Part shown: piece by piece, positions 1-64,000 of the stretch
How positions within the stretch are numbered: the first letter of the stretch is position 1
Layout of the letters: each line of letters starts with the position of its first letter
Assembly: GCA_934131175.1 (NCBI GenBank)
Contig: CAKOZD010000004.1
Span: forward strand, 17,507-81,506
Length of the DNA stretch: 64,000 bases
Direction of reading: 5' to 3'
Source: an uncultured Bacilli bacterium
GTDB taxonomy: Bacteria > Bacillota_I > Bacilli_A > RF39 > UBA660
The notes under the pieces: model-generated
Databases searched by the model: none
The model's input: only the letters and a program-made list of their open reading frames with translations
What the model was told of the DNA's origin: nothing
Made by a program: the position numbers and the translations under genes

Positions 1-1697
1 CCTGTTAGAGATCCACCTACATTTACAACATCTCCATCTAGTGTTACTATTTTGTATCTTTGTTTAATCATACGAGATAATCTTGTTGCTGCATCTATGT
101 TTGTTGCGACTAACACTATTCCTAATTGATTTTTTATGACATTAGTAAATTCTTTATTATATCTTATTAAATCTGACATTACTCCTAAGAAGTCTGTACT
201 GTTTTTTAATATATTTAGAGTATCATAATCAACATATCTTTCTTTAATTACAGATAATGGGAAGAAGGTTGCTCTTCCTGAATGAGTATCTTTTAAATAA
301 GTTATTGCTTTTTTTGCAGATTCTTCATCTTTCGTGATTATAAAGTTTTTATTAGTAGATATTGCTGTGTTTAAGGCTTTAGTATATTCTTCATCTACTG
401 ATAAAACATTACCAATTGTGTTATATATACCAGTTAACTCACTATTTTTAAGAACTTTTCTTACACTATTTGGCATATCGCTACCTTGTTCTATTTCTAC
501 TTTTAAAGTATCTATTTTGTGTTTTGTAGAAATTAAGTCTTGATTGTGTTTAGAATAATCATTCGTTAACATATTCTTTTTCTGTTGAGCTGTTTTTAAT
601 TTTTTTTCTACTTCAAATGAGGCATTTTCTTTTATTGAAGACTCTTTTATAATACTTTTTAATTTTTCATCAGTTATAGTTATTTCTCCAGATAGTTTTT
701 CTCTTTCATTAATTAAAGTTCTTATATTTTCTTTTATCTCATCTTCTTCTTTTGTTGTTTTACTTCTCTCTTTTAAAAGATTTTTTTCACCCTCTATTCT
801 TGTTTTTTCTTCTGTTACTTTTAATAGTTCTCTTTGAAGAGCAGTTTTTTCTTGTTCTTTCTTTTCTAATCTATTATTGTCTTCTAAATACTTCGTATCA
901 TTTTTGCTTGCTTCTGTTGATAAAGTAAGAATTTCATTATCAAGTTTTTCTTTTTGTGTTTTAGAAGTTTCTAACTCATTATTAATATTTTCAATATCAT
1001 ATGCTAGAAGTGCTACTTCATATTTATCTAAACCTTTTTTATTTTCTAGATATTCTTCTGCTTTTTTACTTTGTTCTTTTAATGGACCGATTTGTAATTC
1101 AAGTTCATTAATTATATCATTTACTCTATCTAGGTTATTATGTGTTTTATCTAGTCGTCTTAAAGCTTCTTCTTTTCTTTTTTTATACTTTAAAATACCT
1201 GATGCTTCTTCAAAAATTACCCTTCTATCAGTTGATGAATTACTTAATATTTTATCTACTTCACCTTGAGAGATAATATTGAATGATTCTTTTCCCATAC
1301 CTGTATCCATAAGTAAATTATTAATATCTTTTAAACGACATTTTTCATTATTCAAATAATATTCATTTTCTCCACTTCTATATACTTTTCTTTTTATTGA
1401 TATTTCTGTATATGGAACATTTAAAAAATGATCACTATTATCAAATACTAATTCTACACTAGCAACATTTAAAGGATTTCTACTTTTACTACCAGAAAAT
1501 ATTACATCTGACATAGAGCCATCTCCGCGAAGAGACTTTACAGATTGTTCTCCTAGAACCCATCTAACAGCATCTACGACATTTGATTTTCCTGAACCAT
1601 TTGGACCTACAATACATGTTATTTTCCCGTCTAATTTTAATTCTATTTTATCTGCAAATGACTTGAATCCACTAGCAGTTATTCCTTTTAAGTACAT
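1..1697 (-). CDS. smc: Chromosome segregation protein SMC, N-terminal part. The gene continues beyond the window start.
   Basis: Minus-strand translation from the ATG at 1697 gives MYLKGITASGFKSFADKIELKLDGKITCIVGPNGSGKSNVVDAVRWVLGEQS, a Walker A/SMC N-terminus. Downstream sequence is E/K/L-rich coiled coil. The ORF runs off the window edge, so it is absent from the ORF track. Confidence 0.85.
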   Translation of the reverse strand, partial: MYLKGITASGFKSFADKIELKLDGKITCIVGPNGSGKSNVVDAVRWVLGEQSVKSLRGDGSMSDVIFSGSKSRNPLNVASVELVFDNSDHFLNVPYTEISIKRKVYRSGENEYYLNNEKCRLKDINNLLMDTGMGKESFNIISQGEVDKILSNSSTDRRVIFEEASGILKYKKRKEEALRRLDKTHNNLDRVNDIINELELQIGPLKEQSKKAEEYLENKKGLDKYEVALLAYDIENINNELETSKTQKEKLDNEILTLSTEASKNDTKYLEDNNRLEKKEQEKTALQRELLKVTEEKTRIEGEKNLLKERSKTTKEEDEIKENIRTLINEREKLSGEITITDEKLKSIIKESSIKENASFEVEKKLKTAQQKKNMLTNDYSKHNQDLISTKHKIDTLKVEIEQGSDMPNSVRKVLKNSELTGIYNTIGNVLSVDEEYTKALNTAISTNKNFIITKDEESAKKAITYLKDTHSGRATFFPLSVIKERYVDYDTLNILKNSTDFLGVMSDLIRYNKEFTNVIKNQLGIVLVATNIDAATRLSRMIKQRYKIVTLDGDVVNVGGSLT

Positions 1698-1766
1698 ATA
1701 CTTCACCCTTTTATGATTATACTATAAATTGGTATATTCAGCAAATAATTAATGTAACTAAAAACA

Positions 1767-1790
1767 AGAAAAAAGTGGCGTTTGCCACTT
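1767..1790 (-). terminator. Rho-independent terminator for the 1793..3055 gene
   Basis: GC-containing hairpin agtggcgtttgccact, followed on the minus strand by a U-tract (ttttttcttgttttt). Confidence 0.6.
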
Positions 1791-1792
1791 TC

Positions 1793-3055
1793 TTAATCAC
1801 TGATTTTTCTTATTAATGTTCCATCTTTTTTAGAATTCATAATAAAATAATTATTATCAAACTTAATATCATCATAATATGGTTTTATTATTTCTTTAGC
1901 TTGCAAATTAATAATTCCATATTTATTATTAGTATCTTCTATAATTAATAAATCTTTATCTGTACTAATTATTTTATTGTAAGTATTTCCTACTTTATTA
2001 TTTTTTAAATTTATTAAATTATATTTATTATTTTTTATGGATATATATAAATTATCTTTTACTTGTTCTAAATAATCATATTCAAATGGAATTATTATTT
2101 TATTTTTCTTATTAATTACTCCATATTTATTATTACTATTTACAATAGCATAACCTTTATCATTGAATTCTTCAGTTCCTTCATAATAAGAAAATGGAAT
2201 AATTGTTTCTTCTGATTCATTGATATAACCATATTTGTTTTCTAATGATATTGCTAAGACTAAGTTGTTTGATACTTCTGTTATTGCACTATATGAATTA
2301 TTAAATGTAATTATTTTCTTATTTTTTAAATTATAAATAGAAAATTTGTTGTCTTGTGTTAGATATACTATTTGATTATTACTTAATTTTATTAATTCCT
2401 TTGGTTGAATATTTACTTCTTGTAAGTTGTTTTTATTAGATAAATAATATGTTTTTTCTATACTATCTTTTTCTATTAAATATATATATTCTTTACTATC
2501 TTCACTTGCTATATTTAATTTTATATTTATATTTTGCATAGAACTATTGTCTTTAAAGTTGTATAAAAAAGTTTGTTCCTCTTTTGTTAATTTAAGATAG
2601 TTTGTATTTTTTATTATCTCTATATCATCTATATTATCAATAATTGTTTTTTTGGTATTTATATCAATGATACTATATTTATTTTCATTATAAGTTATTA
2701 CTTTATTATTGTTTAATATTATTACATCTGTATACTTTGCTTTTAAAACTACTTTACCATTCTTATCAATAAGACCTATTTTATCTTTTTTGTTATATGG
2801 AGCATAGTTATTATTATAGATATATTTTTCAAATGGAATTGATGTGTTTTTTTCATATTTCAATTCATACTCATTGGTACTAATATTTAAATAACCTATT
2901 TTTTTATTATCTGTTATTGCTACCATATCGTCATTTATAGAACCAACATTGTATTTAATATAGGATAATTGCTTATTATTACTTTCATACATAATAATTC
3001 CTGTTATTAATAAGATAATACCTATTACTACCAATATTATTACTTTTTTTCTCAT
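1793..3055 (-). CDS. Membrane-anchored WG/KWG-type repeat protein
   Basis: N-terminal TM helix, then many repeats of the KYG(x)IN...IIPFEYD type, which matches the WG-containing repeat family. Confidence 0.55.
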   Translation of the reverse strand: MRKKVIILVVIGIILLITGIIMYESNNKQLSYIKYNVGSINDDMVAITDNKKIGYLNISTNEYELKYEKNTSIPFEKYIYNNNYAPYNKKDKIGLIDKNGKVVLKAKYTDVIILNNNKVITYNENKYSIIDINTKKTIIDNIDDIEIIKNTNYLKLTKEEQTFLYNFKDNSSMQNINIKLNIASEDSKEYIYLIEKDSIEKTYYLSNKNNLQEVNIQPKELIKLSNNQIVYLTQDNKFSIYNLKNKKIITFNNSYSAITEVSNNLVLAISLENKYGYINESEETIIPFSYYEGTEEFNDKGYAIVNSNNKYGVINKKNKIIIPFEYDYLEQVKDNLYISIKNNKYNLINLKNNKVGNTYNKIISTDKDLLIIEDTNNKYGIINLQAKEIIKPYYDDIKFDNNYFIMNSKKDGTLIRKISD

Positions 3056-3067
3056 ATATTGTCCTTT

Positions 3068-5401
3068 CTATTTTTTTACTTGGAATAAGTCTACCATATA
3101 TCCTGTTGTTTGAATTCTCCACATAGGACTTCCACCTGATTTAACAATAATTCTATAGTTTCCTGCAGGCCAATTTTTTACATCTACTGTTGTATTGAAA
3201 CTTGCAAAATGTGCTCCTGCACCTGCATAGCCTTGATTAGCAATACTAAACGATGATAACTTCTTTTTACAAGTATTAGATGAGTTAGCAATACATACAG
3301 TTCTTGCTGCATCACTTGCATTCCATGTAATGTAAAAACTATTGTTTACAAGGTATCCTTGAACCTTTACACTCGTTCCACTTACTGCTACACTTGTAAC
3401 ATTTAATGCATTGTATTGTCCTCCTACACATTGAGATCTTGTTGGTTTATTCTGATCTTCTGGACAAATATATGCTGATTTATTTAATACTTTTACTGAG
3501 ACACAGCTTTGTGTATTACATTTTTGACTTTGACTTTCTGTTTTTCTATCACATTCAATACTTGAGTCATATGCTGATTTATATACAACTGTTCTTGTTT
3601 GAGATTGACTTCCGCTACCACATGTTTTACTACATTTTGACCAACTACTCCATGCTCCTGGAGACGCAGTAGTTTTTGAACAGCAACCCATTGTGTTACA
3701 TGATTGATTTTCTGTTTCTGTTTTTCTATTGCATTCAATATTTGAGTTATATGCTGATTTATATATAACTGTTCTTGAGTGTGATTGAGTTCCTCCACCA
3801 CATGATTTACTACATGTTGACCAACCACTCCATGCTTGAGGTTCCTTATTAGTTTTTGAACAGCATCCCATTGTGTTACATGCTTGAGTTTCATTTTCTG
3901 TTTCTCTTTTACATTCTATACTTGAATCATATGCTGATTTATATATAACTGTTCTTGATCTTGATTGACTTCCTCCACCACATGATGCACTACATGTTGA
4001 CCAACCAACCCATGATTGAGGTTCTTTATCAGTTTTTGAACAACATTCCATTGTATTACATGTTTCTTGTTTTTTAATAGTATCACTACATTTAACACCA
4101 GTATATTTATCTTTTTTACCATATGTGTCTAGTCTAGTTCCTCCACCACATTTCTTTGAACATGTACCTTTTTCCTTTAAATTGCTTGAATCTAATATTG
4201 AAGTAGAACATTCTTTATATAATGTATAATCTACTGTTTTTGATGTTACGTTACCAGCATTATCTTTTACATAAACATATACTGTTTTTTTACTTCCATC
4301 ATACTTTCCACCTGGAAGAGTTATATCATAACTTGAAGCATACGCTTTATAATCATTTGACGAACAACTACTTGTATTTGTTTTTATGCAAACTTTTACA
4401 TCATTTTGTGAAGATAACATATTGTTATCTGTTGCATTTATATTAACTTTTGCTTTTAAAGTGTTATATGACTGGTTTGTTGAAGAAACACTTAATGAGT
4501 TTATTACTGGAGGTAAATTATCTATTTTATATGATCCAAATGTAACTGTTTTATTTAAATCTGTAATTAAATTTGTACCAGTAATATCCATTGCATTATT
4601 AATTTTTACTAATAATTTATAACTTCCTGTTTCTTTGTCTGGAGTTAATATTTCACTTGATTTTAAAGTGATTGTTTGTCCATTTAGAATTTGTTCTTCT
4701 TGTTTTGATGATGACATACTTCTAAATGTTGCATCTTGCCATACATCTTTTGATGAATCAGTTCCTTCTTTATGCCAAGCATAACTTACTTGTACTCCAT
4801 TATTTATTCCTGTAAAACTTTCTAGAATAATGTTTAATGCATACTTTTTCTTATCAGTTTTTTCATATTTTTCATAAGGACTTACTTTAACAGATAATTT
4901 AGTTACGGCATCATATGAACATGTTTCATTTCTTGGTACTCCACTTTCTGGATATAATACATTTACTTTACTACTAGCAATTTTTTCATTACCACTAGAA
5001 TTACCACAACCAATTTGTGTTGCGTATGTATACTTTCCATTTAATTTTACAACTCTTACATATGTCTTATCAGAATCACATGAAACATTGTTTTCTTGGA
5101 TGTTTTTTATTAAATTTTTATCTTTCATTTGATCATATGTAATATAAGCACAGCCAGATTTATTTTTACCAAACAAATCTTCTGAATAAGAATCTACATA
5201 AAGTTTAGCACTACTTTCAACAGAATCTTTATATGTTGTATATTTTTTTAGAGTATTTGCTTCTATTATATTTCTAATAACTGGTATAGACATTGCTGTA
5301 ATAAGGCCTAAAATAGAAATAGTTACTAGTAATTCAACTAATGTAAATCCTTTTGCTTTTTTTCTTTTTTTGGTTTTTTTACCATTTCTTGATTTATTCA
5401 C
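3068..5401 (-). CDS. Type IV prepilin-like N-terminal protein carrying 3.5 thrombospondin type-1 (TSP1)-like repeats
   Basis: N-terminus KGFTLVELLVTISILGLITAMSIPVI is a class III prepilin cleavage/methylation motif. Residues about 413-632 hold 3.5 tandem repeats of about 64 aa containing WSGWSTCSKSCGGGTQS...RTV, matching the TSP1 W-S-x-W-S-x-C-S-x-[ST]-C-G-x-G core. Confidence 0.6.
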   Translation of the reverse strand: MNKSRNGKKTKKRKKAKGFTLVELLVTISILGLITAMSIPVIRNIIEANTLKKYTTYKDSVESSAKLYVDSYSEDLFGKNKSGCAYITYDQMKDKNLIKNIQENNVSCDSDKTYVRVVKLNGKYTYATQIGCGNSSGNEKIASSKVNVLYPESGVPRNETCSYDAVTKLSVKVSPYEKYEKTDKKKYALNIILESFTGINNGVQVSYAWHKEGTDSSKDVWQDATFRSMSSSKQEEQILNGQTITLKSSEILTPDKETGSYKLLVKINNAMDITGTNLITDLNKTVTFGSYKIDNLPPVINSLSVSSTNQSYNTLKAKVNINATDNNMLSSQNDVKVCIKTNTSSCSSNDYKAYASSYDITLPGGKYDGSKKTVYVYVKDNAGNVTSKTVDYTLYKECSTSILDSSNLKEKGTCSKKCGGGTRLDTYGKKDKYTGVKCSDTIKKQETCNTMECCSKTDKEPQSWVGWSTCSASCGGGSQSRSRTVIYKSAYDSSIECKRETENETQACNTMGCCSKTNKEPQAWSGWSTCSKSCGGGTQSHSRTVIYKSAYNSNIECNRKTETENQSCNTMGCCSKTTASPGAWSSWSKCSKTCGSGSQSQTRTVVYKSAYDSSIECDRKTESQSQKCNTQSCVSVKVLNKSAYICPEDQNKPTRSQCVGGQYNALNVTSVAVSGTSVKVQGYLVNNSFYITWNASDAARTVCIANSSNTCKKKLSSFSIANQGYAGAGAHFASFNTTVDVKNWPAGNYRIIVKSGGSPMWRIQTTGYMVDLFQVKK
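3506..4165 (-). repeat. Three tandem repeats of about 192 bp (plus a half copy) encoding the TSP1-like modules
   Basis: Near-identical nucleotide and protein repeats, CNTM(G/E)CCSKT...WSGWSTCSKSCGGG...IECxRKTE. The repeats also generate spurious antisense ORFs. Confidence 0.8.
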
Positions 5402-5451
5402 AAATCCTATCTCCTTTCTACTATTATCATTGTAATTTTACTACAAAATAT

Positions 5452-5478
5452 AAAAAAAAGAAAGATTGCACTTTCTTT
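5452..5478 (-). terminator. Rho-independent terminator downstream of polC
   Basis: Hairpin aagaaag-attgca-ctttctt, followed on the minus strand by tttttttt. Confidence 0.55.
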
Positions 5479-8400
5479 AAAATAACGATAATTGGTTAGA
5501 CTCAGGTAATCCTTCTAATATTCCCATATCTTTCATTTTTTCTATTAATGTTTGTGATACTTTTGCTCTTTTTTGAACATCTTCAATACTTATGAATTTA
5601 CCTTTTTCTCTTTCTGCAACTATGTTTTTTGCAACTGTATCTCCAAGACCTTCAATGGCATTGAATGGAGGATATATTTCATTATCTCCTTTTGCTACCC
5701 AAACTGTTGCATCACTATTATATAAATCAACATTTAAGAATTTTATTCCTCTTGCAGTTGCTTCTAAGGCTACCTTTAGACTTTCAGCTTGTCCATTTTC
5801 TTTATTTGTTGCTTCATAACCTTTACTTTGAATGTCTTCTATTCTTGCTTTTATTGATTGGTATCCTTTTATCATGTTTTCTACATCAACATCTGTTGCT
5901 TTTGATGTATACCAAGATGAATAGAAATATACTGGCATGTGTACTTTGTACCAGGCAATTCTAAAGGCACTTATTACATATGCTGCAGCATGGGCTTTTG
6001 GGAACATGTATTTAATCTTTTGGCATGAACCTATAAACCACTCTGGAATGTTTGCTTCTTGCATTGTTTTTACATGTTCTTTCCAAGTTTCTGGGTCTTT
6101 TGAGGCTTTTCCTTTACGTACAAACTCCATTATCTTGAAGGCTTTTATTGGCTTTACGCCGTTATACATAAGATATACCATGATATCATCACGACAGCCT
6201 ATAGTATCTTTAAATGGAACTATGTTATTAGCAATAAGTTCTTGTGCGTTTCCTAACCAAACATCAGTACCATGAGATAGTCCTGATATTTTTATTAATT
6301 CGGCAAATGTTGTTGGTTTTGTGTCTTCTACTAATTTTATTGTAAATGGAGTACCAAACTCTGGTATACCTAATGTACCTGTGTTACACATAATTTGCTC
6401 TTTTGTAACACCTAAGGCTTCTGTTGATGTAAATATTGACATTGTTGCTTTATCATCTAGTGGTACTTTTAAAATATCAGTACCTGATTGTAATTGAATA
6501 AGTCTTAATTGTGTTGGGTCACTGTGACCTAGAATATCAAGTTTTAATAAACACTGATCAATTGAGTGATAATCAAAGTGGGTTGTTCTCCACTCTGCTG
6601 TTGGGTCTTCTGCTGGAAATTGGAAAGGTGTGAAATCAAACACTTCCATGTAGTCTGGCACAACAACAATTCCTCCTGGATGTTGTCCTGTTGTTCTTTT
6701 AACTCCAGTACATCCCATAGCAAGTCTTTCAACTTCTGCTGTTCTCATATCACCTAATTCTTTGTCTTCACAATATCCTTTAACAAATCCAAATGCTGTT
6801 TTTTCAGCAACTGTACCGATTGTTCCTGCTCTATATACATTGTCTTCTCCAAATAAAACTTTAGTGTAAGCATGAGCACTTGCTTGATTTAAATCTGAGA
6901 AGTTAAGGTCGATATCTGGAACTTTGTCAGCATTAAATCCTAGGAATGTTGCGAATGGCATGTCTTGACCATCTTTTAGCATTGGAATGTGGCAGTTTGG
7001 ACATTCTTTATCTGGTAAATCGAATCCAGATGAATATGTTGCTCCTAAAGCATTTCCCTCGTCATCCTCAAATATACTCAATTTACATTTTTCACATCTA
7101 TAATGAGCAGCTAAAGGATTAACCTCAGTTATTCCCATCATTGTTGCGACAAATGATGAACCTACAGAACCACGCGAACCAACTAAGAATCCTTCATCAT
7201 TTGAGTGCTTTACAAGTCTTTGAGCGATTAAGTAGATTGGGTCGAATCCTCCACCTATTACTCCACCTAATGTTTTCTTTACTTTTTTTTCTAATGCTTT
7301 ATCGTCTAATTCTTCTTCTGATGTTTTCTTTACATAGTCTGTAACTATTTTTTTTATGTTTATTGAGCCTTTTAATATTTCATCATGTAATTCTTTATGG
7401 ATAATTTTTTCATATTCTTCTTTATTATCTTCAATATCTTCATGACGTTCTTTAATTATTTTAAATACAATATCACCATAAAGTTCTGTTGCGATACGTT
7501 CTTCTATCATATATGGAAGTGGTTCTCCATACCAATCTTTAGCTTTTGTATATACAAGATCTGTTACTACTACTGGACAGTCTAAATAACTTTTTCCATC
7601 ATCACTTTTTACTCTTGGTGAGAATGGAATTCCACCAGTATCTATAATTACTTCAACTATATCACACATATCTGCAATCTTATTTGTATTTTTAACTACT
7701 ATTTCATAGGCTTTATCTTCTCCTAAGAATTTAAAGTCTTCTAACATTTCGTTTGTAGTTCTAAAATGATTGCTTGGAATTTCTTTAATACCATTTCTTG
7801 CTAACGGATGACGTCCACCGCCTGGTACTTTTTGATTAACTATAATTTCTCTATAAATTTTGTCTTCTCTTTTTAAATGATGAACATCTCCTGTTGCAAC
7901 TATTATTTTTCCTGCCTCTTCTGTAACTCTAACTACTTTTTCTATGTTTGCAGCAAGTTCTACTTTTGTTGCAAAGTCTCCTGTTTGAATCATGTGGTCA
8001 TAGCACTCCATTGGTTGTACTTCAACATAATCATAGAATCTTATAATATTTGATAATTCATCATCACTTTTTGATTTTGCTTGAGTAAACACTTCACTTT
8101 CGTAGCATCCACTACCAACTAATAAACCTTCTCTGTGTTCATTTACAACACTTCTTAAAATTCTTGGTGTTTTATATAAATATGTAGTGTTTGCAAGAGA
8201 TACTAACTTAAATAGATTTTTTAGGCCTGTTTTATTTTTTACTAGTAAGTTTATGTGATGAGCACGACCATATTTATGTATTTCTTCTTTACTTACTAGT
8301 TTATCTAAGTCTGTCATTATATCAATATTACGATTAGATAATTTCTTTAACATTTTATAAAATACTAGGGCTGTTCCTTCTGCATCATAGTCACCTCTAT

Positions 8401-10093
8401 GGTGAGCATTTTCATCCCATGGTACTTCATATCTTTTTACTAAGGCACTTAATGAGTGTCTTGCATAAGTATTATCTAAAGTTCTTGATAGTTCTAATGT
8501 GTCTATTACTGGGTTTGTAAATGTTCCAAAGTTATATTTTCTATAAGCCATTTCTAGGAAAGATACATCAAACTTAGCATTATGAGCAACCATTGGACAG
8601 TCTCCAAACCATTCAATAAATCTTCTTACTGCATTTTCTTCGTTATCTTTTCCTTCTAGCATAGCATCAGTTATATTTGTAACATCTATGATTTTTTGCG
8701 GAAGTGGTCTTCCTGGATTTATTAATTCATCATATTTTTCAATTATCATACCGTCTTTTATTTTTACTGCACCGATTTCAATAATTGAGTCAAATCCACC
8801 AGCATTGAATCCTGTTGTTTCAAAATCGAATACAACGTAAGTTTGATCTAGCATAACTTTATCGTTTGGTCGTGTTACTATATCAACGTTGTCATCTATC
8901 ATTAAAAGTTCACAACCATAAATAGCTTTAAATGGTTCTTCTCCTTCTTTTAGATGTTTATTATAATCTGTTACCATACTAAAGACATGTGGGAACCCTT
9001 GTACTCCATTATGATCTGTTATAGCAACTGCTTTCATACCAAACTTCATTGCTTGTTTTACAACATCTGTTTCATCTATTACACCATCCATTTGACTCAT
9101 CTTTGTATGACAGTGTAGTTCGACTCTTTTTTCTTCAGCTGTATCTTTTACAGTCTCTTCTGTTTTTTCTATTTTAATAATGTCTCTGGCATTTAAGACA
9201 AGTTCTTTTGCAAATTGATCATTTTTTGTATAACCTCTTATCTTATACCAATTACCACTTTTTAGTTCTTTACAAAGTCTTTTATATTCTTCATCATCTC
9301 TTACAAACACTTTACAATATATACTGTCTGAAAAGTCTGTTATTTTTAAAGTGATTATTTTAAAATCCGTTTTTGATGATTCAAAGTAATCGGTTCCAAA
9401 AACTTTAGCCTCTACTACAACATTGTTGTCTTCACCAATTAATGTTTTTATCTTTATTGGGTCTTCTTTTATACCTCTTCCAATTATGCTATTTGGGTCT
9501 TTTGCTTCTCTTCTAAATTGCTTTTTTTCAGGTTGTTGTTGCTCTTCTTTTTTTTGTGGTTGCTCATACTTTGGCATTTCTATATTATTTAAATCTTTTT
9601 GTATTTCTTCTAATATATTTTCTTCATGTCTTACTATAACATCTATATTAAAGTTATAACTTTGCTTTTTATAAAAGTTCATTACTTTATCTAAAACACT
9701 TAAAAGTCTTTCTTTTTCTACTTCGTTTGCTGCGACTAGCACTAGAAAATCATCTTCTATTTTCATAGCATCTTCATATATTTCAAGTACTTTTAAATCA
9801 TCTTTTAATGTTTTTAATAAGTATTTATAATAACTTAAGTAAGTGTCAATATTAGGACTTTTTATATTAAATATTATTTCTATTCTTGATGCAGACTCAT
9901 CTAATAACATTTTTTTAGATTCTAATTCTTCTAGTATTTCTACTGGTAGTAATTCATCTTTATCAATAAAAATATTCCAACTATTAGTTTTAGAATTTAC
10001 TTTTATTTTAGTAATTTTAGAATCATTAAAATATTGATAAGAAGTCTCATCAATATTTATTTTATCTAATAATATTTTTATTTTATCATCCAT
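5477..10093 (-). CDS. polC: DNA polymerase III PolC-type (Gram-positive replicative polymerase with 3'-5' exonuclease)
   Basis: 1538 aa with PolC architecture. An exonuclease block (VVFDFETTGFN...) sits inside the polymerase, PHP and polymerase motifs are present, and the C-terminal region is conserved. Confidence 0.95.
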   Translation of the reverse strand: MDDKIKILLDKINIDETSYQYFNDSKITKIKVNSKTNSWNIFIDKDELLPVEILEELESKKMLLDESASRIEIIFNIKSPNIDTYLSYYKYLLKTLKDDLKVLEIYEDAMKIEDDFLVLVAANEVEKERLLSVLDKVMNFYKKQSYNFNIDVIVRHEENILEEIQKDLNNIEMPKYEQPQKKEEQQQPEKKQFRREAKDPNSIIGRGIKEDPIKIKTLIGEDNNVVVEAKVFGTDYFESSKTDFKIITLKITDFSDSIYCKVFVRDDEEYKRLCKELKSGNWYKIRGYTKNDQFAKELVLNARDIIKIEKTEETVKDTAEEKRVELHCHTKMSQMDGVIDETDVVKQAMKFGMKAVAITDHNGVQGFPHVFSMVTDYNKHLKEGEEPFKAIYGCELLMIDDNVDIVTRPNDKVMLDQTYVVFDFETTGFNAGGFDSIIEIGAVKIKDGMIIEKYDELINPGRPLPQKIIDVTNITDAMLEGKDNEENAVRRFIEWFGDCPMVAHNAKFDVSFLEMAYRKYNFGTFTNPVIDTLELSRTLDNTYARHSLSALVKRYEVPWDENAHHRGDYDAEGTALVFYKMLKKLSNRNIDIMTDLDKLVSKEEIHKYGRAHHINLLVKNKTGLKNLFKLVSLANTTYLYKTPRILRSVVNEHREGLLVGSGCYESEVFTQAKSKSDDELSNIIRFYDYVEVQPMECYDHMIQTGDFATKVELAANIEKVVRVTEEAGKIIVATGDVHHLKREDKIYREIIVNQKVPGGGRHPLARNGIKEIPSNHFRTTNEMLEDFKFLGEDKAYEIVVKNTNKIADMCDIVEVIIDTGGIPFSPRVKSDDGKSYLDCPVVVTDLVYTKAKDWYGEPLPYMIEERIATELYGDIVFKIIKERHEDIEDNKEEYEKIIHKELHDEILKGSINIKKIVTDYVKKTSEEELDDKALEKKVKKTLGGVIGGGFDPIYLIAQRLVKHSNDEGFLVGSRGSVGSSFVATMMGITEVNPLAAHYRCEKCKLSIFEDDEGNALGATYSSGFDLPDKECPNCHIPMLKDGQDMPFATFLGFNADKVPDIDLNFSDLNQASAHAYTKVLFGEDNVYRAGTIGTVAEKTAFGFVKGYCEDKELGDMRTAEVERLAMGCTGVKRTTGQHPGGIVVVPDYMEVFDFTPFQFPAEDPTAEWRTTHFDYHSIDQCLLKLDILGHSDPTQLRLIQLQSGTDILKVPLDDKATMSIFTSTEALGVTKEQIMCNTGTLGIPEFGTPFTIKLVEDTKPTTFAELIKISGLSHGTDVWLGNAQELIANNIVPFKDTIGCRDDIMVYLMYNGVKPIKAFKIMEFVRKGKASKDPETWKEHVKTMQEANIPEWFIGSCQKIKYMFPKAHAAAYVISAFRIAWYKVHMPVYFYSSWYTSKATDVDVENMIKGYQSIKARIEDIQSKGYEATNKENGQAESLKVALEATARGIKFLNVDLYNSDATVWVAKGDNEIYPPFNAIEGLGDTVAKNIVAEREKGKFISIEDVQKRAKVSQTLIEKMKDMGILEGLPESNQLSLF

Positions 10094-10114
10094 AATTATC
10101 CCCCTTGCTTAATT

Positions 10115-10987
10115 TTATATTATTTCTTCAGGTACATCATCCATTTGTTGGAATTTATTTATTGTTTGCTTTTGCTCTTTTTGTTCTCTTATAATATATC
10201 TTTTATTTCTAATACAGAAATCAATAAACTCTTCTATATTCATTTTTACGAGTTCTTTTTCATAAGCATAGTTATCAAGTTCAAATGCTATTTTATCACG
10301 CATCATCCTAGATAACAACTCATCTTTTGGAATTCCTAAATACATTAACCAATATGGATATATCCATCTTTTTAATTCCATAAGAGATGGTGTGCCATTT
10401 AGGTAACAACTTCTATCATTTAAATTACTAGCATATTCATTTAATATTGCTAATTCTACAATAGCATTTTTAAAATCATTATCTTCTTCTCTATACTTTT
10501 TTATACTATTTATAACTAAAGTCATATTTAATCTTAATAAGTATTCTGTTGGGTCTTTTTTATCTATTTCTACACCTATTATTGCTTTTTCTTTTATAGG
10601 ATTATCAATAATATTTAATTCTTTTGACACAACAAAGAAAGTAAATTCATCTACTTTTTTTCTGATAATGTTACTATACAAGTCTTGTGTTACTTTCTTA
10701 TTTTTATCCCAGATGCGCATTACTTCTAATCTATATTTTTCTACTTGTTTTTTTATTTTTTGATACTCTTTACTTTCAAAAAATATATTGTATATTGTAT
10801 CATCGTTTGGGATAAAGTTTTTATAATCTTCTAATATTAATAATTTATCGTTAAACATGTTATTGTATTTATCTTTAAAAGCATCCCATAATCTTTGTTT
10901 AATCTTATAAATCGGTTCTGATATTGATGCTTGAAATAATAAATACCAAACAAGTGCATATTCGTTTACTATAAAATTTGTATTCAT
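10115..10987 (-). CDS. Hypothetical protein
   Basis: 290-aa ORF with compact spacing to its neighbours. No recognisable motif. Confidence 0.45.
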   Translation of the reverse strand: MNTNFIVNEYALVWYLLFQASISEPIYKIKQRLWDAFKDKYNNMFNDKLLILEDYKNFIPNDDTIYNIFFESKEYQKIKKQVEKYRLEVMRIWDKNKKVTQDLYSNIIRKKVDEFTFFVVSKELNIIDNPIKEKAIIGVEIDKKDPTEYLLRLNMTLVINSIKKYREEDNDFKNAIVELAILNEYASNLNDRSCYLNGTPSLMELKRWIYPYWLMYLGIPKDELLSRMMRDKIAFELDNYAYEKELVKMNIEEFIDFCIRNKRYIIREQKEQKQTINKFQQMDDVPEEII

Positions 10988-11060
10988 TTATTTCACCACT
11001 TCTATTTATATATACTATAATACCAAAAAAAGAGAAAAAGTTGAATACTTTTTCCCTTTA

Positions 11061-12158
11061 TTACATTCTTTTATAGATAAAATATGCTGCTACTGCGATT
11101 AATGCTATTACTAAAATAGCTATTAATATTTTTAGGGCTATTGGCATACTTTTTTCTTTAAATTCATTATCCATTTCAAAGTCTTCATCTGATAAGTCCA
11201 TACTTCTAGTATAAAAGTCTTTGTCTGCTCCTGATAAGTTTTTAGGTTCTTCATCTTTTCTTTTTTCAATTTCTTTTATTGCTTCTTCTGATAAAGACAT
11301 TGGATTAGTATTTTGTTCTTCTGTTGTATCTTTTTCTTCTATACTATCTGAGTTTATTTTTTCATTTTCTTGTTCTTCAAGTTCGTTGTAAGAATCTAAT
11401 TTTTCCTCTAATTTTTTATCTTCTTCTATTATATTTTTTACTTTATCAAGTTCTTCTTTATCATCTATACTTTGTTCTTCATTATTTACTTTTTCTGCTT
11501 TTTCTTCTTTATTTGACTCTTCACCTTCATCTAGTGCATTATCTTGTCCTATACTATTTGCATCCTCTACTTTATCCATTACACTAGTTGCCATTAAATC
11601 ACTTAATAAATTAACACTTGTTTCTTTATCAATTTCACCTGCTAATGTTTTAGATGCTATGGTATCAATTAAATCTCTAAACTCTTCTTCCTCTGGAGTC
11701 ATTATTTTTTTTCTTTTTTCTGCTTTATATTTTTCTAATTCTTCTCTATTTAAATCTGCTAATATATTATAACTTGTATTTTTTAATTTTCTTTTTTCTT
11801 CTAATTTATCTTTTTCTTGTCTATTTTTTCTTGCTTCTTCTAAAACTGTATTTATATCATAAACTTTTTTATCATCTATTTTATAAAGATAATTAAAGTC
11901 ATCTAATTCTTTTTTTACTCTTGGTACTGGTTCTACATTTTTGTATTTTTTCATTTGTTGATATGACTCTCTAGAAGTGTAACTTTCTTTATTTTTAGAA
12001 CCATTTATTTCAAAAGTATTAGAATTAGTTACATCAGTTATATTTGTATATTTTGTATTAGTTGCAATATCTTGATAAAGTTCTTGATTTTTTTCATATC
12101 TATTAGGTCTATCTGGTGCTTCATCTTTATATCTATCCATACGTCTCATACTATTCAC
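11061..12158 (-). CDS. Hypothetical acidic coiled-coil protein with a C-terminal TM anchor
   Basis: E/K/D-rich low-complexity sequence. C-terminal hydrophobic helix PIALKILIAILVIALIAVAAYFIY. Confidence 0.45.
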   Translation of the reverse strand: MNSMRRMDRYKDEAPDRPNRYEKNQELYQDIATNTKYTNITDVTNSNTFEINGSKNKESYTSRESYQQMKKYKNVEPVPRVKKELDDFNYLYKIDDKKVYDINTVLEEARKNRQEKDKLEEKRKLKNTSYNILADLNREELEKYKAEKRKKIMTPEEEEFRDLIDTIASKTLAGEIDKETSVNLLSDLMATSVMDKVEDANSIGQDNALDEGEESNKEEKAEKVNNEEQSIDDKEELDKVKNIIEEDKKLEEKLDSYNELEEQENEKINSDSIEEKDTTEEQNTNPMSLSEEAIKEIEKRKDEEPKNLSGADKDFYTRSMDLSDEDFEMDNEFKEKSMPIALKILIAILVIALIAVAAYFIYKRM

Positions 12159-12252
12159 CCTCTTATTATAAGTTTATCATAGGAAGAAATAAAACAAAAG
12201 ACGTTTTACATTTTTAGATAGATAATTACAAATATCTTTACAATTAAGATTA

Positions 12253-12696
12253 TTAATTATTCATCTTTTGTTTTAATTCTAAATATTCTATACATTTTTT
12301 ATATCTTTTATTTCTTTCTTCATCTTCTTTTGTTATTTTATTAAGTCTATCTGTATTTGAATTGTGTTTTAAATCTTGAAGTTTTACTTTTGTTGCTAGC
12401 TCATTTGTTGATATTTGTTTTATGTATTCATAGTAATCTACATTTTCATCATGAGTTAATAGTTTTAGAGCGTCTATTACTTCTTTTGGAAATTCTTTTT
12501 CTAATTCTTTTATTGTAATTTTTGAATCTTCTACTACATCATGAAGTAATGCTGTTGTTGTCTCTATTTCGTTTGTCATTTTTTCTGCTACTGACCATGG
12601 GTGAAATACATATGGGGTATTTGATTTATCTTTTTGATTTTTATGTGCTTCAAACATTATATTTATTGCTTTTTTAGTCATATCTGTATATATCAT
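12253..12696 (-). CDS. HD-domain protein resembling small alarmone hydrolases (ppGpp hydrolase-like HD fold)
   Basis: HPWSVAEKM...TALLHDVVEDS HD motif resembling the RelA/SpoT hydrolase domain. Only about 147 aa. Start taken at the internal ATG 4 nt after an aggagg SD. Confidence 0.55.
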   Translation of the reverse strand: MIYTDMTKKAINIMFEAHKNQKDKSNTPYVFHPWSVAEKMTNEIETTTALLHDVVEDSKITIKELEKEFPKEVIDALKLLTHDENVDYYEYIKQISTNELATKVKLQDLKHNSNTDRLNKITKEDEERNKRYKKCIEYLELKQKMNN

Positions 12697-12811
12697 AGTT
12701 CCTCCTAGTTTCCATAAAAATATTATCATAATAGTAATTAAAAATAAAGTATAACCTCTTTACTCTATTCATTTTTTTAGATATAATAACCTTTGAAAGC
12801 GAGGTATTAAA

Positions 12812-13027
12812 ATGAAAGTTAAAGTTAATCAAGAAGCATGTATTGGCTGTGGAGCTTGCTGTGCTTATGCTGAAGAAGTTTTTGAAATAAATGAAGATGG
12901 ATTATCTGAAGTTGTAAAAGAAGAAATTTCAGCTGAAGAAGAACAAAATGTTAGGGATGCAATGGATGCATGTCCTACTTCTGCAATTGAAGAAGTTGCT
13001 GCTGAAGAATTAAAAGAAGCTGCATAA
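12812..13027 (+). CDS. Ferredoxin (single [4Fe-4S]/[3Fe-4S] cluster type)
   Basis: CIGCGACCAYAEEVF...DACPTSAIEE cysteine pattern. SD gaggt upstream. Confidence 0.85.
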   Translation: MKVKVNQEACIGCGACCAYAEEVFEINEDGLSEVVKEEISAEEEQNVRDAMDACPTSAIEEVAAEELKEAA

Positions 13028-13039
13028 TTGAATTTATTA

Positions 13040-13067
13040 AGTATTAGATTTTCTAATACTTTTTTTG
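13040..13067 (+). terminator. Terminator of the ferredoxin gene
   Basis: Hairpin agtattag-attt-tctaatact followed by tttttt. Confidence 0.6.
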
Positions 13068-13073
13068 TGCATA

Positions 13074-13102
13074 AGAAAAAGATGGTTTAAATTAACCATC
13101 TT
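13074..13102 (-). terminator. Terminator of tig, convergent with the ferredoxin terminator
   Basis: Hairpin aagatggtt-taaat-taaccatctt, with a U-tract on the minus strand. Confidence 0.55.
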
Positions 13103-13108
13103 ATTTTA

Positions 13109-14407
13109 TTATTTATTTAATTCTTTTAATAATTCGATAACTTTTCTAACTTCTAAATCATATTTAACCATTTCAAGTCCACCGAATTGATTTAAGAAAT
13201 CTTCTTTATCCATTTGATATTTCTTAGCTAATTCTTCAGCTTCTTTTTCAGCATCTTCATCACTTACAACAATTTTTTCGATTTGTTGAATTTCTTCAAT
13301 CATTAAACGATATAAAACATTGTTGAATGCTTCTTTTTCCATTTGACTTCTTAATTGTTCTTCATTTGAACCAGTGAATTGGTAATATAAATCTAAAGAG
13401 ATTCCTTGCATTTTCATTTGTTCAGCAAATCTTCCCATTAAACGATCAACTTCTTCATTAACCATTTCTTCTGGAATATCTACTTCAACGTTTTTAGAAA
13501 CTCCTTCAAGTAATGAATCTACATATTTGTTTTCAGCATCCATTTCTTTTTGTGCTTTAATGGATTCTTTAATTTCTGCTTTTAATTTATCTTCAGAATC
13601 GATTCCTTCCATTCCTAAATCTTCAAAGAAATCTTCATCTAATTCACGAGTTTTCTTTTCTTTTACTTCATTTACTTTAACTTTGAAAACAACTGGAGCT
13701 CCTGCTAAGTCTTTAGCACCATAATCTTCTGGGAAAGTTACATTTAAATCTTTCTCTTCTCCTGCTTTCATACCAATAACTTGTTCTTCAAATCCTGGAA
13801 TAAATGTATTTGAACCAATCTCTAATGAATAGTTTTCACCTTTTCCACCATCGAATGCTTCTCCATCTTTAAATCCTTCGAAGTCAATAATTGCTACATC
13901 ACCATTCTTAACTTCTCCATCTTTTGTTACAAGTTCAGTATATCTTTCTAATAAATGAGAAAGTTCATGATTTATTTCTTCATCAGTTACTTCTACTTCT
14001 TCTGGCTTAATATTTAAACCTTTGTATTTGTTAACTTTAACTTCTGGCTTAGTAATAATTTTGAAAGTAAATTCTACTCCTTCTTCACCAATGTTTTTTA
14101 AGTTTACTTCAGGTTGTACAACTGGTACTAATTTTGAATCATCCATTGCTTTTGCATATGCATCTTGTAATACTGCATCTGCTGCATCTAAATATAATGA
14201 TTCTTTACCAAATTTCTTTTCATAAATATTTCTTGGTACTTTACCTTGTCTAAATCCATCAACTTTTACAGTCTTTTGTTTTTTAGTAAATACTTTATCT
14301 ATAGCATTTTTCCAAGCGTCACCATCGATTTTTACAGTAACTTCATGTTTGTTTTTATTTTCTTTTTTTTCAGTTTTAATTTCTTTTGTTTCTTCTTTTT
14401 TTGCCAT
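13109..14407 (-). CDS. tig: Trigger factor (ribosome-associated PPIase chaperone)
   Basis: KVDGFRQGKVPRNIYEKKFG and the FKBP-type middle domain. Start set at MAKKEE, which has a ggaggg SD. Confidence 0.9.
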   Translation of the reverse strand: MAKKEETKEIKTEKKENKNKHEVTVKIDGDAWKNAIDKVFTKKQKTVKVDGFRQGKVPRNIYEKKFGKESLYLDAADAVLQDAYAKAMDDSKLVPVVQPEVNLKNIGEEGVEFTFKIITKPEVKVNKYKGLNIKPEEVEVTDEEINHELSHLLERYTELVTKDGEVKNGDVAIIDFEGFKDGEAFDGGKGENYSLEIGSNTFIPGFEEQVIGMKAGEEKDLNVTFPEDYGAKDLAGAPVVFKVKVNEVKEKKTRELDEDFFEDLGMEGIDSEDKLKAEIKESIKAQKEMDAENKYVDSLLEGVSKNVEVDIPEEMVNEEVDRLMGRFAEQMKMQGISLDLYYQFTGSNEEQLRSQMEKEAFNNVLYRLMIEEIQQIEKIVVSDEDAEKEAEELAKKYQMDKEDFLNQFGGLEMVKYDLEVRKVIELLKELNK

Positions 14408-14461
14408 ATTATCCCTCCAACGACATTTATTATACATGATAATTTTATTTAAAACAACAAT

Positions 14462-14956
14462 TTACTTACTTTTTATTGCACTATTATCGTAACTTTCGCT
14501 TTTCTTATAACTTTCGAAGAAGTTTTTAGCAATATTTTCATAATCAGGGTGTTCAACGAAAATATCAACTACTTTTTCTCCTGTTTTTTCTTGTATTCCT
14601 AAATAGATAGTATTGTCTGTTGTAACTGGTAGGCCTGTTGCTAATTCATGAAGTCCTTTGCTATTTTCTACTAATACTAAATTTTCTGCAATACCTAGAG
14701 CATCATATAATAATGATGTTTCCATATTATATTTTTCAATATACTTTTCGGTATTTTCATCTATTCCATTTATAGCATAATCACCATATGTAAGTTCTAG
14801 GCGAGTACTTTCTCTCTTTGTTAATTCATGATCAATTTTATCTGTCATTTCAGCAAATGGTATTCCATTAAATTTAACAAATTTTGATGTTACTGGAACA
14901 TAATAATATCTATTAAAATCAAATACCTTCTCTCTTTTTATTTCTTCTTTTTTCAT
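14462..14956 (-). CDS. Hypothetical protein
   Basis: 164-aa ORF with no recognisable motif. Confidence 0.4.
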   Translation of the reverse strand: MKKEEIKREKVFDFNRYYYVPVTSKFVKFNGIPFAEMTDKIDHELTKRESTRLELTYGDYAINGIDENTEKYIEKYNMETSLLYDALGIAENLVLVENSKGLHELATGLPVTTDNTIYLGIQEKTGEKVVDIFVEHPDYENIAKNFFESYKKSESYDNSAIKSK

Positions 14957-15093
14957 TTCAATCCTCCCCTTCCAACTTTTTGATAACGTGTTCTATTATA
15001 ACACAGGAAGATTTATTTCTAAAGGAACATTGTAAAGAGAAATAGTAAATTTACAAAACTTTACATTTAAAAGCAAAAAAATAATCACTAGGA

Positions 15094-16101
15094 TTATTTT
15101 TCATTTTGTTTAAGTATAAAGTTATATGAATCTCTCATCATTTCTTCTATTCCAAGGTTTGCTTTCCAACCTAATTCTTTTAAGGCAAGAGATGCGTCTG
15201 CATAACAACTAGCAATATCTCCTGGACGTCTTGCAACTATTTTATATGGTACTTTTACATTATTAACTTTTTCAAATGCTTTTACCATATCAAGTACACT
15301 GTATCCAACACCTGTTCCTAAATTATAGTAATGAATTCCGTTTGTTTTTACTGCTTTTTCTAGAGCTTTTATATGACCTTTTGCTAGGTCAACTACATGA
15401 ATATAATCACGTACTCCTGTTCCATCTGGTGTTTCATAATCATCACCAAATACACTAAGTATTTCTAACTCACCTGATGCAACTCTTGCAATATATGGCA
15501 TTAAGTTGTTTGGAATACCATTTGGTTTTTCGCCAATAAGACCTGACTCATGTGCTCCAATTGGATTAAAATATCTTAAAACGATTGGTGTAAATTCACT
15601 ATCTGATACTACGATATCTTTTAGTATTTGTTCAATCATTAATTTACTTGTTCCATATGGGTTTGTTGTTCCACCAACCTTGCAATCTTCTGTTAATGGT
15701 AATTTTTCTGGGTCACCATAAACTGTTGCTGATGATGAGAATATTAGTTTTTTACAATTATGTTTTTGCATTACTTCACATAAATGAAGTGTTGAAATTA
15801 AATTATTCTCATAATACATGATTGGTTTAGCAACACTTTCTCCTACTGCTTTAAATCCAGCAAAATGAATAACTGCATCTATTTCATTTTCTGTAAATAT
15901 TTTTTCTAATGCTTCAATATCACAAACATCTTCTTCGTAAAATTTAATATCTTTGTTTGTTATTTCTTTTATCTTATCAATTACATCAATACTTGCATTT
16001 GATAGATTATCAACAACAACTACTTCATATCCTTCATTTAATAGTTCAACTACTGTGTGACTTCCTATGAATCCAAGTCCACCTGTAACTAGTACTTTCA
16101 T
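15094..16101 (-). CDS. galE: UDP-glucose 4-epimerase
   Basis: [15 protein letters not shown] Rossmann N-terminus and a YxxxK SDR motif. Start set at the ATG preceded by ggagg. Confidence 0.85.
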
Positions 16102-16102
16102 A

Positions 16103-16618
16103 TTAACCTCCATAAACTTCATGATACACGTCAACTACTTGTATCATTTCTCTTCCAATATTGATATCTATATTACCATCATCTATCGCTTTTTTCAAGA
16201 AGTCTTCTAAATCATTGAAATTCACATAAAACAAATTAAATTCTGTTGCAAGTTCTAATTCATCGTAATGTGTTTCATTAAAGTTTGGAAGACTGTCAGT
16301 AAATATTCTATAATAATAAATACTATTAAGTACTTTCTTACCACTTCCAAAATAATCATTATCATATGTTGAAATACATAAAAAAGGCTCATCTAGTGTT
16401 CCAATATCAATTCCTGTTTCTTCTTTTATTTCTCTTATTAAGCACTTATCTTTTTCTTCATTATCTTCTAAGTGCCCACCAGGGAACTGATATGTATTAT
16501 TATTATGAGCTAGTAATATTTTACCACTTGAATTAAGCATTAATCCTTTTACTCTTACTACTTTCATTTCTATATCATTATCAGTTAAATTATTATCATT
16601 AAAAATTATTGTTTTCAT
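16103..16618 (-). CDS. Nudix hydrolase
   Basis: Nudix box [24 protein letters not shown]. Confidence 0.7.
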
Positions 16619-16636
16619 TCTACCACCCTCTACTAA

Positions 16637-17737
16637 TTATAAATATCTTTCCCAATATTCAATTACATTAGGACTTACTGTGTTGTATACTGCCTCTATT
16701 GTATTTTTCATAACTGTTGCTTTTCTCCATACTGTTGTTCCATAATTTAGGCAACTTGCTTTGGATGAGGCCATCATGTATTCAAATGTTGATGCTCTAT
16801 CTTCTTCTGCAGATGTTTGAGCATAAGCATTTACAAATGGAGCATCTTGCGAAAATGTTACATTATATGAATTGGAGTTAGTAATATTTCCATATGAAAA
16901 TCCTTGAGGATTTAATGTGTTCCAAGAATTAAAGTTTGCTCCCTTTTTAAACATATATCTTTCTATATAATGATATGATTCGTGATAGAAAGATTCTTCA
17001 AATGGATAAGATACTGCAATTGAAATTACAGCATATGAATAACTTGAATCTGTTACTCCAGTAATACTATTTTCGGCATAATTGTTTATAAGCATTATAG
17101 TTAGTGGAATTCCTCCATTTCTAATTTCTGAAAAAAAACCTTTTGGGTATACACTTAATGCTTGATTTAGTCTGTTTAGACTAGCGTTAATTGTTGTTGA
17201 ATTAGTAACTGGTGTTGTTGAAACTCCTGCTACTGTATATCCACTTGTTTCATTTCCATACTTAATTGTTATTCCGTAAGTTGATTGAATAGTATTTCTT
17301 AAGCTGTTATTTGTCTCTTCAAGTGTTGGTACATATACATTATTATTTTGTGTTGGTTGTTGCACTGTACCATTGTTGTTTGTATTCTGATTAGTATTAG
17401 TATTTTGATTAGTATTATTTGACTGATTATTGTTATTAGATGGAGTTTCTGTTGGTGTTTGGTTTGCATTATTATCAATTGTTTCTTCACTGTTAGTTGT
17501 ACTAGTTGTTTGATTTCCTGGTACTACTTCACTATTGTCTATTGTCGAGATATTAATTGTTGATTTTTCTTCTTGTTCTACATCTTTTACTGGGTCAAAT
17601 AAACTTCTACCACTAGCAACATTTAATACTATTCCATACACTAAAAAAGTAAGAGAGGCAACTATTAATATTTTGGCATAATAAGACCAACTATTAATAT
17701 TTTTCTTTTTCTTATTACGCATATTAATTCCCTCCAC
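16637..17737 (-). CDS. Membrane-anchored N/Q/T-rich protein with a C-terminal HExxH-containing domain
   Basis: N-terminal TM helix, a long low-complexity N/Q/T linker, and an HESYH motif in the C-terminal domain. Confidence 0.45.
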   Translation of the reverse strand: MEGINMRNKKKKNINSWSYYAKILIVASLTFLVYGIVLNVASGRSLFDPVKDVEQEEKSTINISTIDNSEVVPGNQTTSTTNSEETIDNNANQTPTETPSNNNNQSNNTNQNTNTNQNTNNNGTVQQPTQNNNVYVPTLEETNNSLRNTIQSTYGITIKYGNETSGYTVAGVSTTPVTNSTTINASLNRLNQALSVYPKGFFSEIRNGGIPLTIMLINNYAENSITGVTDSSYSYAVISIAVSYPFEESFYHESYHYIERYMFKKGANFNSWNTLNPQGFSYGNITNSNSYNVTFSQDAPFVNAYAQTSAEEDRASTFEYMMASSKASCLNYGTTVWRKATVMKNTIEAVYNTVSPNVIEYWERYL

Positions 17738-17743
17738 TTACTA

Positions 17744-18271
17744 TTACTTAAAAAACATAACTATTAAAATAAATGATATTACTAAAACAACTATCATAAG
17801 TAAGAATATCCATATATTAGCAATTCCACTATTATTTATTAAAATTTCTTCTTTCTTCTCATCTGTTTCAAAAAGTTTATTCAAATGATTGGCTTGTTCT
17901 TTTGTTAGACCATCTATTGTAATTAAATCATTATTACTTGATACAAGTCTAAATGTCATGAATTCATCTTTATCTAAATTAACTATATCATTTATAATAA
18001 AATTCTCATCATCGTTTAGTCTCTTTATAAGTGAATCTAAAAAATCGTTATAAAAAGCATTATTACATTTAAATGTTACATCGCTAAATTCTTTAGTATC
18101 TCCATTTTGACTTACTATTTTTAATTTAATTAAACATTTTGAATCTACAATATCAATACTTAATATTATAGAACTACTTTTACTTGATAATCTAAATATA
18201 TTAAATATTTTTTCTATATAATCATCGTAATTTTCTTCTGTTAAATTACTATCTAATAAACTGTTTTCCAT
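17744..18271 (-). CDS. Hypothetical protein with a C-terminal TM anchor
   Basis: 175 aa with a C-terminal hydrophobic helix. Tightly spaced with its neighbours. Confidence 0.4.
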   Translation of the reverse strand: MENSLLDSNLTEENYDDYIEKIFNIFRLSSKSSSIILSIDIVDSKCLIKLKIVSQNGDTKEFSDVTFKCNNAFYNDFLDSLIKRLNDDENFIINDIVNLDKDEFMTFRLVSSNNDLITIDGLTKEQANHLNKLFETDEKKEEILINNSGIANIWIFLLMIVVLVISFILIVMFFK

Positions 18272-18280
18272 ATAACTCCC

Positions 18281-19933
18281 CTATTTGACTACTGCATTAC
18301 TTTCTTGTAACTGTTTGTTTAATACACTTATTTGATCATACATTTCTTGTGCTTCGTTTATTTTTCCTTCTTGATATAATTTGTTTGCTTCATTCATCAT
18401 TGCTTCTATATTTTCTGGTGATGGGGCAAGGAGTCCATTATCTACTAATTCTTGTACCTCACTATCTACTCCATTAACATTTCTACTTGCAATAGTTCCT
18501 CTTGAACTTAGTAAAGCATTTTGAGTTTGGTATGATGCTCTTAAATTAGTAACTTGTTTTAGTGATGTCAAAATTGCTTTTGGTGGGTCTTGTGATGCTT
18601 TTATAAATGTCATTAGTGGCTCTTTTTTTAAATCTTCTTGATAAGTTACTTCTTCTTGATTTTCTATTGCTGGTATTGATGGAGCAAATTCTTCTTGTTG
18701 TTGTGTATCGGTAGTAATGCTTGGTGGTGCAACTACACCTTCTTCTGTAATTTCTGGACTTACTTGTTCTTCTGTTTCTTCACTTGGCTGCTGTTGTTCA
18801 GTCTCTTCTGTTGCTATTGGAATCAATGGTGTATTTTCTCCTTGACTTACTTGTTCAGATGGTTGTTCTGGAGCAACTTCTTCTTGATTTTCTTCATCTT
18901 CTTGTTCTATTTGAGGTTCTTGTACTTCTTGTTGTTCTTCATAAACTGTTGTATCTTCTGGTTCTTCTTGAACTAATTCAGTATTATCAGCTGGAGTTTC
19001 TATTGGTTGTTCCTCATAAACTTGTTCTTCATTTTGAACTTCTTGACTTACTTCAGGTACTACTTCTTCAGTATTAATTATAGGCTCTGTTGATTCTATT
19101 TGTTCTTCAACTGGAGTTTCTTCTACATCAGTAGAGTTATCTGCATTTTGTTCTATAGGCTCAACTTGCTCTTCTATAGCAGGTGTTGATTGGTCTTCTA
19201 TTGGAACTTCTTCTGTCATAACAGGTTCTTGTGTTGCGTTTTCTATTGTCTCTTCTTGTTCTTCTGTAGTATACGTTTCTTCCACATTTTCTTCTGTAAC
19301 TGGTTCTTCTATTTCTTCAGTAGCAACATTTTTCTCTGCTTGTTCGACAGGTTCTACTACTTCTTCTTGTTCTTGTGCCATAATTGGTTCTTCTTGTGCA
19401 CTTTCTATAGTTTCTTCTTGCACTTTGCTTGGCTCTACTTGAGAAGTACTTTCTTCAGGTACTTGTTCAATGCTTTCTTCAACTACTGGTTCTTCATTTG
19501 AATCAGTATAGTCATTGATTTCTCTAACAACATCAGGGTCTTGATTTACACTTTCTATTGTTGCTTCTTGTTGATATACAGGAGAGTTGATACTATCACT
19601 TATATTATTTATATTTCCATTTTTCAAATCTGCAATTATTTCTTTTATATTTTCATCTTCTATACTGTCAAGGTCTTTTGAATAAGAATCTACTTTTTCA
19701 AGAGATGCTGAAAGTGTATTCATCGTAATAATAATTTGTCTTAGAGCACTTCTTTCATCTGCACATAATTTACTTAATTTTTCTTTAAAATCTTCATCCG
19801 TTGTCGTTGTTATTTTTTGTTCTATTTCGTAAAGTTTATTTTCTTCACTACTAATTATATCCATTAAAGCGGCTTTAATTTTAACTAAAACATTTTCATA
19901 TTCTTGATTTTCATAAACATATTCAGTTATCAT
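18281..19933 (-). CDS. Highly acidic E/Q/P/T-rich low-complexity protein
   Basis: 550 aa. The central region is almost entirely E/Q/V/P/T repeats. The N- and C-terminal helical domains are not recognised. Confidence 0.45.
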   Translation of the reverse strand: MITEYVYENQEYENVLVKIKAALMDIISSEENKLYEIEQKITTTTDEDFKEKLSKLCADERSALRQIIITMNTLSASLEKVDSYSKDLDSIEDENIKEIIADLKNGNINNISDSINSPVYQQEATIESVNQDPDVVREINDYTDSNEEPVVEESIEQVPEESTSQVEPSKVQEETIESAQEEPIMAQEQEEVVEPVEQAEKNVATEEIEEPVTEENVEETYTTEEQEETIENATQEPVMTEEVPIEDQSTPAIEEQVEPIEQNADNSTDVEETPVEEQIESTEPIINTEEVVPEVSQEVQNEEQVYEEQPIETPADNTELVQEEPEDTTVYEEQQEVQEPQIEQEDEENQEEVAPEQPSEQVSQGENTPLIPIATEETEQQQPSEETEEQVSPEITEEGVVAPPSITTDTQQQEEFAPSIPAIENQEEVTYQEDLKKEPLMTFIKASQDPPKAILTSLKQVTNLRASYQTQNALLSSRGTIASRNVNGVDSEVQELVDNGLLAPSPENIEAMMNEANKLYQEGKINEAQEMYDQISVLNKQLQESNAVVK

Positions 19934-19947
19934 TTAATCACCTTCCA

Positions 19948-20229
19948 TTATGCATTTGCTATTTTCTTTAATAGATTTTGAACACTAAGCCATTCATTAT
20001 CATCAGTAATTTCTTGTAAGAGAAGATTTTCACCATTTTGAAGTATCTTTGAAATGTATATTACTTCATCTCCGTCGGCACCACTTAACTCGCCTTTTGA
20101 ATAAACCAAATACGTATTTATTTGATCATCACTAATTAAATAAGTCACTAATTCAACTTCCATTGAACTACCATCTTGGTTTTTAACAACAATCATTTTT
20201 TTCTCATTCGTACTCAAATTATTATTCAT
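19948..20229 (-). CDS. DUF1292/UPF0473-family small protein
   Basis: Small acidic protein. Its pattern, VELVTYLISDD...YLVYS...DEVIYISKI, resembles the YrzB/DUF1292 family. Confidence 0.45.
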   Translation of the reverse strand: MNNNLSTNEKKMIVVKNQDGSSMEVELVTYLISDDQINTYLVYSKGELSGADGDEVIYISKILQNGENLLLQEITDDNEWLSVQNLLKKIANA

Positions 20230-20285
20230 AGTAAAACTCCTTCTATTCTAAGTTATATTATAACTAATTTTTAATAAGAAGTAAA

Positions 20286-21518
20286 CTATTTAAATTGAAA
20301 CATTAACCACTCTGGTTTAAATATTAAAAGTATTCCAACAACTAGCATAATAATACCTCCAAGGATGTGAGAATACTTATTATACTTAGTACTTATTCCT
20401 GATACTTTCATTGTAAACATTGCAATAAAAAATACTATTAAATCATCTATTAAAAAGAAAAATATATAGATAAGTGTGTACATAAATTTCATAAAACTTG
20501 ACACATTATTTAAAGCAAGTAATTCAGAAAACACAATTGGAAGTCCAGCAGAACAGGCAAGTTCCACTAAATTTACACTGATTGCTAGACCCATTACTCC
20601 AATAAGTGCTAGAAAGAAACTTTTCTCATGTGTAAATTTTTTTATTTTATTAAAAATTGTTTTTCTCTTGTTTTTGTCTACTACATCACATCCTGAGTCT
20701 TTACTTTTTATAAAGCTTCTTAAATTTAATAATCCCCCTATAATTGCTACTAATGCAATTATATTTCTAATCCAAACTATTGTTGTTATTTTTACGGCTA
20801 TATTTATCCAAGATAACATTATTAACATATAAACTAGAGCAGAAGTTAATAAAAATGTTAATCCTAATGCCCACATTCTTTTTCTATCTTTCATTCCTAT
20901 TAAGACGCTTATTAAAAATAATAATATCCACATAGCACATGGATTAAATCCATCTACTAGTCCTATTACAATAGCAGATGTTGTTAGGGAAACATTTTTC
21001 ATATTAACTTTTCCAATTAATGGAAGAGAAAAAGTCATTTCATCATCTGTTTTTTCTTCACTTTCTTTAAACTTATCTTCTTTTACTTGTTCTTTTATTT
21101 CTTCGTCATCTTTATATGTTCCATCTTTTATTTTACTTACTACATCTTCATAGTCATTTTCTTCATAAAACTCTATTGCTCTTATAAGTTTACTTTCAGT
21201 ACTATCTCCAAAGCCTTGGATTACGCTATTTCCAATTACTGTTGTTGGAACACCACTTCTTTTTATTGAAAAAGTCTTTTCTACATCTTCTAGAAGAGAT
21301 GCATTTTCTTCGTTATACCATACTTCATATTCTACTATTTTTAAATTATTATAATTGTCTTTTATTGTATCTAAGTACTTTAATTCTGCTGCACAGTGTG
21401 GGCAACCATCTCCTTTAAATACATACATTGTAATTATATCTTCTTCTTTAGCATTAACATTTAGAGTTAATAAAAAAAAGAAAGTTATAATTACTAAAAA
21501 ATTAATTACTTTCTTCAT
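20286..21518 (-). CDS. Secreted thioredoxin-domain / CcdA-family (DsbD-like) thiol:disulfide interchange membrane protein
   Basis: Signal peptide. CPHC thioredoxin motif. Polytopic domain with the CcdA-type Cys motifs FNPCAMW and ACSAGLP. Confidence 0.65.
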   Translation of the reverse strand: MKKVINFLVIITFFFLLTLNVNAKEEDIITMYVFKGDGCPHCAAELKYLDTIKDNYNNLKIVEYEVWYNEENASLLEDVEKTFSIKRSGVPTTVIGNSVIQGFGDSTESKLIRAIEFYEENDYEDVVSKIKDGTYKDDEEIKEQVKEDKFKESEEKTDDEMTFSLPLIGKVNMKNVSLTTSAIVIGLVDGFNPCAMWILLFLISVLIGMKDRKRMWALGLTFLLTSALVYMLIMLSWINIAVKITTIVWIRNIIALVAIIGGLLNLRSFIKSKDSGCDVVDKNKRKTIFNKIKKFTHEKSFFLALIGVMGLAISVNLVELACSAGLPIVFSELLALNNVSSFMKFMYTLIYIFFFLIDDLIVFFIAMFTMKVSGISTKYNKYSHILGGIIMLVVGILLIFKPEWLMFQFK

Positions 21519-21780
21519 TTAATAAACCAACCTCTCTTAAATTATTTACCATATCAGAATAACTATATTCTCCTATAAATCTTTTTATTTCTTTATCATT
21601 TTCCATTACAATAAATACTGGTAGTTTTTCTCCAACATTATACTTTTCTACTTCATCTTCATCCATATCTATATCATATGTTTCATAAGAAAAGTTATAT
21701 TCTTTTATTAATTGGTTCCAAACTTTATTCATTACAAGACATCCGCTACACCAAATAGCACCTATTTTTATTAATTTCAT
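21502..21780 (-). CDS. Small thioredoxin-like protein (CSGC active site)
   Basis: IWCSGC motif. About 92 aa. Overlaps the downstream gene start. Confidence 0.55.
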   Translation of the reverse strand: MKLIKIGAIWCSGCLVMNKVWNQLIKEYNFSYETYDIDMDEDEVEKYNVGEKLPVFIVMENDKEIKRFIGEYSYSDMVNNLREVGLLNEESN

Positions 21781-21781
21781 T

Positions 21782-22903
21782 TTATCTCCTAAAATCTAAT
21801 TTTTTTATTTCTATTTCTAACTCTTTAATAAATTCGTCTATTTCTTCTTTTGTTGTTAAATATGAAATACTTATACGCATACTTCTACTTGCTCTTTCTT
21901 TGTCGTGGCATACTGCGAAAACCGCTCTTGAGTAAGAACCTGTTGAACAGGCAGTCTGTGTAGAAATATAGATTTCTTTTTCTTCTAATGCATGAAGCAT
22001 TACTTCACTTTTAATATTTTTTAAACTGAAATTTACAATATTGTTAATAGAGTAATTATTACTATTAATATATACATCTAAATTTTGTAGTTTACTTATT
22101 AAATAGTCATGTATTTCTTTTACATGGTTTTCTTTTTCTTTAAAATTATCATATGAAAGACGTAGGGCTTTTGCAAAAGAGACAATTAATGGAGTTGCTG
22201 GTGTTCCACTTCTATAAATAGTTGTTGATTTTCCTCCATGAATAATTGGTTCTATAACTAAGTTTTCTCTTTTTATTAAGGCTCCTATTCCTTTCATTCC
22301 AAAGAATTTTTGACATGACATAGATGCAAGGTCTACTAGACTGAAATCAAATTTAGTTTTACCTATACTTTGAGTAACATCGCTATGAAGTAAGACTTTT
22401 TTATGACGCCTTACTACTTCACTTATTTTTTTCATATCTTGCATAATACCAACTTCACTATTAACTGATGCAATTGAAACAAGTACTGTATCATCTCTTA
22501 TTAGATTTTCTAAATCGTCTAAATCTACTAAACCATTATCATCTAATTTTACAAAGTCTATATCATACCCTTCTTCTTGTAGATAATTTAGAGGAGCAAT
22601 TATTGATGAATGTTCAAGTTCTGTAGTAATTATGTGTTTACCACGATTTTTATACTTTGAAGTGACACCTTTAATTGCTAAATTATTTGCTTCACTTGCT
22701 CCACTTGTATAAATTATTTCACTTTGTTTTACTCCAAGAATATTAGCAATTTGCATAGTACTAGCATCTATTATTTTTTTTGCTTCTATTCCTAGTTTAT
22801 GTAGAGAATTGGGGTTTCCAATAAATTCACGACATACTCTACTATATGTATTAATTACTTCTTCATTTACTGGTGTTGTTGCACTATAATCTAAATAAAT
22901 CAT
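21782..22903 (-). CDS. Cysteine desulfurase (class V aminotransferase, NifS/IscS-like)
   Basis: MIYLDYSATTPV N-terminus, a PLP-lysine region, and a C-terminal active-site Cys. Confidence 0.85.
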   Translation of the reverse strand: MIYLDYSATTPVNEEVINTYSRVCREFIGNPNSLHKLGIEAKKIIDASTMQIANILGVKQSEIIYTSGASEANNLAIKGVTSKYKNRGKHIITTELEHSSIIAPLNYLQEEGYDIDFVKLDDNGLVDLDDLENLIRDDTVLVSIASVNSEVGIMQDMKKISEVVRRHKKVLLHSDVTQSIGKTKFDFSLVDLASMSCQKFFGMKGIGALIKRENLVIEPIIHGGKSTTIYRSGTPATPLIVSFAKALRLSYDNFKEKENHVKEIHDYLISKLQNLDVYINSNNYSINNIVNFSLKNIKSEVMLHALEEKEIYISTQTACSTGSYSRAVFAVCHDKERASRSMRISISYLTTKEEIDEFIKELEIEIKKLDFRR

Positions 22904-23044
22904 TTTTACCTCCTAAAACAACTATACTTTATTTTATATTTTTAACTATAAATTTGAAGTTGAATTTTACTAAACCTATAGTTGAATAACAAACTAAACA
23001 TATTATAACACGTATAATTCTTTTATTGAACAAAGAAAAAAGTT

Positions 23045-23695
23045 CTAATCTTTAGAACCTTCTTCTTTATAATTTGATTTATAATCTTCTATTAATTCAT
23101 GTAGATATTGCATACTTTTATCTAAGTTTCTTATTTCTTTTGCTCTTAGATTCATATTAGAATTTATACTTTCTGGTAATTCTTCAGGTAATTTGTATCT
23201 TAATTTATGATCAAGACTTGCCCAGCAATCCATTGCTACTGTTCTTATTTGAACTTCTGCTTCAATATATTCTGTTCTATCTAATAAATGAACTGGTACT
23301 AATAAGTTTATGTGATAACTACTATATCCACTATCTTTTGGATTTTTTATGTAGTCACTTTCATCTTTTACAATAAATTGTTTACTCGATTTTAATATTC
23401 CAACTATTTCATAGACATCTGCAAGAAATGAACAAACTATTCTTATTCCTACTATATCATGAACATTATGAATCATATTTTCAACTGTTACATCTAGACC
23501 TTTTCTTTCTAGTTTTCCTTTAATACTAGAAAAACTTTTTATTCTTGTTTTTATATGTTCTACTGGATTATATTCATTTTTAAATTTATATTCTTCAAGT
23601 AATATTTCAAGTTCACTAGTTAATCTATTAAGAGCAAATGTGTATTTAAGCATTTCCTCTTGGAATTCGCTATTTTCTAATAAATCTATATCCAT
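23045..23695 (-). CDS. Small alarmone synthetase (RelA/SpoT-domain GTP pyrophosphokinase, RelQ/RelP-like)
   Basis: 216 aa. Synthetase-domain motifs DIVGIRIVCSF, YSSYHINLLV and EVQIRTVAMDCWASLDHKLRYK. Confidence 0.8.
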   Translation of the reverse strand: MDIDLLENSEFQEEMLKYTFALNRLTSELEILLEEYKFKNEYNPVEHIKTRIKSFSSIKGKLERKGLDVTVENMIHNVHDIVGIRIVCSFLADVYEIVGILKSSKQFIVKDESDYIKNPKDSGYSSYHINLLVPVHLLDRTEYIEAEVQIRTVAMDCWASLDHKLRYKLPEELPESINSNMNLRAKEIRNLDKSMQYLHELIEDYKSNYKEEGSKD

Positions 23696-23736
23696 TTTAT
23701 CCCTCTTTTCTTTTTGGCTAAAAAATACTAATAATT

Positions 23737-24003
23737 TTACTTATTAGTATTTTGATAATAATCTCTTTCTGCAATAGTAGATGAAATATAATCTAATTCT
23801 TCATCTACAATATCCATATCATTTAATATGTCTTCTACTTCAAATAATATTTCCTTTAGACTATTGCATTTTTTATAATTAATTTTGTATTTATTTAATA
23901 TATCAATTTCTCTATTAGTAAGTAAAATACCATTACCTATATCATTATATTTATTAGCATTAAAATCTATTTCACTTATAACTTTATTTATATCTATTTC
24001 CAT
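23737..24003 (-). CDS. Hypothetical small protein
   Basis: 88-aa ORF, coupled (3-nt gap) to the 24006..24527 gene. Confidence 0.35.
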   Translation of the reverse strand: MEIDINKVISEIDFNANKYNDIGNGILLTNREIDILNKYKINYKKCNSLKEILFEVEDILNDMDIVDEELDYISSTIAERDYYQNTNK

Positions 24004-24005
24004 AA

Positions 24006-24527
24006 TTACCTACATGAATAACTATTATTTTTTAATTTCTTCATAAGTTCACCTGGTGTATATTTATCTTTTATTTTTAAAGTAATAACATCTCCACTCA
24101 TGGTATTTGTATTAATATTCATGCCTAAATCTCCAGTTGATGAAAAATCAATATTATCAAGTAAAACTAATTCATCTTTAGAAATATCTATTGTTGCGAT
24201 AACACCAGTTGATGTTATTTCATATTTTACACTTTTTCCTAAATATTCTAATGTGTTTTCTAAAGAATATTTTACACTATTTTGGTAACTCTCATTATCT
24301 AAATACTTTTTAGGAAGTATAATTTTCTTTACTAAATGAATATTACTTATACTGCCATTATCTATTGTTGTAGTAACTACTTCTTTTAATGTAACGTCGT
24401 TATCAAAATTAGTGGTCTTTTCACAGACAACTTTATCTTGTTGAAGAGTTGCAAATAAATATACTACTATTATAAGCATTATAAATGTTATTACAATTGG
24501 TAGTTTCATACTTTTTCTTGTATTCAT
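24006..24527 (-). CDS. Hypothetical membrane-anchored protein
   Basis: N-terminal TM helix followed by an extracytoplasmic domain. Confidence 0.4.
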   Translation of the reverse strand: MNTRKSMKLPIVITFIMLIIVVYLFATLQQDKVVCEKTTNFDNDVTLKEVVTTTIDNGSISNIHLVKKIILPKKYLDNESYQNSVKYSLENTLEYLGKSVKYEITSTGVIATIDISKDELVLLDNIDFSSTGDLGMNINTNTMSGDVITLKIKDKYTPGELMKKLKNNSYSCR

Positions 24528-24699
24528 AGAATCACCTCACACATAAATTATACCATATTTTTTTATAAAACAAGTACTTATTTATTAAGTATTGTTCTTT
24601 TTAGACAAATATAGAAAATGTGTGTCTAATATTAGAGAATAGAAAGTAAATTATTTGGTTGGCTATAATTAAAGAATCTTATAAAAAAGAAAAAGGATA

Positions 24700-27048
24700 T
24701 TAATCAATATCCTTAAAGCCTTCCCATTTCCAATCACTTACAAATGGCATATCTTCTCCATATTCACGAATATAATCATGATGTTTTTTAAGCATTTGAT
24801 TACACCAATCAATTAATGCTTCTCCACTTTTTCTATAGCGTGGTATTTCTTTTAATGCGGCTATTACTAAATGGAATCTATCAATTTCATTTTGAACACG
24901 AATATCAAATGTTGTTGTGATTGTTCCTTCTTCTTTGTAGCCATGTACATGCATGTTTCTATTTGTTCTTTTATATGTTAATTGATGGATAATTGATGGA
25001 TAACCATGAAAGTTAAATATAATTGGTTTATTAGTTGTAAATATTTCATCATATTCTTTATCACTCATACCATGTGGATGTGTTTCTGGACTTTGTAGTT
25101 TCATTAAATCTACAACGTTTACAACACGTATTTTTATACCCTTTACACTTCTTCTTAAAATGTCAACTGCTGCTAGTACTTCAAGTGTAGGTGTTTCTCC
25201 ACAACAAGCAAGAACTATATCTGGGTCTCCTTCATCATTACTTGCAAAGTTCCATACACCTAAGCCTCTTCTACAATGTACTCTTGCTTGTGTCTTAGTT
25301 AACCATTGTGGTCTTGGATGTTTTGATGCAATTATTACATTTACATAATTTTTTGTTTTTATACAATGATCAAAACATGATAATAAACAGTTTGTATCTG
25401 GTGGCAAATACATTCTAACAACATCTGCTTTTTTAGTTACTAAATGATTCAAAAATCCTGGGTCTTGATGAGTATAACCATTATGATCTTGTTGGAATAC
25501 ATGACTTACAAGTAAGAAGTTAAGAGATGCAATTGGGGCTCTCCATGGAATTTGATTACATACTTTTAACCATTTAGCATGTTGACTTGCCATTGAATCA
25601 ACAATTCTTACGAAAGCTTCATAACTATGAATAAATCCATATCTTCCTGTTAATAAATAACCTTCTAACATTCCCTCACATAAGTGTTCTGAAAGATATG
25701 AGTCCATTACTCTACCTGTTGGTGATAAGAACTCATCATTTTTTAATAATTTATAATTCCAAGTTCTATTTTCCACTTCAAATACATGATTAAATCTATT
25801 AGATAATGCTTCATCTGGACCAAATATTCTAAAGTTTTTATTATCTCTATTTAGTACAAATAAATCTCTTATATATTTACCTAGTTCCATTGTATCTTGT
25901 TTTACAACACTTCCTGGTTTTTTAATATCTAAACAATAATCTTCCCAATCTGGAGTTCTTATTTCTTTTAGTAGAAGTCCTCCATTAGCATAACTACTTG
26001 CTCCCATACATTTTGTAGGCGTTGGACATAAGTCTCTTAATTCTTTTATTAATCTACCTTTGGCATCAAATAAGTTATCAACGTTATAACTCTTTAACCA
26101 TTTTTCTAATAGTTTTAAATTTTCTGGATGGTCATGTGTTATTGGAATTGGTACTTGATGTGCTCTAAATGATCCTTCTATTTTCTTAGAATCTACTTCT
26201 TTTGGTCCAGTCCATCCTTTTGGAGTAGTTAATACTATCATTGGATAATTTCCACTACCACGAGTTTTTATTTTTTTAATTTCGTTGATTACTTTGTCCA
26301 TTACTTTTGCCATTTCTTCATGCATTTTTAATGGGTCACTGCCTGATACAAAGTATGGTTTCCAACCATAACCATAGAAGAAATCTTCAAGTTCATCATT
26401 ACTCATTCTTCCAAATATTGTTGGGTTTGCTATTTTATAACCATTTCTATGAAGGATTGGTAAAACTACACCATCTGTTTTTCTATTTAAAAATTTATTA
26501 ATATGCCAAGATGTTGCAAGTGGTCCTGTTTCTGCTTCACCATCTCCTACAACACATGCTGCAATTAAATCACTGTTATCAAGTACTGCTCCTGCCGCAT
26601 GAGCAAGACTATATCCTAATTCTCCACCTTCATGAATTGAACCTGGTGTTTCTGGTGCTACATGAGATGATACTCCTCCTGGAAAACTAAATTGCTTACA
26701 TAGTTTCTTTAAACCTTCTTCATCTTCTGTTATTTCCGGATAAAATTTAGAATATATTCCTTCTAAATAATTATTCGCTATCATTGCTTGTCCACCATGT
26801 CCTGGTCCAGATATATAAATCATTTTTAGATTATTCTTTTTAATTACTCTATTTAAATGCATATAAATAAAATTTTGTCCTGGAGTTGTTCCCCAGTGTC
26901 CAACTACATTTGGTTTTACTTGATTAATTGTAAGTGGTCTTCTAAGTAATGGATTATCAAGTAAATATAATTGAGCTGCACTTAAATAATTTAAAACTCT
27001 GAAATACTCATCCATTCTTTGTAATTCAGTTTTATTTAATGTTGCCAT
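24700..27048 (-). CDS. xfp: Xylulose-5-phosphate/fructose-6-phosphate phosphoketolase
   Basis: 782 aa. N-terminus MATLNKTELQRMDEYFRVLNYLSAAQLYLLDNPLL, a TPP-binding GHGG motif, and a phosphoketolase C-terminal domain. Confidence 0.95.
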   Translation of the reverse strand: MATLNKTELQRMDEYFRVLNYLSAAQLYLLDNPLLRRPLTINQVKPNVVGHWGTTPGQNFIYMHLNRVIKKNNLKMIYISGPGHGGQAMIANNYLEGIYSKFYPEITEDEEGLKKLCKQFSFPGGVSSHVAPETPGSIHEGGELGYSLAHAAGAVLDNSDLIAACVVGDGEAETGPLATSWHINKFLNRKTDGVVLPILHRNGYKIANPTIFGRMSNDELEDFFYGYGWKPYFVSGSDPLKMHEEMAKVMDKVINEIKKIKTRGSGNYPMIVLTTPKGWTGPKEVDSKKIEGSFRAHQVPIPITHDHPENLKLLEKWLKSYNVDNLFDAKGRLIKELRDLCPTPTKCMGASSYANGGLLLKEIRTPDWEDYCLDIKKPGSVVKQDTMELGKYIRDLFVLNRDNKNFRIFGPDEALSNRFNHVFEVENRTWNYKLLKNDEFLSPTGRVMDSYLSEHLCEGMLEGYLLTGRYGFIHSYEAFVRIVDSMASQHAKWLKVCNQIPWRAPIASLNFLLVSHVFQQDHNGYTHQDPGFLNHLVTKKADVVRMYLPPDTNCLLSCFDHCIKTKNYVNVIIASKHPRPQWLTKTQARVHCRRGLGVWNFASNDEGDPDIVLACCGETPTLEVLAAVDILRRSVKGIKIRVVNVVDLMKLQSPETHPHGMSDKEYDEIFTTNKPIIFNFHGYPSIIHQLTYKRTNRNMHVHGYKEEGTITTTFDIRVQNEIDRFHLVIAALKEIPRYRKSGEALIDWCNQMLKKHHDYIREYGEDMPFVSDWKWEGFKDID

Positions 27049-27132
27049 ATATACACTCTCCTATTCTTAGAAAATTATAACATAAAAAAAAAGAGTATTA
27101 AACTCTTTTCAATAAAATCTCTTAGATAAATT

Positions 27133-28176
27133 TTATATTTTTTCTAATTTTTTTGTTATAACATCTTTTATTTCTTCTTCACTTAATTCTTCTATTTCTT
27201 CTATAAAATACTTTTCTATAATACTCATTCTTATATTATAAGGTATTCTTCTTGATTTATATTTTTTATATAATTCATTATCTTGCCATGTACCATATTT
27301 TACCTTTATAAGACTTGATACTAATGTTATTAATTCTTTTTTCTTTTGATATGGAATATTACTATATAAAATATCTCTTGTTCTTTGTAAGCAATTTACA
27401 ATTGAAAGAAAGTTTAATTGTTCTTCTAATTCTTTATCTGTAGAAGATGGTATTTCTTGTTTTATCATATCAGAACAAGTAAATATATCTAGCATTTTTT
27501 TAGAAACTTTTCTTGTATCTTTAATAGTTGTTCCTGAGAAATTAACACTATAATTATATCTTGCATCTTTTTCTGGTACTGTTACTACTTTATTTGCTTT
27601 ATAAAGTAATGGTATTGTAAACGGGTAATCTTCCCACTTTAAGTTTTCTGGAAACTCAACTGTTCCAATTAAATTTCTTTTAAATAATTTATTTGTTACA
27701 CAAGGATATTCTTCTGTTAAATAAGATATTTCTTCTTTTGGAATTATTATTTTATGTTCATCAATATTACTTTTTCTTCCTAAGAATGAGACATCTTTAC
27801 CTGAAAATACTTTTATCATATTTATTCTTGCTATATCAGAATCTGTATTTACACATGATTCATACATTCTTTTTAAAGTGTTTTTTTCAATATAGTCATC
27901 GCTATCTATAAAAGTAATATATTCTCCACTTGCTATTTTTAAGCCCTTATTTCTAGATGCTCCTGCTCCCATATTTTTATTATTTTTTAATACTTTTATT
28001 TTGTCTTTATGAGCTTCTTTTATTTCACTAATTATTTTTAAACTATTATCTTTTGAATTGTCATCTATTAATATTATTTCAAAATCTTGAAATGTTTGAT
28101 TTAAAATACTATTTAGGCATCTTCTTATGTATTTTTCTGAATTATAGACTGGTATTATTATACTAATTCTTGCCAT
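27133..28176 (-). CDS. Glycosyltransferase family 2
   Basis: ISIIIPVYNSEKYIRRCLNSILNQTFQDFEIILIDDNSKD. Confidence 0.8.
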   Translation of the reverse strand: MARISIIIPVYNSEKYIRRCLNSILNQTFQDFEIILIDDNSKDNSLKIISEIKEAHKDKIKVLKNNKNMGAGASRNKGLKIASGEYITFIDSDDYIEKNTLKRMYESCVNTDSDIARINMIKVFSGKDVSFLGRKSNIDEHKIIIPKEEISYLTEEYPCVTNKLFKRNLIGTVEFPENLKWEDYPFTIPLLYKANKVVTVPEKDARYNYSVNFSGTTIKDTRKVSKKMLDIFTCSDMIKQEIPSSTDKELEEQLNFLSIVNCLQRTRDILYSNIPYQKKKELITLVSSLIKVKYGTWQDNELYKKYKSRRIPYNIRMSIIEKYFIEEIEELSEEEIKDVITKKLEKI

Positions 28177-28195
28177 ATTAACCCCCTTTTTTATT

Positions 28196-28909
28196 TTAGT
28201 TTTTGTATGAATAAACTATTTGTACTTCTTTTGGAGTTAATTTACGATATTGTCCTGATTTTAGATTCTTTATATCAAATATTCCAATACGTTCTCTTGT
28301 TAGTTTTTCTACATGAAAACCTACACTTTCAAACATTCTTTTTACTTGATGATTTTTTCCTTCGTGAATTGTTATTTCAACCATTGAAGTTGAGTTTTCT
28401 TGGTTTACTTTCTTTAATTTAACACGTGATGCTTTTACTAAGACGTCGTCTAACATAATTCCATTTTTTAGTGCATTTATTTGTTCACCTTTAATGATTC
28501 CTTCTAATTTAGCAAGATATACTTTATCGATTTTATTAGATGGGTGCATTAATATATTTGCAAACTCTCCATCATTTGTTAAAAGTATTGCTCCTGTTGT
28601 ATCATAATCAAGTCTTCCTACTGGATAAATTCTTGCTGATGTTTCTATTAAATCTGTTACTGTTTTTCTACCATGTTCATCATTAGTAGTAGTTATTACT
28701 CCACGAGGTTTATTTAATAAATAATATTCTTTAGTTTCTTTTTCTATTGGTTTATTATTAACTTCTACTTTATCACTTTCTGATACTTTAGTTCCTAATT
28801 CTTTTATAACTTCACCATTTACTTTTACTTTTCCTTCTAAAATTAATTCTTCTGCTTTTCTTCTTGAAGCAATTCCTGCTTGTGCAATTACTTTTTGTAG
28901 TCTTTCCAT
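28196..28909 (-). CDS. rluB: Pseudouridine synthase (RsuA/RluB family) with an N-terminal S4 domain
   Basis: MERLQKVIAQAGIASRRKAEELI S4 domain. Catalytic region GRLDYDTTGAILLTNDG. Confidence 0.8.
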   Translation of the reverse strand: MERLQKVIAQAGIASRRKAEELILEGKVKVNGEVIKELGTKVSESDKVEVNNKPIEKETKEYYLLNKPRGVITTTNDEHGRKTVTDLIETSARIYPVGRLDYDTTGAILLTNDGEFANILMHPSNKIDKVYLAKLEGIIKGEQINALKNGIMLDDVLVKASRVKLKKVNQENSTSMVEITIHEGKNHQVKRMFESVGFHVEKLTRERIGIFDIKNLKSGQYRKLTPKEVQIVYSYKN

Positions 28910-29077
28910 TTTTAGTCACCTCTTTTATATTTTACTATAATTTCTTATAATTTACTAATCTCTTTCGTGCTCATATTATACTATTATTTTTAATTTATTG
29001 AAAGAAAAAAGAATAATATTTCATATTCTTTAACGATTATTATGGTTATATTTAATTATTTATGTAAATATTATGAA

Positions 29078-30121
29078 TTATAAATTATTAATAAAGTCCA
29101 TGTATATGTTATATAAAGTTAATAGGCTTTTCTTATTAACATATTCTTTTGGATTATGTGGATAGTAACCAATTGGATTCATAATAACTGTTGGAATGTT
29201 TTTCAAATAAAAGTAAATAGCGTCTGATGTTGATTCACATCCTGTTATATTTATCTTTTTATTTAATATTTTTTCACTAGATTTAATATATTTTTTTACA
29301 AATTTATTATTTAAATCTGTTTTAAATACATCTCCGTCTAACAATATTTCATATTTTACATCATGTTTTTTTACTATATCTAATATGTCTTGGACACTAT
29401 CTTTTGAAATACGTCTAATATCTAAATAAGCTGTTGCAAGGGATGGAACACAATTAGTTGCATTTCCTCCATCAAGTTTTGATAAATTTATTGTTGTTGT
29501 GTACTCACTACTATTTTTAGGAAGCTTATATTTACTTATTAAATCATTGTATACATCTATTATTTTAACAATAGCATTTTCTCCATTAAATGGTTGGGAT
29601 GCATGAGCACTTATTCCTTCTGCTGTTAATTTTAATTGTAATGCTCCTTTTTCTTCTACAATTAAATCAAAGTTACTTCCGCCATCTGGGACAATTGCAA
29701 AAGAACTATTATATATTTCTAGTAATTCTTTAACACAATTACCATCTATTTCTTCATCACTTGTTATAAATAAAGCTATTTTCTTAGTAGTTTTTAATGT
29801 ATTCATAACATTTATGCAAACTGAGACACTACCTTTCATGTCAATAGTACCACGACCATATAAATTATCAGCATCTTCTATTATGCTGTAGTTATCACTT
29901 TCAACTATATCTATGTGTGTACAAAAGATAACATCAAAAGAATAAGAATCACAATTCGATATAACCATACATTTTTTATTATTAAAAGTATACTCTTTTA
30001 TAAATAAGTTCTTATTGCATATTTCTTTTACATAACAAAATAATTTTTCAAACTCTAATTTATTACTTTCAATAGTTTTAAACTCTAAAAGTTTTAATAA
30101 AATATTTTTAATATTTTCCAT
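29078..30121 (-). CDS. M20-family metallopeptidase / deacylase (ArgE/DapE-like)
   Basis: Motifs HIDIV, GRGTIDMKG and TSDEEIDG typical of M20 peptidases. Confidence 0.7.
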   Translation of the reverse strand: MENIKNILLKLLEFKTIESNKLEFEKLFCYVKEICNKNLFIKEYTFNNKKCMVISNCDSYSFDVIFCTHIDIVESDNYSIIEDADNLYGRGTIDMKGSVSVCINVMNTLKTTKKIALFITSDEEIDGNCVKELLEIYNSSFAIVPDGGSNFDLIVEEKGALQLKLTAEGISAHASQPFNGENAIVKIIDVYNDLISKYKLPKNSSEYTTTINLSKLDGGNATNCVPSLATAYLDIRRISKDSVQDILDIVKKHDVKYEILLDGDVFKTDLNNKFVKKYIKSSEKILNKKINITGCESTSDAIYFYLKNIPTVIMNPIGYYPHNPKEYVNKKSLLTLYNIYMDFINNL

Positions 30122-30815
30122 ATACTTTCTCCTTACTATTTGTCTTATTTTTATAGATTACTTCTCTTGTTTCTTTGTCTGCTAAATAAAATTGTCCTTT
30201 TGCATCTACTGAAACATTATCATTAAGTGGCATATACATATGAAGTCGATAATCTCCTTTTGTATCTGTTACATCTACCCATTCTGCAATAATCATATCA
30301 TCTTTTTTACATATCTCAAGTCCTCCGTATTGCATAATGTATTCTGACATAGAATCTTTTAAATCAGTTCTTGCAAAGACAAAGTCAAAACCATTTTCTT
30401 TAGCAAATTGAATTGCATAGTTTACTAGTACATGGCACGCTCCTTTCCCACGATATTTTGGTAAAGTAGATAATCCATAAAAATATAATGAATTAAGTTC
30501 TTTCCCATTATTGGAGATGAAGTCTACTGTGTCATTATTCATATTGTAAATACATCCATTCATTGATACAGGTTCCATATTTTCATCAAAATAGATAAAT
30601 AGTTTTCCAGAGTCTTCATATAATTGTAGTTCTTCTTTTGCTGCTTCATAATCAATATCTTCACCATAGTGTTCAGCAAATGACATTAATAAATTTTGTA
30701 ATATTAAAATATTTTCTTCTGAATATCCTAATGTTCCTATATAACAACCATTATCTAATTTTTCCCATATCTTAAATTTACTATTATCTTTTAGTATTTC
30801 TTTATATTTATTCAT
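30108..30815 (-). CDS. GNAT-family acetyltransferase (putative). Overlaps the M20 gene.
   Basis: YRGKGACHVLVNYAIQFAKENGFDFVF acetyl-CoA-binding-like motif. Start set at MNKYKE, 8 nt after an aggag SD. 14-nt overlap with the downstream M20 gene. Confidence 0.5.
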   Translation of the reverse strand: MNKYKEILKDNSKFKIWEKLDNGCYIGTLGYSEENILILQNLLMSFAEHYGEDIDYEAAKEELQLYEDSGKLFIYFDENMEPVSMNGCIYNMNNDTVDFISNNGKELNSLYFYGLSTLPKYRGKGACHVLVNYAIQFAKENGFDFVFARTDLKDSMSEYIMQYGGLEICKKDDMIIAEWVDVTDTKGDYRLHMYMPLNDNVSVDAKGQFYLADKETREVIYKNKTNSKEKVYGKY

Positions 30816-30840
30816 ATACATCTCTCCTTTCAAAAAAACT

Positions 30841-30925
30841 ATACTTTTCGTATAGCATAAAAAAATCCTATACATCTTGCATAGGACTAAAAGAAAAACC
30901 TATGCAAATCTGCATAGGTCTACAA
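30841..30925 (-). promoter_or_regulatory. Three tandem hairpin + U-tract elements (terminator/attenuator-like) in the leader of the GNAT-M20 operon
   Basis: On the minus (sense) strand: cctatgcagatttgcatagg+tttttctttt, then tcctatgcaagatgtatagga+ttttttt, then ctatacgaaaagtatag+ttttttt, then the RBS. The first two stems share the cctatgca/tgcatagg palindrome arms. Confidence 0.5.
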
Positions 30926-31476
30926 AATATTTTATAATTAACTATACAGATACAATCAATATAAAATCACTTGTATCTGTAAAAAACAAAACACAAGCTA
31001 TGTATTAATCGTATCTTCGTCTAATTATAAAATATTTCATAGTATCATCTCCAATGACTTAATTATAACATATTTTTTCAATTTTATCAAAAAAATCTTG
31101 TATTAAACAATCTAAAGTATTGGTAGACATCAATTAATATACTAAATTTATAAAAGTTAAACAGCTATTATCTCCTATAATTATTAAGAAAAAAAGCTCA
31201 ATCTTTAAACTTAAGCTCATTAACTACAGATATATTTTACAATGATTATTGTTAGAATGATACTGTATAATATCTAACTACATAAATTGGTATATAATTT
31301 TATAATAAAGCATTTAATTAACAACTTAAAAAAACATTATTTTATTGTCGTACATTATACTGCAATTTCATTTAATGCAAACTTTTTATGTTTTTTATTA
31401 TAGTTATCTTCTTAGTATTTATTTTAAAAGTTACAATTTCTTTTTAGTCTCATAAACTATTATGAGGAGGAATACT

Positions 31477-31737
31477 ATGTATAACTATGATAATTATAGT
31501 AATTTTAATAATTACAATCCTTCAGGGTATAATGATGAAAGATTCTTTGGAATTCCATTTATAATTGGAGGTCTTGCTGGTGGAGCATTAGGATATGGTA
31601 TTGGAGCCAATCAAAATAATCAAGGAAATACTTACTATCCAGTATACCCAGTAACATACCCTACATATTATAATCCAGTATATACAACATATCCTACATA
31701 TCCAACTTATCAAACAAGTAATAATTATTACTATTAA
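31477..31737 (+). CDS. Small Tyr/Asn/Pro-rich protein with a glycine-zipper hydrophobic segment
   Basis: aggagg SD 6 nt before the ATG. Sequence MYNYDNYSNFNNY...FFGIPFIIGGLAGGALGYGIGA...YPTYPTYQTSNNYYY. Low complexity, so the coding call rests mainly on the strong RBS. Confidence 0.45.
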   Translation: MYNYDNYSNFNNYNPSGYNDERFFGIPFIIGGLAGGALGYGIGANQNNQGNTYYPVYPVTYPTYYNPVYTTYPTYPTYQTSNNYYY

Positions 31738-31757
31738 AAAGTCTTAGGACTTTTTTT
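31736..31757. terminator. Bidirectional hairpin terminator between the small plus-strand gene and the histidine kinase
   Basis: aaaaagtcttaggacttttttt is a palindrome flanked by A/T runs on both strands. Confidence 0.5.
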
Positions 31758-33000
31758 CTTGCTTTATTGGTAGTGTTATTAATACCGTTGTTCCTTTATT
31801 TTCTCTTGATTTATATGATAGTGTTCCATGATGCAATTCAATTATTTCTTTTATATAAGGTATTCCTATACCTGTTCCTGTTTCTTTTGTCGTGAAAAAG
31901 TCATTATATATTTTTTCAAGTACTTCTTTAGACATACCTTTTCCATTATCTTTCATTGATATGATACAGTTATTGTTATCTTCTTTTATCTTTACATTAA
32001 CTACTAGGTCTTCCTTACGTTTTGATTCTAGTGAATTTTTAAATAAATTTATAAATACTTGTTTTAATCTATTGTAATCACCTTCTATATATATTTCATC
32101 ATCTGGTATTTCTATTTTTGCTTTATTCTTTTTAAATAGAGGTTCTAATATATCTTTAATTTCTTCTAGTAAGTAGCAAATATCTATCTCTTCTACTTCT
32201 ATATTTTTTATTTTACCAAGAGATGAGAAGTCATTAATAATAGTTAAACTTCTTTTTATTTCATTTTGCATAATTTCAATATACTTATCTTGATCTTTTT
32301 TTGAAGCTTCTGGAAACATTTCTAAATATCCATTACAAACTGCTAGTGGATTTTTTAGTTCATGATTTAATTTAAAGACTGATGCTCTTAGTTTCTTTTC
32401 TTTATCTAATTCTTTAAATGTTGTATTTATTTCTAATATTTTTTTACTCTTAGTGAAGAAGAATGATGTTAGAAATGAAAATAATGTTAAAACTATACTA
32501 CCAAATAGAATTAAGAAATGACAATGATGAGTTATATTAGGAGGTTGGATTACAGAAACCAAAACAATTGTTGCGTAGATACATTTTAATATTGAAAATG
32601 TTATAGAAAAATCTCTTATAAAATGATTCTTCTTTTCAAAAAATTTATAAGCAATATAGTAAGATATGTAAAAGAATGCTAGTAAGAATAAATTAACATC
32701 ATGAATCTTATGATATAAAATCATTAAAATAATTGAAATTATAATAGCAGTTTTATCTCTTTTTGATAAATAACTTATAAGTAGTGGCGTACTAAAAAAC
32801 ATATTTGTATTATAATTTTGTAAGTCATCAAAATACATAAGAGAAAATAGAGATACTAGTATTGCAATTGAAAAAGGTATTTTTCCTTCTTTTGCATCAA
32901 TTGATCTTATGTAAGCAATATATACTAAATATAGACATAATGGAAATAATACACTCATTCCATCTAATATAACTGTTTTTATATAACTCATAGTAATCAC
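31744..33000 (-). CDS. Sensor histidine kinase (orphan, with a multi-TM N-terminal sensor)
   Basis: Five or six N-terminal TM helices, a HisKA region, and HATPase motifs (NLFKNSLES, DNGKGMS, GTGIGIPY). No response regulator is adjacent. Confidence 0.8.
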   Translation of the reverse strand: MITMSYIKTVILDGMSVLFPLCLYLVYIAYIRSIDAKEGKIPFSIAILVSLFSLMYFDDLQNYNTNMFFSTPLLISYLSKRDKTAIIISIILMILYHKIHDVNLFLLAFFYISYYIAYKFFEKKNHFIRDFSITFSILKCIYATIVLVSVIQPPNITHHCHFLILFGSIVLTLFSFLTSFFFTKSKKILEINTTFKELDKEKKLRASVFKLNHELKNPLAVCNGYLEMFPEASKKDQDKYIEIMQNEIKRSLTIINDFSSLGKIKNIEVEEIDICYLLEEIKDILEPLFKKNKAKIEIPDDEIYIEGDYNRLKQVFINLFKNSLESKRKEDLVVNVKIKEDNNNCIISMKDNGKGMSKEVLEKIYNDFFTTKETGTGIGIPYIKEIIELHHGTLSYKSRENKGTTVLITLPIKQEKKS

Positions 33001-33068
33001 CAGTTATATTAAATCATATTTTTTTATATAATGGTGTCGTTTTTTGTCGAAAAAAAATGACATTTCTG

Positions 33069-33398
33069 TCATTTTATTTGATCTATGTATTTTTTTAATT
33101 GTTTAGAGTTAGAACCAAGAATTATTTTCAATTGATTATCTATTTCTACGATTCCTTTTGCCCCTAATTTTTGAATACCTTCTTTATTTGCTTTAGATAC
33201 ATCTTTTAATGTTACTTTGAAGCGAGACATATTAGTTTCTGTACTAATAATATTATCTTTTCCTCCAAGTAACTCGACTAATTTATTAAAATCAAGTCCT
33301 GCATCTTTTTTTGTAGCTTTAATTAGTGCTAGTAAAATTATAATTAATACTACTGCAATAATTATATATTGTATAAAATCCATAATTAATATCACCAA
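33069..33398 (-). CDS. Membrane-anchored protein with a PTS EIIB(glucose)-like domain lacking the catalytic Cys
   Basis: TM helix, then LVELLGGKDNIISTETNMSRFKVTLKD...GAKGIVEIDNQLKIILG. This matches the EIIB fold, but the CxTRLR cysteine is replaced. Confidence 0.45.
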   Translation of the reverse strand: MVILIMDFIQYIIIAVVLIIILLALIKATKKDAGLDFNKLVELLGGKDNIISTETNMSRFKVTLKDVSKANKEGIQKLGAKGIVEIDNQLKIILGSNSKQLKKYIDQIK

Positions 33399-33441
33399 AT
33401 TAATTATATATTATTTTTTAATAAAAATAAAGTTTTTATTT

Positions 33442-34965
33442 TTAACCTTGTTTTGTATAAGTCTTTTCTGTTGGTATTTCTTGTACTCCATCATAAATCA
33501 TTATTTCTTCTCCAACATAAATCATATCAGCATTTACAATATTTGGATTGTAATATAATATTACATCTTCTGTTGTATTAAATCTAGTTGCAATTTCTGA
33601 TAGAGTGTCCCCTTCTATAACTTCGTAGAATGTTTTACCATCATCAGACTCATCTTCATTTGTATTTAATGTTATTGTTTTATTAGAATCACTTGATAAT
33701 AATTTAGTAATTGTTAATGTAGAACCACTTACAACAACAGATACAATTAGAGTAATTAAGAAAGCTTTTTTTCTTGTCTTTCCTTTTATCTTACTTAATT
33801 TTTCTGCTAATGCATCATAAATATCTAAAGTTTTATCTAATCCTCTATCTACTAAGTCATATAGTATATCTAATAATGAACTTATATTTAATTTTTTTAA
33901 ACTATTTATTAGTATTTTTATTTTGCTTGTTTTAGATGTTTTTTTACTTTCTTCATCATCAAATTCGTCATCATCAAAGTCTTCGTCATCAAATTCTTCG
34001 TCATCAAATTCTTCATTGTCAAATTCTTCATCATCAAAGTCTTCGCTAGCATATTCTTCTTCATCATATTCTTCATCTTCTTCGTATCCATCATTTGAAT
34101 CATCACAGTCTGAAGTACAAAAGTGACTAATTGAGCATGTCTGTATTGGTTCACTACTGTTTCCATCATATTTAAATGCTTTATCAAATTTCATACTATA
34201 GGCAATACCTCCATCAACACATACTACTTTTCTTACTTTTCCATCTGCTCCACGTAAGTTTAAGTTTTGATTTTGACGAAGTTGAATAGGAGTATGTCCT
34301 ATTACTATAATTGATGATGCATCTGGTAAATGACTTGCTGCTAATTCATCATCTTCTACACTTCTTCCTTTTCTATACCAAAGAATATTAGAAGCAATAT
34401 TAAGTGATTTTTCATCTGTTAATGATTCTACATCTCTTAAATTTAGATTTGGATATTTTTTATATACTTTATCGTCAAAATATGCATGTGCTAGACAATA
34501 AGTCTTTCCTTTATAGAAATGTTTTCTTTGTATAGGTTGACTTCCTAACCAATTCTTTAATAAATCAAATTCTTTTTTATTTGTGTGATGTAATAAAGCT
34601 ACATCCTCTAATGTTTTATCTCCACCATTCTTTTCAATACTATCTGCGTAAGCCTTTGTTGTATCTATTGTATCCATATAACCAAATAGCATTTGATCAT
34701 GGTTTCCTGGAATATAGTGTACTCTTTCTGGATATTTATCAGAAAGACCTTTTATTCTTCTTAATAATCTTATTCCATCTTTTCCATCTAAGTTTTTTCC
34801 TCTATCAGTAGCATCTCCTAATATATAAATATGTTCATATTCATCTAAATAATATTTTTCAATCTTATCTACTGGCCAACTAAATGAGTGAAAATCACTT
34901 AGTACTACAAATGACCCCTTTTTAAACTTTTCCTTTTTATTCATTTCTAAATCCCCCAATTTCAA
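33442..34965 (-). CDS. Calcineurin-like metallophosphoesterase fused to an acidic repeat region, a TM helix and a C-terminal LysM domain
   Basis: GDATDRGKN...GNHD phosphoesterase motifs. An (E/D)EFDD repeat tract. A hydrophobic helix, FLITLIVSVVVSG. A LysM motif, YEVIEGDTLSEIATRFNTTEDVILYYNPNI. Confidence 0.65.
   Translation of the reverse strand: MKLGDLEMNKKEKFKKGSFVVLSDFHSFSWPVDKIEKYYLDEYEHIYILGDATDRGKNLDGKDGIRLLRRIKGLSDKYPERVHYIPGNHDQMLFGYMDTIDTTKAYADSIEKNGGDKTLEDVALLHHTNKKEFDLLKNWLGSQPIQRKHFYKGKTYCLAHAYFDDKVYKKYPNLNLRDVESLTDEKSLNIASNILWYRKGRSVEDDELAASHLPDASSIIVIGHTPIQLRQNQNLNLRGADGKVRKVVCVDGGIAYSMKFDKAFKYDGNSSEPIQTCSISHFCTSDCDDSNDGYEEDEEYDEEEYASEDFDDEEFDNEEFDDEEFDDEDFDDDEFDDEESKKTSKTSKIKILINSLKKLNISSLLDILYDLVDRGLDKTLDIYDALAEKLSKIKGKTRKKAFLITLIVSVVVSGSTLTITKLLSSDSNKTITLNTNEDESDDGKTFYEVIEGDTLSEIATRFNTTEDVILYYNPNIVNADMIYVGEEIMIYDGVQEIPTEKTYTKQG
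33950..34075 (-). repeat. Tandem 15-18-nt repeats encoding the (E/D)EFDD acidic tract
   Basis: Reiterated ttcgtcatcatcaaa(g/t)tcttc units on the plus strand. The repeats generate spurious ORFs on both strands. Confidence 0.7.
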
Positions 34966-35044
34966 AAATATCGATGAATATTATAGTTATAATTTTAAAA
35001 AATGCAATATCAAAATTAAAAAAAACAAAGAATTTTTTCTTTGC

Positions 35045-35794
35045 TTATATTTGAGTAATCTGATTAACTTTTTTTATAAAATCTTTACTTTTAATATATA
35101 GTCCTGTGTATCTGTCATAATAATCATTTAAAAATATATTTATTTCTTTTGTAACTAGTGGGCTTACTTCCAATTTTTTTATATTTTTTATATCTACATA
35201 GTAATACATTCTAACTATTTTTATTGTTTTTTCACTTACAATATACTCATTTGTATAACAATTACCACAGACATATCCTCCTGCATCACTTGATAAAGTT
35301 ACAATATTTTTATTACTACCACAGATACTACATGAATCAATATTTGGAGATACTCCTAAATAATCTAATAATTTTATTTCTATGATGTTTGTTAAAATAA
35401 TGGGACTTAGTCCTTCTTCTAATTTTGTTAATGTATCTCTTAGAATAGAAAATACTTCTTTAGAATCTGTTTGTCTAACTACTTGTGTGGTTAAATCAAG
35501 GATATATGATGCATATGATATTTTTTCTAAATCCATTAGTGTCTTAGAAAATGAATTAATTATATCTATACTTATAAGAGTTGATACTCCTTGTTCTTTA
35601 TAATAAACATTAAACTTTCCATATATTAGTTTTCTGCTTACTCCTCTTAATTTGCTTTTCATTTTACGACAGCCTTTAGACATAATTCCTATAAGACCAT
35701 ATTTATCAGTTAAAACATTTAGTATCTTACTTGATTCACCATAATTAGTTTCACTTAATATGATTCCTTCAAATGTTTCTATTCTCATTTTCAT
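35045..35794 (-). CDS. recO: DNA repair protein RecO
   Basis: N-terminal OB-fold region and a C-terminal zinc finger, CSICGS...CGNCY. Conserved position after era. Confidence 0.85.
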   Translation of the reverse strand: MKMRIETFEGIILSETNYGESSKILNVLTDKYGLIGIMSKGCRKMKSKLRGVSRKLIYGKFNVYYKEQGVSTLISIDIINSFSKTLMDLEKISYASYILDLTTQVVRQTDSKEVFSILRDTLTKLEEGLSPIILTNIIEIKLLDYLGVSPNIDSCSICGSNKNIVTLSSDAGGYVCGNCYTNEYIVSEKTIKIVRMYYYVDIKNIKKLEVSPLVTKEINIFLNDYYDRYTGLYIKSKDFIKKVNQITQI

Positions 35795-35923
35795 AGCATC
35801 ACTTCTTTAACTTCATCATTAAATTATAGTATTTTATATTACCTGTTTTATTAAATAATTTCCATAAAATATCTATAGTCATAAAATCACCTCTACTTAT
35901 ATAGTGGTGATTTTTTTGAAATT

Positions 35924-36814
35924 TTATTCATCTTCGTCTTTTAAACCAAATTCTATGAAGTATTTTTCTTCATCTCTCCAGTTTTTGATTGATTTTACAT
36001 ATGTTTCTAAGAAAACTTTCTTTCCTAAGAATTCTTCCATATCATGTCTTGCTCTTGTACCTATTTCTTTTAGCATTGATCCTTGTTTTCCAATGATTAT
36101 TTTTTTGATATTATCACGGTCAACTACAATTAGTACTTGAATATGAACTACTTTTTCATCTTCTTCATAGTTTTCTACATAGCAAGTTACTGTATGTGGA
36201 ATTTCATCTCTTGTTAATTCTAGTACTTTTTCTCTTACGAACTCTGCCATTATAAATCTTGTTGTTACATTTGTAAGTTCTTCTTCTGAATAGATTTTTT
36301 CACTTTCTGGTAATTCTTTTTTAATACAATCTATTAATAAATCAACATTGTCTTTTTTTCTTGCTGATATTGGAATTATTTCTTTAAAGTCATATAACTC
36401 TTTTAATTCAGCAATATTTTTTAATAAATCTTCTTTATTTTTTACTAAGTCAATTTTATTTAGAAGTAAAAATACTGGGATATTTTTATTTTTTATTTTT
36501 TCTAATATGAATTTGTCACCTTTACCAAAACCTTTTGATATATCTACTAAGAATAAGATTATATCTACTCCTTCAGTATTGTTATAGGCTTTTTTATTCA
36601 TTAAGTTGCCTAATTTATTACTTGGTTTATGAATTCCTGGTGTATCTACAAATATAATTTGTGAGTCATCATCGTTATATATTCCATTTATTACATTTCT
36701 TGTTGTTCCAGAAACATTTGAAGTTATTGCAAGTTTCATTCCTAAAATTGAATTTAGAAGAGAACTTTTACCAACATTTGGTCTTCCTACTAAACTAACA
36801 AATCCACATTTCAT
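35924..36814 (-). CDS. era: GTPase Era
   Basis: GRPNVGKSSLLN G1 motif, DTPG, NKID, and a C-terminal KH domain. Confidence 0.95.
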   Translation of the reverse strand: MKCGFVSLVGRPNVGKSSLLNSILGMKLAITSNVSGTTRNVINGIYNDDDSQIIFVDTPGIHKPSNKLGNLMNKKAYNNTEGVDIILFLVDISKGFGKGDKFILEKIKNKNIPVFLLLNKIDLVKNKEDLLKNIAELKELYDFKEIIPISARKKDNVDLLIDCIKKELPESEKIYSEEELTNVTTRFIMAEFVREKVLELTRDEIPHTVTCYVENYEEDEKVVHIQVLIVVDRDNIKKIIIGKQGSMLKEIGTRARHDMEEFLGKKVFLETYVKSIKNWRDEEKYFIEFGLKDEDE

Positions 36815-37200
36815 TTTAAATCATCCTCTCCAAATGGGTATGGGCATAGTTCTTCTACTGTGTGACAAACACTTTCTCCTTTTGTGTTATAACAAATTAC
36901 TTTTGCATCTTTATCAAATACTTCAGATATCATTTGTCTACACACAAAGCATGGCATTCCTATAGTTTCTGTTGATGATGTCATAACATGTAATTCTTTA
37001 AATTCACCTTTTTTTACTCCAGCAGTTAGTGCGGTAAATATTGCTGTTCTTTCAGCACAAGTTCCAGCTCTTGTTGATGCATCTTCTACATTTACTCCAG
37101 GATATTCTTTTCCATCTTTTGTAACTACTATTGCTGAAACTGGATAATTTGAAATTGGAACATAACTATTTTTATGCAATTCTAATAATTTTTCTATCAT
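36811..37200 (-). CDS. cdd: Cytidine deaminase
   Basis: CAERTAIF and PCFVCRQ zinc-binding motifs. Confidence 0.9.
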   Translation of the reverse strand: MIEKLLELHKNSYVPISNYPVSAIVVTKDGKEYPGVNVEDASTRAGTCAERTAIFTALTAGVKKGEFKELHVMTSSTETIGMPCFVCRQMISEVFDKDAKVICYNTKGESVCHTVEELCPYPFGEDDLK

Positions 37201-37212
37201 TTAACTTCTCCT

Positions 37213-37644
37213 TTAAATTAGTTCTAATATTTTTGGTACGAATATAATAATTCCTCCGATTAGCGCTGCAAAGCATAATATTAATGTTGCAGAGCTTGCT
37301 GTGTCTTTTGCAATTTTTGCTAGTGGATGAATTTCAGTTGTTACTAAGTCTACTGTTGCTTCTATTGCTGAGTTTAACATTTCACAAGCAGCGATTGCTG
37401 CACATATAAAGATTATAAATAACCATTCATATGTACTTACATTTAAAATAAGTCCACAAGATATTGCAAATATTGTTGCACATATAATTATTATTATATT
37501 ATGTTCATATTTTGTTGCATATACGATTCCGTCTATTGCATGTAAAAAACTTTTATAATATCTTTCTAGTGCAGACCCTGTATCTTTATTTCTTTTTGGT
37601 GTTTTTTCTCCAAATAATTTTCTTAGTTTATCTAGTAATGCCAT
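37213..37644 (-). CDS. dgkA: Diacylglycerol/undecaprenol kinase (prokaryotic DAGK family)
   Basis: Three TM helices and an EMLNSAIEATVD motif. Conserved ybeY-dgkA-cdd context. Confidence 0.8.
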   Translation of the reverse strand: MALLDKLRKLFGEKTPKRNKDTGSALERYYKSFLHAIDGIVYATKYEHNIIIIICATIFAISCGLILNVSTYEWLFIIFICAAIAACEMLNSAIEATVDLVTTEIHPLAKIAKDTASSATLILCFAALIGGIIIFVPKILELI

Positions 37645-38077
37645 AAGAGTTTAATACCTCCTCTTGTTTTGCAAACATTACTTTCTCATCTTCTTCAGTC
37701 ATATGATCATAACCTAATAAATGATAAAAACCATGAACTGCTAAAAAGCATATTTCTCTTAAGAATGAATGACCATATTCTTCTGCTTGAGCCTTAGCCT
37801 TATCAAGTGATATATATACATCTCCTAAAATTCTTTCTTCATCTGGTATTATTACTGTATCTTCATCTTCTAATGCAAATGTAATAACATCTGTTTCTCT
37901 ATCAATATGACGATAATTTTTATTTAATTCATGAATATAATTATTATCGACAATAATAAGATTAAAACTTGTATTTTCCATATGTTCTTTTTCTAAAGCA
38001 CTATATAATACTTTTTCTACTGTTTCTAATTCTTTTACTTCTTCTTCTGTTTGATTAAATATTTCAATTTTATTCAT
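37628..38077 (-). CDS. ybeY: rRNA maturation endoribonuclease YbeY
   Basis: HGFYHLLGYDH zinc-binding motif. Confidence 0.9.
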   Translation of the reverse strand: MNKIEIFNQTEEEVKELETVEKVLYSALEKEHMENTSFNLIIVDNNYIHELNKNYRHIDRETDVITFALEDEDTVIIPDEERILGDVYISLDKAKAQAEEYGHSFLREICFLAVHGFYHLLGYDHMTEEDEKVMFAKQEEVLNSYGITR

Positions 38078-38086
38078 ATTTCCTCC

Positions 38087-38695
38087 TTAAATTAGATAGA
38101 CTGTTGAAACTATAACAATTAATGTAATTATTGCTAAAACATTTAAAAACCATTCACTATGACAAAATTTTGGTAATTTCTCGCCTATTCCTTTTAATAT
38201 TTTATATATTAAATATCCAAATATACCACCTAGTAAGTTTAATATTATATCATCAACATCAAATACTCTTCCTATTACTAATTGTACTGTTTCAATTGAT
38301 ACTGATGCTATTACTGTAAGCATTAATGGTAAGTTTATTTTTTCTACTTTTAAATATAAGCTTGCGAATAAACCAAATGGCATAAACATAATCATATTTC
38401 CTAAAACGTTTTTTATGAATAATTTACTCGTTATATTATAACGCAGAATTTCTCTGAATGGAACAAAATTATTACTTGCCCAAGAAGTATCATCTTGAAA
38501 TGTAACTACTTGGAATAAACATAATATATAAATGATAAAACTTAACATAAGTAATTCTTTATATAGGACCATTTTTTCTTTATTTTTTATTAGATAAGTG
38601 ACTCTAAATGAAACTAAAATTATTACTGAAATTAGTATCATTGGCCAAGTGAACTCTATAACTCCATGAATTGTACTACTTAATGGTCCCAACAT
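38087..38695 (-). CDS. VanZ-like family membrane protein
   Basis: Polytopic membrane protein. FVPFREI...NMIMFMPFGLF pattern typical of VanZ. Confidence 0.5.
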   Translation of the reverse strand: MLGPLSSTIHGVIEFTWPMILISVIILVSFRVTYLIKNKEKMVLYKELLMLSFIIYILCLFQVVTFQDDTSWASNNFVPFREILRYNITSKLFIKNVLGNMIMFMPFGLFASLYLKVEKINLPLMLTVIASVSIETVQLVIGRVFDVDDIILNLLGGIFGYLIYKILKGIGEKLPKFCHSEWFLNVLAIITLIVIVSTVYLI

Positions 38696-38699
38696 AAAA

Positions 38700-39860
38700 T
38701 CACTCTTCTTTCTTATTTAACTCATCTATATTTATACCACTTATGTCAAAATAGGATGTTATATTTTCTTCTGCAACAATAAACACTTCTATATCTATTT
38801 TACTATTATTTATACTATTTTTCAAAATTTTTTTATCTAGTATATGTTCATCTTTTTTTAGACCTTCTTTAACTTTATTTTCAGCAAGCATTAAAGCCTT
38901 TTTTTCTATTTCTTTTTTTGATAATTGTTGCTCTTTTCTATTTATTTCTAGATATTTAGATAAGCTAATTTCCATTGGAACTAATTTACTTCCTACTATA
39001 TTATACTTTTTTATTTTATATTCACTGAATTTATTTCCTAATTTATATTCTTTATTTAATATTTTTATATAAAAACCTGTTTTCTCATTTGATGTATAAA
39101 TTGTATTTAGTGTAGTATTTTCTAGTGATAGTTTTACTTTATACCATGTTTTTCCATAAATAAGTCCTTTAGCACAAACTTTTGTTTTAACAGTTTCTTT
39201 ATTATGAATTAGGCCACTTACAATAGTTTCTCCTGCTACTACATAATCATTTTTCTTTTTTATTATTTCTCCATTTTCTACATTTATCTTAGTAATTACT
39301 GCATTCTTTTTGGAAACAATATTTCTTGGAAGACACTCATCTTCTTTTTCTTTTACTTTTCTTTCTTCTACTTTAATAACATACTTTGTCCCTATTCTTT
39401 CTATTTCTAACCATTCAATATCTTTATTTTCCAATAATTTTTCTTTTATATTATTTACTTTATTATCACTTAAGACAAAATTGTATTTTTTTATTCCAAG
39501 GTCTGTTAATTCTTCTTTTATTTCTTTTACTAGTTTCTTATTATGATTTATTACTTCTACTTTAAATATAATATGAGATAGAAAGATATTTATAAAAATT
39601 GCGAATAAAAAAAAGAAAAGTAATAATCTATATTTATTAAATAAATATTTTAATTTACTTACTCCATATCTATTAATTATTTTTACTTTAGAAGTTGTTT
39701 TTATTTTCTTTACTTTTTTATAATCCTTATAGTCAATTATTATTTCTAATTTATTATGAGATTTTACAAGATCATATATATTAATTTTTCTTCGTATTAA
39801 TTCTTTAAAGAAATAATTTGTGTATTTTCCTGTTACTTCTATTTTTATTCTATCAATCAT
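38700..39860 (-). CDS. yqfD: Sporulation protein YqfD
   Basis: Strong similarity pattern to Bacillus YqfD (LPRNIVSKKNAVITKINVENGE; GKTWYKVKLS...). Single TM helix. Follows yqfC. Confidence 0.8.
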   Translation of the reverse strand: MIDRIKIEVTGKYTNYFFKELIRRKINIYDLVKSHNKLEIIIDYKDYKKVKKIKTTSKVKIINRYGVSKLKYLFNKYRLLLFFFLFAIFINIFLSHIIFKVEVINHNKKLVKEIKEELTDLGIKKYNFVLSDNKVNNIKEKLLENKDIEWLEIERIGTKYVIKVEERKVKEKEDECLPRNIVSKKNAVITKINVENGEIIKKKNDYVVAGETIVSGLIHNKETVKTKVCAKGLIYGKTWYKVKLSLENTTLNTIYTSNEKTGFYIKILNKEYKLGNKFSEYKIKKYNIVGSKLVPMEISLSKYLEINRKEQQLSKKEIEKKALMLAENKVKEGLKKDEHILDKKILKNSINNSKIDIEVFIVAEENITSYFDISGINIDELNKKEE

Positions 39861-40092
39861 TTACTACCTCTAAACTAGTTACTTCTCCATTTAATAATAG
39901 TTCATTGTCTAATAGTTTTTTTAGTATTAATTTTTTTCCTTTTATTATTATTTTTTTATTATTTATGTATAGTGATACATAGTTATCTTCTATTGTGATT
40001 AATCTTGTATAGTTTATTATATCTATTAAATTGTCCTCATATATTAGTTTAAATTTCTTATCATCAATATAATTATTTAATCTATCTAGCAT
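39853..40092 (-). CDS. yqfC: Sporulation protein YqfC
   Basis: IIKGKKLILKKLLDNELLLNGEVTSLEV matches the YqfC C-terminal pattern. Overlaps the yqfD start. The start codon is uncertain (40092 or 40137). Confidence 0.65.
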   Translation of the reverse strand: MLDRLNNYIDDKKFKLIYEDNLIDIINYTRLITIEDNYVSLYINNKKIIIKGKKLILKKLLDNELLLNGEVTSLEVVND

Positions 40093-40148
40093 ATTATTCA
40101 CCAGTAAATTATATGTTTTAAGGCAAAAAAAAAGCATTAATTTGCTTT

Positions 40149-40586
40149 TTATTGTAATTTTTCTCTTATGATTGTTGATACTTCTTTCATATCAGCTTTA
40201 CCTTTTAATTTAGCTTGGGCTTCTTTCATAACTTTTCCCATGTCTTTTTGACTTTCTGGTTTTACTTCTTCAAAAATTTCATTAATTATTTTTTCTACTT
40301 CTTCTTTTGATAATTGTTCTGGTAAATATGCCATTAAAACATCGATTTCTTTTTGTGTTTTTTCTACTAGATCAGTTCTATTTCCTTTTTCAAATTCTGT
40401 AATAGAATCTTTTCTCATTTTTATTTGTTTGTTTACAACATCAATTAATAAATCATCGTTAATTTCTTTTTTATGATCTATTTGTTCTTGTTTTAGGGCT
40501 GCTTTTACCATTCTAATTACAACAAGTCTGTCTTTGTCTTTTGACTTCATTGCTTCTATCATGTCTTTATCTAATTTTTCTACCAT
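40149..40586 (-). CDS. yqeY: GatB/YqeY domain protein
   Basis: MVEKLDKDMIEAMKSKDKDRLVVIRMVKAALKQ. aaggag SD before the internal ATG. Conserved position after rpsU. Confidence 0.8.
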   Translation of the reverse strand: MVEKLDKDMIEAMKSKDKDRLVVIRMVKAALKQEQIDHKKEINDDLLIDVVNKQIKMRKDSITEFEKGNRTDLVEKTQKEIDVLMAYLPEQLSKEEVEKIINEIFEEVKPESQKDMGKVMKEAQAKLKGKADMKEVSTIIREKLQ

Positions 40587-40670
40587 AATTTCATCTCCTT
40601 TGAATATTATAGCAGATTTCTTGGTAATATAAAAGATTTTTCCCTTATATATAAACAAAAAATAGAGATA

Positions 40671-40874
40671 TTAATAATCTCTATTTCTATTAGCACGATC
40701 TCTTTTTCTAGAATTCTTGATTCCTTCTTTTTTTGCTGCTCTTCTCTTTACTCCTGGCTTATCATAAGCTTCTCTTTTTTTCCATTCTGAAGGGACACCG
40801 TCTCTTGCTACTTTTTGTTTGAACTTTCTTAGAGCTTGATCAAGATTACCTCTAACAGTTACTTTAGTTGCCAT
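40671..40874 (-). CDS. rpsU: 30S ribosomal protein S21
   Basis: MATKVTVRGNLDQALRKFKQKVARDGV...RRAAKKEG. gggagg SD. Confidence 0.9.
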   Translation of the reverse strand: MATKVTVRGNLDQALRKFKQKVARDGVPSEWKKREAYDKPGVKRRAAKKEGIKNSRKRDRANRNRDY

Positions 40875-40956
40875 CACTTTCCCTCCCTTCACTTCAACTA
40901 CAATGAATTATACCAAAAGATTTTTTCTTTTTCAACCTATTTTTTGACATTTTTTA

Positions 40957-41106
40957 TTATTTTTCAAAGAAAACATACAAATTTCTTAAAAATTTTCCAA
41001 GATAAAAGCCAGAATTAATTATAAATTTACAAATTATTGGTAAAGTTAGGATTATCAATATTATTATAGCAACACTTAAAACTATTTTTATTATTTTAGA
41101 GGACAT
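40957..41106 (-). CDS. Putative small hydrophobic immunity-like protein (49 aa) overlapping the 3' end of the second bacteriocin precursor
   Basis: ATG inside peptide B's last codons. Encodes MSSKIIKIVLSVAIIILIILTLPIICKFIINSGFYLGKFLRNLYVFFEK, one TM helix plus a basic tail. The only SD-like sequence is far away (18 nt). Confidence 0.3.
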   Translation of the reverse strand: MSSKIIKIVLSVAIIILIILTLPIICKFIINSGFYLGKFLRNLYVFFEK

Positions 41107-41261
41107 AAATTATTTTCTGCTATTCTCCTTATTCCAGACCCTAGAGAATATCCTGCATCTTGTAATATTTTAATTACATTTACAATAGCATTTATAACTG
41201 GTCCAGTTACATTTGTCCCACCTTTTATACTATCTAATTCTATTTCATTTAATTTAGTCAT
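41091..41261 (-). CDS. Double-glycine-leader bacteriocin precursor peptide B (56 aa)
   Basis: MTKLNEIELDSIKGG leader, which fits the LxxxELxxIxGG consensus. Core is TNVTGPVINAIVNVIKILQDAGYSLGSGIRRIAENNLCPLK. aaggag SD 8 nt upstream. The start overlaps the stop of peptide A (taATG). Confidence 0.6.
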   Translation of the reverse strand: MTKLNEIELDSIKGGTNVTGPVINAIVNVIKILQDAGYSLGSGIRRIAENNLCPLK

Positions 41262-41413
41262 TAACTGCACTCCTTTGGATTTGTTATTCCTTCAATTACA
41301 CCACAAATAAATATTACTAAGGCTGCTATTCCAAGACCTCCTAATACAGTTATTCCTCCACCTTTTACTTTTTCTAATTCGCCTGTAGAAAGATTTTTAA
41401 TTGTTATCACCAT
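41261..41413 (-). CDS. Double-glycine-leader bacteriocin precursor peptide A (50 aa)
   Basis: MVITIKNLSTGELEKVKGG leader (LSxxELxxVxGG). Gly-rich hydrophobic core, GITVLGGLGIAALVIFICGVIEGITNPKECS, with GxxxG-like motifs and two Cys. The start overlaps the last codons of the upstream 137-aa ORF. Confidence 0.55.
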   Translation of the reverse strand: MVITIKNLSTGELEKVKGGGITVLGGLGIAALVIFICGVIEGITNPKECS

Positions 41414-41810
41414 CCCATATCAATTTAAATATGTTTATTAAACTCTCCTTTTTATTCTTAAATACTATTTTTAATACATCATTTGTTTTAGAATTATTAA
41501 ATTTAAAACTAATTAGAACTTCATTATATTTTTCTCTACCTTTAGTTATAATTACATCGTTATCTTCAAGAATTTTATATTTTTTTAATTTATTTTCTAA
41601 ATATAGACTAGAATTTTTATATAGAATATTTTTTTCTTTTTTATTTATTATTAATAGACATATATTTTTATTAGTAACTATACAATCATATTTTTTATAA
41701 TTATATATTTTATAATTTTTAAGTACTAGAAAGAATATTATTTCCATAAGAAATACTATTAATATTAATAATTTTGGAATAGTTAAATTCTCATAACTTT
41801 TTTTGTTCAT
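41397..41810 (-). CDS. Small membrane-anchored protein (putative bacteriocin accessory or immunity component)
   Basis: N-terminal TM helix. Translationally coupled to the upstream ABC exporter (20-nt overlap) and to the downstream peptide A. Confidence 0.4.
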   Translation of the reverse strand: MNKKSYENLTIPKLLILIVFLMEIIFFLVLKNYKIYNYKKYDCIVTNKNICLLIINKKEKNILYKNSSLYLENKLKKYKILEDNDVIITKGREKYNEVLISFKFNNSKTNDVLKIVFKNKKESLINIFKLIWDGDNN

Positions 41811-43872
41811 ATATTTGTCCTTTTTCTAATTTTAATACTCTATCAAATAACTTTTTATTATTGAAGCGATGAGAAATTACAATAACTGTTTTATCTTGTA
41901 AGTATAAAAACATGGATTCTAGAATTTTCTTTTCTCTAGTTATATCAATTTGACCTAGAGCCTCATCAAAAATATAAATATTAGTTTTTCTTAATAAGTT
42001 CCTTGCAAGTATTATCCTTTGTCGTTCTCCATTACTGAAATTAAATCCATTTTCTTCAATCAACTTATTAATTCCTAAATCACTATCTTTGATAATATCA
42101 TTTATATTACAAATTTCTATTATTTTTTCTAATTCTTCTTCATTATATTCTTTGTATAAAGTAATATTATTTTTTATTGTGTCATTAAATAAATATTCTG
42201 AGCTAGTAGTATAAGTAATATTTGATCTTATGCTTTCTAAATGATAGTGATTAATATCTATACCAGCAATTTTTACGGTATCATAATTAGTTTCAATATA
42301 CTTTAAAAGCATTTTCATAAGAGTTGATTTTCCACTACCACTAGAACCACTAAGTAATATTTTTTCACCTTTTCTTATTGTTAAATTTAGATTTTTAAAA
42401 AGATACTTAGAACCATTCTTATAAGTTAAATTATTATAAATAATGTCTCCATCTAACTTATAATTTAGATAAAAATAACTATTTTTAAAATACTCTTCTT
42501 CTAATATAAATAATTCTTCTACTCTTTCTTTTGCAGATACAAAGTCAGGGTATTCTTCTATAAGAGAGAAAATACTGTAAAAATTATTTAATAAGTAATT
42601 AGTAAATGCTTGAAAAATTATTAAATTAGATAAAGTTAATTTATTTGTTATACATAAATATGTTCCTATAGAATATATAATTATTATTGATATTTCATTT
42701 AAATTATTTTTTATATTGGAAGTGATTTCCAATAGTATTTTATAAGAATTAACAGTGTTTAGAAGTGATGTGTATTTTAAATTAAACTTATCTATTAATC
42801 TTTTTTCTAAATGACTTCCTTTAATAGTGTCTACATTACTTATTCCTTCAATTAAATAGTTATTAATAATATCTTGATGTTTATTTATTTTTCTAATATA
42901 TTTCTTCTTTCTTTTTACAATAAGGGACTCAAATATTATAGTTATTATAAATATTAATATAATTATACTTGTTAGTTCTTTTGAATATTTAAATAAGATA
43001 ATAAAAAAAGTTATTATACAAAAAATATCAGTAATTAGACTTGTAAAGATATTACTTAAATAATATCTTACAGTGTTTAAGTCTTTAAATCGTGCTAGTA
43101 CTTCGCCAGATGTTCTATTTTTGTAATATAAATATGGAAGTAAAAGTATCTGCTCAAATGTTTTAGATGTCGTATTTAAATCTAATTTAGAAAACCAACT
43201 ATTTAATAATATATTTTTTAGTAGAATATTAATATTTTTAAAAATCGTAAGTATTAGTAAAATGATAGTTATATAAAGAATATTATTACTTAAACTTATA
43301 TTTATAGAGTATTCTAAAAAGTATTTAAAATTGTAAGATGTGAGTATATTTTCTATTAGATATATGATTGTTAAAAGTGTAATGGTAATGTATGTTTTTT
43401 TATTACTTTTTATACTTTCTTTTATAAGTTTTGTAATAATTTTATTTTTCTTTATTACAGGTAATGTTTTATAGGGTTTTAAGAATAAATAATTATTACT
43501 AGTTAGTAAATTAAATTCAGAAAAAGATATTATTTTCTTTCCTTTAGCAGGATCCATTATTGTTACTTTCTTACTTTTTTTATTTATTTCATATAAAACA
43601 ACAAAGTGTTGGTAATTCTTATTTACAATAAAATGAACGATACATGGTAAGTTATTTACATTTATATTTTCTATTTTTCCGCTCATTCCTTGGCTTTCAA
43701 ATCCTATAACTTTGCTTGCTTCTAATAAGTTATATAAAGTAACTCCATCTTTTGTAGTGTTTGTTAGTTCTCTTAAATATTCCTTAGATACTTCTCCTCC
43801 ATAAAATCTAATAATAGATAAGAGACAGCAAATACCACAATCTTTTATTCCGTCCTGCATGACAATTTTCAT
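41791..43872 (-). CDS. Bacteriocin-processing ABC transporter with an N-terminal C39 peptidase domain (ComA/LagD/SunT family)
   Basis: C39 motifs (DCGICCL with the catalytic Cys; HFVVL). Six-TM domain. Walker A LSGSSGSGKSTLMK, ABC signature FSNGERQR, Walker B IYIFDEALGQID. Confidence 0.9.
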   Translation of the reverse strand: MKIVMQDGIKDCGICCLLSIIRFYGGEVSKEYLRELTNTTKDGVTLYNLLEASKVIGFESQGMSGKIENINVNNLPCIVHFIVNKNYQHFVVLYEINKKSKKVTIMDPAKGKKIISFSEFNLLTSNNYLFLKPYKTLPVIKKNKIITKLIKESIKSNKKTYITITLLTIIYLIENILTSYNFKYFLEYSINISLSNNILYITIILLILTIFKNINILLKNILLNSWFSKLDLNTTSKTFEQILLLPYLYYKNRTSGEVLARFKDLNTVRYYLSNIFTSLITDIFCIITFFIILFKYSKELTSIIILIFIITIIFESLIVKRKKKYIRKINKHQDIINNYLIEGISNVDTIKGSHLEKRLIDKFNLKYTSLLNTVNSYKILLEITSNIKNNLNEISIIIIYSIGTYLCITNKLTLSNLIIFQAFTNYLLNNFYSIFSLIEEYPDFVSAKERVEELFILEEEYFKNSYFYLNYKLDGDIIYNNLTYKNGSKYLFKNLNLTIRKGEKILLSGSSGSGKSTLMKMLLKYIETNYDTVKIAGIDINHYHLESIRSNITYTTSSEYLFNDTIKNNITLYKEYNEEELEKIIEICNINDIIKDSDLGINKLIEENGFNFSNGERQRIILARNLLRKTNIYIFDEALGQIDITREKKILESMFLYLQDKTVIVISHRFNNKKLFDRVLKLEKGQIYEQKKL

Positions 43873-43926
43873 TGAGTATTACTTTCACCTCCTATCTTAT
43901 TATTCGAGGTTTTTCTAATTTTTGTG

Positions 43927-43954
43927 AAAAAAAAAGAAGAAATCTAATTTCTTC
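43927..43954 (-). terminator. Hairpin + U-tract between the ITPase-like gene and the bacteriocin exporter (terminator, or a leader attenuator)
   Basis: gaagaaatctaatttcttc stem-loop with a run of 9 U on the minus strand. A TTGACA/TATAAT-like pair lies just upstream on the minus strand. Confidence 0.5.
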
Positions 43955-44045
43955 CTAGATAAATTATAAATCTTTGTCAACGCGTGATAAAAAGATAAAG
44001 ATTCTTTTGATTAAGAAATTAATCTAAAATACACAATTTATCCAT

Positions 44046-44684
44046 TTACATCATATCATCTTTTTTAGTTTTTGCAAAGACTTTTTTTGTTTGTTTTGAA
44101 TTTTTATTTTTTGTTGACACATACCATGTCATAAATTGACTAAATGCTGAGTTTATTTTTTTATTTCTTAATTCTCTTTCTTCATCAGTCATTTCTGCTA
44201 GTGTCTTAGTAAAACCTTCTGGAATGAAGACTTCCCATAATCTAGATCTTGCTTTTTCTGGTAGTAGGCCTTTCTTTTCTTTTGATAGGATACCTTTTGA
44301 GTAAGATAAAAATTGTTTATACTCTACTCCATCATAATATGTTACACAACTTGCAAAGTAACAATTTCTATTTTCAACATCTTTCATTACTTCAAGTAGT
44401 TCTTCTATATTTGTACTTATTCCACTTCTTTTAACAAGAGTACCTGGGTAATCTGTTTTTCCAGGATATCCTTCAATATAGAATCCACTGTCTTCTACAA
44501 AACATGGTCCATGTACGATGTTGTATGCTTTTTTTGCTTTATCTTTTGATACTTCTTCTACTTTATTTATTTCTAATTCATCGATATCTTTATTTACTTC
44601 AATTACATCAACATCATATATTTTACATAATTCTTCTACTCGCTTAAATTTACCTTTATTCGTTGTTATATAATATAAACACAT
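44046..44684 (-). CDS. Putative non-canonical NTP pyrophosphatase-like (Ham1/ITPase-like) protein. Assignment is weak.
   Basis: N-terminal ITTNKGKFKRVEEL and FVEDSGF...GYPG resemble Ham1/RdgB motifs, but the C-terminal motifs are divergent. Confidence 0.35.
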   Translation of the reverse strand: MCLYYITTNKGKFKRVEELCKIYDVDVIEVNKDIDELEINKVEEVSKDKAKKAYNIVHGPCFVEDSGFYIEGYPGKTDYPGTLVKRSGISTNIEELLEVMKDVENRNCYFASCVTYYDGVEYKQFLSYSKGILSKEKKGLLPEKARSRLWEVFIPEGFTKTLAEMTDEERELRNKKINSAFSQFMTWYVSTKNKNSKQTKKVFAKTKKDDMM

Positions 44685-44751
44685 AAAATCACCTCTAAAT
44701 GTATTCTATTATATATAGAGGCAATATATATGTCACTATTTAATTTTATAA

Positions 44752-44780
44752 AAAATAAAAACGTTGAATTAATCAACGTT
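44752..44780 (-). terminator. Terminator downstream of tRNA-Ala
   Basis: aacgttga-attaa-tcaacgtt palindrome, followed on the minus strand by tttttatttttt. Confidence 0.55.
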
Positions 44781-44791
44781 GAATATCAATA

Positions 44792-44867
44792 TGGTGGAGC
44801 ATAGCGGGATCGAACCGCTGACCTCCACGGTGCAAACGTGGCGCTCTCCCAGCTGAGCTAATGCCCC
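44792..44867 (-). tRNA. tRNA-Ala (anticodon TGC)
   Basis: Minus-strand sequence GGGGCATTAGCTCAGCTGGGAGAGCGCCACGTTTGCACCGTGGAGGTCAGCGGTTCGATCCCGCTATGCTCCACCA. Cloverleaf with G3:U70, a TGC anticodon, and a CCA end. Confidence 0.9.
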
Positions 44868-44933
44868 ATACTTAATTTTTTTTATCTCTTTCACAAGCGA
44901 CAAATTGATTATAGCATAGTAATTTTTAAAAAG

Positions 44934-45686
44934 TCAACGATTTTTGTAAAAAAAATTATATTTTTTTTCTAAAGCTTCTTTTTCAGTATAAAAAGTACCA
45001 TTTTCTTTATAAATATTCTCTTTATTTTTATAGAAGTTATTAATATTATAAATTATTTTTTTATTCTTAAAGTGATATTTATTTAAAAATCTTTCTAATA
45101 AAAATTTATTATATACATAATCTATTTTATTTTCTTCTTTATGAATTACTGCTAATAGGAATAATAACATTACTAAAATATTAATTGTAATATTTTTTTG
45201 AATTATAAAAATTATAAATACTAATAAATAACTAATCTTAATGATTAATTTTAATGTTTTCTTATATGGTAGAAAGTTATTTATAAATAAGTTTAATAGT
45301 TTTCCTCCATCTAATGGATATATTGGTAATAAGTTAAATACTAAAAGAGATATGTGATAAATTAATATTAATTCTTTATCATAAGGAAATAAATAAATTA
45401 AAATAAAGTAAGCAAGATTTTGAAATGAAGGACCTGCTATTAGTATTAAAAACTCAACAGTATTTTTTGTATTTAATGGCATATTAAATTTAGTTATTCC
45501 ACCTAGTGGATAAATATATATTTTTTTTACATCTACTTTTAATAATTTTGCGACTAAGAAATGACCTAATTCATGAATTATGATTATTATATTTAATATT
45601 AAATATTCTTTAAATGAACCTATTAATATCGCAATTATTCCTAAGATATAAACTAATATGTTTACTTTAAATATATTTTTTATAAT
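44934..45686 (-). CDS. M50-family site-2 protease (SpoIVFB-like), with the N-terminal HExxH segment in an ORF lacking an ATG/GTG/TTG start
   Basis: The in-frame extension upstream of the track ORF encodes a TM helix with IIIHELGHFLVAKLL (HExxH). The track ORF supplies NLLPIYPLDGG (LDG motif). The frame opens at an ATT codon 9 nt after a GGAG, immediately after a TAG, and overlaps the upstream gene's end. Confidence 0.55.
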   Translation of the reverse strand: MIKNIFKVNILVYILGIIAILIGSFKEYLILNIIIIIHELGHFLVAKLLKVDVKKIYIYPLGGITKFNMPLNTKNTVEFLILIAGPSFQNLAYFILIYLFPYDKELILIYHISLLVFNLLPIYPLDGGKLLNLFINNFLPYKKTLKLIIKISYLLVFIIFIIQKNITINILVMLLFLLAVIHKEENKIDYVYNKFLLERFLNKYHFKNKKIIYNINNFYKNKENIYKENGTFYTEKEALEKKYNFFYKNR

Positions 45687-46233
45687 CTAATTGTTCTCCA
45701 TTCTTTTCAAATTTTAAATATAATTCATTTGATTTTACTTCTCCTAACACTTGTCCTTTTTCTACATAATCATATAGTTTGTAATTACTTATATTTACAT
45801 TTATATAATAAGTATCAACTCCATCTACTTGTTCTACAATAATTGTTTGCATATTATCTTTTACTCCACTGTAGACAATTATTCCACTTTCTAATATTGG
45901 TACTAAATAATTATTATCTACTATTAGTTTTACTCCATTATTATAATTAGATGACTTTTTATAAGATAATTTTTCACTAAATACCGGTGTTTCTTCTTTT
46001 ACTACTTTATCTAGAGATAAAATCTTACCGAAATACTTCTCATAAATACTTTTTGTTTTAGTAAACTTTATATTTTTTTCGTATACTTCTTTTTCTATAT
46101 CTTTCTTTAGAGTGGGATTTTTCTTTGTTACTATTAATCCTATTAGAAATATTATAATTAAAATAAATAATTTACTTAAAAATATCTTTATACTTTTCTT
46201 TAATACTAATTTTTCTTCTATTCTTTTATTCAT
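45667..46233 (-). CDS. Membrane protein with a degenerate LytM/M23-like C-terminal domain (SpoIVFA-like)
   Basis: N-terminal TM helix. C-terminal GIIVYSG...YINVNISNYKLYDYVEKGQVLGEV follows the M23 fold pattern without the catalytic His residues. It sits directly upstream of, and overlaps, the M50 protease, as spoIVFA does with spoIVFB. Confidence 0.45.
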   Translation of the reverse strand: MNKRIEEKLVLKKSIKIFLSKLFILIIIFLIGLIVTKKNPTLKKDIEKEVYEKNIKFTKTKSIYEKYFGKILSLDKVVKEETPVFSEKLSYKKSSNYNNGVKLIVDNNYLVPILESGIIVYSGVKDNMQTIIVEQVDGVDTYYINVNISNYKLYDYVEKGQVLGEVKSNELYLKFEKNGEQLDYKKYI

Positions 46234-46277
46234 ATAAATTCTCCCAGTTAAATATATGAATAAAAAAAATAAGTATT

Positions 46278-46787
46278 CTAATTTATACTTATTTTTCTGT
46301 ATTTCTTTGGTATAAGATTTATTATTAAATAAATTAATTCTCCATATATTATATTTAATATTAGACTATGAGTAATTTTATATAAAACTTTATATAGAGT
46401 TACTGGTACCATATTAAATACTAATAGAATTATTCCTGTTAATATTTCATATGCTGAAATAATTAAAATTAAATAGATAATTAATTTTAAATAGCTTATT
46501 TCAAAGTTCTTATATATTTCTAAAGATATAAAGCCAATTATTAGAAATAGTACTCCATTAAAGAATAATAAATTTGTATATAATAAATCATATATCATTC
46601 CAACAATAAAAATTATAATAAAATAATTTTTTTCTTTTTTTCTAAAAAATGGATAAATCATAAAAATTGCGATTACAGTTAACATTGGAGTAAAAAGTGA
46701 TAAATCATTTACAAGATATGGTAAAAAATTTGATAATATTCCATCTAAAACTATTGATATCAATAAAATTATAGTACTTATTATCAT
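46278..46787 (-). CDS. mreD: Rod shape-determining protein MreD
   Basis: 169-aa polytopic membrane protein directly after mreC, with a 4-nt overlap. Confidence 0.7.
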   Translation of the reverse strand: MIISTIILLISIVLDGILSNFLPYLVNDLSLFTPMLTVIAIFMIYPFFRKKEKNYFIIIFIVGMIYDLLYTNLLFFNGVLFLIIGFISLEIYKNFEISYLKLIIYLILIISAYEILTGIILLVFNMVPVTLYKVLYKITHSLILNIIYGELIYLIINLIPKKYRKISIN

Positions 46788-47563
46788 TCTTTTACCTTTA
46801 ATACTGTAACATAGTGAATATCATCAAAGTCTTGATATGTTTTTATATAAACATTTTTACTTAAATTATACTTATCACTTTCAATTTTTTCTACTGTACC
46901 AATATATATTCCTGCAGGTATTAATTCACCTAGACCACTAGTTAATACAACGTCTCCTTTATTTATTTCTGTAGATTTGTTTATGTCACTTGCTTTTATT
47001 AAGCCATTTTTCTTATTATATCCATTTAAAATTGCATAATTATCATCATTATTTGTTTTAATTGCAACACTTACTTTAAAGTTTATGTCATCTGATGTTA
47101 TTAATTTTACCTCAGATGATGTTTTTGATACTTTTGATATCTTACCTATTAAACCATTTTTTGTAATAACTGCCATATTCTTTTCAATACCATACTTACT
47201 TCCTTTATCTATTGTTATTGTATTAAACCAATAACTTTTATTTCTAGATAAAATAGTAGCATTTACTGGAGTATACTCTGTAAGTGTCTTATTTAATTCT
47301 AATGTATCCTTTAATTCTTGTATTTCTTTTTCTAATGAACTATTAACATTTTTTTGAATTAAATAACTTTCTGATTGAGTATTACCTTTTTCTTTATTTA
47401 AAGAGGTAAATGGATACATTATTACTTTTTCTATAGAAATAGATATATCTTTAAAAATAGTTTGATTGCTTCTCTCTATTAATAAAGATACACTTAAAAG
47501 TATTATTAATACTACAATTATTATTGGAATTATTATTTTGTTGTTTTTCTTTTTCTTATACAT
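46784..47563 (-). CDS. mreC: Rod shape-determining protein MreC
   Basis: N-terminal TM helix, a coiled coil, and C-terminal VVLTSGLGELIPAGIYIGTV typical of MreC. Confidence 0.85.
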   Translation of the reverse strand: MYKKKKNNKIIIPIIIVVLIILLSVSLLIERSNQTIFKDISISIEKVIMYPFTSLNKEKGNTQSESYLIQKNVNSSLEKEIQELKDTLELNKTLTEYTPVNATILSRNKSYWFNTITIDKGSKYGIEKNMAVITKNGLIGKISKVSKTSSEVKLITSDDINFKVSVAIKTNNDDNYAILNGYNKKNGLIKASDINKSTEINKGDVVLTSGLGELIPAGIYIGTVEKIESDKYNLSKNVYIKTYQDFDDIHYVTVLKVKE

Positions 47564-47607
47564 ATAATCATCTCACTTACCTATTATATTATATTTTTTT
47601 ATTTGAT

Positions 47608-48291
47608 TCAATTTAGAATGTTCAAATGTTCATAAAAACTATAAAAAGAATTATCTCCTACTATTATATGATCAACTACAGGTATACCTTGAATGTTTCC
47701 TGTTTTCATTAATCTTTTTGTAAATTCTATATCTGCTTTTGATGGAGTAACATCATTTGTTGGATGGTTATGAATACATACAATTGATGATGCACTTACT
47801 TTGTATGCTTCTTTAAATATTTCTCTTGTATGTGTAGTTGAATGATTTATTGTTCCCATAAATATTAATTTCCTTTCAATTAATTCTTGTTTATTGTTGA
47901 AGTAGTAGCAATAAAAATATTCTTGCTTTTTTCCTAATAAAAGGTATCTTGCTGATTTCCAAATAGATGTTGGATTATCTAATTTCTTTAATGACTCTTC
48001 TTTTTCTAGGAATATTCTTTTTCCAAATTCAATACATGCGAGTAGTTCAATTGCTTTTACATCACCTATTCCAGATATTTTTTTCAAATCATTTATATTA
48101 ATTTCTTTTAATCCAGTGAGTGAAAATTTACTTAATATTTCTAAAGCTAGTTCTTCTACATTTTTTCCTTTAGTACCACTTTTTAAAATAATAGCAAGTA
48201 GTTCTTTGTTTGTCAGAGATTCTGCTCCAACTTCTTTTAATCTTTCTCTTGGTCGTTCCTCTTTTGGAATATCTTTTATTCTATAATTCAT
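47608..48291 (-). CDS. radC: RadC-family JAB-domain protein
   Basis: HhH-like N-terminus and the JAMM-like motif HNHPTNDVTPSKAD. Start set at MNYRIKD. Confidence 0.85.
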   Translation of the reverse strand: MNYRIKDIPKEERPRERLKEVGAESLTNKELLAIILKSGTKGKNVEELALEILSKFSLTGLKEININDLKKISGIGDVKAIELLACIEFGKRIFLEKEESLKKLDNPTSIWKSARYLLLGKKQEYFYCYYFNNKQELIERKLIFMGTINHSTTHTREIFKEAYKVSASSIVCIHNHPTNDVTPSKADIEFTKRLMKTGNIQGIPVVDHIIVGDNSFYSFYEHLNILN

Positions 48292-48322
48292 ATTACACCT
48301 CAACTTATTATTAGATATTTTT

Positions 48323-48778
48323 TTAATCTTTATTGTTTTTTACTACTTCTTCATAAGTTGAAAGTACTACTTCCTCTACTTTTAATATTTCATCTGTTGT
48401 TAGAGAGGTGTTTATTAAATTATCAAACTGAGTAATTGTTGTAGAAAATTCTTGGTTATTTAAATATTTTTCTTTAATTGTAATTGAAAATCCTTTGTCC
48501 TCTAATATTTTTTTTACTTTTTTAGCAGCATCTAAATCTTTTGTTATACCTCTATAAATATAGAAATCATTATTTTTATAATCAATTACTGATGTTGTTA
48601 AATTACTTACTTTATTTTCTAATATTTCTTTATCACCAACCTTACCTTCTTCTAGAAAATAATATAGTTCTTTACTGGTTATATTTTTTATTAATTCTAG
48701 TTTACTTTTAAAAATAAAACTTCCTAATATATAGCCTATTATTACATACACTACTCCCCTTATGAGGACTTTTTTCAT
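48323..48778 (-). CDS. Hypothetical membrane-anchored protein
   Basis: 151 aa with an N-terminal TM helix. Confidence 0.35.
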   Translation of the reverse strand: MKKVLIRGVVYVIIGYILGSFIFKSKLELIKNITSKELYYFLEEGKVGDKEILENKVSNLTTSVIDYKNNDFYIYRGITKDLDAAKKVKKILEDKGFSITIKEKYLNNQEFSTTITQFDNLINTSLTTDEILKVEEVVLSTYEEVVKNNKD

Positions 48779-48852
48779 AATATCACCAGTTTTACTATAT
48801 CAAGATTGTTTGTTATAATTTGTCAAAAAAAATACATTCATTGAAGAATGTA

Positions 48853-51033
48853 CTATTTTTTACTTTTTGTTTGTAAATATGTTGCGACTATTATTATTCC
48901 AAGTCCTACTATTAGTAAGTATAACCAAGCAGGAATAGATGACCAAATATCTCTTAATTGAACTAATATATTTATTATTGTTAATATTATTCCAAAAATA
49001 AATAATTTATTAAAATCATTATTTTTATAACCAATGATTATTAGAGAAAGAGAAATTAGTCCTACATAAATTAAAATAGTTAATTTATTTAAGAAAAATA
49101 TTCCCGTCATAGTTAATGATATTAATACACCTATAATAATTGTTAGTACTTTAGATGATGATTCTTTACATAAAAATTCTTGTATTAAATAAGTTATATA
49201 AAGTATTAAAATACTTGTTGAAATAGTTGATACTTCTATACTTAAATCTTTTAAATATATTAATTTAAGTATTGGGAGTATTATAAAGAAGTAGCTTGCT
49301 ATTTTCATTTTTCTTTCTCTACTAACAATTATAATTACTATTAAAATCCAAATAAATAATAGTGTTGGTAAATATGGATTATCTATTAGTAGTCCTTGAC
49401 AACATATTGGTATAAATATACTAATTAAGAAAGTTATATATATTGGTAGTTTTGGATATTTTTCTTTATAAGTGACACTTATTGCTAGTAAGACGCTGTT
49501 TATTAAAATTAATATTACTGCACTTATTAGGCTTTCATCTATAATATTTGTAATTATTGATAGCATTATAAGTATACATGAATAACTAGAGTATGTTTTT
49601 TTGTTATTTGTAATTATTGATAGTAAAGTGTAAATTGCACTTATTATTATAAACATAGTTAAAACTGTTATGTTTTTTGATGTTATTTCTTCTATTATTC
49701 CTATTAAAGATAATACTCCCATAAATATTAATGGTGGATTAACTGAATTTTCAAATGGTAATTTAGAAATACTTAAAATGTTATTTTTACTTAGTATATT
49801 TAAAAGAACTATTACTAATGGAATTATTATTGCTTGAAATGGTTCATTAAATACTTTTATGTAGCAAGATAATGATAATATTAAATATACTATATATGAT
49901 ATATTTTTACTTCTTTCATCTGTTGTGAAGAAATCAACTTCTATTAATATAATATAAAGTGTTAGACAAATATATTTTATTATTTCTGGTAAGTTAGTTA
50001 TATTTAGTCCTATATTTATTAAAATAAAAATAATTAATAGATTAACATATCCTAATTTTTCATATTTCTTTACTAAATATGTCATATTTATAATATTAAT
50101 TATAGAACATATTAATAGAGATATCTCATTTATTTCTGAATTATTAAATTTAATAATATAAGCAATTATTATGTATGATGATAATTTACTTATAAAGTTT
50201 AGTACTGAGTCTTCTTTTGTTACTATATTCATAAAGAATATTAGCATTGATATTAGAGTTATTATTGTAATTATATCTAGTGTTAAAAAACTTAGAATAT
50301 TATAAATAGAAATTAATACTGAAATAAATGATATTTGTAGTAAGTAACTTTTGTTATATTTTAAATATGTTATATATGTAAATATTCCAATTAGTAAGTA
50401 TGTTATAAAATAAGAAATATGAGAACCATTTCCTCTATATGTTAGAAAACTACCAAATATACCAAAATATTGTAATCCAACTATTGTTAATACTAAGAAA
50501 GCAAGTCCTAGTATCCAATAGATATAAGATGTTTTATATAATTTTAGTTTTAATTCTGTAAATACTGATAAGCCTAAAAATATAATTGATAGAATTATTA
50601 AAAGACATATTTTTAACATATCTGGTATTATTTGCCATGATGTTGTTGCGAATAATATACCTGATATTAAAACCATTCCTACTCCTAATTTTAGAAGTAA
50701 GTCTATTTTTTTAGATTCTTCATCTTCTTTTATTGGAGGAGCATTTATTCCATTTACTTTTCTTTCGTATTCTGAAAGTTTTGAGCAAAAGACAAATATT
50801 AATATTGATGAAATAAATAGAAATGGTATATTAATAATTCCTGCTATTATTAATAATCTTTTATTATTAATTAAATCTAGTCCTTTTAAAAATGATACTG
50901 ATAGACAAATTATGCCTATTATTAAAACTGTTAAACCATAAATGTAGTGTTCACTTACTAGTCCTAGAGTTCCTGCTAATAAGTTTAATGCTCCTGCTAC
51001 TTGAATGGTTGATTTTTCTTTTTCTATACTCAT
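48853..51033 (-). CDS. Large polytopic integral membrane protein of unknown function (about 20 predicted TM helices)
   Basis: 726 aa, almost entirely hydrophobic helices. No recognisable transporter motif. Confidence 0.55.
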   Translation of the reverse strand: MSIEKEKSTIQVAGALNLLAGTLGLVSEHYIYGLTVLIIGIICLSVSFLKGLDLINNKRLLIIAGIINIPFLFISSILIFVFCSKLSEYERKVNGINAPPIKEDEESKKIDLLLKLGVGMVLISGILFATTSWQIIPDMLKICLLIILSIIFLGLSVFTELKLKLYKTSYIYWILGLAFLVLTIVGLQYFGIFGSFLTYRGNGSHISYFITYLLIGIFTYITYLKYNKSYLLQISFISVLISIYNILSFLTLDIITIITLISMLIFFMNIVTKEDSVLNFISKLSSYIIIAYIIKFNNSEINEISLLICSIINIINMTYLVKKYEKLGYVNLLIIFILINIGLNITNLPEIIKYICLTLYIILIEVDFFTTDERSKNISYIVYLILSLSCYIKVFNEPFQAIIIPLVIVLLNILSKNNILSISKLPFENSVNPPLIFMGVLSLIGIIEEITSKNITVLTMFIIISAIYTLLSIITNNKKTYSSYSCILIMLSIITNIIDESLISAVILILINSVLLAISVTYKEKYPKLPIYITFLISIFIPICCQGLLIDNPYLPTLLFIWILIVIIIVSRERKMKIASYFFIILPILKLIYLKDLSIEVSTISTSILILYITYLIQEFLCKESSSKVLTIIIGVLISLTMTGIFFLNKLTILIYVGLISLSLIIIGYKNNDFNKLFIFGIILTIINILVQLRDIWSSIPAWLYLLIVGLGIIIVATYLQTKSKK

Positions 51034-51085
51034 ACAATTACCTCTTTATTATATTATAAAGTGTATTTTAGTAATTGTCTATTGC

Positions 51086-52465
51086 CTATTTTCTTAATTG
51101 TTTTACAGATTTTTTAGTTTTAACTTCTACTCCATCCATGTTTTCTAATACTTGTGTAGGAGATACTATTTTTCCATTTACAATAATGTTTTCTATATAG
51201 TCAGTAAGTTCTGGATGTGTTTCATAAACAAAGTCCATAGCAGTTGCTCCTGCTGGTAATTCAACTATTTCTCCTCCATCGTAAACATAAACATGTTCAG
51301 TTAAAAGTTTCTTTTTTGCTTTAGAAATAAAGTCTGAATCTGATTTTGATGTTTTATCAATTTGCATTAAATCTCTTACAAACGGAATACTTTCTCTTAT
51401 AAACTTTTGCGTTTCTTTTTGAGTCATTCCATTTTTTATATTCCATAAAGCAGGTACTCCATAAGCTGTTACTTTATCCATATCATAAGTTCTTATCTTT
51501 ACTTTTGTTGGTTTATCATCTACTGCAACTGTTGTGTGAAGAGATTTATATAAATTTGTTCTTGGATTTGAAATATAATCTTTTAATCTTCCATTTATAT
51601 GAGGATATTCTCCATGAACTAATCCTAGTGTTCTATAGCAGTCATCTATTTCTTCTACTAATATTTTTAAATAAAATAAATCATAAATATTTTCTAATTT
51701 ATAACCTTGTAATATTTTTTTATAAGTTGTACAAATATTTTTTGTTCTTAGTAGAATATCATTAGGAATATTTTTTTGTTTTAGAATTTCTGATATTTTA
51801 TATTTCATTTCTTCTAAATACCCCTTTTTTTGCTCTTCTAATTTTTTCTTTTCTTCTGTTATTTTCTTGAAGTCATCAGGTTCAATATACATAAGGGATA
51901 GATCTTCTAATTCACTTTTTATTTGATAGGCTCCGATTGATAATGCAAGTGGAACAAACAATTCCATTGTCTCAATTGCGTTTTCTTGTTGTTTTTCTGG
52001 TCTCTTAAAGCCAAGTGTTTCCATATTGTGCTTTCTATCTGCTAGTTTTATAAGAATAATTCTTACATCTTTAGAAAGTCCATTTGTTATTTTTCTTGTA
52101 TTTGCTAGTCTTTGAGACTCCTTTGTTACAAAGTTTATTCTTCTCATCTTAGTAACTCCGTCTACTAGTTCTGCAACATCTTCATTTATTATTCTTTTAA
52201 TATCTTCTTTTGAAAAATCATCTTTTGCATCTTCTATGGTGTCATGTAAAAGTGCTGCACATATTGCATCGGTGTCATAAACTTCCATATCAAGTAAGTT
52301 TTTCGCAACATTTAATGGATGGGTTATATAAGGCTCTCCACTTTGACGGTATTGGTCCTTATGTATTTCGCTTGCTAATAAAAAAGATTTGTTTACCTCC
52401 TCTATTTTTTCATCACTTACTCCGTGTTCTTTTAATGTTTTAATAATATTTTCAATAGTAATCAT
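51086..52465 (-). CDS. Short RelA/SpoT-family (p)ppGpp synthetase/hydrolase (HD + synthetase + TGS, no C-terminal ACT/RRM region)
   Basis: HD motifs HPLNVAKNL...LLHDTIEDA and RIILIKLADRKHNMETLG. Synthetase motifs DYISNPRTNLYKSLHTTV and KVKIRTYDMDKVTAYG. TGS-like C-terminus VYVYDGGEIVELPAGATAMDFVYETHP. Start at MITIEN after a gggagg SD. Confidence 0.8.
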   Translation of the reverse strand: MITIENIIKTLKEHGVSDEKIEEVNKSFLLASEIHKDQYRQSGEPYITHPLNVAKNLLDMEVYDTDAICAALLHDTIEDAKDDFSKEDIKRIINEDVAELVDGVTKMRRINFVTKESQRLANTRKITNGLSKDVRIILIKLADRKHNMETLGFKRPEKQQENAIETMELFVPLALSIGAYQIKSELEDLSLMYIEPDDFKKITEEKKKLEEQKKGYLEEMKYKISEILKQKNIPNDILLRTKNICTTYKKILQGYKLENIYDLFYLKILVEEIDDCYRTLGLVHGEYPHINGRLKDYISNPRTNLYKSLHTTVAVDDKPTKVKIRTYDMDKVTAYGVPALWNIKNGMTQKETQKFIRESIPFVRDLMQIDKTSKSDSDFISKAKKKLLTEHVYVYDGGEIVELPAGATAMDFVYETHPELTDYIENIIVNGKIVSPTQVLENMDGVEVKTKKSVKQLRK

Positions 52466-52482
52466 AATTTTAACCTCCCTTT

Positions 52483-52516
52483 TAAACAAAAAACGACTCA
52501 ATGCTTTTGAATCGTT
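52483..52516 (-). promoter_or_regulatory. Hairpin + U-tract immediately upstream of the rel RBS (possible leader attenuator or insulator terminator)
   Basis: Minus strand reads aacgattcaaaagcattgagtcgtt, then ttttttg, then about 10 nt later the rel SD. Confidence 0.4.
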
Positions 52517-52767
52517 TCCCAGAAAGTGCATGAATTTAGAAAAGATTTATTTAAATTTGCTACAATATTTATACTTTTCATAAAATCACCTCTTTTTGTG
52601 TTGATAATACTTATATCAAATTTAGAAATTAAAGTCAATGAGATAATCTATAATTTTTTGTTATATTTATATAAGTTATTTTTATTATGTATGTTTTTGT
52701 AAAGTGTTTTTTCTTTAATTTACTGGTAAAATTATGCGTGATATAATAATTTTGGAGGATAAATAAT

Positions 52768-53370
52768 ATGGCAATGATGAAAAATTATGAAGTAACATCT
52801 GGTGGTGGTCCTACCTTTAATAAACCTGCTTGTAGTGTTTCATATCCTTATAGTAGTGACACTAAAAATGCCGCTGATATTTCTAGTGTATGGGATTATA
52901 TAGATGGTATTTTATCAAATATTAGTTCTCTTTCTAATGATTTTGAAAGTATTAAAAGTAAAATTAAGAGTTTAGAAGACAACTGGAATAATTGTATTAT
53001 AATGAATGGAACTGGTACTGAGTATGTTTATGTCGATGATATAAATAGTGATATAACTAACTTTTCTTCTAAATGTGAAAGTGGTAAAGGTGAAGTTGAT
53101 GGAATATTTAGTGAATTTAGTGAAACAATAACTGAGATTAATGAGTATATGGATTTATTAAAAGAAAATTATCAATCTTATAAAAATCTTCAAAATAATC
53201 TTATTAGTGCATCATCTGAATTATCTGCTTTATCCATTTCTAATAATAATTCGATAAGTGCAACTAGAATAAGTGCTTTGAATTCAACTATTGCTAGTTT
53301 AAAGAATAAGATGAAAGATTACCAAGAAATTACTAGTATTGATTCATGTGGAAAGTGGGTTGAAAAATAA
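52768..53370 (+). CDS. Hypothetical helical protein (200 aa), first gene of a plus-strand islet
   Basis: Strong ggagg SD. S/N-rich sequence with coiled-coil character. No signal peptide. Confidence 0.5.
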   Translation: MAMMKNYEVTSGGGPTFNKPACSVSYPYSSDTKNAADISSVWDYIDGILSNISSLSNDFESIKSKIKSLEDNWNNCIIMNGTGTEYVYVDDINSDITNFSSKCESGKGEVDGIFSEFSETITEINEYMDLLKENYQSYKNLQNNLISASSELSALSISNNNSISATRISALNSTIASLKNKMKDYQEITSIDSCGKWVEK

Positions 53371-54692
53371 TGGCTGATAGTTTTAGTGTTAGTTATGATG
53401 AGAAGTTATATACTGCAGGAGAAAATGATTATAATAATATTAAAAGTTCACTTTCTACTATGATGGCTGATGTTAAAAATTACACTGATAAACTAAAAGA
53501 AATTGAAGGCTTTACTCCTTCTATTGTTTATGGTGGCGTATTACAAGATATGGTTGAAGGGATGAGTACTGCTTTAAGTAATTTAAGTGAAAAACTTGAA
53601 GTTAGTAGTACTATTGTTTCTAGAGCAAAACATATTGTTGAATTATATAATAATTCTGATTCTGATATGTCTGCTGATGTATGTAAATTTTTATTAGATA
53701 ATTTGAAAATGACTTATAAAAATAGTTTTGATTCTAATTTTAAAAATGGTACTGCATTAAAAACAGATCTTTATTATCAAGCAATTTTTGATAATGATTT
53801 CACCCCTCAAGGTATAACAATTGTCGGGAATAAAGTTATAATTTCTGCTTATAAAAAAGATGAATATTCAAGACTTTATATTTTTAATCCAGATAATAAT
53901 AGTTACTATATTGTTGGTCTTGATAATAAATCTCATGTTGGTGGAGTTAGTTATGATGAAGTAAATCATGTTTTATTAGTAACTGGTAGTAATGGTGCAG
54001 TAAATGCATATAACTATGATGCCATGGAGTCAATTGCTAGTAAGAGTACAAGTGAAAGTTATAATGGTAAAACTGTTATTTTAAATTTAGCGAATAATGC
54101 TGGTACAAAACAAAAAATAAAATTAGATTCTAATATTAATATGAATTATGAAAAAATGGCAAATGGAAATAAATTAACTGGTTATAATGCTGGGTCTGTT
54201 TATGTTGATACCAAGTCTAACCAAATATTTATTAATAGATTTGCAAAAGATGGAAAACTAGTTTATGGTGATTTAGTTTATGATAAAGATAAAGGAACAT
54301 ATACTATGAAGAATCCAAAGTCTATGGATATAGATAATGGGGTTCAAGGAGTTGCAACTTACCATAAAGATGGAAATACATATTTGGTAGAATCAAGGTC
54401 TTACGCTGGAACTAGTTCTCAAATAACTGTTAGAAATATTACTAATGGTAAAAATATTCTTGTTGGTACTAAAAAGTTCGATAATAAATATATGGAAAGT
54501 ATTCATGTAGACGAAAATGGAATTGGAACAGCAGTTTATGAAAATGGTACATTTAATCCATTTAATAAAAATGATTCTACAAGGTCATTTGATGTTAATG
54601 AGATAATTAAAGAAAATAATAAAGAAAGTGGAAATGTTATTATTATAACTAATAAATTTGAAAAAGGTGAACCTAATAAAGAAGGTTATTAA
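53370..54692 (+). CDS. Hypothetical 440-aa protein (helical N-terminal region plus a beta-rich C-terminal domain)
   Basis: Start overlaps the upstream stop (taATGg). No signal peptide. No recognised catalytic motif. Confidence 0.5.
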   Translation: MADSFSVSYDEKLYTAGENDYNNIKSSLSTMMADVKNYTDKLKEIEGFTPSIVYGGVLQDMVEGMSTALSNLSEKLEVSSTIVSRAKHIVELYNNSDSDMSADVCKFLLDNLKMTYKNSFDSNFKNGTALKTDLYYQAIFDNDFTPQGITIVGNKVIISAYKKDEYSRLYIFNPDNNSYYIVGLDNKSHVGGVSYDEVNHVLLVTGSNGAVNAYNYDAMESIASKSTSESYNGKTVILNLANNAGTKQKIKLDSNINMNYEKMANGNKLTGYNAGSVYVDTKSNQIFINRFAKDGKLVYGDLVYDKDKGTYTMKNPKSMDIDNGVQGVATYHKDGNTYLVESRSYAGTSSQITVRNITNGKNILVGTKKFDNKYMESIHVDENGIGTAVYENGTFNPFNKNDSTRSFDVNEIIKENNKESGNVIIITNKFEKGEPNKEGY

Positions 54693-54706
54693 GTTGGAGG
54701 AAAACT

Positions 54707-55258
54707 ATGAGAATAAGTAATTTTAAAAATTATGTCGATTGGAAAAATATTAAGAAAAAGTTTGCTTTAGTTGCTATTTCTGTTGCTATTGGTTCTATGG
54801 CCACTGGATGTAATCAGAATATAAATAGTCAAGATGTAAATAATAATAGTATTTATCAACAATTAAATGAAGAAAAATTAGATTCTAACACAACTGATAT
54901 AAATGATCGTGCTGATTATTATGAGAAGTATGTGGATGATAAAATAGATAAAATGTCTGAATCTGAAAAACTTAATTATTATGTAAATATTAAAGTAAAT
55001 TATAGTGGCAGAGAAAATTATAGTGGTGATGATATAATTTTTTTAAGAAATGACAATGTATATGAAGGAGATTTATATGATGGTGATGACTCTATTGGAC
55101 TACCTCCTGGTATATATAGAGTTATTTCTGAAAAAGTTGATGGACATCAAAGTAATTTTGGAGAAATTAGTATACTTACACCTGGAGAAGATGTTACTTT
55201 GAATGTTGATTATAATTCTTATAAAGCAAGTATTTCTAGTGATGAAAAGACAAAATAA
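54707..55258 (+). CDS. Putative lipoprotein
   Basis: ggagg SD. Signal peptide with a lipobox, ...AISVAIGSMATGC. D/Y/E-rich mature part. Confidence 0.55.
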   Translation: MRISNFKNYVDWKNIKKKFALVAISVAIGSMATGCNQNINSQDVNNNSIYQQLNEEKLDSNTTDINDRADYYEKYVDDKIDKMSESEKLNYYVNIKVNYSGRENYSGDDIIFLRNDNVYEGDLYDGDDSIGLPPGIYRVISEKVDGHQSNFGEISILTPGEDVTLNVDYNSYKASISSDEKTK

Positions 55259-55290
55259 AATATTGGAGTTGGTCCAATATTTTTTATTTT
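55257..55290. terminator. Bidirectional terminator between convergent genes
   Basis: aatattgg-agttggt-ccaatatt hairpin flanked by A/T runs. Confidence 0.55.
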
Positions 55291-55781
55291 ATATCTTTTA
55301 TGATAGTACCTTTTTTTACAATAGTTAATGTTGATTTACTAGGTATAAGAATATAACTGTCTCCTTCATTTCCATTTATATCTTTGTATGATTCTATTTC
55401 TACTGTAACTTTTTGATCATTATCAGTTTGACTAAGTACTGTATAATATGAATTATAATAACCATTTCTTTCATATACTTTTACTTCTTCACGATTAATT
55501 CTAACTGTTGGAATTTGTTTTAATTCTTTACTTACTTTAAACATCAAAGTAATAGTATTACCCTCTTCAGCATAATTTTCATTATAAATATTATCAGATT
55601 TTAATGTTACTTCTGTAATTTCTGGAGAAGTTTTGTCATTACTTGAATCTTTTGAGAATTTGTCAAACATAGATGTATTTTTATATAAAAAGAAAAGAAG
55701 AAATGCGATAAATAAAATTAATACAATTATAACTATAATATTAATAATGAGATTTTTTTTAGGATTAATTGTTTTAAACAT
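55284..55781 (-). CDS. Membrane-anchored hypothetical protein
   Basis: N-terminal TM helix, then an extracytoplasmic beta-rich domain. Confidence 0.4.
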   Translation of the reverse strand: MFKTINPKKNLIINIIVIIVLILFIAFLLFFLYKNTSMFDKFSKDSSNDKTSPEITEVTLKSDNIYNENYAEEGNTITLMFKVSKELKQIPTVRINREEVKVYERNGYYNSYYTVLSQTDNDQKVTVEIESYKDINGNEGDSYILIPSKSTLTIVKKGTIIKDIK

Positions 55782-55843
55782 AATATCTACCTTCTTATAT
55801 ATTTATGTTATCATTTTTATAGATTCTATACAAGAATGTTAAT

Positions 55844-58800
55844 TTATTTATTTAGTTTTATGTATTTTTTTACAAAGTCTGTATCTATTTTTGACATTGA
55901 TTCTTCTAATATTATCGGAAGATTTAAGTCATAGGCTTCATTTAAAAGTATCAGTTGAGCAAGACTTATTGACTCATATTTTCTTGCTAGTAAACTATCA
56001 AAATGTTCTTTGGTAATTATATCTTTTACTTGATACTCTCCACTATTTCCTGTTCCTCTTATTGGGTAACTTGTGTATCTAAAGTCATTTATTATTTCTT
56101 GTGGTAATATCAATTTTGTATCGTCAAATATTTGCATATTGTCATCTAAAATTATCGTTCCTGTTCTTTTGTAACTTTCATACACACTAGATGCAACTTT
56201 CGCAATACAAATGTAATGTGAACCATTTGTCCCAGCTCCACCTTGGTGATTACCATAATTTGAAGATGTAATTGCTCCATCTCTAAATACTGAATTTAAG
56301 TTTTCCATAGAACCTGTTGTATGAGAATAGTATGTATTAGGTATTTTATAATCGTGATTATTCAGAGTTTTTAAGTATTCCTCTATTTCTTGTTTATTAA
56401 TAGAGATGTTTCTTCTATCTAAAATATTTTCTATTTTATACTTTGGAATATAAATACTTTTTTTATTTTCTTTTATTTTTTCTTTTTCTTTTACATATTT
56501 TTTAGCCTCAGAAAATAATCTTTTATCGTTATCATTATAGAAAAAGTCAAAGCTATTATCTTTTTTTCTTCCTATAAACCAATCTTCTCCAATATAACCT
56601 GATTTATATTTATTTTCTAAGTAATGATATTTTATACTATTTTGCAAGCAATAATCATAGTATATAGAGTTTATTCTTTCTTCTAAAGTATCTTCATCTA
56701 TATCTTTAAATTCTTGTACTTTAGGTCTTTCATATAAATATATTGGCTCTACGTCATCTGTATCTAATTTATCACTATACTCTCCATATAATATTACTTG
56801 ATTTTCACTAGAATCTTTTAGATAAAGTTCTTCTTTGCTACTTGGTTTAAACATATTATTACTTAGACTTTTCAAAGGTTTTAGATTGTCTATATATTTA
56901 TTTTTTATATCTATTGGGTTTCTTCCTATAAGTACTAATTTTATTCCTTTATTTTTTTCTTGACGAGTTATTTCTGTTATTGTTTTAGCTGCTTGTAAGT
57001 ATATTTCATATATTGCTAATTCAGGGTCTTTTACTTTTTCTATTTCTTCTGTTAACTCAATATTGTCAAAGCAAAGTACGTCTCCACATCTCCATACCCA
57101 GCTATAAGCAACTATTTTTCCATTTCTTGTAATTTTAAAGAATCTTCCATTAGGATTTATTGCTCCATGGCGAAGACAAGTTTGTGCCTTACCATTTGGA
57201 GTTAGACAACTTGATGCTTTTTTATTATCAGGCAATAGATATTTTCCAATACCATTAGATATTATTTCTTTATCATGTAAATCAACTAATTGATAGTCTA
57301 AGTTATTATATTTACCACGACAATCTGGAATAGATGATTTTAGTCTTTTTCGATATTCTTCATAAAGTTTTATTCCATTTAATTTTTCTAAGAAAGGTTC
57401 TCCTTTTGCAACATAGTTTAATCTTTCTAGGTTTTCTTCAATGTGAACATTATATGGAACAAGTAATTTCTTTATTGATTTGATTACTTTATTAATATTA
57501 TTTAAAGTAGGCTTTTTCCCACTTACTAGTATTTTTTCAAATACAGAGATATAAGTTTCTAGTGAATAGTCTTCTAATATTTTATTCTTGTCTTCTTCTT
57601 TTAAATTTAGAATTAATTCTTTAAATGCTATATAAAAAGTATCAGACTTACCTTTTATATTATCAATTATTCCTTTCCAAGTATTAATATTATATTTTAT
57701 AAGTTTTACTGTTGCATCATAATCTAATAAATCTAAGGAAATTAATATGTATTCGTCAAGTTTATTATTTACTGATTTATCTATTAGCATGTGAGTATAA
57801 GACTTTAGAGCCTCATCAATGAAAATTTTTTTATTAGATTTTTCAATCACAATATTATTTACTATTTCTTTTATATTTCTATATTGCTTTACACTATACT
57901 TTTCTATACTATTTATATTTACCATTTCTGGATATTGTAATAAGTCATTTGTTTTATAATTATGGATTAAATTTTTTCTGTTTTTTATGTCTAATATTTT
58001 ATATATATTTTTATTTTGAATACCTCTTCTAAATATTCTTTCTAAATATTCTAAATCTTTATTTGTTAAAGTATCCTCATACTCTTTTAGAAATTCTTGT
58101 AAAAATAATTTAAAGCATAATAAAAACAAATAATTTTTCTTATTGTCATTATATGTTTCTTCTGATAAATGATTTATTGCGATTAAGTACTCATAACAAT
58201 AAATTGTATCTATTTTGTTTACATTTATTTTTTCTATATTAAAATTAGTTATATTATTTTCTTCTAGAAATTTTAAAAATGAATCTTGAAATGGTTTTAT
58301 CTTTTTAGGAGAGTCTTTAAAAGTAGGTTCTTCTTTTGTAATGATTTTTTTAAATATTTCTTTATTCTTAAGCAGTTTAATCCAAGTAGCTTTTGTTAGA
58401 CGATTTGTTAATTTTATGTTGTTTAATTCACTTGTTTTTAGTACATGTAATAAATCATCTACTTCATAGTTATTTTTTAAACAATTTTGAATTATGTTAA
58501 ATAAAGTAGCCTTATCTGTTTCAATCATTTGTCTATAATCAAATTTTTCTATCTTACCATATATATAATACTTTAAATCATCTTTAAAATATTTGTAAAA
58601 AATTTTTAATACATAGGGATTAACTTCACTCATTTTTGCTTCATAGTGCTTATCTTTATAGCGTGGTTTTACTTCCCATTCATTTATTTCCCAAATATCT
58701 GATAATTCATCAATATATCTAGATGGAACATAAAGAGTCTTTCTAATTTCTTTTCTTAATTTTTTATAGCTTCTCTTTATGATTTTTTCACATATATCAG

Positions 58801-59182
58801 GATTTTCCATATTCATACATAAATAAGCCAATTCTTCAGAAGACAATTTATCTTCGTATAATGTAAATATTTTATTAAAATAATTTTTTATTATATCTTC
58901 TTTAGTTATTCCATTAAAGCCCATTTTTATTCTATTTTTAATAGGTGAAAATTTATGTCTTTCTATATTAGTTTTTAAGTCAATAAAATAAAGAATATCT
59001 AAAAGTATTAATCTTATTCTTTCTGATGATAAGTCTGGTTTTTCATTAATTATTCTATCTAATTTATCAAGATATTTCTTATCTGGAACGTCTGTTTCTG
59101 AATATAATGTTGTTAGATAGTCTACAAACATCCCTTCTCTTTCAAATAGTCTTTCATCAAACATGTCTAGCAAAGATAACAC
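55844..59182 (-). CDS. Large (1112 aa) soluble protein of unknown function
   Basis: Long uninterrupted ORF with no TM helix. No P-loop, HExxH or other motif I can assign. The C-terminal region is Gly/Ser-rich (NYGNHQGGAGTNGSHY). Confidence 0.55.
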   Translation of the reverse strand: MLSLLDMFDERLFEREGMFVDYLTTLYSETDVPDKKYLDKLDRIINEKPDLSSERIRLILLDILYFIDLKTNIERHKFSPIKNRIKMGFNGITKEDIIKNYFNKIFTLYEDKLSSEELAYLCMNMENPDICEKIIKRSYKKLRKEIRKTLYVPSRYIDELSDIWEINEWEVKPRYKDKHYEAKMSEVNPYVLKIFYKYFKDDLKYYIYGKIEKFDYRQMIETDKATLFNIIQNCLKNNYEVDDLLHVLKTSELNNIKLTNRLTKATWIKLLKNKEIFKKIITKEEPTFKDSPKKIKPFQDSFLKFLEENNITNFNIEKINVNKIDTIYCYEYLIAINHLSEETYNDNKKNYLFLLCFKLFLQEFLKEYEDTLTNKDLEYLERIFRRGIQNKNIYKILDIKNRKNLIHNYKTNDLLQYPEMVNINSIEKYSVKQYRNIKEIVNNIVIEKSNKKIFIDEALKSYTHMLIDKSVNNKLDEYILISLDLLDYDATVKLIKYNINTWKGIIDNIKGKSDTFYIAFKELILNLKEEDKNKILEDYSLETYISVFEKILVSGKKPTLNNINKVIKSIKKLLVPYNVHIEENLERLNYVAKGEPFLEKLNGIKLYEEYRKRLKSSIPDCRGKYNNLDYQLVDLHDKEIISNGIGKYLLPDNKKASSCLTPNGKAQTCLRHGAINPNGRFFKITRNGKIVAYSWVWRCGDVLCFDNIELTEEIEKVKDPELAIYEIYLQAAKTITEITRQEKNKGIKLVLIGRNPIDIKNKYIDNLKPLKSLSNNMFKPSSKEELYLKDSSENQVILYGEYSDKLDTDDVEPIYLYERPKVQEFKDIDEDTLEERINSIYYDYCLQNSIKYHYLENKYKSGYIGEDWFIGRKKDNSFDFFYNDNDKRLFSEAKKYVKEKEKIKENKKSIYIPKYKIENILDRRNISINKQEIEEYLKTLNNHDYKIPNTYYSHTTGSMENLNSVFRDGAITSSNYGNHQGGAGTNGSHYICIAKVASSVYESYKRTGTIILDDNMQIFDDTKLILPQEIINDFRYTSYPIRGTGNSGEYQVKDIITKEHFDSLLARKYESISLAQLILLNEAYDLNLPIILEESMSKIDTDFVKKYIKLNK

Positions 59183-59195
59183 CCCCTTAGCTATA

Positions 59196-60590
59196 TTATT
59201 TCTTTTTTACTTTATTTTTCTTAGTAGTTGAACTTTTAATAACATCCCATAGTTCGTCACTTTCAAAAACTCCTAGTGTTTCTAAATCTAATATTTCTTT
59301 TATTACTGCTTCTAATTTTAATCTTTTTTTACTTAATATATCTTTCTTTTTACTTAATATTATTTTTTTATTTTGTTCTATAATTGCTTTTAATTCTTTA
59401 TTTTTTAATTTTTTATATTCAACCTTATTAATTTCAATACCTATTTTTCCTAATAATTCTTCTTGCTCTTTTGTTTCTGCTATTAATGATAATAATTTAT
59501 TTTCAAAATTTTCTAATTGTTTTGTAAGAGTTTCTTTATCATTTTCTTTTAAGCTAGATATTTCAGTAACAAAAATATCTTTGTTTTCTAATGTTAGTTC
59601 TGTCTTTATTTTATTTTCTAAGTCTTGTACTTTCAAGTTATATTTTTCTATTATTTGTTTTATTAACTCTATTTCATCTTTAAAATCATAATCATTTAAA
59701 ACAGCAATCAAATTATTTAAACCATCTATATTATTTTTGCTAGTTAATATATTTATTTCTTTAGCAAATACTTTTCTTAATAAAGTATTATATTTGTCCC
59801 ATATTAATTCAAATTCATTTTCTGTATTTTTAAGTATTGATTTTTTCATTAAAATAGCATTTAAGTTACTTTTTAATTCATAAATTTTTTCTTTATTTTC
59901 AACTAAGTAAGTTATATCAATCTTGTCAATTAATTTTTCTAATTCTTTTTTTAATATTTCTTCTTGCTTTATAATGTCTTCTAATGTTAAATTACCAATT
60001 TCTAGTTTACTTTCTAATGCTTGTTCTTCATTTGATAATCTATTAAACCATTCTTCGTTTGTATTTTTTGCTTCTTCTTTATATAACTTTAAAGCATCCT
60101 TTAAAGAATTATTGCCATTATCGGTACACGAAATATCAAATTCTTTTCCTAGAGCGTCTATTATTGGAATAATTTTACCAGTATATATTTCACTAGCAAT
60201 TGCTGTATGAACAATACTATCTCCATCATCATCTTTTGTATTTACATCTAGATTATATTTTTTTGCAAGAGCAATTAATTTTAATATGAATTCTTGTGAA
60301 TACGAATGGTCTTCTCCATCTTTATCAGTATATCCATATAAGGCTAGTTGAATAAAATTATAGCCTGTTCTTTCACCTTTATAGTTTACATCATAACCAT
60401 TTTCTAAAAGTAAATTAACAAACTTTAATACTTTTTCTTCATCAAATTTATTTTGAACAGAAGCATGTAATAAATTACCATATTCATTTTTATCTTTTTT
60501 ATTAAATCTTTTTGTAATTTCTTCATAAGTTATTTTCTCTATTGGTAATTCAAAAAAATTTATTACTGCTTCATTTAGTTCAGTTTGCAT
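59196..60590 (-). CDS. Ankyrin-repeat plus long coiled-coil protein with a Lys-rich C-terminal tail
   Basis: Ankyrin-like units (LLENGYDVNYKGERTGYNFIQLAL...; NTKDDDGDSIVHTAIAS...). About 250 aa of heptad-like E/K/L sequence. C-terminus ends in KKNKVKKK. 14-nt gap to the 1112-aa gene. Confidence 0.55.
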   Translation of the reverse strand: MQTELNEAVINFFELPIEKITYEEITKRFNKKDKNEYGNLLHASVQNKFDEEKVLKFVNLLLENGYDVNYKGERTGYNFIQLALYGYTDKDGEDHSYSQEFILKLIALAKKYNLDVNTKDDDGDSIVHTAIASEIYTGKIIPIIDALGKEFDISCTDNGNNSLKDALKLYKEEAKNTNEEWFNRLSNEEQALESKLEIGNLTLEDIIKQEEILKKELEKLIDKIDITYLVENKEKIYELKSNLNAILMKKSILKNTENEFELIWDKYNTLLRKVFAKEINILTSKNNIDGLNNLIAVLNDYDFKDEIELIKQIIEKYNLKVQDLENKIKTELTLENKDIFVTEISSLKENDKETLTKQLENFENKLLSLIAETKEQEELLGKIGIEINKVEYKKLKNKELKAIIEQNKKIILSKKKDILSKKRLKLEAVIKEILDLETLGVFESDELWDVIKSSTTKKNKVKKK

Positions 60591-60688
60591 ATTATCACCC
60601 GTTTTCGGATGTATTATAGCATAATTTCAAAAGAAAAAGAAGTAAACTTTGTGAATACCTCTTTATATTTGTTTTTTAAATTTTAATA

Positions 60689-61231
60689 TTAAATTAAATC
60701 TATTTTTACATCTTCTTTTTTAGCCTCTTCTGCTACAAAGAATTCTTTTTCTTTACATCCTTTACTACCAGCAATTATACTATTTGGAAATACTTTAATC
60801 ATTTGATTATAGTTTGATACATTTGAGTTGTATAGTCTTCTTGCTGCTTGTAAATGTTCTTCAACATCAACTATTGTTAATTGCAAAGTATTGTAATTTT
60901 CATTAGATTTTAATTCTGGATATGATTCTGCTAAAGCGTTAATTTTACTAAATTGACTATCCATTTGTTTATTTGCTTCATTCTTTTCAGAAATAGTCAT
61001 ATCTTTTCTTAATTCTATTGTTTTAAACATAGTTTCTTTTTCATGCTTAGTATATGCTTTAACTACATCAATCATTTTAGTTAATACATCATACCTTTTT
61101 GTTAGAGCAACATCAATTCCAGATGATGCCTCATCTATTTTTATTTTTGCTTTTTCTATATTATTTGAAACTGAAATTAACCATCCAATTATTATAACTA
61201 CAATTACTATTAAAATTATTGCGATTATCAT
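60689..61231 (-). CDS. lemA: LemA-family membrane protein
   Basis: TM helix, then NIEKAKIKIDEASSGIDVALTKRYDVL...AESYPELKSNENYNTLQ. aggagg SD before the internal ATG. Confidence 0.8.
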   Translation of the reverse strand: MIIAIILIVIVVIIIGWLISVSNNIEKAKIKIDEASSGIDVALTKRYDVLTKMIDVVKAYTKHEKETMFKTIELRKDMTISEKNEANKQMDSQFSKINALAESYPELKSNENYNTLQLTIVDVEEHLQAARRLYNSNVSNYNQMIKVFPNSIIAGSKGCKEKEFFVAEEAKKEDVKIDLI

Positions 61232-61251
61232 TACTACACCTCCTTTCAATA

Positions 61252-62316
61252 TTAAATGTTATTTTGATTGTTCATATTTATTTGATTACTTATAGTTTGT
61301 TCGTTTACTACTTGTTGTTGGTTATTAATAGGATTTTGATTTATCGTATTATTTTCTTGTTGTGCCTCATTTGTTTGTTCACCATTAATACTTAATTTTT
61401 TGAATAAAGTATTATCAAGATTTAATTCATCAACAAACTGTGTAATAACTTTTATATCACCATTTGTTCTATTCAATTCTTTTTCTTCATTAATTTTAAA
61501 TAGACAGTTTGGTGCTTCAAAAGAATCTTTATTATCATACAAACCTATATGTAGTCTGTTGTTTATAAAACAAAGTAAAAGTTTTCCTTTATTATTGTCA
61601 TCTAATCTTTCAATCTTTTCCATTAAAGATGGTGTTAGTATGTAAAATGCCTCATGTTCACTTTGAGCGTAAACATTAAATCTTTTATTAAACGATTCAC
61701 TTTCCATCTTGACGTTTTGATAATATGATTTGTCATCTTTTTTGGAAAATAGTCCTCTTTCCTTTACTCTATTATTACCAAATCCTTTTTGGGCAACTTG
61801 AACATTTGCTTTGAATTCTTTATTAAAATCAAATACCATCCATCTTCCTCTAAATATTGTTACATAATATGTTGTGGTATTTCCATCTGAATCAGTTGTC
61901 TCACGCTCTTCTTGAATATGAACATCTGCTTGGCTAAAAGCAACATCTTTATATTTTCCTGATATAAAATCATTTGATTTATATATATCTCCCATATACA
62001 TCATATGAGTATCAGCAATCGTACTTCTTGGCATACCTGATTCTGGTTCATAATTTAAATCTGTAAATATTTCTTTAAGTCCCCTTAAAACAATGTATTC
62101 TTTATATGCTTTACTATACTTTTTTTTAGGACCTAATGTTAATAAAAGTGCTATAATAAATCCAATTATAATTGAAAAAATTAAAAAAACAATAAAATCT
62201 TCGTAAACTGTTGCTTTTGGAGGTATATAACATAATATTATTGCAAATATTATCATGCTTAAAAAAATTCTATTTCTATATTTTTTCCTTTTTTTCTCTA
62301 AATCATTAAGAGTCAT
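61252..62316 (-). CDS. Membrane protein of the DUF3137-like family commonly paired with LemA
   Basis: Two TM helices, then YYVTIFRGRWMVFDF. The start is uncertain: the track ORF begins at a TTG, and the nearest ATG with an SD-like agga is at 62316. Confidence 0.45.
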   Translation of the reverse strand: MTLNDLEKKRKKYRNRIFLSMIIFAIILCYIPPKATVYEDFIVFLIFSIIIGFIIALLLTLGPKKKYSKAYKEYIVLRGLKEIFTDLNYEPESGMPRSTIADTHMMYMGDIYKSNDFISGKYKDVAFSQADVHIQEERETTDSDGNTTTYYVTIFRGRWMVFDFNKEFKANVQVAQKGFGNNRVKERGLFSKKDDKSYYQNVKMESESFNKRFNVYAQSEHEAFYILTPSLMEKIERLDDNNKGKLLLCFINNRLHIGLYDNKDSFEAPNCLFKINEEKELNRTNGDIKVITQFVDELNLDNTLFKKLSINGEQTNEAQQENNTINQNPINNQQQVVNEQTISNQINMNNQNNI

Positions 62317-62448
62317 ATAAACACATCCTATACTACTATATGTTTTAAGTATAAGATTTTTTTTAAAGAAAAACAACTATTTATTTAAATTTGTAGAATT
62401 ATTTACACTAAAAAAAAGAAAATTATTTTACTAATTTTCTTTCATATT

Positions 62449-64000
62449 TTATTTTGTCAACTCAGCTAATTTTTGTTTTTCTTCAGCAAGTTTTTGTCTA
62501 TCCATTTCTACTATGTTTGCTGGTGCCTTATTAACATAATTTTCGTTTGATAATAATTTTTCACGTCTTGCAATAGATGACTTTAATTGTTCTATTTGAG
62601 CTTCTTTTTGAGCAATATCTGCTTCTGTTTCAATCTTTTCAAAGAATATTTGAGCCTTTATTCTATTAGAGAACACTTTATAAGCTTTAATTCCTAAAGG
62701 TTCATTTACTAGATTATCTTGAAGCTTTAACATTTTAACGATAAGTTCATTATCATCTTCTGTATCAAACATTACTTTCATATCTTTTGTAATATTATTT
62801 TCTGCTTTAACATTTCTGAATGTTTTAATAAATTCTATTTGATCATCTACTATTTCTTCTTCTTTCTCAAATACAAATTTCTTTGAGTATTTTGGATAAC
62901 TTGAAATCATTATTGATTCTTGTTCTTTTACTGGTAACATTTGATATATTTCTTCTGTTACGTATGGCATAAATGGATGAAGTAATTTTAATATTCCTGT
63001 TAATATTGTACATAATACTGATTGGGTAGTTTCATCTTCACTAGTGTACTTTGCCATTTCAATATAGTAGTCACAGAAATAGTTCCATGTAAAGTCATAG
63101 ATTGCTGTTCCAGCATTATTAAATTGGAATTTATCCATGAACTTCTTTACTTCATGAATAGTTTTTTCATATTTTGTTAAAATCCATTTATCTTCTGGTT
63201 TTAAATTATCTAATTTTATTTCTTTTAAGTTTTCAATATTCATTAATGTAAAACGTGATGCATTCCATAATTTATTTATGAAGTTCCATGTTGCTTTTAT
63301 TTTATCTTCATCAAATTTCATGTCTGTTCCTGCTGCTACATCTGTTGATAAATAATATCTTAATGAGTCTGCACCATATTTTTCAATCATATCAAATGGA
63401 TCAATTCCATTTCCTAAACTCTTTGAGAATTTTCTTCCTTGTTTATCTCTAATAAGTCCATGGATTAGACAATGTTCAAATGGTCTTTTTCCTAGTAATT
63501 CTTCTCCTTGGAATGTCATTCTATTAACCCAGAATGGAATGATATCATATCCTGTTACTAAAACATTATTTGGATAGTATCTTTCTACCATTTCATTTTG
63601 TTCTGGCCAACCTAGCGTTGCGAATGGCCATAGTGCACTAGAGAACCATGTGTCTAATACGTCTTCATCTTGCTTCCATCCTTCACCTTCTGGAGCTTCC
63701 ATTCCAACATATACTTCTTCTCCTCTATACCAAGCAGGAATTCTGTGTCCCCACCATAATTGTCTTGAAATACACCAGTCATATGTTATTTCCATCCAAT
63801 GATTCATTGTTTTTTCATAACGAGTTGGTACAAAGTGAACTTTTGTATCTTTATCTTTTTGATTTTCTAAAACTTTATCAGCTAATGGTTTCATTTTTAC
63901 AAACCATTGTTTTTTTATCATTGGTTCTACCATTACACCTGTTCTTTCACTATGTCCTACTTCATGAACGATTGGTTCTACTTCTAATAATAAACCAGCT
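62449..64000 (-). CDS. valS: Valyl-tRNA synthetase, C-terminal two-thirds. The gene start lies beyond the window end.
   Basis: KFSKSLGN (KMSKS) motif, an anticodon-binding region, and a C-terminal coiled coil. The frame stays open to position 64000. Confidence 0.85.
   Translation of the reverse strand, partial: AGLLLEVEPIVHEVGHSERTGVMVEPMIKKQWFVKMKPLADKVLENQKDKDTKVHFVPTRYEKTMNHWMEITYDWCISRQLWWGHRIPAWYRGEEVYVGMEAPEGEGWKQDEDVLDTWFSSALWPFATLGWPEQNEMVERYYPNNVLVTGYDIIPFWVNRMTFQGEELLGKRPFEHCLIHGLIRDKQGRKFSKSLGNGIDPFDMIEKYGADSLRYYLSTDVAAGTDMKFDEDKIKATWNFINKLWNASRFTLMNIENLKEIKLDNLKPEDKWILTKYEKTIHEVKKFMDKFQFNNAGTAIYDFTWNYFCDYYIEMAKYTSEDETTQSVLCTILTGILKLLHPFMPYVTEEIYQMLPVKEQESIMISSYPKYSKKFVFEKEEEIVDDQIEFIKTFRNVKAENNITKDMKVMFDTEDDNELIVKMLKLQDNLVNEPLGIKAYKVFSNRIKAQIFFEKIETEADIAQKEAQIEQLKSSIARREKLLSNENYVNKAPANIVEMDRQKLAEEKQKLAELTK

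Follow-up and report, generated by a model that had tools for sequence, protein, structure and literature searches.

Organization of the peptide locus

The window analyzed here, a 64-kb stretch of DNA from an uncultured Bacilli bacterium, carries on its minus strand a chain of five ORFs that encode an ABC exporter, a 137-aa protein, the peptide precursors pepA and pepB, and a 49-aa hydrophobic protein (Table 1). Successive ORFs overlap, the 137-aa gene with the exporter gene by 20 nt and with pepA by 17 nt, pepA with pepB by 1 nt, and pepB with the 49-aa ORF by 16 nt. Because the ORFs overlap head to tail, coupled translation of all five is probable, with pepA and pepB made in similar amounts. 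The original prediction had consisted of two adjacent minus-strand peptide ORFs of 50 and 56 aa, and its coordinates and sequences proved exact. It had also placed a C39-ABC exporter gene immediately upstream; the linkage to an exporter held, but the genes are not adjacent, as the 137-aa ORF lies between them. This accessory gene, the 49-aa candidate immunity gene, and the old vertical inheritance of the locus had been overlooked.

Transcription most likely begins upstream of the exporter gene, where a candidate promoter sits in a 174-nt gap. Promoter-like matches are barely enriched in this AT-rich DNA (40 found vs 30.9 expected in a consensus scan), so this promoter is only a tentative candidate. 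Downstream of the operon, a strong promoter-like site precedes rpsU itself (TTGAAA, 17 nt, and a TG-extended TATAAT; 40935–40907), and a search for intrinsic terminators on the operon strand from the 49-aa ORF to rpsU found none. The remaining neighborhood is the usual Firmicute block rpsU-yqeY-yqfC-yqfD-ybeY-dgkA-cdd-era-recO. A tRNA-Ala (TGC) located approximately 0.9 kb upstream of the exporter gene (44792–44867, minus strand) was the sole match of Rfam and ARAGORN searches over the window, which detected no RNA elements in the peptide locus. The rpsU ORF, as called mechanically (40671–40892, minus strand), has a GTG start and 73 aa; because all orthologs begin with MATKV, its translation most likely begins at the ATG at 40874 (67 aa). 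Elsewhere in the window, a 507-aa ORF (33442–34965, minus strand) contains a long, strongly acidic Asp/Glu-Phe repeat run, EEFDNEEFDDEEFDDEDFDDDEFDDEE, in the middle of the protein, as read from the ORF listing.

Table 1. Features of the peptide locus, in window coordinates
Feature	Position	Strand	Basis
Candidate operon promoter (TTATCA, 16-nt spacer, TATAAT)	43963–43990	-	Consensus scan, 10/12 matches
ABC exporter gene (C39 peptidase + transmembrane domain + ATPase), 693 aa	41791–43872	-	Pfam, NCBIfam, PDB alignment
Accessory protein, 137 aa	41397–41810	-	ORF listing and ortholog conservation
pepA precursor, 50 aa	41261–41413	-	Translation, orthologs, dN/dS
pepA leader, 19 aa	41357–41413	-	
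pepA core, 31 aa	41264–41356	-	
Shine-Dalgarno sequence AAGGAG of pepB	41270–41275	-	Read directly; inside the pepA K-E-C codons
pepB precursor, 56 aa	41091–41261	-	Translation, profile search, dN/dS
pepB leader, 15 aa	41217–41261	-	
pepB core, 41 aa	41094–41216	-	
Hydrophobic membrane ORF, 49 aa, candidate immunity protein	40957–41106	-	Frame conservation, dN/dS

Conservation of the peptide genes

Both precursors divide at a double glycine into a leader and a core (MVITIKNLSTGELEKVKGG and GITVLGGLGIAALVIFICGVIEGITNPKECS in pepA; MTKLNEIELDSIKGG and TNVTGPVINAIVNVIKILQDAGYSLGSGIRRIAENNLCPLK in pepB), with predicted cleavage sites after G19 and G15, respectively. The pepA leader would be 18 aa long if the GTG at its second codon is the start, as in its relatives. 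The leader consensus that had been claimed is present in both peptides, with L at -12, E at -8, L at -7, V or I at -4, and GG at -2/-1. When the strict pattern [LIVM]x3[ED][LIVM]x2[IVL]xGG was searched for in the first 32 residues of the ORFs of 30–120 aa in all six frames of the window, only pepA and pepB matched, and there were no matches in 40 shuffles. The GG was invariant in alignments A1 and A3. The AAGGAG Shine-Dalgarno sequence claimed for pepB lies 8 nt upstream of its ATG, and the accompanying taATG, in which the pepA TAA and the pepB ATG have one base in common, was likewise confirmed. At the same spot before pepB, the relatives have AGGTG or AGGAG together with an ATGA or TAATG stop/start overlap, and the conservation of this overlap would favor the coupled translation of pepA and pepB.

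That pepA and pepB are unexpressed frames, open by chance in AT-rich intergenic sequence, might be supposed from their small size, from the weak Shine-Dalgarno sequence of pepA, and from the frequency with which metagenome gene callers skip pepA and the 49-aa ORF. However, the comparative data refute this explanation, which we consider to have practically no probability. Besides the absence of the leader motif from shuffled sequence, the frames are conserved across 12 species even though their synonymous sites are near saturation (pS 0.64–0.68), both genes are intact in all eight conspecific strains examined, and pepB belongs to a family of 226 clusters. In the same 12-species comparison, the leaders drift almost neutrally, with dN/dS values outside the consensus positions of approximately 1.0 (pepA) and 0.8 (pepB), whereas the cores are under purifying selection, with values of 0.18 (pepA) and 0.14 (pepB). 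pepA and pepB are genuine, conserved genes for double-glycine-leader peptides.

The pair had been expected to be missed by standard annotation. This expectation was borne out for pepA in metagenome gene calls: in the public metagenome contigs inspected, pepB was always called, and pepA and the 49-aa ORF were usually uncalled. It failed for pepB, and for both genes under NCBI PGAP, in which pepA and pepB are the hypothetical proteins MDD6402569.1 and MDD6402570.1. The source records of the peptide family that we inspected either had no name or were labeled only as "hypothetical protein" or "unknown".

Characteristics of the two peptides

The predicted mature pepA peptide, of 31 aa and 3056.67 Da, is very hydrophobic (GRAVY 1.35) with a net charge of -1, and its core would essentially be a helix that spans the membrane and ends in a polar stretch. 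The invariant tail of the core is GVIEG-ITNP-xx-C; in alignment A3, which covers pepA, the invariant positions are F35, G38, E41-G-I-T-N-P46, and then C49. Among 64 distinct pepA/pepB pairs, pepA contains one cysteine in 54, two in nine, and none in one, and the pepA of the window is a two-cysteine variant. A word-based search for pepA returned close relatives only, in six clusters; when the DNA beside the pepB relatives was read, a pepA homolog was found in every complete locus. Sequence searches of pepA against all PDB chains gave chance-level matches or nothing.

The predicted mature pepB peptide, of 41 aa and 4333.39 Da, has a net charge of +2 and forms an amphipathic helix with a hydrophobic moment of 0.65. 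The invariant parts of its core are AG-x-x-LGSGIRR and C-P-L. Its relatives fell into 120 clusters with 57–96% identity, all of 55–59 aa, in which the leader is variable, the GG invariant, and the core AGYSLGSGIRR...CPL almost invariant. A profile search of 1.84 billion representatives identified 226 clusters at 50% identity (E <= 1e-3), nearly all of 52–58 aa and matched end to end. The AlphaFold model, of moderate confidence (pLDDT 65), is a single long helix spanning residues 19–52. In the 64 distinct pairs, pepB always has exactly one cysteine, located 2–4 residues from its end. The pepB profile matched PDB chains at chance level only (ARX1 and enolase, E > 0.5) or not at all, and the core was not detectably similar to any solved structure or to any named family of bacteriocins; the models of known families were matched by pepB through its leader only.

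A search of the peptides against bacteriocin HMMs, which the original prediction had suggested, thus gave a divided answer: pepA orthologs reach the cut-off of TIGR03949, but the pepB core matches no named family. Against the curated cut-off of 21.5 bits for TIGR03949 (class IIb, lactobin A/cerein 7B family), the pepA of the window scored 20.5 bits, the orthologs at L008 and L012 scored 22.2 and 25.0 bits, and the others scored 16–17 bits, which points to pepA as a borderline member. Like the members of TIGR03949, pepA has a GG leader followed by a hydrophobic core rich in small residues; unlike them, it has the EGITNP-xx-C tail, which, as far as the match shows, lies outside the family model, the alignments ending before it. 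The lactococcin G-beta family was matched weakly by 11 of the 12 pepA copies; the cut-off of NF038034 (lactococcin G-beta/enterocin 1071B; 37 bits) was not reached, the best pepA ortholog scoring 26.5 bits and the pepB of the window 12.9. Similarly, the gathering score of PF10439 (Bacteriocin_IIc; 27.1 bits) was not reached by the pepB of the window (12.4 bits), and PF10439 was not among the matches listed for the pepA of the window. Ten of the 12 pepA orthologs matched PF10439 with a best E-value of 2.5e-5, these being E-values and not bit scores set against the cut-off.

The 64 distinct pairs, all from uncultured gut Bacilli, have several features in common. pepA adjoins pepB in every pair. 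The GxxxG-like motifs that had been claimed are invariant as GxxxG in both cores (64/64), as GVIEG in pepA and GYSLG in pepB, and a cysteine occurs in the last nine residues of both peptides in 63 of the 64. The mean net charge is -0.6 for pepA and +0.6 for pepB. The paired C-terminal cysteines suggest an intermolecular disulfide between pepA and pepB. A literature search found no precedent for a disulfide-linked two-peptide bacteriocin, which is not proof of absence, and full-text searches found no paper with the core motifs LGSGIRR, GSGIRRI, or EGITNP.

These pairings also bear on whether the locus instead encodes two independent one-peptide (class IId-like) bacteriocins, each active alone and served by a common exporter. 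Multi-bacteriocin loci with a common exporter are frequent, as in the blp and pln loci, and the pepB family is far larger and easier to detect than that of pepA (226 clusters by profile search vs 6 by word-based search). Nevertheless, independent peptides are very unlikely, given that pepA adjoins pepB in every complete locus, that their stop/start overlap is conserved, and that the GxxxG motifs and C-terminal cysteines are kept together in 63 of the 64 pairs. Moreover, only one candidate immunity gene is present, instead of one for each peptide, and pepA matches two-peptide families specifically.

Exporter and accessory protein

The exporter matched PF03412 (9e-32), PF00664 (3e-27), and PF00005 (6e-25), all above the cut-offs, and TIGR01193 (5e-93). 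With an N-terminal C39 domain containing the catalytic Cys, a six-helix transmembrane domain, and an ATPase in one chain, it corresponds to the definition of a PCAT. Its best solved relatives, both matched over the full length, are PCAT1 of Clostridium thermocellum (4ry2, 2e-77) and ComA of Streptococcus (8hf7, 4e-69), with which it has the domain order and the catalytic-Cys motif in common; this motif, QxxxxDCG, is intact, and its DCG is aligned with that of 4ry2. The exporter fell far short of the trusted cut-offs that NCBIfam sets for its named exporter subfamilies, and it also scored on the model of the mycoplasma "peptidase domain-containing ABC transporter" Mbov_0121. The exporter gene is found in the related cassettes too.

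Unlike PCAT1 and ComA, the exporter has as its partner a short accessory protein with a weak resemblance to the Mycoplasma MAG1140 family. This 137-aa protein consists of an N-terminal membrane helix followed by approximately 105 residues predicted to be strand-rich, and it is conserved at 28–44% identity in 11 species. It matched neither HlyD nor any other Pfam family. Five of the 11 orthologs gave a weak full-length match to the NCBIfam model MAG1140, with a best E-value of 1.7e-4, below the cut-off, and three matched the MG406 family. The 137-aa protein and the MAG1140 family may together represent a minimal class of partners for C39-ABC exporters, and these similarities hint that the exporter and its partner form a minimal module shared with mycoplasmas. 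The AlphaFold model of the 137-aa protein, which was based on a shallow alignment, had a pLDDT of 49.7 and was unusable beyond the helix at residues 10–32. Almost all returns of a word-based homolog search with this protein were near-identical to it, and nothing relevant was found in the literature on Mbov_0121, MAG1140, or MG406.

No histidine kinase or response regulator genes, which would mark a ComC/BlpC-type system, were found beside the cassette, whether in the window or at the related loci. Within the cassette, there was no match to LanM, radical-SAM, or glycosyltransferase enzymes, the modification enzymes that would point to a lanthipeptide, sactipeptide, or glycocin.

Membrane ORF downstream of pepB

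The ATG of the 49-aa ORF lies within the Leu-Cys codons of pepB. Its frame is open in all 12 species, in which the other five frames are rich in stops; its dN/dS is 0.35, and it contains the conserved motif G-x-Y-x-G-x-F-[RK]. The ORF occurs at an offset of -16 or -13 in approximately 52 of 65 distinct cassettes, one of which is not beside rpsU, and is missing from approximately 20% of the cassettes. This hydrophobic ORF is a candidate for the immunity gene of the cassette. An AGGAGA in the Arg-Arg codons of pepB was considered as the Shine-Dalgarno sequence of this ORF and rejected; it is 18 nt from the ATG, and the relatives have AGAAGA.

Distribution and inheritance of the cassette

In at least 12 species-level genomes, all five genes are found in this order immediately upstream of rpsU; these genomes are classified as uncultured "Mollicutes", "Erysipelotrichaceae", and "Bacilli" and come from human, rumen, rabbit, mouse, and goat gut. 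The identities to the window were 81–84% for Era, 68–80% for Cdd and YbeY, and 41–51% for YqfD among the housekeeping proteins, and 55–64% for the exporter, 28–44% for the accessory protein, 46–57% for pepA, and 59–70% for pepB in the cassette. Much more remote relatives of pepB, "unknown [Clostridium sp. CAG:433]" among them, likewise have a pepA-like partner and are located just upstream of rpsU, and the CAG:433 lineage lacks both the accessory gene and the 49-aa ORF. At one locus (L027), the complete five-gene unit is found beside an aldolase gene instead of rpsU, and because it is complete at this different chromosomal site, the five genes move together. The exact pepB sequence was present in 1591 blocks of a public assembly index, Hadza samples among them, and the distant CAG:433 relative was present in 1842 blocks. 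The producer, an uncultured bacterium, is very common in the human gut.

To sample the relatives independently of the peptides, they were collected from metagenome contigs through S21, which gave 70 loci with enough upstream sequence. A pepB-like gene was located within 1.3 kb of rpsU in approximately 60 of these 70 loci and was absent near rpsU in approximately 10, which included whole S21 clades. The cassette is dispensable, given that it is missing in these approximately 10 relatives. A tblastn search with pepB against plasmid and phage collections gave no match. Together with the S21 sampling, this indicates that the cassette is old, has been mostly inherited vertically, and has occasionally been lost.

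Such a history raises the alternative that the peptide pair is not a weapon but an exported signal or a self-directed membrane factor of the lineage. Processed and released by the same exporter, and possibly disulfide-linked as a heterodimer, it would then act on the producer's own population, for example in cell–cell signaling, envelope physiology, or a process linked to sporulation. The deep, mostly vertical retention upstream of rpsU in approximately 60 of the 70 S21-sampled relatives, extending even to lineages with a visibly much more diverged S21, such as CAG:433, is in keeping with this, as are the near-neutral charge of the peptides, the lineages that lack an immunity-like ORF, and the lack of a pepB match in the plasmid and phage collections. 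In addition, pepB (59–70%) is about as conserved as Cdd and YbeY (68–80%) and more conserved than YqfD (41–51%). However, no histidine kinase or response regulator accompanies the cassette at any locus inspected, and at 31 and 41 aa, with conserved sequences, pepA and pepB are unlike ComC/BlpC-type pheromones, which are short and strain-variable. A hydrophobic 31-aa GxxxG peptide with a co-inherited small membrane protein is a better fit to a toxin and its immunity protein, and pepA is related to class IIb families. Furthermore, the cassette is not essential, having been lost from several clades. On balance, we consider a signal or self-directed factor quite unlikely.

The conserved cysteines allow a further reading, in which pepA and pepB form a disulfide-linked heterodimer that serves as an ancient, lineage-wide exported factor encoded beside rpsU, and not as an ordinary competitive bacteriocin. 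Such a heterodimer, which we regard as unlikely though not far-fetched, might for example carry a conserved signal within the population or act on membranes via a conserved receptor, in a major group of small-genome uncultured gut Bacilli.

Comparison with class IIb bacteriocins and proposed function

Class IIb bacteriocins are characterized by adjacent genes in one operon, GG leaders of 15–30 residues, a dedicated ABC transporter, an accessory protein, an immunity gene in the operon, and GxxxG motifs (PMC2850506). Every one of these features that can be judged from sequence was found at the locus, with the accessory and immunity roles being putative. As in the loci of lactococcin G, enterocin 1071, and plantaricin EF/JK, two different peptide genes are adjacent in what appears to be one operon, their double-glycine leaders are 15–19 residues long, and both cores are predicted to be helical with GxxxG motifs. 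A dedicated C39-ABC exporter gene, predicted to export the peptides, is likewise present with an extra accessory gene, and a small membrane-protein gene directly follows the peptide genes.

The locus also departs from a textbook two-peptide bacteriocin in several ways. The sequence of the pepB core is unrelated to that of any named class IIb member, and each peptide has one conserved C-terminal cysteine, forming the pair described above. At 137 aa, the accessory protein is short; it contains a single membrane helix and matches neither HlyD nor any other Pfam family. The cassette occupies a fixed chromosomal site beside rpsU and is conserved across the whole lineage, and no three-component regulatory genes are found near pepA and pepB. 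The peptides are near-neutral, whereas typical members of the class are cationic.

Several of these observations count against a bacteriocin. The near-neutral peptides deviate from the cationic norm of class II; a net positive charge is typical of class II bacteriocins, although not strictly defining. Bacteriocin islands are usually variable and mobile, whereas this is an old, vertically inherited locus at a fixed site, with cores under strong purifying selection. Approximately 20% of the cassettes are without the candidate immunity ORF, and CAG:433 is also without the accessory gene. The dissimilarity of the pepB core to named families and an accessory protein that is not HlyD-like point in the same direction.

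Even with these reservations, we consider it probable that the five genes make up an operon for a two-peptide (class IIb-like) bacteriocin. In such an operon, the C39 domain of the exporter would recognize the amphipathic double-glycine leaders and cut after the GG, and the exporter would secrete the 31-aa hydrophobic pepA and the 41-aa amphipathic pepB, probably with the aid of the membrane-anchored 137-aa protein. Outside the cell, the pepA and pepB helices would pair via their invariant GxxxG motifs and may be cross-linked via the one conserved cysteine near each C-terminus. The paired peptides would then permeabilize the membranes of competitors, probably through a conserved membrane-protein receptor, and the 49-aa membrane protein would guard the producer. 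From the comparative sequence data, the pair is most likely an uncharacterized two-peptide bacteriocin whose genes have been inherited at one and the same chromosomal position throughout a lineage. Should the peptides prove active, they would constitute a narrow-lineage antimicrobial of wide distribution, which could influence the structure of gut communities; both are short and easily synthesized.

Variant loci

Several of the related loci deviate from the usual arrangement. In one conspecific strain (L023, 3951–7171), a Cas9-like gene (>1083 aa, with HNH and RuvC matches) starts approximately 280 nt downstream of pepB, a spot that rpsU holds in all the other conspecific strains. In a goat-gut MAG (L015, 2027–4038), a 560-aa ORF, with an N-terminus that we take by eye to resemble a serine recombinase, lies directly upstream of pepB; the exporter gene, the accessory gene, and pepA are missing, and pepB and the membrane ORF are kept. 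This looks like the insertion of a mobile element that truncated the cassette. At L045, a pepA-like gene is located approximately 770 nt upstream of rpsU with no recognizable pepB, and at L082 the C-terminal tail of pepA, including its cysteine, has been replaced; these two may be decaying cassettes. In a distant relative (L031, 1297–1713), the leaders of pepA and pepB are identical (MQKLNEEEMKNIKAG) and end in AG, not GG, which suggests a recent gene conversion between them and an Ala-Gly cleavage site.

Follow-up and report, generated by a model that had tools for sequence, protein, structure and literature searches.

As a rule, bacteriocin loci evolve fast, occur patchily, and are specific to strains. 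The DNA analysed here, a stretch of 64,000 nucleotides from an uncultured Bacilli bacterium (referred to as the window), carries the genes of a complete two-peptide export system close to a tRNA gene and to rpsU. The question is whether this locus was acquired by the genome or belongs to it, and what its peptides do. A preliminary description of the sequence had proposed an acquired island. Comparison with related species shows instead that the operon has been inherited as part of the core genome in a clade of uncultured Bacilli from gut and rumen whose DNA is very AT-rich.

Gene Content and Products of the Operon

The operon lies on the minus strand and begins with the gene of an ABC exporter of the PCAT type (41791-43872, 693 aa). 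It is followed by the genes of a 137-aa accessory protein (41397-41810), the peptide A precursor (41261-41413, 50 aa), and the peptide B precursor (41091-41261), and by a 49-aa ORF with a single TM segment (40957-41106), which may encode an immunity-like component. The peptide B gene had been listed as 41091-41270, but cross-species comparison favours the ATG at 41261, giving 56 aa. From the exporter gene to the 49-aa ORF, the junctions overlap by 20, 17, 1, and 16 nt, and the third overlap becomes 10 nt if the GTG start is used. The five genes are translationally coupled. Downstream lie rpsU (40671-40874, Pfam annotation) and then yqeY. There is no terminator between the end of the operon and rpsU's own promoter (TTGAAA-17-TG-TATAAT; 40907-40935, minus strand; 11/12 in a consensus scan), which is kept in every species examined. 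Upstream, a Ham1/ITPase-like gene (44046-44684, minus strand; Pfam Ham1p_like, 3.7e-21) separates the operon from tRNA-Ala(tgc) (44792-44867, minus strand; ARAGORN; Rfam tRNA, 64 bits). Sporulation-type genes, namely an M23/M50 peptidase pair and yqfC/yqfD, flank the operon.

Much of the preliminary description holds at this level. All five minus-strand ORFs are found where it had placed them, the tight coupling that it read from overlaps of 1-20 nt agrees with the values above, and the gene set supports a complete bacteriocin-type export and immunity-like operon. Its placement of the block between tRNA-Ala and rpsU-yqeY stands on the rpsU side only, since the Ham1/ITPase gene intervenes on the other. 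It had also noted the lack of a nearby regulatory module, and no HK/RR pair was found near the operon. No HPK10-type kinase or response regulator is encoded within 8 kb, and the kinase closest to the operon, an orphan of the HisKA type (31744-33000), is 8 kb off.

The exporter exceeds the cut-offs of three Pfam models, Peptidase_C39 (9.1e-32), ABC_membrane, and ABC_tran. End-to-end alignments were obtained with PCAT1 (PDB 4RY2, 2.3e-77) and with ComA of Streptococcus (PDB 8HF7, 3.8e-69). The PCAT1 alignment covers the DCG...C catalytic-Cys motif, the HFVV His motif, Walker A (GSSGSGKST), and Walker B (IYIFDEA), which confirms the earlier reading of these sites as intact. Judging from these alignments, the exporter is a full PCAT whose catalytic and ATPase motifs are intact, with Cys and His both present in the N-terminal C39 peptidase and Walker A/B in the NBD, alongside a six-TM ABC_membrane domain. 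The DCG[IV]C motif is kept in the species whose exporter N-terminus was recovered. In most of 63 species the protein has its full length (683-708 aa); it is shorter or frameshifted at the loci L001/L002 and L083, and contig ends truncate it in a few. It reaches 312.8 bits against the NCBIfam model TIGR01193 ('peptide cleavage/export ABC transporter'), below the cut-off of 523.85. Since it falls under the NCBIfam family cut-offs, it is a divergent lineage-specific branch.

The 137-aa protein has one strongly hydrophobic segment, corresponding to a helix at residues 5-32 in its AF2 model. In this model, the N-terminal TM helix is followed by a small extracytoplasmic beta-barrel, whose best structural matches are the barrels of membrane fusion proteins (MFPs), with Foldseek scores that are not significant. 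No Pfam or NCBIfam model matches the protein, HlyD-family models included, and a PDB sequence search with the family profile gave no match. The protein forms an unannotated family of its own, with 431 clusters. The preliminary description had suspected a new accessory component. This fits an unannotated accessory-type protein with a fold nearest to the MFP beta-barrel, and on the basis of the model we interpret it as a minimal MFP-like adaptor.

Both peptides are made as precursors with double-glycine leaders. In the window, peptide A has a 19-aa leader and a 31-aa mature part, which is very hydrophobic and contains G-V-I-E-G, 'ITNP', and an invariant Cys kept in 62/62 species. It is uncharged or anionic. 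Peptide B has a 15-aa leader and a 41-aa mature part, which is amphipathic and cationic and contains G-Y-S-L-G, an invariant RR, and C-P-L. Each peptide carries a single invariant Cys near its C-terminus, and the GxxxG motifs are conserved across species with the consensus G-V-I-E-G in A and G-Y-S-L-G in B. Leaders range from 13 to 22 residues across species. The last two leader residues are GG in 58/62 (A) and 66/68 (B) of the parsed species, and SG/NG or AG in the others. The mature parts of both peptides are better conserved than the leaders. AF2 predicts, with low confidence, a helix at residues 20-49 of peptide B. The peptide B family comprises 508 clusters; among the best 120 of these the homologues are mostly 56-58 aa long, and one is named 'bacteriocin' by NCBI. 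When compared with the curated bacteriocin families TIGR03949 (lactobin A/cerein 7B), NF038034 (lactococcin G-beta), and PF10439, no peptide reaches a cut-off. Peptide A scores 20.5 bits against TIGR03949, just under the cut-off of 21.5, and peptide B scores 13.9 bits against PF10439 (cut-off 27.1). Matches of the homologues to bacteriocin models are likewise sub-threshold and of the leader type. In two species, a serine-recombinase element has integrated into the peptide A gene. This highly conserved gene is also an attachment site of a mobile element.

The L-C codons of peptide B supply the ATG of the 49-aa ORF, whose product has one strongly hydrophobic segment and a conserved C-terminal motif, G.FLRNLYFF. 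The preliminary reading depended on conservation of this frame, and it is kept in ~50/69 species. The overlap with the peptide B gene is 16 nt wherever it was measured (~40 species). In ~20 species, the ORF is deleted with both peptides kept, and the spacer there is ~100 nt shorter.

Inheritance of the Locus

A YqeY scan with one genome per species provided 80 loci from related uncultured gut Bacilli, in which operon orthologues were located by tblastn. The order ABC-acc-pepA-pepB(-orf49)-rpsU is present in 63 of ~71 informative species-level genomes, and three more carry a partial or disrupted version. YqeY identity to the window is as low as 68% among the species with the operon. The linkage of operon and rpsU survives even where rpsU and yqeY are apart. 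The preliminary description had suggested checking whether rpsU in relatives lies directly next to the tRNA or the ITPase-like gene; rpsU adjoins the operon instead. Purifying selection acts on all operon genes. The dN/dS values are 0.1-0.5 across the operon (exporter ~0.15, pepA ~0.19, pepB ~0.2, 49-aa ORF ~0.5), compared with ~0.2 for yqfD.

A recent integration of the operon at a tRNA-Ala hotspot beside rpsU is extremely improbable in light of these data. A tRNA gene does lie upstream, the exporter gene (0.208) and the 137-aa gene (0.150) rank low within the window in total GC, and gene content beside the tRNA varies even between strains: strains of the same species (L007/L008) have three extra genes between tRNA and operon. 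However, the variable DNA is this tRNA-to-operon stretch and not the surroundings of the operon itself. It spans 0.1-5 kb from tRNA to exporter gene in relatives and includes the ITPase gene, which occupies this position in only 6 of ~63 species. The upstream tRNA is tRNA-Ala in the near subclade and tRNA-Arg in the far subclade. Low total GC is common to other membrane genes of the window, and the check for a GC shift that had been proposed shows none at third codon positions (GC3 0.07-0.14 in operon genes; window mean 0.12 +/- 0.024). No att-like or flanking direct repeats were found around the operon, and there is no integrase at the locus among the ORFs and Pfam annotations. The dN/dS values resemble those of neighbouring core genes. 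The presence of these genes at one and the same site in 63 species is the very observation that the preliminary description had named as speaking against its proposal. The tRNA-associated genomic island is refuted by these synteny data.

A Structured RNA Upstream of the Exporter Gene

A structured RNA of ~90 nt with three stems (~115-130 nt with its terminator) is encoded at 43955-44045 on the minus strand (CM R3 match, 38 bits, E 0.0034). It is predicted to form a three-way junction from P1 (44044-44032 paired with 43968-43956), the P2 hairpin (44024-44009), and P3 (~44003-43969), which holds the invariant loop UCACGCG at 43987-43981, all on the minus strand. Single-sequence MFE folds return the same junction. 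P1 has unrelated sequences between species with the pairing kept, and it is recovered by RNAalifold. In the CM alignment, 88.9% of cells are paired versus 78.4% in shuffles, two-sided changes occur in 14 of 19 pairs, and the covariation statistics exceed those of all 500 shuffles (0/500). The RNA has no match among 4227 Rfam 15 families, searched with the window copy at E <= 1 and with six further copies at E <= 5. It precedes the operon in ~37/63 species and is absent or reduced in ~25 that keep the operon. Every CM match falls 100-150 nt before the start of the exporter gene and shares its strand; none was found elsewhere in 1.37 Mb of loci, the window, or metagenome matches.

The RNA has a promoter-like site of its own (TTTGCA-17-TG-TATGAT; 44050-44078, minus strand; 9/12 with TG in the consensus scan), which sits within the 3' end of the Ham1 ORF. 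In other species, TTGnnn-17-TGnTAAAAT is aligned ~7 nt before the P1 5' strand. An intrinsic terminator, GGAAGAAAT-TAG-ATTTCTTC then U9, was read from the sequence at 43927-43955 (minus strand); the promoter/terminator scan missed it because its stem has fewer than three G-C pairs. A terminator hairpin with a U-run begins 0-6 nt after P1 in 31/31 species folded. A putative operon promoter (TTCACA-18-AATAAT; 43928-43899, minus strand; 10/12 in the consensus scan) and a strong SD, TAGGAGGTGA (43894-43885, minus strand), come next, upstream of the exporter gene. The arrangement TTGnAC-18-(G)AATAAT(A)-TAGGAGGTGA is kept in nearly all species, including several that have no RNA. The operon is most likely transcribed from this promoter, which overlaps the U-tract of the terminator, and the terminator would end the ~115-130-nt RNA in the ~37 of 63 species that have it.

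The RNA could be a cis-acting riboswitch or attenuator. The operon would then be read from the RNA promoter, a ligand or protein bound at the P1/P2/P3 junction would open or close the terminator, and the RNA would stand in for the missing HK/RR module. The aptamer-like three-way junction with its invariant loop, closed by P1 and directly followed by the terminator, is consistent with this, as are the strong covariation and the exclusive position before the exporter gene. We nevertheless regard such a mechanism as somewhat unlikely. When the RNA interior was tested for duplex formation with the 5' strand of the terminator, under one simple antiterminator model, the mean z was -0.15 with p < 0.05 in 1 of 31, so that no conserved alternative pairing emerges, and no pairing with the exporter translation start was detected. 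The link between RNA and operon is therefore positional only. Furthermore, the -35/-10 elements between terminator and SD are conserved, and since this promoter persists in several species without the RNA, the operon needs no read-through. The ~25 operon-bearing species in which the RNA is absent or reduced, and the lack of a matching Rfam class, also argue against an attenuator. A separate small transcript that is functionally tied to the operon is slightly favoured.

Possible Roles of the Peptide Pair

We consider it probable, with moderate confidence, that the locus is a vertically inherited five-gene core operon for class IIb-like two-peptide export and not an island. The C39 domain would cleave both precursors after GG, and the ABC half would export the peptides. 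With its one-TM anchor and small MFP-type beta-barrel, the 137-aa protein may serve the exporter as a minimal adaptor at its outer face. Once mature, the 31-aa hydrophobic helix of A and the 41-aa amphipathic cationic helix of B would pair via GxxxG to form a membrane-active heterodimer like those of class IIb two-peptide bacteriocins. A disulfide between the two Cys, one near each C-terminus, may lock this heterodimer, although this bond is one that we purely infer, and the anoxic habitats of the hosts speak against it. The 49-aa TM protein would be the cognate protection factor where present. From the architecture alone, we infer a possible antimicrobial action of the pair.

Several properties are atypical for a bacteriocin. 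Near-universal conservation at a fixed locus is not expected of a toxic, competition-driven peptide, nor are leaders less conserved than the mature parts, a peptide A that is anionic or has no charge, and an immunity-like ORF that is repeatedly lost with the peptides kept; in addition, neither peptide reaches a curated bacteriocin family cut-off. A lineage-wide heterodimer, secreted or membrane-inserted, could instead be directed at the producers themselves, for instance in kin fratricide or cannibalism, in signalling linked to development or sporulation, or in modulating the membrane of the producing cell. Core-like conservation under purifying selection, the conserved mature parts, the invariant Cys in each peptide, the dispensability of the immunity-like ORF in ~20 species, the non-cationic peptide A, and the sporulation-type neighbours all point this way. 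So does CibAB/CibC of Streptococcus pneumoniae, a conserved two-peptide system that acts on siblings. Even so, a self-directed role is rather unlikely: no receptor, kinase, or regulator is encoded beside the operon, the architecture and GxxxG motifs correspond exactly to membrane-permeabilising class IIb peptides, and conserved bacteriocins exist. The GG leaders and the ComA-like PCAT would also suit double-glycine pheromones of a ComC/BlpC/PlnA-type quorum-sensing circuit, and some peptide B homologues weakly match ComC/pheromone models. These matches are leader-driven and under the cut-offs, however, and no HPK10-type kinase or response regulator accompanies the peptides within 8 kb, the lone kinase being the orphan HisKA. 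Known pheromones are short and unstructured, whereas the mature peptides here have 31 and 41 aa, and one of them is a hydrophobic TM-like helix. A pheromone function is highly unlikely.

A wider and tentative proposal, of rather low probability, joins these elements. In place of a standard competition bacteriocin, the operon would produce a clade-wide, vertically inherited, Cys-Cys joined heterodimer, secreted or in the membrane, with a self-directed role such as kin killing or developmental signalling, exported by the PCAT with a new one-domain adaptor, and its expression would be tied to an undescribed class of structured RNA, either a ligand- or protein-responsive leader or a dedicated sRNA. 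The two-peptide export system, probably of class IIb type, is in any case a core-like cluster shared by at least 63 uncultured species of Bacilli with reduced genomes, from gut and rumen, and such conservation points to a function that is hard for the hosts to lose. With one invariant Cys each, the peptides may form the first disulfide-linked class IIb-type heterodimer. The strongly covarying RNA, found only before the operon, may account for the regulation of a class II locus that has no kinase/regulator module. The proposed one-domain adaptor family for peptidase-ABC exporters (431 clusters), the Cys-bearing peptide pair, and the structured RNA are described in no current database.

The components differ from known systems to various degrees. 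The exporter is like PCAT1 of Clostridium thermocellum and Streptococcus ComA in its C39 Cys and His, six-TM domain, Walker A/B, and signature motif, but its partner is the 137-aa accessory protein and not a protein of ComB/HlyD size. Such accessory proteins have ~450 aa. In comparison with MFPs and periplasmic adaptors (HlyD/MacA/AcrA; Spr0693 of S. pneumoniae) and with LcnD/ComB-type proteins, the 137-aa protein lacks the lipoyl, alpha-hairpin, and membrane-proximal domains and resembles no Pfam, NCBIfam, or PDB entry in sequence. Like the terminator-coupled riboswitches and small sRNAs of Firmicutes, the RNA has a promoter and an invariant loop, its multi-stem junction is closed by a 5'/3' helix, and its intrinsic terminator stands immediately before a same-strand gene. 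Unlike those RNAs, it has no Rfam match and no detectable antiterminator, its downstream operon has a separate promoter, and it is tied only to the peptide-exporter operon.

Class IIb loci have at least five genes, including those for two peptides, immunity, an ABC exporter, and an accessory protein (PMC6957408, PMC2850506). The two peptide genes are adjacent in one operon and encode double-glycine leaders of 15-30 residues, and both mature peptides contain GxxxG (or AxxxA/SxxxS) helix-helix motifs (PMC2850506). The present locus differs from them in its fixed chromosomal position under purifying selection in at least 63 species, in the stronger conservation of mature regions relative to leaders, and in a peptide A that is anionic or carries no charge. 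The single invariant Cys of each peptide, suggesting an inter-peptide disulfide, the loss of the immunity-like gene in ~20 species, peptides below the curated family cut-offs, and the lack of a three-component regulator set it further apart. In other respects, it has the class IIb organisation: adjacent GG-leader peptide genes in one operon, GxxxG in both mature peptides, and a dedicated C39-ABC exporter with an accessory protein, here of a new sequence family. Lactococcin G (lagA-D) and carnobacteriocin XY share with it the two adjacent GG-leader genes, the small TM gene directly downstream, the C39-ABC exporter with accessory protein, and GxxxG in both peptides. Brochocin-C is a further class IIb example. 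The 49-aa single-TM ORF is also near the size of CbnZ, the carnobacteriocin XY immunity protein of 42 residues with a single TMD.

Gene organization and ancestry of the operon

The five overlapping minus-strand ORFs claimed in the preliminary description are all present where it placed them, as confirmed by both the ORF list and the sequence. They encode the C39-ABC exporter (41791-43872, 693 aa), the 137-aa single-TM protein (41397-41810), peptide A (41261-41413), peptide B (41091-41261), and the 49-aa TM protein (40957-41106), and the successive junctions from the exporter onward overlap by 20, 17, 1, and 16 nt. Peptide B starts at an ATG that shares 1 nt with the stop codon of peptide A; the alternative GTG start listed at 41270 would extend this overlap to 10 nt. 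The exporter scores above the Pfam cut-offs for Peptidase_C39, ABC_membrane, and ABC_tran. Its whole length can be aligned with the solved PCAT1 (4RY2, 2.3e-77) and with ComA (8HF7), and the aligned residues include the catalytic motifs (Cys and His) and Walker A/B. Judged by its sequence, it is a bona fide peptidase-containing ABC transporter (PCAT).

The exporter start codon is ATG in the window (43870-43872) and GTG in approximately half of the species with an assignable start, mainly in the near subclade, in which the tRNA upstream of the operon is tRNA-Ala. An extended SD sequence, TAGGAGGTGA, and a conserved box, cGAATAATA, always precede this start in the window and its orthologues. In two contigs of one lineage, L001 (JGI; 3909-5988) and L002 (ENA; refetched as L094), a frameshift splits the exporter into ORFs of 223 aa and 400 aa. 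In L003, from the same lineage, the exporter is continuous through this point. Either the gene has become a pseudogene in some strains, or the frameshift is an assembly error at a homopolymer. TGA recoding in exporter homologues was considered and rejected, since the apparent in-frame stops in some of them are tblastn overruns beyond the true stop codon.

The operon was previously suggested to be an acquired island located between tRNA-Ala and rpsU. The rpsU flank is as described, but the tRNA does not abut the block. The order is tRNA-Ala, a Ham1/ITPase gene adjoining the block, the operon, rpsU, yqeY, yqfC (YabP family), and yqfD. Contigs reached through homologues of the 137-aa protein belong to a divergent lineage (44% identity); they have the operon genes in unchanged order between tRNA-Ala and rpsU, and the ITPase gene is missing there. 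A YqeY scan using one genome per bacterial species yielded 80 loci, all from uncultured gut or rumen MAGs labelled Bacilli, Mollicutes, Erysipelotrichaceae, or Tenericutes. The arrangement ABC-137aa-A-B(-49aa)-rpsU was detected in 63 of these by tblastn with the window proteins. The operon was disrupted or cut by a contig end in three more, one locus held the peptides only, nine were uninformative because of contig ends, and four (L025, L079, L088 from Clostridium sp. CAG:710, and L089) lacked the operon despite sufficient upstream sequence. In relatives, the neighbor of rpsU is the operon and not the tRNA or the ITPase gene, and this adjacency is kept even where rpsU and yqeY are kilobases apart. 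The upstream tRNA is tRNA-Ala in the near subclade and tRNA-Arg in the far subclade. Its distance to the exporter gene ranges over 0.1-5 kb, which indicates variable cargo between the tRNA and the operon; the ITPase gene occupies this interval in only six species.

The GC shift expected of an island is not seen in the operon genes, whose GC3 (0.07-0.14) falls inside the window distribution (0.12 ± 0.024) and whose low total GC is common to other membrane-protein genes. Since GC3 is unshifted, a dip in GC and GC skew over the exporter reflects membrane-protein composition and was discarded as an island sign. A search for att-like direct repeats around the operon found none. Pairwise dN/dS is about 0.15 for the exporter, 0.35 for the 137-aa protein, 0.19 for peptide A, 0.2 for peptide B, and 0.5 for the 49-aa ORF, compared with 0.2 for yqfD and 0.09 for yqeY. 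The same genes are ancestral core content in the relatives, the very pattern that the preliminary description had named as refuting an island, and the operon is almost certainly ancestral rather than acquired.

Several observations concern the flanks. Strains of the window's own species differ next to tRNA-Ala: at two loci with 95-100% protein identity, L007 and L008, three additional genes separate the tRNA from the ITPase gene (L007:5078-7127). They encode an HTH_19/HTH_3 protein of 229 aa, a 225-aa protein, and a 154-aa protein, and the window has none of them in the equivalent interval (44684-44792). A few species have genes inserted between the peptide genes and rpsU, encoding two paralogous proteins of approximately 400 aa with an N-terminal TM segment in one locus (L015:1658-4065), and proteins of 223 aa and 146 aa in another (L030:7375-8606); the operon-rpsU junction is thus not absolutely fixed. 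The dS of rpsU (40671-40874) between species pairs is 0.02-0.48, as against 0.5-1.5 for adjacent genes, which is typically 3-10-fold higher. Throughout the clade, there is almost no variation in the rpsU promoter and 5' UTR (gTTGAAAA-17-TGnTATAAT...GAAGGGAGGGA). Together, these features suggest strong codon or RNA-level constraint on rpsU. A pair of genes encoding M23 and M50 peptidases (44934-46233), upstream of the tRNA, resembles the spoIVFA/spoIVFB arrangement of Bacillus. By analogy with Bacillus gene order, the pair, along with yqfC and yqfD, suggests that this reduced-genome lineage may retain sporulation-type genes.

A structured RNA upstream of the exporter gene

Alignment of the regions upstream of the exporter gene revealed a new, conserved non-coding unit. 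It consists of a putative promoter (44078-44050 in the window; TTGnnn-17-TGnTAAAAT), the 5' strand of the long-range helix P1 at the predicted transcript start, the P2 hairpin with a U-rich 3' strand, the P3 hairpin, the 3' strand of P1, and an intrinsic terminator 0-6 nt beyond. The P3 loop of 11-13 nt contains an invariant UCACGCG, and the corresponding TCACGCG (43987-43981) occurs only once in the 64 kb. The P1 strands are unrelated in sequence between species, and their pairing is always kept, as in TGGGATAAAT/ATTTATCCCA, TTTAGAGGTTGT/ACAACCTCTAAA, AACAGATTTCGT/ACGAAATTTGTT, TAGATAACTAT/ATAGTTATCTA, and GTAGGAAG/CTTCCTAC. Against per-sequence shuffles, P1 has a mean z of 2.66, with p <= 0.05 in 23 of 32 sequences. 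MFE folding of single sequences yields this three-way junction as well, and RNAalifold recovers P1 from a plain MAFFT alignment with compensatory changes at 7/7 pairs.

Covariance models (CMs) started from a seed of 10 sequences and went through two iterations. The CM search found 36 copies, and four more with filters off; the window copy lies at 43955-44045 (38 bits, E 0.0034). Every copy is located upstream of the exporter gene on the same strand; across 1.37 Mb of loci and the remainder of the window, the CM search found no others. In the CM alignment, 88.9% of cells are paired compared with 78.4% in shuffles, and two-sided changes occur at 14 of 19 pairs (8.1 expected) and in 57 cells (14.1 expected); this alignment is fitted to the model, and independent support comes from P1 pairing across species and the RNAalifold/MAFFT result. 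The observed covariation values exceed those of all 500 shuffles, and slid controls are paired at 36-59%. The most divergent copies (L043, L047, L049, L066, and L060) were missed by the CM even with filters off and were assigned by manual inspection. A metagenome scan with the P3 motif returned 13 loci. Ten have the RNA in front of the exporter; nine of these were confirmed by the CM, and the tenth is a duplicate of L002. The remaining three (L098-L100) are chance matches inside the coding DNA of unrelated organisms, with no CM match. No match to the RNA was found in Rfam 15, permissive thresholds included, and a literature search found nothing on the operon or the RNA.

If the RNA were an attenuator of the operon, as in a classical riboswitch, its terminator would be expected to have a competing partner. 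No conserved alternative (antiterminator) pairing with the terminator was found. A conserved -35/-10 pair, TTGnAC-18-AATAAT, overlaps the U-tract just before the strong SD TAGGAGGTGA, and would provide the operon with its own promoter. Moreover, approximately 25 species retain the operon without the full RNA, and several RNA-less species keep the operon promoter and SD with a tRNA or a coding gene directly upstream. Attenuation is accordingly the less likely reading, though one with an appreciable probability. The evidence also speaks against a simple antisense sRNA: pairing with the exporter translation start is not significant, and no target complementary to the invariant loop exists within the window. 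These tests slightly favor the RNA being a transcript in its own right, of about 115-130 nt, with a functional link to the operon.

Directly after the operon, rpsU has its own perfectly conserved promoter, with no terminator in between. As noted in the preliminary description, the operon has no kinase/regulator module. Relatives have a syntenic copy of an orphan HK gene (31744-33000; HisKA and HATPase_c, 418 aa) that has no adjacent response regulator and lies 8 kb downstream of the operon.

The peptides and the small membrane proteins

Peptide A was extracted from 62 species and peptide B from 68. The mature consensus sequences are xxxWxGxxIAAxVVFLSGVIEGITNPxRC for A and TxISGxIINAxVNxIKxLxDAGYSLGSGIRRIxExNLCPLx for B. 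Both contain a conserved GxxxG motif, a hallmark of class IIb peptides (PMC2850506). Mature A is very hydrophobic with a net charge of -1, and mature B is amphipathic with a net charge of +2. Conservation is higher in the mature parts than in the leaders (mean pairwise identity 0.51 vs 0.41 for A and 0.55 vs 0.44 for B). Near its C-terminus, at a distance of 2-7 residues, each peptide has a single invariant Cys, and we infer that the two may form an inter-peptide disulfide. Neither peptide reaches the curated family cut-offs of Pfam or NCBIfam: peptide A scores 20.5 against TIGR03949 (cut-off 21.5), and peptide B has only leader-type, sub-threshold matches. The peptide B family comprises 508 clusters; the best 120 matches are mostly of 56-58 aa and of metagenome or MAG origin, one being named 'bacteriocin' by NCBI. 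A PDB search with peptide B returned noise only, and its AF2 model is just a helix of low confidence.

In two species, peptide A is interrupted by a mobile element that carries a 560-aa large serine recombinase; the insertion lies in the codons for the conserved 'IEG|ITNP' (equivalent to approximately 41275-41290 in the window) and splits the operon. L003 (2392-2540) holds the left junction, where identity to the intact L001 stops after ...TTAATAGAAGG and foreign DNA including an HTH_36 gene follows. L056 (2027-3760), from the other species, holds the right junction, where the recombinase gene end ...GATGAGGG|GGATTACTAATCC... meets the 3' end of peptide A; an intact peptide B, the 49-aa ORF, and rpsU follow downstream. 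The two junctions are within a nucleotide or two of each other, and the element may be an active-lysogeny-type switch.

The 137-aa protein has no match in profile searches of Pfam, NCBIfam, or PDB; a weak PAS_12 match (E 0.007) was set aside. Word-indexed searches found 9 and then 30 relatives, and an exhaustive profile search found 431 cluster representatives, of which the best 150 are 94-149 aa long, mostly about 135. The AF2 model (pLDDT 86) has a TM helix (residues 5-32) followed by a small beta-barrel with two helices, one internal and the other C-terminal, and Foldseek gave no significant match to it. Based on this model, we propose with moderate confidence that the protein would be a minimal one-domain adaptor for the exporter, resembling membrane fusion proteins (MFPs).

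The frame of the 49-aa ORF is conserved: a homologous single-TM ORF follows peptide B in approximately 50 of 69 species, with the consensus MS.(K/R)I...TM...G.Y.G.FLRNLYFF. Its ATG lies 16 nt inside peptide B wherever measured (about 40 species) and is made by the Leu/Ile-Cys codons of the invariant LCPL in B, the Cys-Pro codons of which also set its second residue (S or P). A single-TMD immunity protein of 42 residues, CbnZ, is a documented precedent (PMC6957408). In approximately 20 species of several subclades, the ORF is deleted, both peptides are intact, and the spacer from B to rpsU is about 100 nt shorter. This repeated loss argues either that protection depends on more than this ORF or that the producer is not sensitive to the peptides.

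Comparison with class IIb bacteriocin clusters

By analogy with class IIb clusters, the operon probably functions as a membrane-active two-peptide system; a self-directed, non-weapon role is less likely. It resembles a class IIb two-peptide cluster in its five canonical genes, GG leaders, and GxxxG motifs, as compared with the published gene set and GxxxG rule (PMC2850506, PMC6957408). In contrast to such clusters, the operon is core-like and slow to evolve, and strong conservation of the mature peptides extends to a single invariant Cys in each. The putative adaptor represents a new family of 137-aa proteins, and the immunity-like ORF can be dispensed with. The operon has no kinase/regulator module, and it carries a structured RNA of its own.

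Follow-up and report, generated by a model that had tools for sequence, protein, structure and literature searches.

The minus strand of the window, by which we mean the whole 64,000-nt stretch of DNA analysed here, carries a reading frame for a SpoIVFB-like M50 protease (45686-44934) that comprises 250 codons followed by TGA (44936-44934), its first codon lying directly after an in-frame TAG (45689-45687). The zinc-binding and catalytic motif HELGH occupies codons 38-42 (45575-45561), 37 codons after the TAG, and NLLPIYPLDGG, which carries the third zinc ligand, an Asp, as placed by sequence and alignment A1, occupies codons 118-128 (45335-45303). The first ATG, GTG or TTG of the frame is an internal ATG at codon 69 (Met69, 45482-45480), which is the start chosen by gene callers and yields a 182-aa fragment lacking HExxH. 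The 68-codon extension of that fragment begins IIKNIFKVNILVYILGIIAILIGSFKEYLILNIIIIIHELGHFLVAKLL and contains zero ATG, GTG or TTG codons, and it includes HELGH, 5′ of the sole canonical start, as the original prediction had claimed. The extension opens with ATT (45686-45684) and ATA (45683-45681), at which near-cognate initiation is proposed; GGAG (45699-45696) lies 9 nt before the ATT, and the frame overlaps the stop of the upstream gene, all of which had likewise been predicted and was confirmed in the sequence. The same frame also holds a four-codon mini-ORF, ATG GAG AAC AAT TAG (MENN*), immediately before the ATT, with its ATG at 45701-45699.

At this base composition, 68 codons without a canonical start have a chance probability of P ~0.07, and with stops expected at ~9% per codon, 37 stop-free codons have one of P ~0.03 per locus, making chance a weak explanation for an open extension that lacks a start. 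Among the ~50 minus-strand genes in the window, the M50 gene alone has its first canonical start far into the ORF. TAA, TAG and TGA each end long ORFs in the window and never interrupt any, and the standard genetic code therefore applies; this stop usage rules out genetic code 4 and TAG recoding, which had been considered.

Immediately 5′ of the protease gene lies its SpoIVFA-like partner (46233-45667, minus strand), a gene for a 188-aa protein whose TAA (45669-45667) falls inside the M50 frame and produces a 20-nt overlap (45686-45667). The encoded protein has one hydrophobic, transmembrane (TM) segment and matches Pfam PF01551 (M23) at E=3.1e-7. It contains zero histidines, so its M23/LytM-like domain is unable to bind the catalytic zinc and is catalytically dead, which bears out the earlier description of a TM protein with a degenerate domain of this type. 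No SpoIVFA-specific model matched it, and a PDB sequence search with the protein returned nothing. The M23-then-M50 gene pair also occurs at four related loci (L002, L083, L084 and L086) and in Bacillus (L088).

The pair is preceded by radC-mreC-mreD, with neither mreB nor minCD between mreD and the pair, in agreement with the predicted neighbourhood. This resembles B. subtilis, where the order is radC-mreBCD-minCD-spoIVFAB, with the difference that mreB and minCD are absent here. No terminator was found separating mreD from the M23-like gene or the latter from the M50 gene, and a promoter scan gave matches no more numerous than those in shuffles. A YqfD sporulation gene also lies within the window, and the gene pair and its neighbourhood fit a sporulation-related locus; the order RF39 has been predicted to sporulate (PMC10868615).

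Identity and integrity of the M50 protease

The extended protein matches PF02163 above the cut-off (E=2.3e-19) in two stretches that cover both halves of the model, whereas the 182-aa ORF alone matches only its C-terminal part (E=5e-7). An HExxH within a TM helix and a downstream NxxPxxxxDG are both present, as is characteristic of M50 (site-2) proteases. Against the PDB, phmmer aligned residues 8-206 with B. subtilis SpoIVFB (8VJL) at E=2e-26, residue 8 of the query corresponding to residue 13 of the chain, and the N-terminal extension aligns with TM1-TM2 of that structure. The AlphaFold2 (AF2) model of the 250-aa protein has a pLDDT of 90.6 and six TM helices, and in a Foldseek search with it 8VJL ranked first (TM 0.84), with the site-2 protease of M. 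jannaschii (MjS2P) at 0.56. By sequence and predicted fold, the M50 protein is a full-length homologue of SpoIVFB, and on the same grounds B. subtilis SpoIVFB, whose fold combines six TM helices with a membrane-reentrant beta-hairpin, is its best solved homologue. SpoIVFB cleaves pro-sigma-K during sporulation and is regulated by BofA and SpoIVB.

At 250 aa the protein is 38 aa shorter than the 288-aa Bacillus SpoIVFB, and Pfam gave no match at E<=0.1 to the CBS domain (PF00571) that marks the C-terminus in the SpoIVFB subfamily. The model places a small alpha/beta domain at the C-terminus (residues 209-248), and the structural alignment with SpoIVFB covers 266 columns of its 288 residues. The protein is an ordinary member of the SpoIVFB family with a shortened C-terminal domain.

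Alignment A1 shows no variation at H38, E39 or H42, HExxH is present in 81 of 81 loci compared (the window included), and the TM1 and TM2 residues are conserved along with it down to 37% identity. In the part of the extension that does not overlap the upstream gene, dN/dS is 0.08-0.3 in close species pairs, the measure being usable only for pairs with dS below ~0.25. Calculated across all species pairs, dN/dS is uninformative (median 0.76, many values >1), with synonymous sites saturated and strongly AT-biased, and was set aside.

The competing view that the gene has decayed, either as a pseudogene or with a Met69 product lacking the HExxH helix and the upstream frame as a relic, draws on two facts: the M50 frame of the window has no canonical start, and both gene callers and NCBI list products of 182-203 aa that begin after HExxH. 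Such calls are frequent, with the exact 182-aa product on at least seven long contigs and many more 182-aa variants in the 90% cluster. Decay nevertheless fits poorly with a frame that is open in 81 of 81 loci, in most of them with HExxH preceded by exactly 37 or 40 open codons, despite the stop expectation given above, and with the conserved motifs and purifying selection just described; we consider it very improbable. The Met69 product would miss two zinc ligands, and translation must therefore begin 3′ of the stop and before TM1; the ~8-11 codons available there include no start-like codons other than AUU and AUA. On this comparative evidence, the M50 gene is very probably intact.

The start slot across related species

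A scan with one genome per GTDB species yielded 80 loci at 34-97% identity, or 81 with the window. All of the comparison genomes are metagenome-assembled genomes labelled Bacilli, Mollicutes, Tenericutes and similar, and the species are related, so binomial P values computed from the counts below overstate independence. One of the loci belongs to Ca. Faecimonas, which has been assigned to the order RF39 (PMC8035907).

At 67 of the 81 loci, TAG, TAA or TGA stands directly before a conserved x-I-K N-terminus, and this arrangement extends down to ~37% identity. Most of these stop-bearing loci (61 of 67) lack ATG, GTG and TTG among the first 12 codons, which precede TM1, and in 16 of the 67 a canonical start is missing from the whole stretch before HExxH. 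Essential coding sequence without an upstream canonical start is, in other words, conserved across species. The original prediction had offered a sequencing error and a recent pseudogenising change as two of four possible causes. The first can be rejected, as the same TAG-ATT-ATA junction occurs in three independently assembled contigs (L001, L002 and L003), and the second as well, given the 67 start-less loci, their intact ORFs and their conserved catalytic motifs.

Codon 1 of the 67 stop-bearing loci is ATT in 52, ACT in seven and AAT in four; counted together, ACT, AAT, AGT, CTT and GTT account for 14 of the 67 and TTG for one, and AUU is for this reason not a universal start. Codon 2 is ATA, ATC or ATT in all 67. 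Relative to codon 1, the upstream gene has its stop at +17 in 48 loci and at +20 in 19, and the tail of that gene reads K-D/N-G-K-Y-L-D-Y-K-D-Y-I* across loci. Conservation of ATT and ATA is accordingly not cleanly separable from constraint on the upstream frame (Asp-Tyr-Lys) or from the need for Ile in the protease. At two Tyr codons of the upstream frame, TAT is preferred over TAC in 79 of 79 and 74 of 75 cases, a significant bias. This bias was dropped as evidence on the start codon, being explained equally well by the need for Ile in the protease or for Tyr in the partner.

Set against the orthologues, the predicted absence of a canonical in-frame start holds for most loci and fails in a minority only. 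Codon -1 is TTG in 9 of 81 loci, where the upstream Leu codon is CTT or similar, and a few loci have ATG or TTG further in: ATG at codon 2 in L083, and at codon 5 TTG in L084 and ATG in L031. The loci with TTG at codon -1 fall in at least five places of a neighbour-joining ordering, interleaved with stop-bearing loci. The same slot thus appears to toggle between a canonical start and a stop, with the TTG probably able to serve as a normal start. The in-frame stop itself is a by-product of upstream codons, with TTA-GAT (Leu-Asp) producing TAG in the window, and the Leu codon of the upstream frame is TTA or CTA in 61 of 68 loci versus 70% expected.

The ATG of the MENN* mini-ORF is likewise a by-product of upstream codons, AAT-GGA in the window and GAT-GGx or AAT-GGA elsewhere. 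A requirement for reinitiation after this mini-ORF was considered and rejected, as only 34 of the 67 loci have the ATG, and L003, at 97% identity to the window, has ACG in its place. The same ATG figures in a reading in which translation would start at 45701 and the TAG would be read as an amino acid. Database entries of the expected form do exist, namely P0001 (MENNQIIK...) and NCBI MDD6402562 (MKRTENNWIIK...), and P0001, which begins MENNQIIKNIFK, is the closest database protein (95% identical, in a cluster of 241). The contig of P0001, however, has TAG at this position, and translation with the standard code does not give P0001. Entries with W at the position take TGA for Trp, as do the 207-aa cluster members and the 324-aa homologue, and translation continues into a tRNA gene; in the 207-aa and 324-aa proteins it passes the real stop into the gene for tRNA-Ala. 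The position moreover varies among TAG, TAA and TGA by species, the ATG is missing in half of the loci, and neither TAG nor TGA, which end many long ORFs in the window, ever interrupts one. Reassignment or read-through of the stop is therefore scarcely credible. A CAG-to-TAG nonsense change with an ancestral start at ATG 45701, suggested by P0001, was discarded on similar grounds, as contig L001 also has TAG and the Q is an artefact of gene calling.

A ribosome-binding site within the upstream gene

A Shine-Dalgarno-like element (SD), AAGAAUGGAGA, is contained in the 3′-terminal part of the upstream gene (45705-45695, minus strand), as identified from its duplex with the anti-SD sequence and from codon bias. 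The anti-SD was assumed to be of Bacillus type, the window containing no 16S 3′ end, and ordinary genes in the same loci calibrate well with it. In the window, the SD/anti-SD duplex has an energy of -10.3 kcal/mol and a spacing of 8 nt to the ATT. Across loci, the 18 nt 5′ of codon 1 pair with the anti-SD at a median of -8.15 kcal/mol, compared with -9.1 kcal/mol for 322 ordinary gene starts and -2.4 kcal/mol for random coding positions. Pairing at the start slot matches that of real starts and greatly exceeds the coding background.

Codon choice in the upstream gene follows the same pattern. At the Gly codon that precedes codon 1 by 11-13 nt, GGG is used in 38 loci (background 9%), GGA in 34 (47%), GGT in 5 (37%) and GGC in none (7%), with backgrounds taken from the same loci; GGG and GGA together make up 72 of 77 versus 56% expected. 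The next Lys codon is AAG in 29 of 41 loci versus a background of 20%. As this stretch is non-coding for the protease at loci that have the stop, the bias in both codons points to selection on the RNA sequence itself, and selection at synonymous positions within the upstream gene appears to maintain the ribosome-binding site.

Spacing is also that of a working start. Of 74 loci, 37 have an aligned distance of 7 nt between the SD and codon 1, and 18 have one of 8 nt; 220 real ATG genes of the same loci have a mode of 7 nt and a usual range of 4-10 nt. Measured likewise, the distance is 4-5 nt for codon -1, 10-11 nt for codon 2 and 19 nt for codon 5, so that codons -1, 1 and 2 fall within the initiation window, AUA at codon 2 being sub-optimal at a spacing of 10 nt. 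Three of the five loci in which codon 1 is AAT or AGT have the SD 3 nt from codon 1 and 6 nt from codon 2. The SD therefore stands at a functional spacing from a near-cognate codon.

Two further explanations for the missing start would make use of the overlap between the genes. A +1 frameshift or transcriptional slippage within the 20 nt, for example at TAT-AAA-AAA, would fuse the M23-like protein to the protease; the M50 frame is indeed +1 relative to the upstream frame, and AAA-A or AAA-G, which would permit re-pairing of Lys-tRNA, is present in ~60 of 80 loci. Yet 13 loci have CAA at the site, no slippery-plus-pause motif is conserved, and the Rfam search, which returned nothing but tRNA, gave no element there. 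PF01551 and PF02163 occur together in 0 of the best 120 homologues, and the SD and its spacing would be left without explanation. Such a fusion would also be expected to invert the protease, judging from the six-TM AF2 model and from the established SpoIVFA/SpoIVFB topology, in which we take the C-terminus of the upstream protein to be extracytoplasmic and the N-terminus of SpoIVFB to be cytoplasmic. We regard a frameshift as highly unlikely.

More can be said for termination-reinitiation, in which ribosomes that end at the upstream TAA (45669-45667) would restart at the AUA of codon 5 (45674-45672). The resulting 8-nt overlap would reproduce the geometry of the Bacillus TTGAATAA overlap, where spoIVFB has the same 8-nt relation of start to stop, and would make an SD unnecessary. 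The upstream stop is fixed at its two positions, and codon 5 is AUH in 60 of 67 loci in addition to the ATG and TTG already mentioned. Codon 5 is, however, TTA, AAT or ACA in five loci, the +20 stop alters the geometry of the overlap, and synonymous-site selection for an SD placed 7-8 nt from codon 1 and 19 nt from codon 5 goes unexplained. As the sole route to the protease, reinitiation at codon 5 is unlikely; it may add to SD-directed initiation. Coupled translation, another of the four causes originally suggested, thus stands as a possible contributor and falls short as an account of the SD and of the loci with TTA, AAT or ACA at codon 5.

Probable non-AUG initiation and its implications

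The fourth suggested cause, non-AUG initiation at AUU or AUA, appears to be the best supported, with a correctly spaced SD preceding these codons. We estimate a probability of roughly 0.78 that the frame is an intact, expressed SpoIVFB orthologue whose initiation is directed by the SD to the near-cognate AUU (45686) and/or AUA (45683). The SD in the last codons of the overlapping SpoIVFA-like gene would steer the ribosome to the start slot, and initiation with fMet at AUU (codon 1) and/or AUA (codon 2) would give the full-length protease. In most species of the clade, gut Bacilli of the RF39 type, the slot lacks a canonical codon and is preceded by a stop derived from Leu-Asp codons, and in a few lineages codon -1 is a TTG that would be usable as a normal start. 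Conservation, the ribosome-binding site and its spacing are read directly from the genomes, and from them we infer the use of AUU or AUA itself. Output of the protease relative to its partner would then be low and possibly sensitive to IF3, as in other genes with AUU or AUA starts, and the weak start would hold the protease sub-stoichiometric to the partner.

The closest known system is the spoIVFA-spoIVFB pair of the B. subtilis group (8VJL/8VJM), and the analogy drawn in the original prediction is sound, SpoIVFB being the best homologue by sequence and fold and the Bacillus operon having the same M23-then-M50 overlap. Both systems have an M50 protease with HExxH in TM2, NxxPxxxLDG and a six-TM fold, encoded directly 3′ of, and overlapping, a gene for a protein with a TM segment and an M23/LytM domain. 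In a genome of the B. subtilis group, the TTG start of spoIVFB lies where the gene overlaps spoIVFA by 8 nt (TTGAATAA), and its SD (AGGTGAT) is inside spoIVFA, so an SD within the upstream gene and a start weaker than ATG are shared as well. The Bacillus gene has TTG and 8 nt of overlap, whereas the genes studied here have no canonical codon, a stop directly 5′ and 20 nt of overlap. It seems to be general for this operon that the protease gene has a weak start lying within the partner gene, a trait that this clade would carry further still. Coupled overlaps of the ATGA or TTGAATAA type also place the downstream start in the 3′ end of the upstream gene with a fixed stop position, but they span 1-8 nt rather than the 20-23 nt found here, where the restart codon would be non-canonical.

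Conserved AUU/AUA initiation is already known, and the spoIVFB case adds to it. Near-cognate starts of this kind reach 1-2% of the output of AUG in E. coli (10.1101/063800), and conserved ones with a strong SD give ~10% of AUG output in S. aureus, where infC, ccpN and cvfC1 use AUU or AUA starts conservedly (PMC13009471). Attenuated, IF3-sensitive initiation is expected of such starts (PMC13009471; 10.1101/063800). The genes with these starts (infC and pcnB in E. coli; infC, ccpN and cvfC1 in S. aureus and B. subtilis) share with spoIVFB a conserved near-cognate start and a well-placed SD. They have been demonstrated by Ribo-Ret or reporters, whereas the spoIVFB-like case comes from comparative sequence analysis, and unlike them it has its start within a dual-coding overlap, after an in-frame stop and alternating with TTG among lineages. 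A literature search found no description of AUU/AUA initiation for spoIVFB or for these lineages. The present case would add to infC, pcnB, ccpN and cvfC1 a regulated intramembrane protease.

A broader proposal is that SpoIVFB is obligatorily initiated at AUU or AUA across the gut Bacilli of the RF39 type, in a slot for which the SD, not the codon, is decisive and which is dual-coded with the C-terminus of the partner. This is tentative, and we think it somewhat more probably wrong than right. If it were true, selection would keep the start weak and single A-to-G changes that create ATG would rarely be fixed; the 80 species show few such changes at codons 2 and 5, and the effect of these changes on the tail of the partner would be mild. 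Selection might even favour the upstream stop, given the frequency of TTA and CTA at the Leu codon. The protease would be held well below its inhibitory partner, with an output dependent on IF3 or growth state, which would add a translational layer to the pro-sigma-K checkpoint. In Bacillus, the dosage of the protease relative to its inhibitor matters.

These starts also have consequences for annotation. About one-third of the best 120 database homologues are truncated to a fragment without HExxH, and one NCBI entry is named "hypothetical protein". Gene callers restricted to ATG, GTG and TTG reduce the protease to a fragment of about 180-205 aa that lacks the catalytic HExxH, and others rescue the frame wrongly through genetic code 4 or by reading TAG as Gln. 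Such miscalls can distort inferences about gene content; the report that spoIVFB is reduced or absent in the related order ML615J-28 (PMC10868615) is an example of an inference that they could affect. The natural series of stop-plus-AUU, TTG and ATG variants at this slot is well suited to studies of how start strength relates to the stoichiometry of protease and partner.

In-frame stop and public gene calls of the protease

A leucine codon of the overlapping SpoIVFA-like frame, together with the codon that follows it, creates the in-frame stop at codon -1 of the SpoIVFB-like M50 protease, and this leucine is encoded by TTA or CTA in 61 of 68 homologous loci (L003-L082, among related gut Bacilli MAGs), where codon usage would predict 70% (P = 1.4e-4 in a binomial test, with no correction for phylogeny). 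This excess may hint that the in-frame stop before the protease is itself favoured. Public calls of the protease gene have been made with wrong genetic codes (database proteins P0001, P0122, P0124/P0127, and P0084; loci L001 and L003), with TAG taken as Gln (MENNQ...) and TGA taken as Trp (..ENNW..), and database products of 207 and 324 aa read past the protease stop and translate the tRNA-Ala gene. Some SpoIVFB calls from Bacillaceae (P0159, P0186, and P0208) start within TM1 or TM2 and give products of 254-269 aa rather than 288 aa, and these short calls hint at start-calling trouble outside the RF39-type clade as well.

Protease C-terminus and the adjoining tRNA-Ala gene

The C-terminal region of the protease (residues ∼186-250; 44934-45130, minus strand) carries the conserved pattern YNKFLLERYL...NFYRN..H.IK....YY.E and had no Pfam CBS match; in an AF2 model it folds as a small alpha/beta domain, which can be superposed on a portion of the SpoIVFB C-terminal domain. 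The TGA stop is overlapped by a near-consensus promoter (44908-44937, minus strand; TTGACT, an 18-nt spacer, and a TG-extended TATAAT, with 11/12 matches), followed on the same strand by a tRNA-Ala(TGC) gene (44792-44867) and, after it, a terminator-like hairpin (44760-44780). The tRNA gene seems to have its own predicted promoter, nested within the end of the protease gene.

Sporulation genes and other features of the window

A homologue of the stage IV sporulation protein YqfD is encoded at 38700-39860 (minus strand; E = 1e-66 in Pfam); sporulation genes are therefore retained in this AT-rich, 'Mollicutes-like' organism. An ORF of 112 codons immediately upstream of it (39853-40191) is a candidate for YqfC. 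Downstream of a Ham1-like gene lies a bacteriocin-type C39-peptidase ABC exporter (41791-43872, minus strand), whose counterpart in locus L002 has domains PF03412, PF00664, and PF00005. Two further minus-strand genes encode proteins of 726 aa (48853-51033) and 1112 aa (55844-59182), neither of which matched Pfam at E ≤ 0.001; the 726-aa product contains numerous hydrophobic segments. GC skew is positive only at 52001-56000 (+0.19, versus about -0.2 in the rest of the window), a stretch that coincides with the sole plus-strand gene block (52750-55258).

Follow-up and report, generated by a model that had tools for sequence, protein, structure and literature searches.

The question raised by this locus is what two adjoining minus-strand genes between rel and lemA might do for their host. 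An earlier note had described them as an operon of an ankyrin/coiled-coil protein and an unassignable large protein in a variable, possibly defence-related region. Within the window, that is, the whole 64,000-nt stretch of DNA analyzed, both open reading frames are real, and the coordinates and location claimed for them were correct: the partner gene spans 59196..60590 (minus strand; 464 aa, ATG start) and the large gene 55844..59182 (minus strand; GTG start, 1112 aa for the longest ORF). The spacing of the two genes, previously given as 14 nt, is 13 nt (59196 vs 59182), or 13–22 nt by the start chosen, and the two genes abut in L003. Because the GTG overlaps the Shine-Dalgarno sequence AAGGGGG, whereas a TTG at 59173 lies 7 nt past it and is adopted by public gene calls (P0001), the sequence makes the TTG the more likely true start, giving a protein of 1109 aa. 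An extended −10 promoter-like element (TGcTATAAT; 60613..60621, minus strand) was read directly from the sequence, its function being putative, and a ribosome-binding site (GGGTGA, 60595–60600) lies between it and the partner ATG at 60590; a promoter consensus scan was uninformative in the AT-rich DNA of this window.

Comparison with an empty site delimited the whole cassette of promoter, partner gene and large gene (55855..60641, minus strand) as a precise presence/absence polymorphism of 4.79 kb, at about window 55855–60641. The relative L093 matches L088 up to L088 position 8532 and resumes at 13293, with flanks 95–96% identical; homology of the window to L088 begins at window 60650, and homology to L093 picks up at window 55854. 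Since the promoter-like element falls inside the indel, the cassette would have its own promoter. The pair is also missing from L092 and L094 and is thus not a universally conserved syntenic block; rather, pair and promoter form a self-contained unit that is present or absent as a whole among close relatives. The variable region proposed earlier therefore holds for this 4.79-kb indel, but not as a single region of ~8 kb, as at least two independent indels are involved: the plus-strand islet is present in the pair-less L092 and L093 and absent from the pair-bearing L022. In another species, a Tn916-like ICE interrupts the large gene (at least 10 contigs), and this natural disruption, together with strain-level presence/absence at a clean empty site, shows that the pair is dispensable.

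Split ORFs in L019 and L022, forms of the large protein of 586–1026 aa, and the ICE-disrupted large gene in some genomes would fit a decaying mobile-element remnant without current function. That reading is very improbable, however: full-length ORFs of ~1040–1120 aa are kept over identities of 100% to about 30%, invariant polar residues number in the dozens, the partner co-diverges, and the AlphaFold model described below is confident and compact. Taken together, these features indicate purifying selection on the family.

The pair was found in uncultured low-GC Bacilli of the gut, in about 25 species and with identity down to 34%, and its spread is patchy, with ~25 full-length loci in a survey of 185,579 species (one genome per species). 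The partner adjoins the large gene in all full-length loci with upstream DNA (L001–L025), and the two proteins co-diverge (for example, 60/57%, 47/52% and 37/36% identity), so the claim that the two genes are a unit was upheld. The gene order is reversed in the two most distant loci, L026 and L027, where the ankyrin gene follows a large gene encoding 1232–1305 aa; the pair is nevertheless retained, and the three-part architecture of the partner is unchanged. Flanking genes differ in every lineage. As the 82 neighboring proteins at 17 loci are mostly housekeeping (iPGM, IF3, P-type ATPases, SMC, GluRS, sortase/pilin), with PADLOC matches among them limited to generic Fic, kinase and ABC models, the suggested defence-island context was not borne out.

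On this basis, we tentatively read the pair as an accessory conflict-type module, whether toxin-antitoxin-like, abortive-defence-like or effector-immunity-like, in which an enzymatic effector would be held or sensed by the ankyrin/coiled-coil partner. Obligate pairing with correlated divergence that survives the reversed order, and an accessory status evident from the empty site, the lineage-specific flanks and the ICE-split large gene, argue for this reading, as do conflict-type neighbors in some genomes: at a distance of ~370 nt from its empty junction, L092 encodes a toxin of the ADP-ribosyltransferase type (PF03496, E 3e-17) together with an ADP-ribosylglycohydrolase (PF03747, E 1e-68), and nearby genes in L089 include Fic, KilA-N and WYL. 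Against it stand the mostly housekeeping neighbors, the lack of matches of either protein to PADLOC, Pfam or NCBIfam models, and the absence of homologues from phage, plasmid and IMG/VR collections.

The partner, for which 53 homologues were found, begins with the ankyrin repeats claimed for it (~residues 38–170; 60081..60479, minus strand). The single sequence gave only a sub-threshold Pfam Ank_4 match (E 3.5e-4), and its PDB matches were almost exclusively DARPins or RNase L ankyrins; a profile of 30 homologues (A6) then matched 128 ankyrin/DARPin sequences in PDB (best E 2e-10), and several homologues have precomputed Pfam Ank_4 or Ank_2 matches, confirming the repeats. Residues ~176–445 (59256..60065, minus strand) contain no proline, are 59% K/L/E/I and show hydrophobic autocorrelation that is clearly positive at lag 7 only; this composition and periodicity suggest a helical rod or coiled coil, in keeping with the ~250 aa proposed earlier, and homologues vary in rod length, tolerating insertions of 57 and 75 aa. 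The basic C-terminal tail (…TTKKNKVKKK; 59199..59255, minus strand; 37% Lys) is kept in homologues, including those of the reversed-order loci.

Ankyrin-repeat proteins have been catalogued as polymorphic-toxin immunity proteins (Imm-ank; PMC3482391), a precedent for the conflict-type reading, and further ankyrin-type proteins are reported as immunity or self-protection factors (PMC4686830; bioRxiv 10.1101/2023.03.28.534661). Like Imm-ank, the ankyrin-type T6SS Tli and Bdellovibrio Bd3460, the present partner is encoded beside a potentially harmful enzyme. Those proteins, however, are generally described as guarding against secreted or periplasmic enzymes such as nucleases, lipases and peptidoglycan endopeptidases, whereas here neither protein has an export signal, the partner has an additional ~270-aa helical rod and basic tail, and the ankyrin gene usually precedes the enzyme gene.

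The large protein had been called unassignable, and at the sequence level this stands: there were no matches in Pfam, PADLOC, NCBIfam or PDB sequences. About 45 full-length representatives were found at 50% clustering. The protein is conserved collinearly from end to end. Its N-terminal module (~residues 20–570; 57473..59125, minus strand) is almost wholly helical in AlphaFold model 1 (pLDDT mostly 70–93) and found neither a sequence nor a fold match in PDB; in L026 and L027, the profile match starts only at position ~320–340, so that their first ~480–550 residues give no match to this module.

At the fold level, by contrast, an assignment was possible. AlphaFold model 2 (residues 570–1112) is confident and compact (pLDDT 93, pTM 0.89), and its top 50 Foldseek matches in PDB were all GNAT acetyltransferases (E 2e-4 to 7e-3); a BFVD search again returned GNATs, plus one uncharacterized phage protein at E 4.7e-9. 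Residues ~590–900 (56483..57415, minus strand) are accordingly predicted to adopt a GNAT-like fold, which qualifies the earlier statement that no signature was detectable in the protein. Across ~150 homologues, R613, P619, C659, R680, S694, W695, W697, R698, C704, D706 and E709 of this module are invariant and H672 is nearly so; the strand bearing the catalytic base in Gcn5-type enzymes includes Asp706 and Glu709, and close to the substrate cleft is a conserved Cys659/His672 insert. The predicted fold and the many invariant polar residues, which survive in homologues with only ~25% identity, give the protein an enzyme-like character that would suit a conflict effector; the missing acetyl-CoA motif (Q/RxxGxG/A loop) counts against it, and no Pfam acetyltransferase model matches the module. 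The GNAT type II toxins TacT/TacA and AtaT/AtaR are similar in their GNAT-like effector (TacT3, 7ak9, and AtaT, 7chd, were Foldseek matches at E about 3–5e-3), accessory locus and immediately upstream partner gene in one operon. Those toxins, however, consist of a single domain of ~170 aa that has the acetyl-CoA motif, and their antitoxin is a small DNA-binding protein, whereas the module here lies within an 1100-aa three-module protein and is paired with a 464-aa ankyrin/coiled-coil protein.

The C-terminal alpha/beta module (residues 925–1112; 55847..56410, minus strand; pLDDT > 90 in model 2) matched no Pfam, PHROGs, NCBIfam or PDB profile. In an alignment of 37 sequences (A4), H954, I971, N986, E1049 and I1056 are invariant, G987, R1042, V1052 and P1089 are near-invariant, and position 973 holds Ser, replaced by Cys in a distant subgroup. 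As in ADP-ribosyltransferases, the invariant His ends a predicted strand and the invariant Glu begins a later one, and hhalign sets them on PARP1 H862 and DarT E160; these local alignments to DarT and PARP1 are non-significant (E 0.054 and 0.22). One of the 37 members has a weak Pfam DarT match (E 0.047), and ADP-ribosyltransferases are absent from the top Foldseek matches in both PDB (top 50) and BFVD, so the resemblance is one of motif and not statistically significant. Similarly, DarTG, CmdTAC and ART/ARH pairs such as the L092 cassette are accessory operons of a nucleotide-using transferase and a neutralizing partner; here the partner is neither a macrodomain nor a glycohydrolase or chaperone, and membership of such systems is not established.

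Under the conflict-type reading, the role of effector would fall to the large cytoplasmic protein, its helical N-terminus followed by a transferase-like GNAT-fold module and the alpha/beta module. As the canonical acetyl-CoA loop is missing, the donor for its presumed target may be other than acetyl-CoA, and the C-terminal His, Asn-Gly, Arg and Glu would form a putative second, possibly NAD+-using, ADP-ribosyltransferase-like active site. Co-transcribed with the large gene, the partner would use its ankyrin groove to bind the effector, keeping it inactive or acting as its sensor, with the coiled coil and basic tail possibly providing oligomerization or nucleic-acid or membrane anchoring.

An improbable variant is an interbacterial or host-directed effector exported by an unrecognized route, with the ankyrin protein either protecting the producer or travelling along as a eukaryote-like adaptor. 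Ankyrin repeats are known immunity domains and common in host-directed effectors as well (PMC3482391), nearly the same hotspot is taken up in L092 by a bona fide polymorphic toxin/immunity cassette of the ADP-ribosyltransferase type, and L026 and L027 show the usual toxin-then-immunity order. In most loci, however, it is the presumed immunity gene that leads; signal peptides and LXG/WXG, RHS or other trafficking domains are missing from both proteins, as are transmembrane segments (maximum Kyte-Doolittle 19-residue score 1.23), whose absence had been claimed earlier for the large protein; and no secretion-system genes adjoin the pair in the region of the window examined. A classical polymorphic toxin was rejected because the large protein is collinear throughout, does not swap its C-terminal domain, and lacks a secretion signal, an LXG/WXG domain and a transmembrane segment.

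A further possibility, on the unlikely side, is a lineage-specific enzyme unrelated to conflict that acylates or otherwise modifies some component of the cell, be it a protein, an envelope precursor or nucleic acid. Its partner would serve as scaffold or regulator, and the pair would confer a dispensable niche-specific physiological trait. Housekeeping neighbors, a cassette GC content equal to that of the genome and the absence of mobile-element genes beside the cassette in the window are consistent with it; the patchy distribution and the dispensability seen at the empty site and in the ICE disruption count against it. To our knowledge, an ankyrin/coiled-coil partner is also unusual for bacterial metabolic enzymes. 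Also in line with this alternative, the central domain itself belongs to a larger family of 700–1900-aa proteins in the same group of bacteria, likewise uncharacterized and without Pfam matches, that share a ~140–300-residue GNAT-like core with an invariant Cys, Arg, Ser-Trp-x-Trp-Arg and Cys-Phe-Asp-Asn-x-Glu. These paralogues differ in lacking the 925–1112 module and the ankyrin partner, and in having other N-termini and another conserved neighbor. As these paralogues lie in housekeeping surroundings and have another partner, the central-domain family is not intrinsically conflict-related; one subfamily (1100–1630 aa) is paired with a ~335-aa aldehyde-dehydrogenase-like protein and adjoins SMC, PheT or RecX genes.

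Both minus-strand open reading frames were confirmed by ORF calls where the earlier note had placed them, in a window of ~25% GC throughout. The gene for the 464-aa ankyrin/coiled-coil protein (the partner) occupies 59196..60590 on the minus strand and has an ATG start, and the longest ORF of the large gene (55844..59182, minus strand; 1112 aa) has a GTG start. The sequence between the two genes reads TAA-tatagctaAGGGGGtgttatcTTG, and the GTG overlaps the ribosome-binding site; the more likely start of the large gene is the TTG at 59173, the one used in public gene calls (P0001, 1109 aa). An extended -10 element, TGcTATAAT, lies at 60621-60613 on the minus strand, 5′ of the partner gene, and is followed by a ribosome-binding site. 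No terminator-like site was found by scanning between the genes or 3′ of the large gene, and the promoter/terminator scan as a whole, which returned 49 sites against 54 expected, was uninformative because the DNA is 25% GC. Neither protein contains a TM-like or signal-like segment. In two metagenome-assembled genomes the large gene is split (L019:4868-8091, 219 + 856 aa; L022:573-1932, 372 + 97 aa); the cause is either pseudogenisation or, the DNA being rich in homopolymers, frameshifts introduced in assembly.

A scan of one genome per species (185,579 species) recovered 94 related stretches, ~25 of which were full-length. All full-length homologues came from uncultured low-GC Bacilli (labelled ‘Bacilli’, ‘Tenericutes’, ‘Mycoplasmatota’, or Candidatus Faecimonas); a few full-length hits labelled Muribaculaceae are probably mis-binned, and names such as Mycoplasma sp. 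CAG:877 suggest that the host lineages are RF39-like. A partner homologue was directly upstream of every full-length homologue for which upstream DNA was available (loci L001-L025); the partner precedes the large gene in 23 loci and follows it only in L026 and L027, where a gene encoding ankyrin repeats, a coiled coil, and a basic tail comes directly after. Across loci, the identities of the partner followed those of the large protein. The pair is clearly a real, co-inherited, and co-diverging two-gene unit, and the data indicate that it is under purifying selection. That it might be a decaying remnant is contradicted by this conservation and is highly improbable.

The genes flanking the pair differ between lineages, which at 50–60% protein identity is weak evidence of accessory status; the decisive comparison was that of close relatives located through rel, one of the genes flanking the region. 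At the L088 site, where the large protein is 89% identical, the gene order is kinase, hydrolase, partner, large gene, 165-aa TM gene, islet (the gene group between rel and the pair), and rel; at the L093 site it is kinase, hydrolase, 99 nt, 165-aa TM gene, islet, and rel, with flanks 95–96% identical to those of L088. The L088/L093 junction reads GTTTAC|ATAAATAAGTTAAC, and the indel maps to ~55855-60641 in the window, promoter included. The junction is likewise empty in L092. In the species encoding the homolog P0006, a Tn916-like conjugative element (two DUF961 genes, FtsK/SpoIIIE, Rep_trans, and AAA_10; L095:1-7809 and L096:1-7809) occupies the place of the partner gene together with that of the large gene's 5′ half, beside a 602-aa C-terminal remnant ORF, a disruption seen in at least 10 contigs. 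The pair is firmly placed as dispensable and strain-variable, at a rearrangement hotspot, and the claim that it is an accessory two-gene unit holds on its constant adjacency, co-divergence, and clean presence/absence.

The earlier note had also proposed an accessory region of ~8 kb. Because neither the pair nor the islet is present in L094, and L022 carries the pair without the islet, the region is instead a mosaic of independent indels, as comparison of L094, L022, L088, L092, and L093 revealed. Three proteins are encoded in the islet (52768-55258, plus strand): one of 200 aa with a coiled coil, an unknown one of 440 aa, and a lipoprotein-like one of 183 aa containing the sequence MATGC. The islet forms an indel of its own, distinct from that of the pair: L088, L092, and L093 have it, and L022 and L094 do not. 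The 165-aa single-TM gene (55284-55781, minus strand) is retained in all five loci; none of these four proteins could be assigned to a family. A further cassette, L092:66-5991, lies ~370 nt upstream of the empty junction, replaces the 5′ part of the hydrolase gene, and corresponds to DNA just beyond ~60650 in the window. It encodes a repeat-rich 1569-aa protein with an ADP-ribosyltransferase exoenzyme domain at its C-terminus (PF03496, E 3e-17) and, 3′ of it, a 360-aa ADP-ribosylglycohydrolase (PF03747, E 1e-68), and is a classical toxin-immunity cassette. The hotspot shows small genomes exchanging accessory cassettes without obvious mobile-element genes.

The breakpoints fall at 60642-60650 and 55838-55854 in the window. 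The left flank of the window (lemA) and that of L088 (hydrolase) begin to diverge 9 nt outside the indel boundary, lemA-side homology to L088 being lost at AAAGTTTAC, a coincidence of breakpoints. The octamer AAGTTAAC (ATTAAC in the window), just past the right boundary, resembles AAAGTTTAC, at a level not beyond chance in AT-rich DNA. Direct repeats were considered at the cassette ends, AAGTTTAC on the left against AAGTTAAC near the right, with 18/30 positions matched by our own count; AT-rich DNA could yield a likeness of this order by chance, and we therefore claim no att site. A mobile-element origin was likewise set aside, as homologs were found in neither INPHARED phages, PLSDB plasmids, nor IMG/VR.

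The partner alone scored just below the Pfam Ank_4 threshold (21.3 bits against 22.7), and its single-sequence matches in PDB were nearly all to designed ankyrins or the ankyrin domain of RNase L. A profile of 30 partner homologs matched 128 ankyrin/DARPin sequences in PDB, the best at E 2e-10, and several homologs have Pfam Ank_4 or Ank_2 matches of their own; by this significant profile match, residues ~38-170 can be placed among the ankyrin-repeat proteins. Residues 176-445 contain no proline, consist to 59% of K/L/E/I, show hydrophobic periodicity that is clearly positive at lag 7 only, and tolerate insertions of 57 and 75 residues in homologs; they probably form a helical rod or coiled coil. 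Homologs keep the Lys-rich tail. Ankyrin-repeat proteins are listed among the immunity proteins of polymorphic toxins (PMC3482391).

The large protein had no match in Pfam, PADLOC, NCBIfam, or PDB, the last searched by both phmmer and profiles. A word-indexed search returned only 15 full-length relatives (52–100% identity), and HMMER, run exhaustively with a profile against 1.84 billion representatives, returned 392 proteins at E < 1e-3. Of these, ~45 were collinear over their full length, and the remainder, proteins of 700-1900 aa, matched only in a common core, residues ~590-720, extending to ~890 in many. From this pattern of full-length and core-only matches the protein was divided into three modules, collinear in the ~45 representatives: an N-terminal helical module (residues ~20-570), a central core (~590-900), and a C-terminal domain (925-1112) restricted to the full-length family. 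Pfam and NCBIfam recognized no domain in seven distant relatives, five of them central-domain proteins.

A first AlphaFold model of the full-length protein, built with 15 close homologs, had a pLDDT of 61 and an unusable C-terminal half, and in PDB it matched nothing but GNAT acetyltransferases. A second model, covering residues 570-1112 and built with 69 diverse sequences in the alignment, reached a pLDDT of 93.3 and a pTM of 0.89. The best 50 Foldseek matches of this model in PDB were all GNATs, including Gcn5, PaiA, RimI, TacT, AtaT, and VipF (E 2e-4 to 7e-3, probability ~0.85-1.0, TM-score 0.36-0.53), and a BFVD search again gave GNATs; the central module is therefore predicted to be GNAT-like, a resemblance at the level of the fold only. 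No Pfam Acetyltransf_* or NCBIfam model matched this module in the large protein or in the seven distant relatives, and the acetyl-CoA pyrophosphate-binding motif A (Q/R-x-x-G-x-G/A) was absent after β4 on reading of the alignment: predicted β4 (702-710, VLCFDNIEL) is followed by TEEIEKVKDPE, with no conserved Gly-containing loop. Eleven residues are invariant in ~150 homologs (R613, P619, C659, R680, S694, W695, W697, R698, C704, D706, and E709), and H672 is conserved at 91%. Both D706 and E709 sit on predicted β4, the strand that carries the general base in Gcn5-type GNAT enzymes. We infer that the central module is active, with a transferase-like site that takes a non-canonical donor. Structurally, the model agreed best, and much better than with any characterised GNAT, with an uncharacterised 656-aa protein of ‘Bacteriophage sp.’ in BFVD (A0A7G9A3X2; E 4.7e-9, 271 columns, 17% identity), which may on this account share the extended central module.

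In the C-terminal domain, an alignment of 37 sequences reaching down to ~20% identity revealed five invariant residues (H954, I971, N986, E1049, and I1056) and four near-invariant ones (G987, R1042, V1052, and P1089). In the second model, H954 ends a predicted strand with a helix next, and E1049 begins a later strand. The local patterns YYSHTT…NLNSVFRDGAITS, NGSHYICIAK, and GEYQVKD recall by eye the H…Y…E signature of PARP- and DarT-type ADP-ribosyltransferases (ARTs), a lead rather than a result, and the predicted order of strands and helices appears compatible with the ART split β-sheet fold. Position 990 is variable (Tyr, Phe, or His, aromatic in most members), and the fit of H954, 990, and E1049 to the catalytic ART triad, H-Y-E (or R-S-E) on strands β1, β3, and β5, relies on non-significant alignments: hhalign placed E1049 on catalytic E160 of three DarT structures (E 0.054, probability 1%) and H954 on H862 of the PARP1 catalytic fragment (E 0.22), and returned nothing against the ART domain of L092. 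Pfam gave one DarT match among the 37 members (E 0.047), and no recurrent family emerged there or in PHROGs and NCBIfam. The C-terminal profile matched nothing relevant in PDB (T7 gp12 only, E 0.57) and recovered only family fragments in a word-indexed homolog search, and a single distant member matched nothing in PDB. No ART was among the 50 matches listed by Foldseek for PDB and BFVD, lists saturated by GNAT matches to the other domain. Because the Pfam, profile, and hhalign results were non-significant, with no significant similarity to any ART family, residues 925-1112 are not filed as an ADP-ribosyltransferase.

Three other assignments were rejected by eye for this domain: a 2H phosphoesterase, as there is a single HxT motif only; a macrodomain, as the Gly-rich loop is not conserved; and caspase-like or LD-transpeptidase-like His-Cys enzymes, as spacing and predicted secondary structure do not fit. 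Residue 973 (codon at ~56264-56266) is Ser in most members; a distant subgroup in which H954 and E1049 are retained has Cys instead. Such alternation is typical of a catalytic nucleophile and sits uneasily with the ART idea; because of it, a nucleophile-based Ser/Cys-His-Glu hydrolase is a candidate alternative. The products of the pair are firmly described as an ankyrin/coiled-coil protein and, for the large gene, a protein of three modules in which a GNAT-like core is joined by a second site of conserved polar residues.

Neither protein has a name in the sources searched, no description of the pair was found in the literature, and neither matched PADLOC-DB v2 at E ≤ 0.01; the families are uncharacterised, and the arrangement resembles known enzyme-plus-inhibitor accessory modules while matching none. 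A type II toxin–antitoxin system pairs a toxin that by itself arrests growth with a co-transcribed partner that binds and neutralises it; for the present pair the data extend to the operon-like arrangement and co-divergence. Tentatively, we prefer to read the pair as a module of the conflict type, whose ankyrin partner would bind the large enzyme and restrain or sense it. A polymorphic toxin system was rejected, since signal, LXG, WXG, and RHS domains are lacking and the toxin end is not variable; moreover, in polymorphic toxins the immunity gene lies directly downstream, whereas here the partner is upstream except in L026 and L027. An exported effector with its immunity protein is improbable given the absence of a trafficking signal.

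The 82 proteins neighbouring the pair and its homologs at 17 loci were mostly housekeeping, with no recurrent known defence genes; PADLOC matches among them were to generic Fic (one lineage), kinase, and ABC/ATPase models, and one lineage had Fic, KilA-N, and WYL genes near the pair. The suggestion that the pair belongs to a defence island was therefore not borne out, and the earlier interpretation is supported in part, for the accessory two-gene unit. Housekeeping neighbourhoods favour the main rival explanation, a modification enzyme that serves a dispensable physiological role and has a scaffold as its partner, as do the central-domain paralogues, which occur in housekeeping contexts paired with an aldehyde dehydrogenase (ALDH)-like protein; we regard this as possible, if doubtful. 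These paralogues (573-1630 aa, most 1100-1630 aa) have only the GNAT-like core in common with the large protein and adjoin SMC, PheT, or RecX genes. At 16 loci, among them L035, L036, L038, L043, L050-L052, and L055, a protein of ~330-345 aa with a partial ALDH match (PF00171, E 6e-9 in L051) is consistently encoded by the next gene, so that this core domain also underlies another conserved pair.

In its most specific form, the conflict-module reading would make the pair a previously undescribed anti-phage or addiction system, in which a two-centre effector of 1100 residues (a GNAT-fold transferase without a CoA motif plus a cryptic His/Glu, possibly NAD+-dependent, domain) is governed by an ankyrin/coiled-coil sensor-inhibitor, its core defining a new family of enzymes, widespread among gut Bacilli with reduced genomes; taken whole, this is unlikely. 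Should the pair prove to be a conflict module, bacterial immune and addiction systems would gain an effector architecture with two domains under ankyrin control, and a GNAT-like domain family of at least ~390 representative clusters would receive a first function; if it is a physiological modifier, a new enzyme family would still be defined. Human and animal guts commonly harbour uncultured low-GC Bacilli, on which there is almost no experimental work. The locus is a tractable way into their study, being compact (two genes), naturally present or absent between strains, confidently modelled in structure, marked by a short list of invariant residues, and covered by no existing annotation. Elsewhere, at L001:516-2957, which would lie past 64000 in the window, a few kb beyond leuS, two genes for DUF4176, a domain associated with type VII secretion, flank unknown genes of 143 and 432 aa, and may represent another small accessory cluster.
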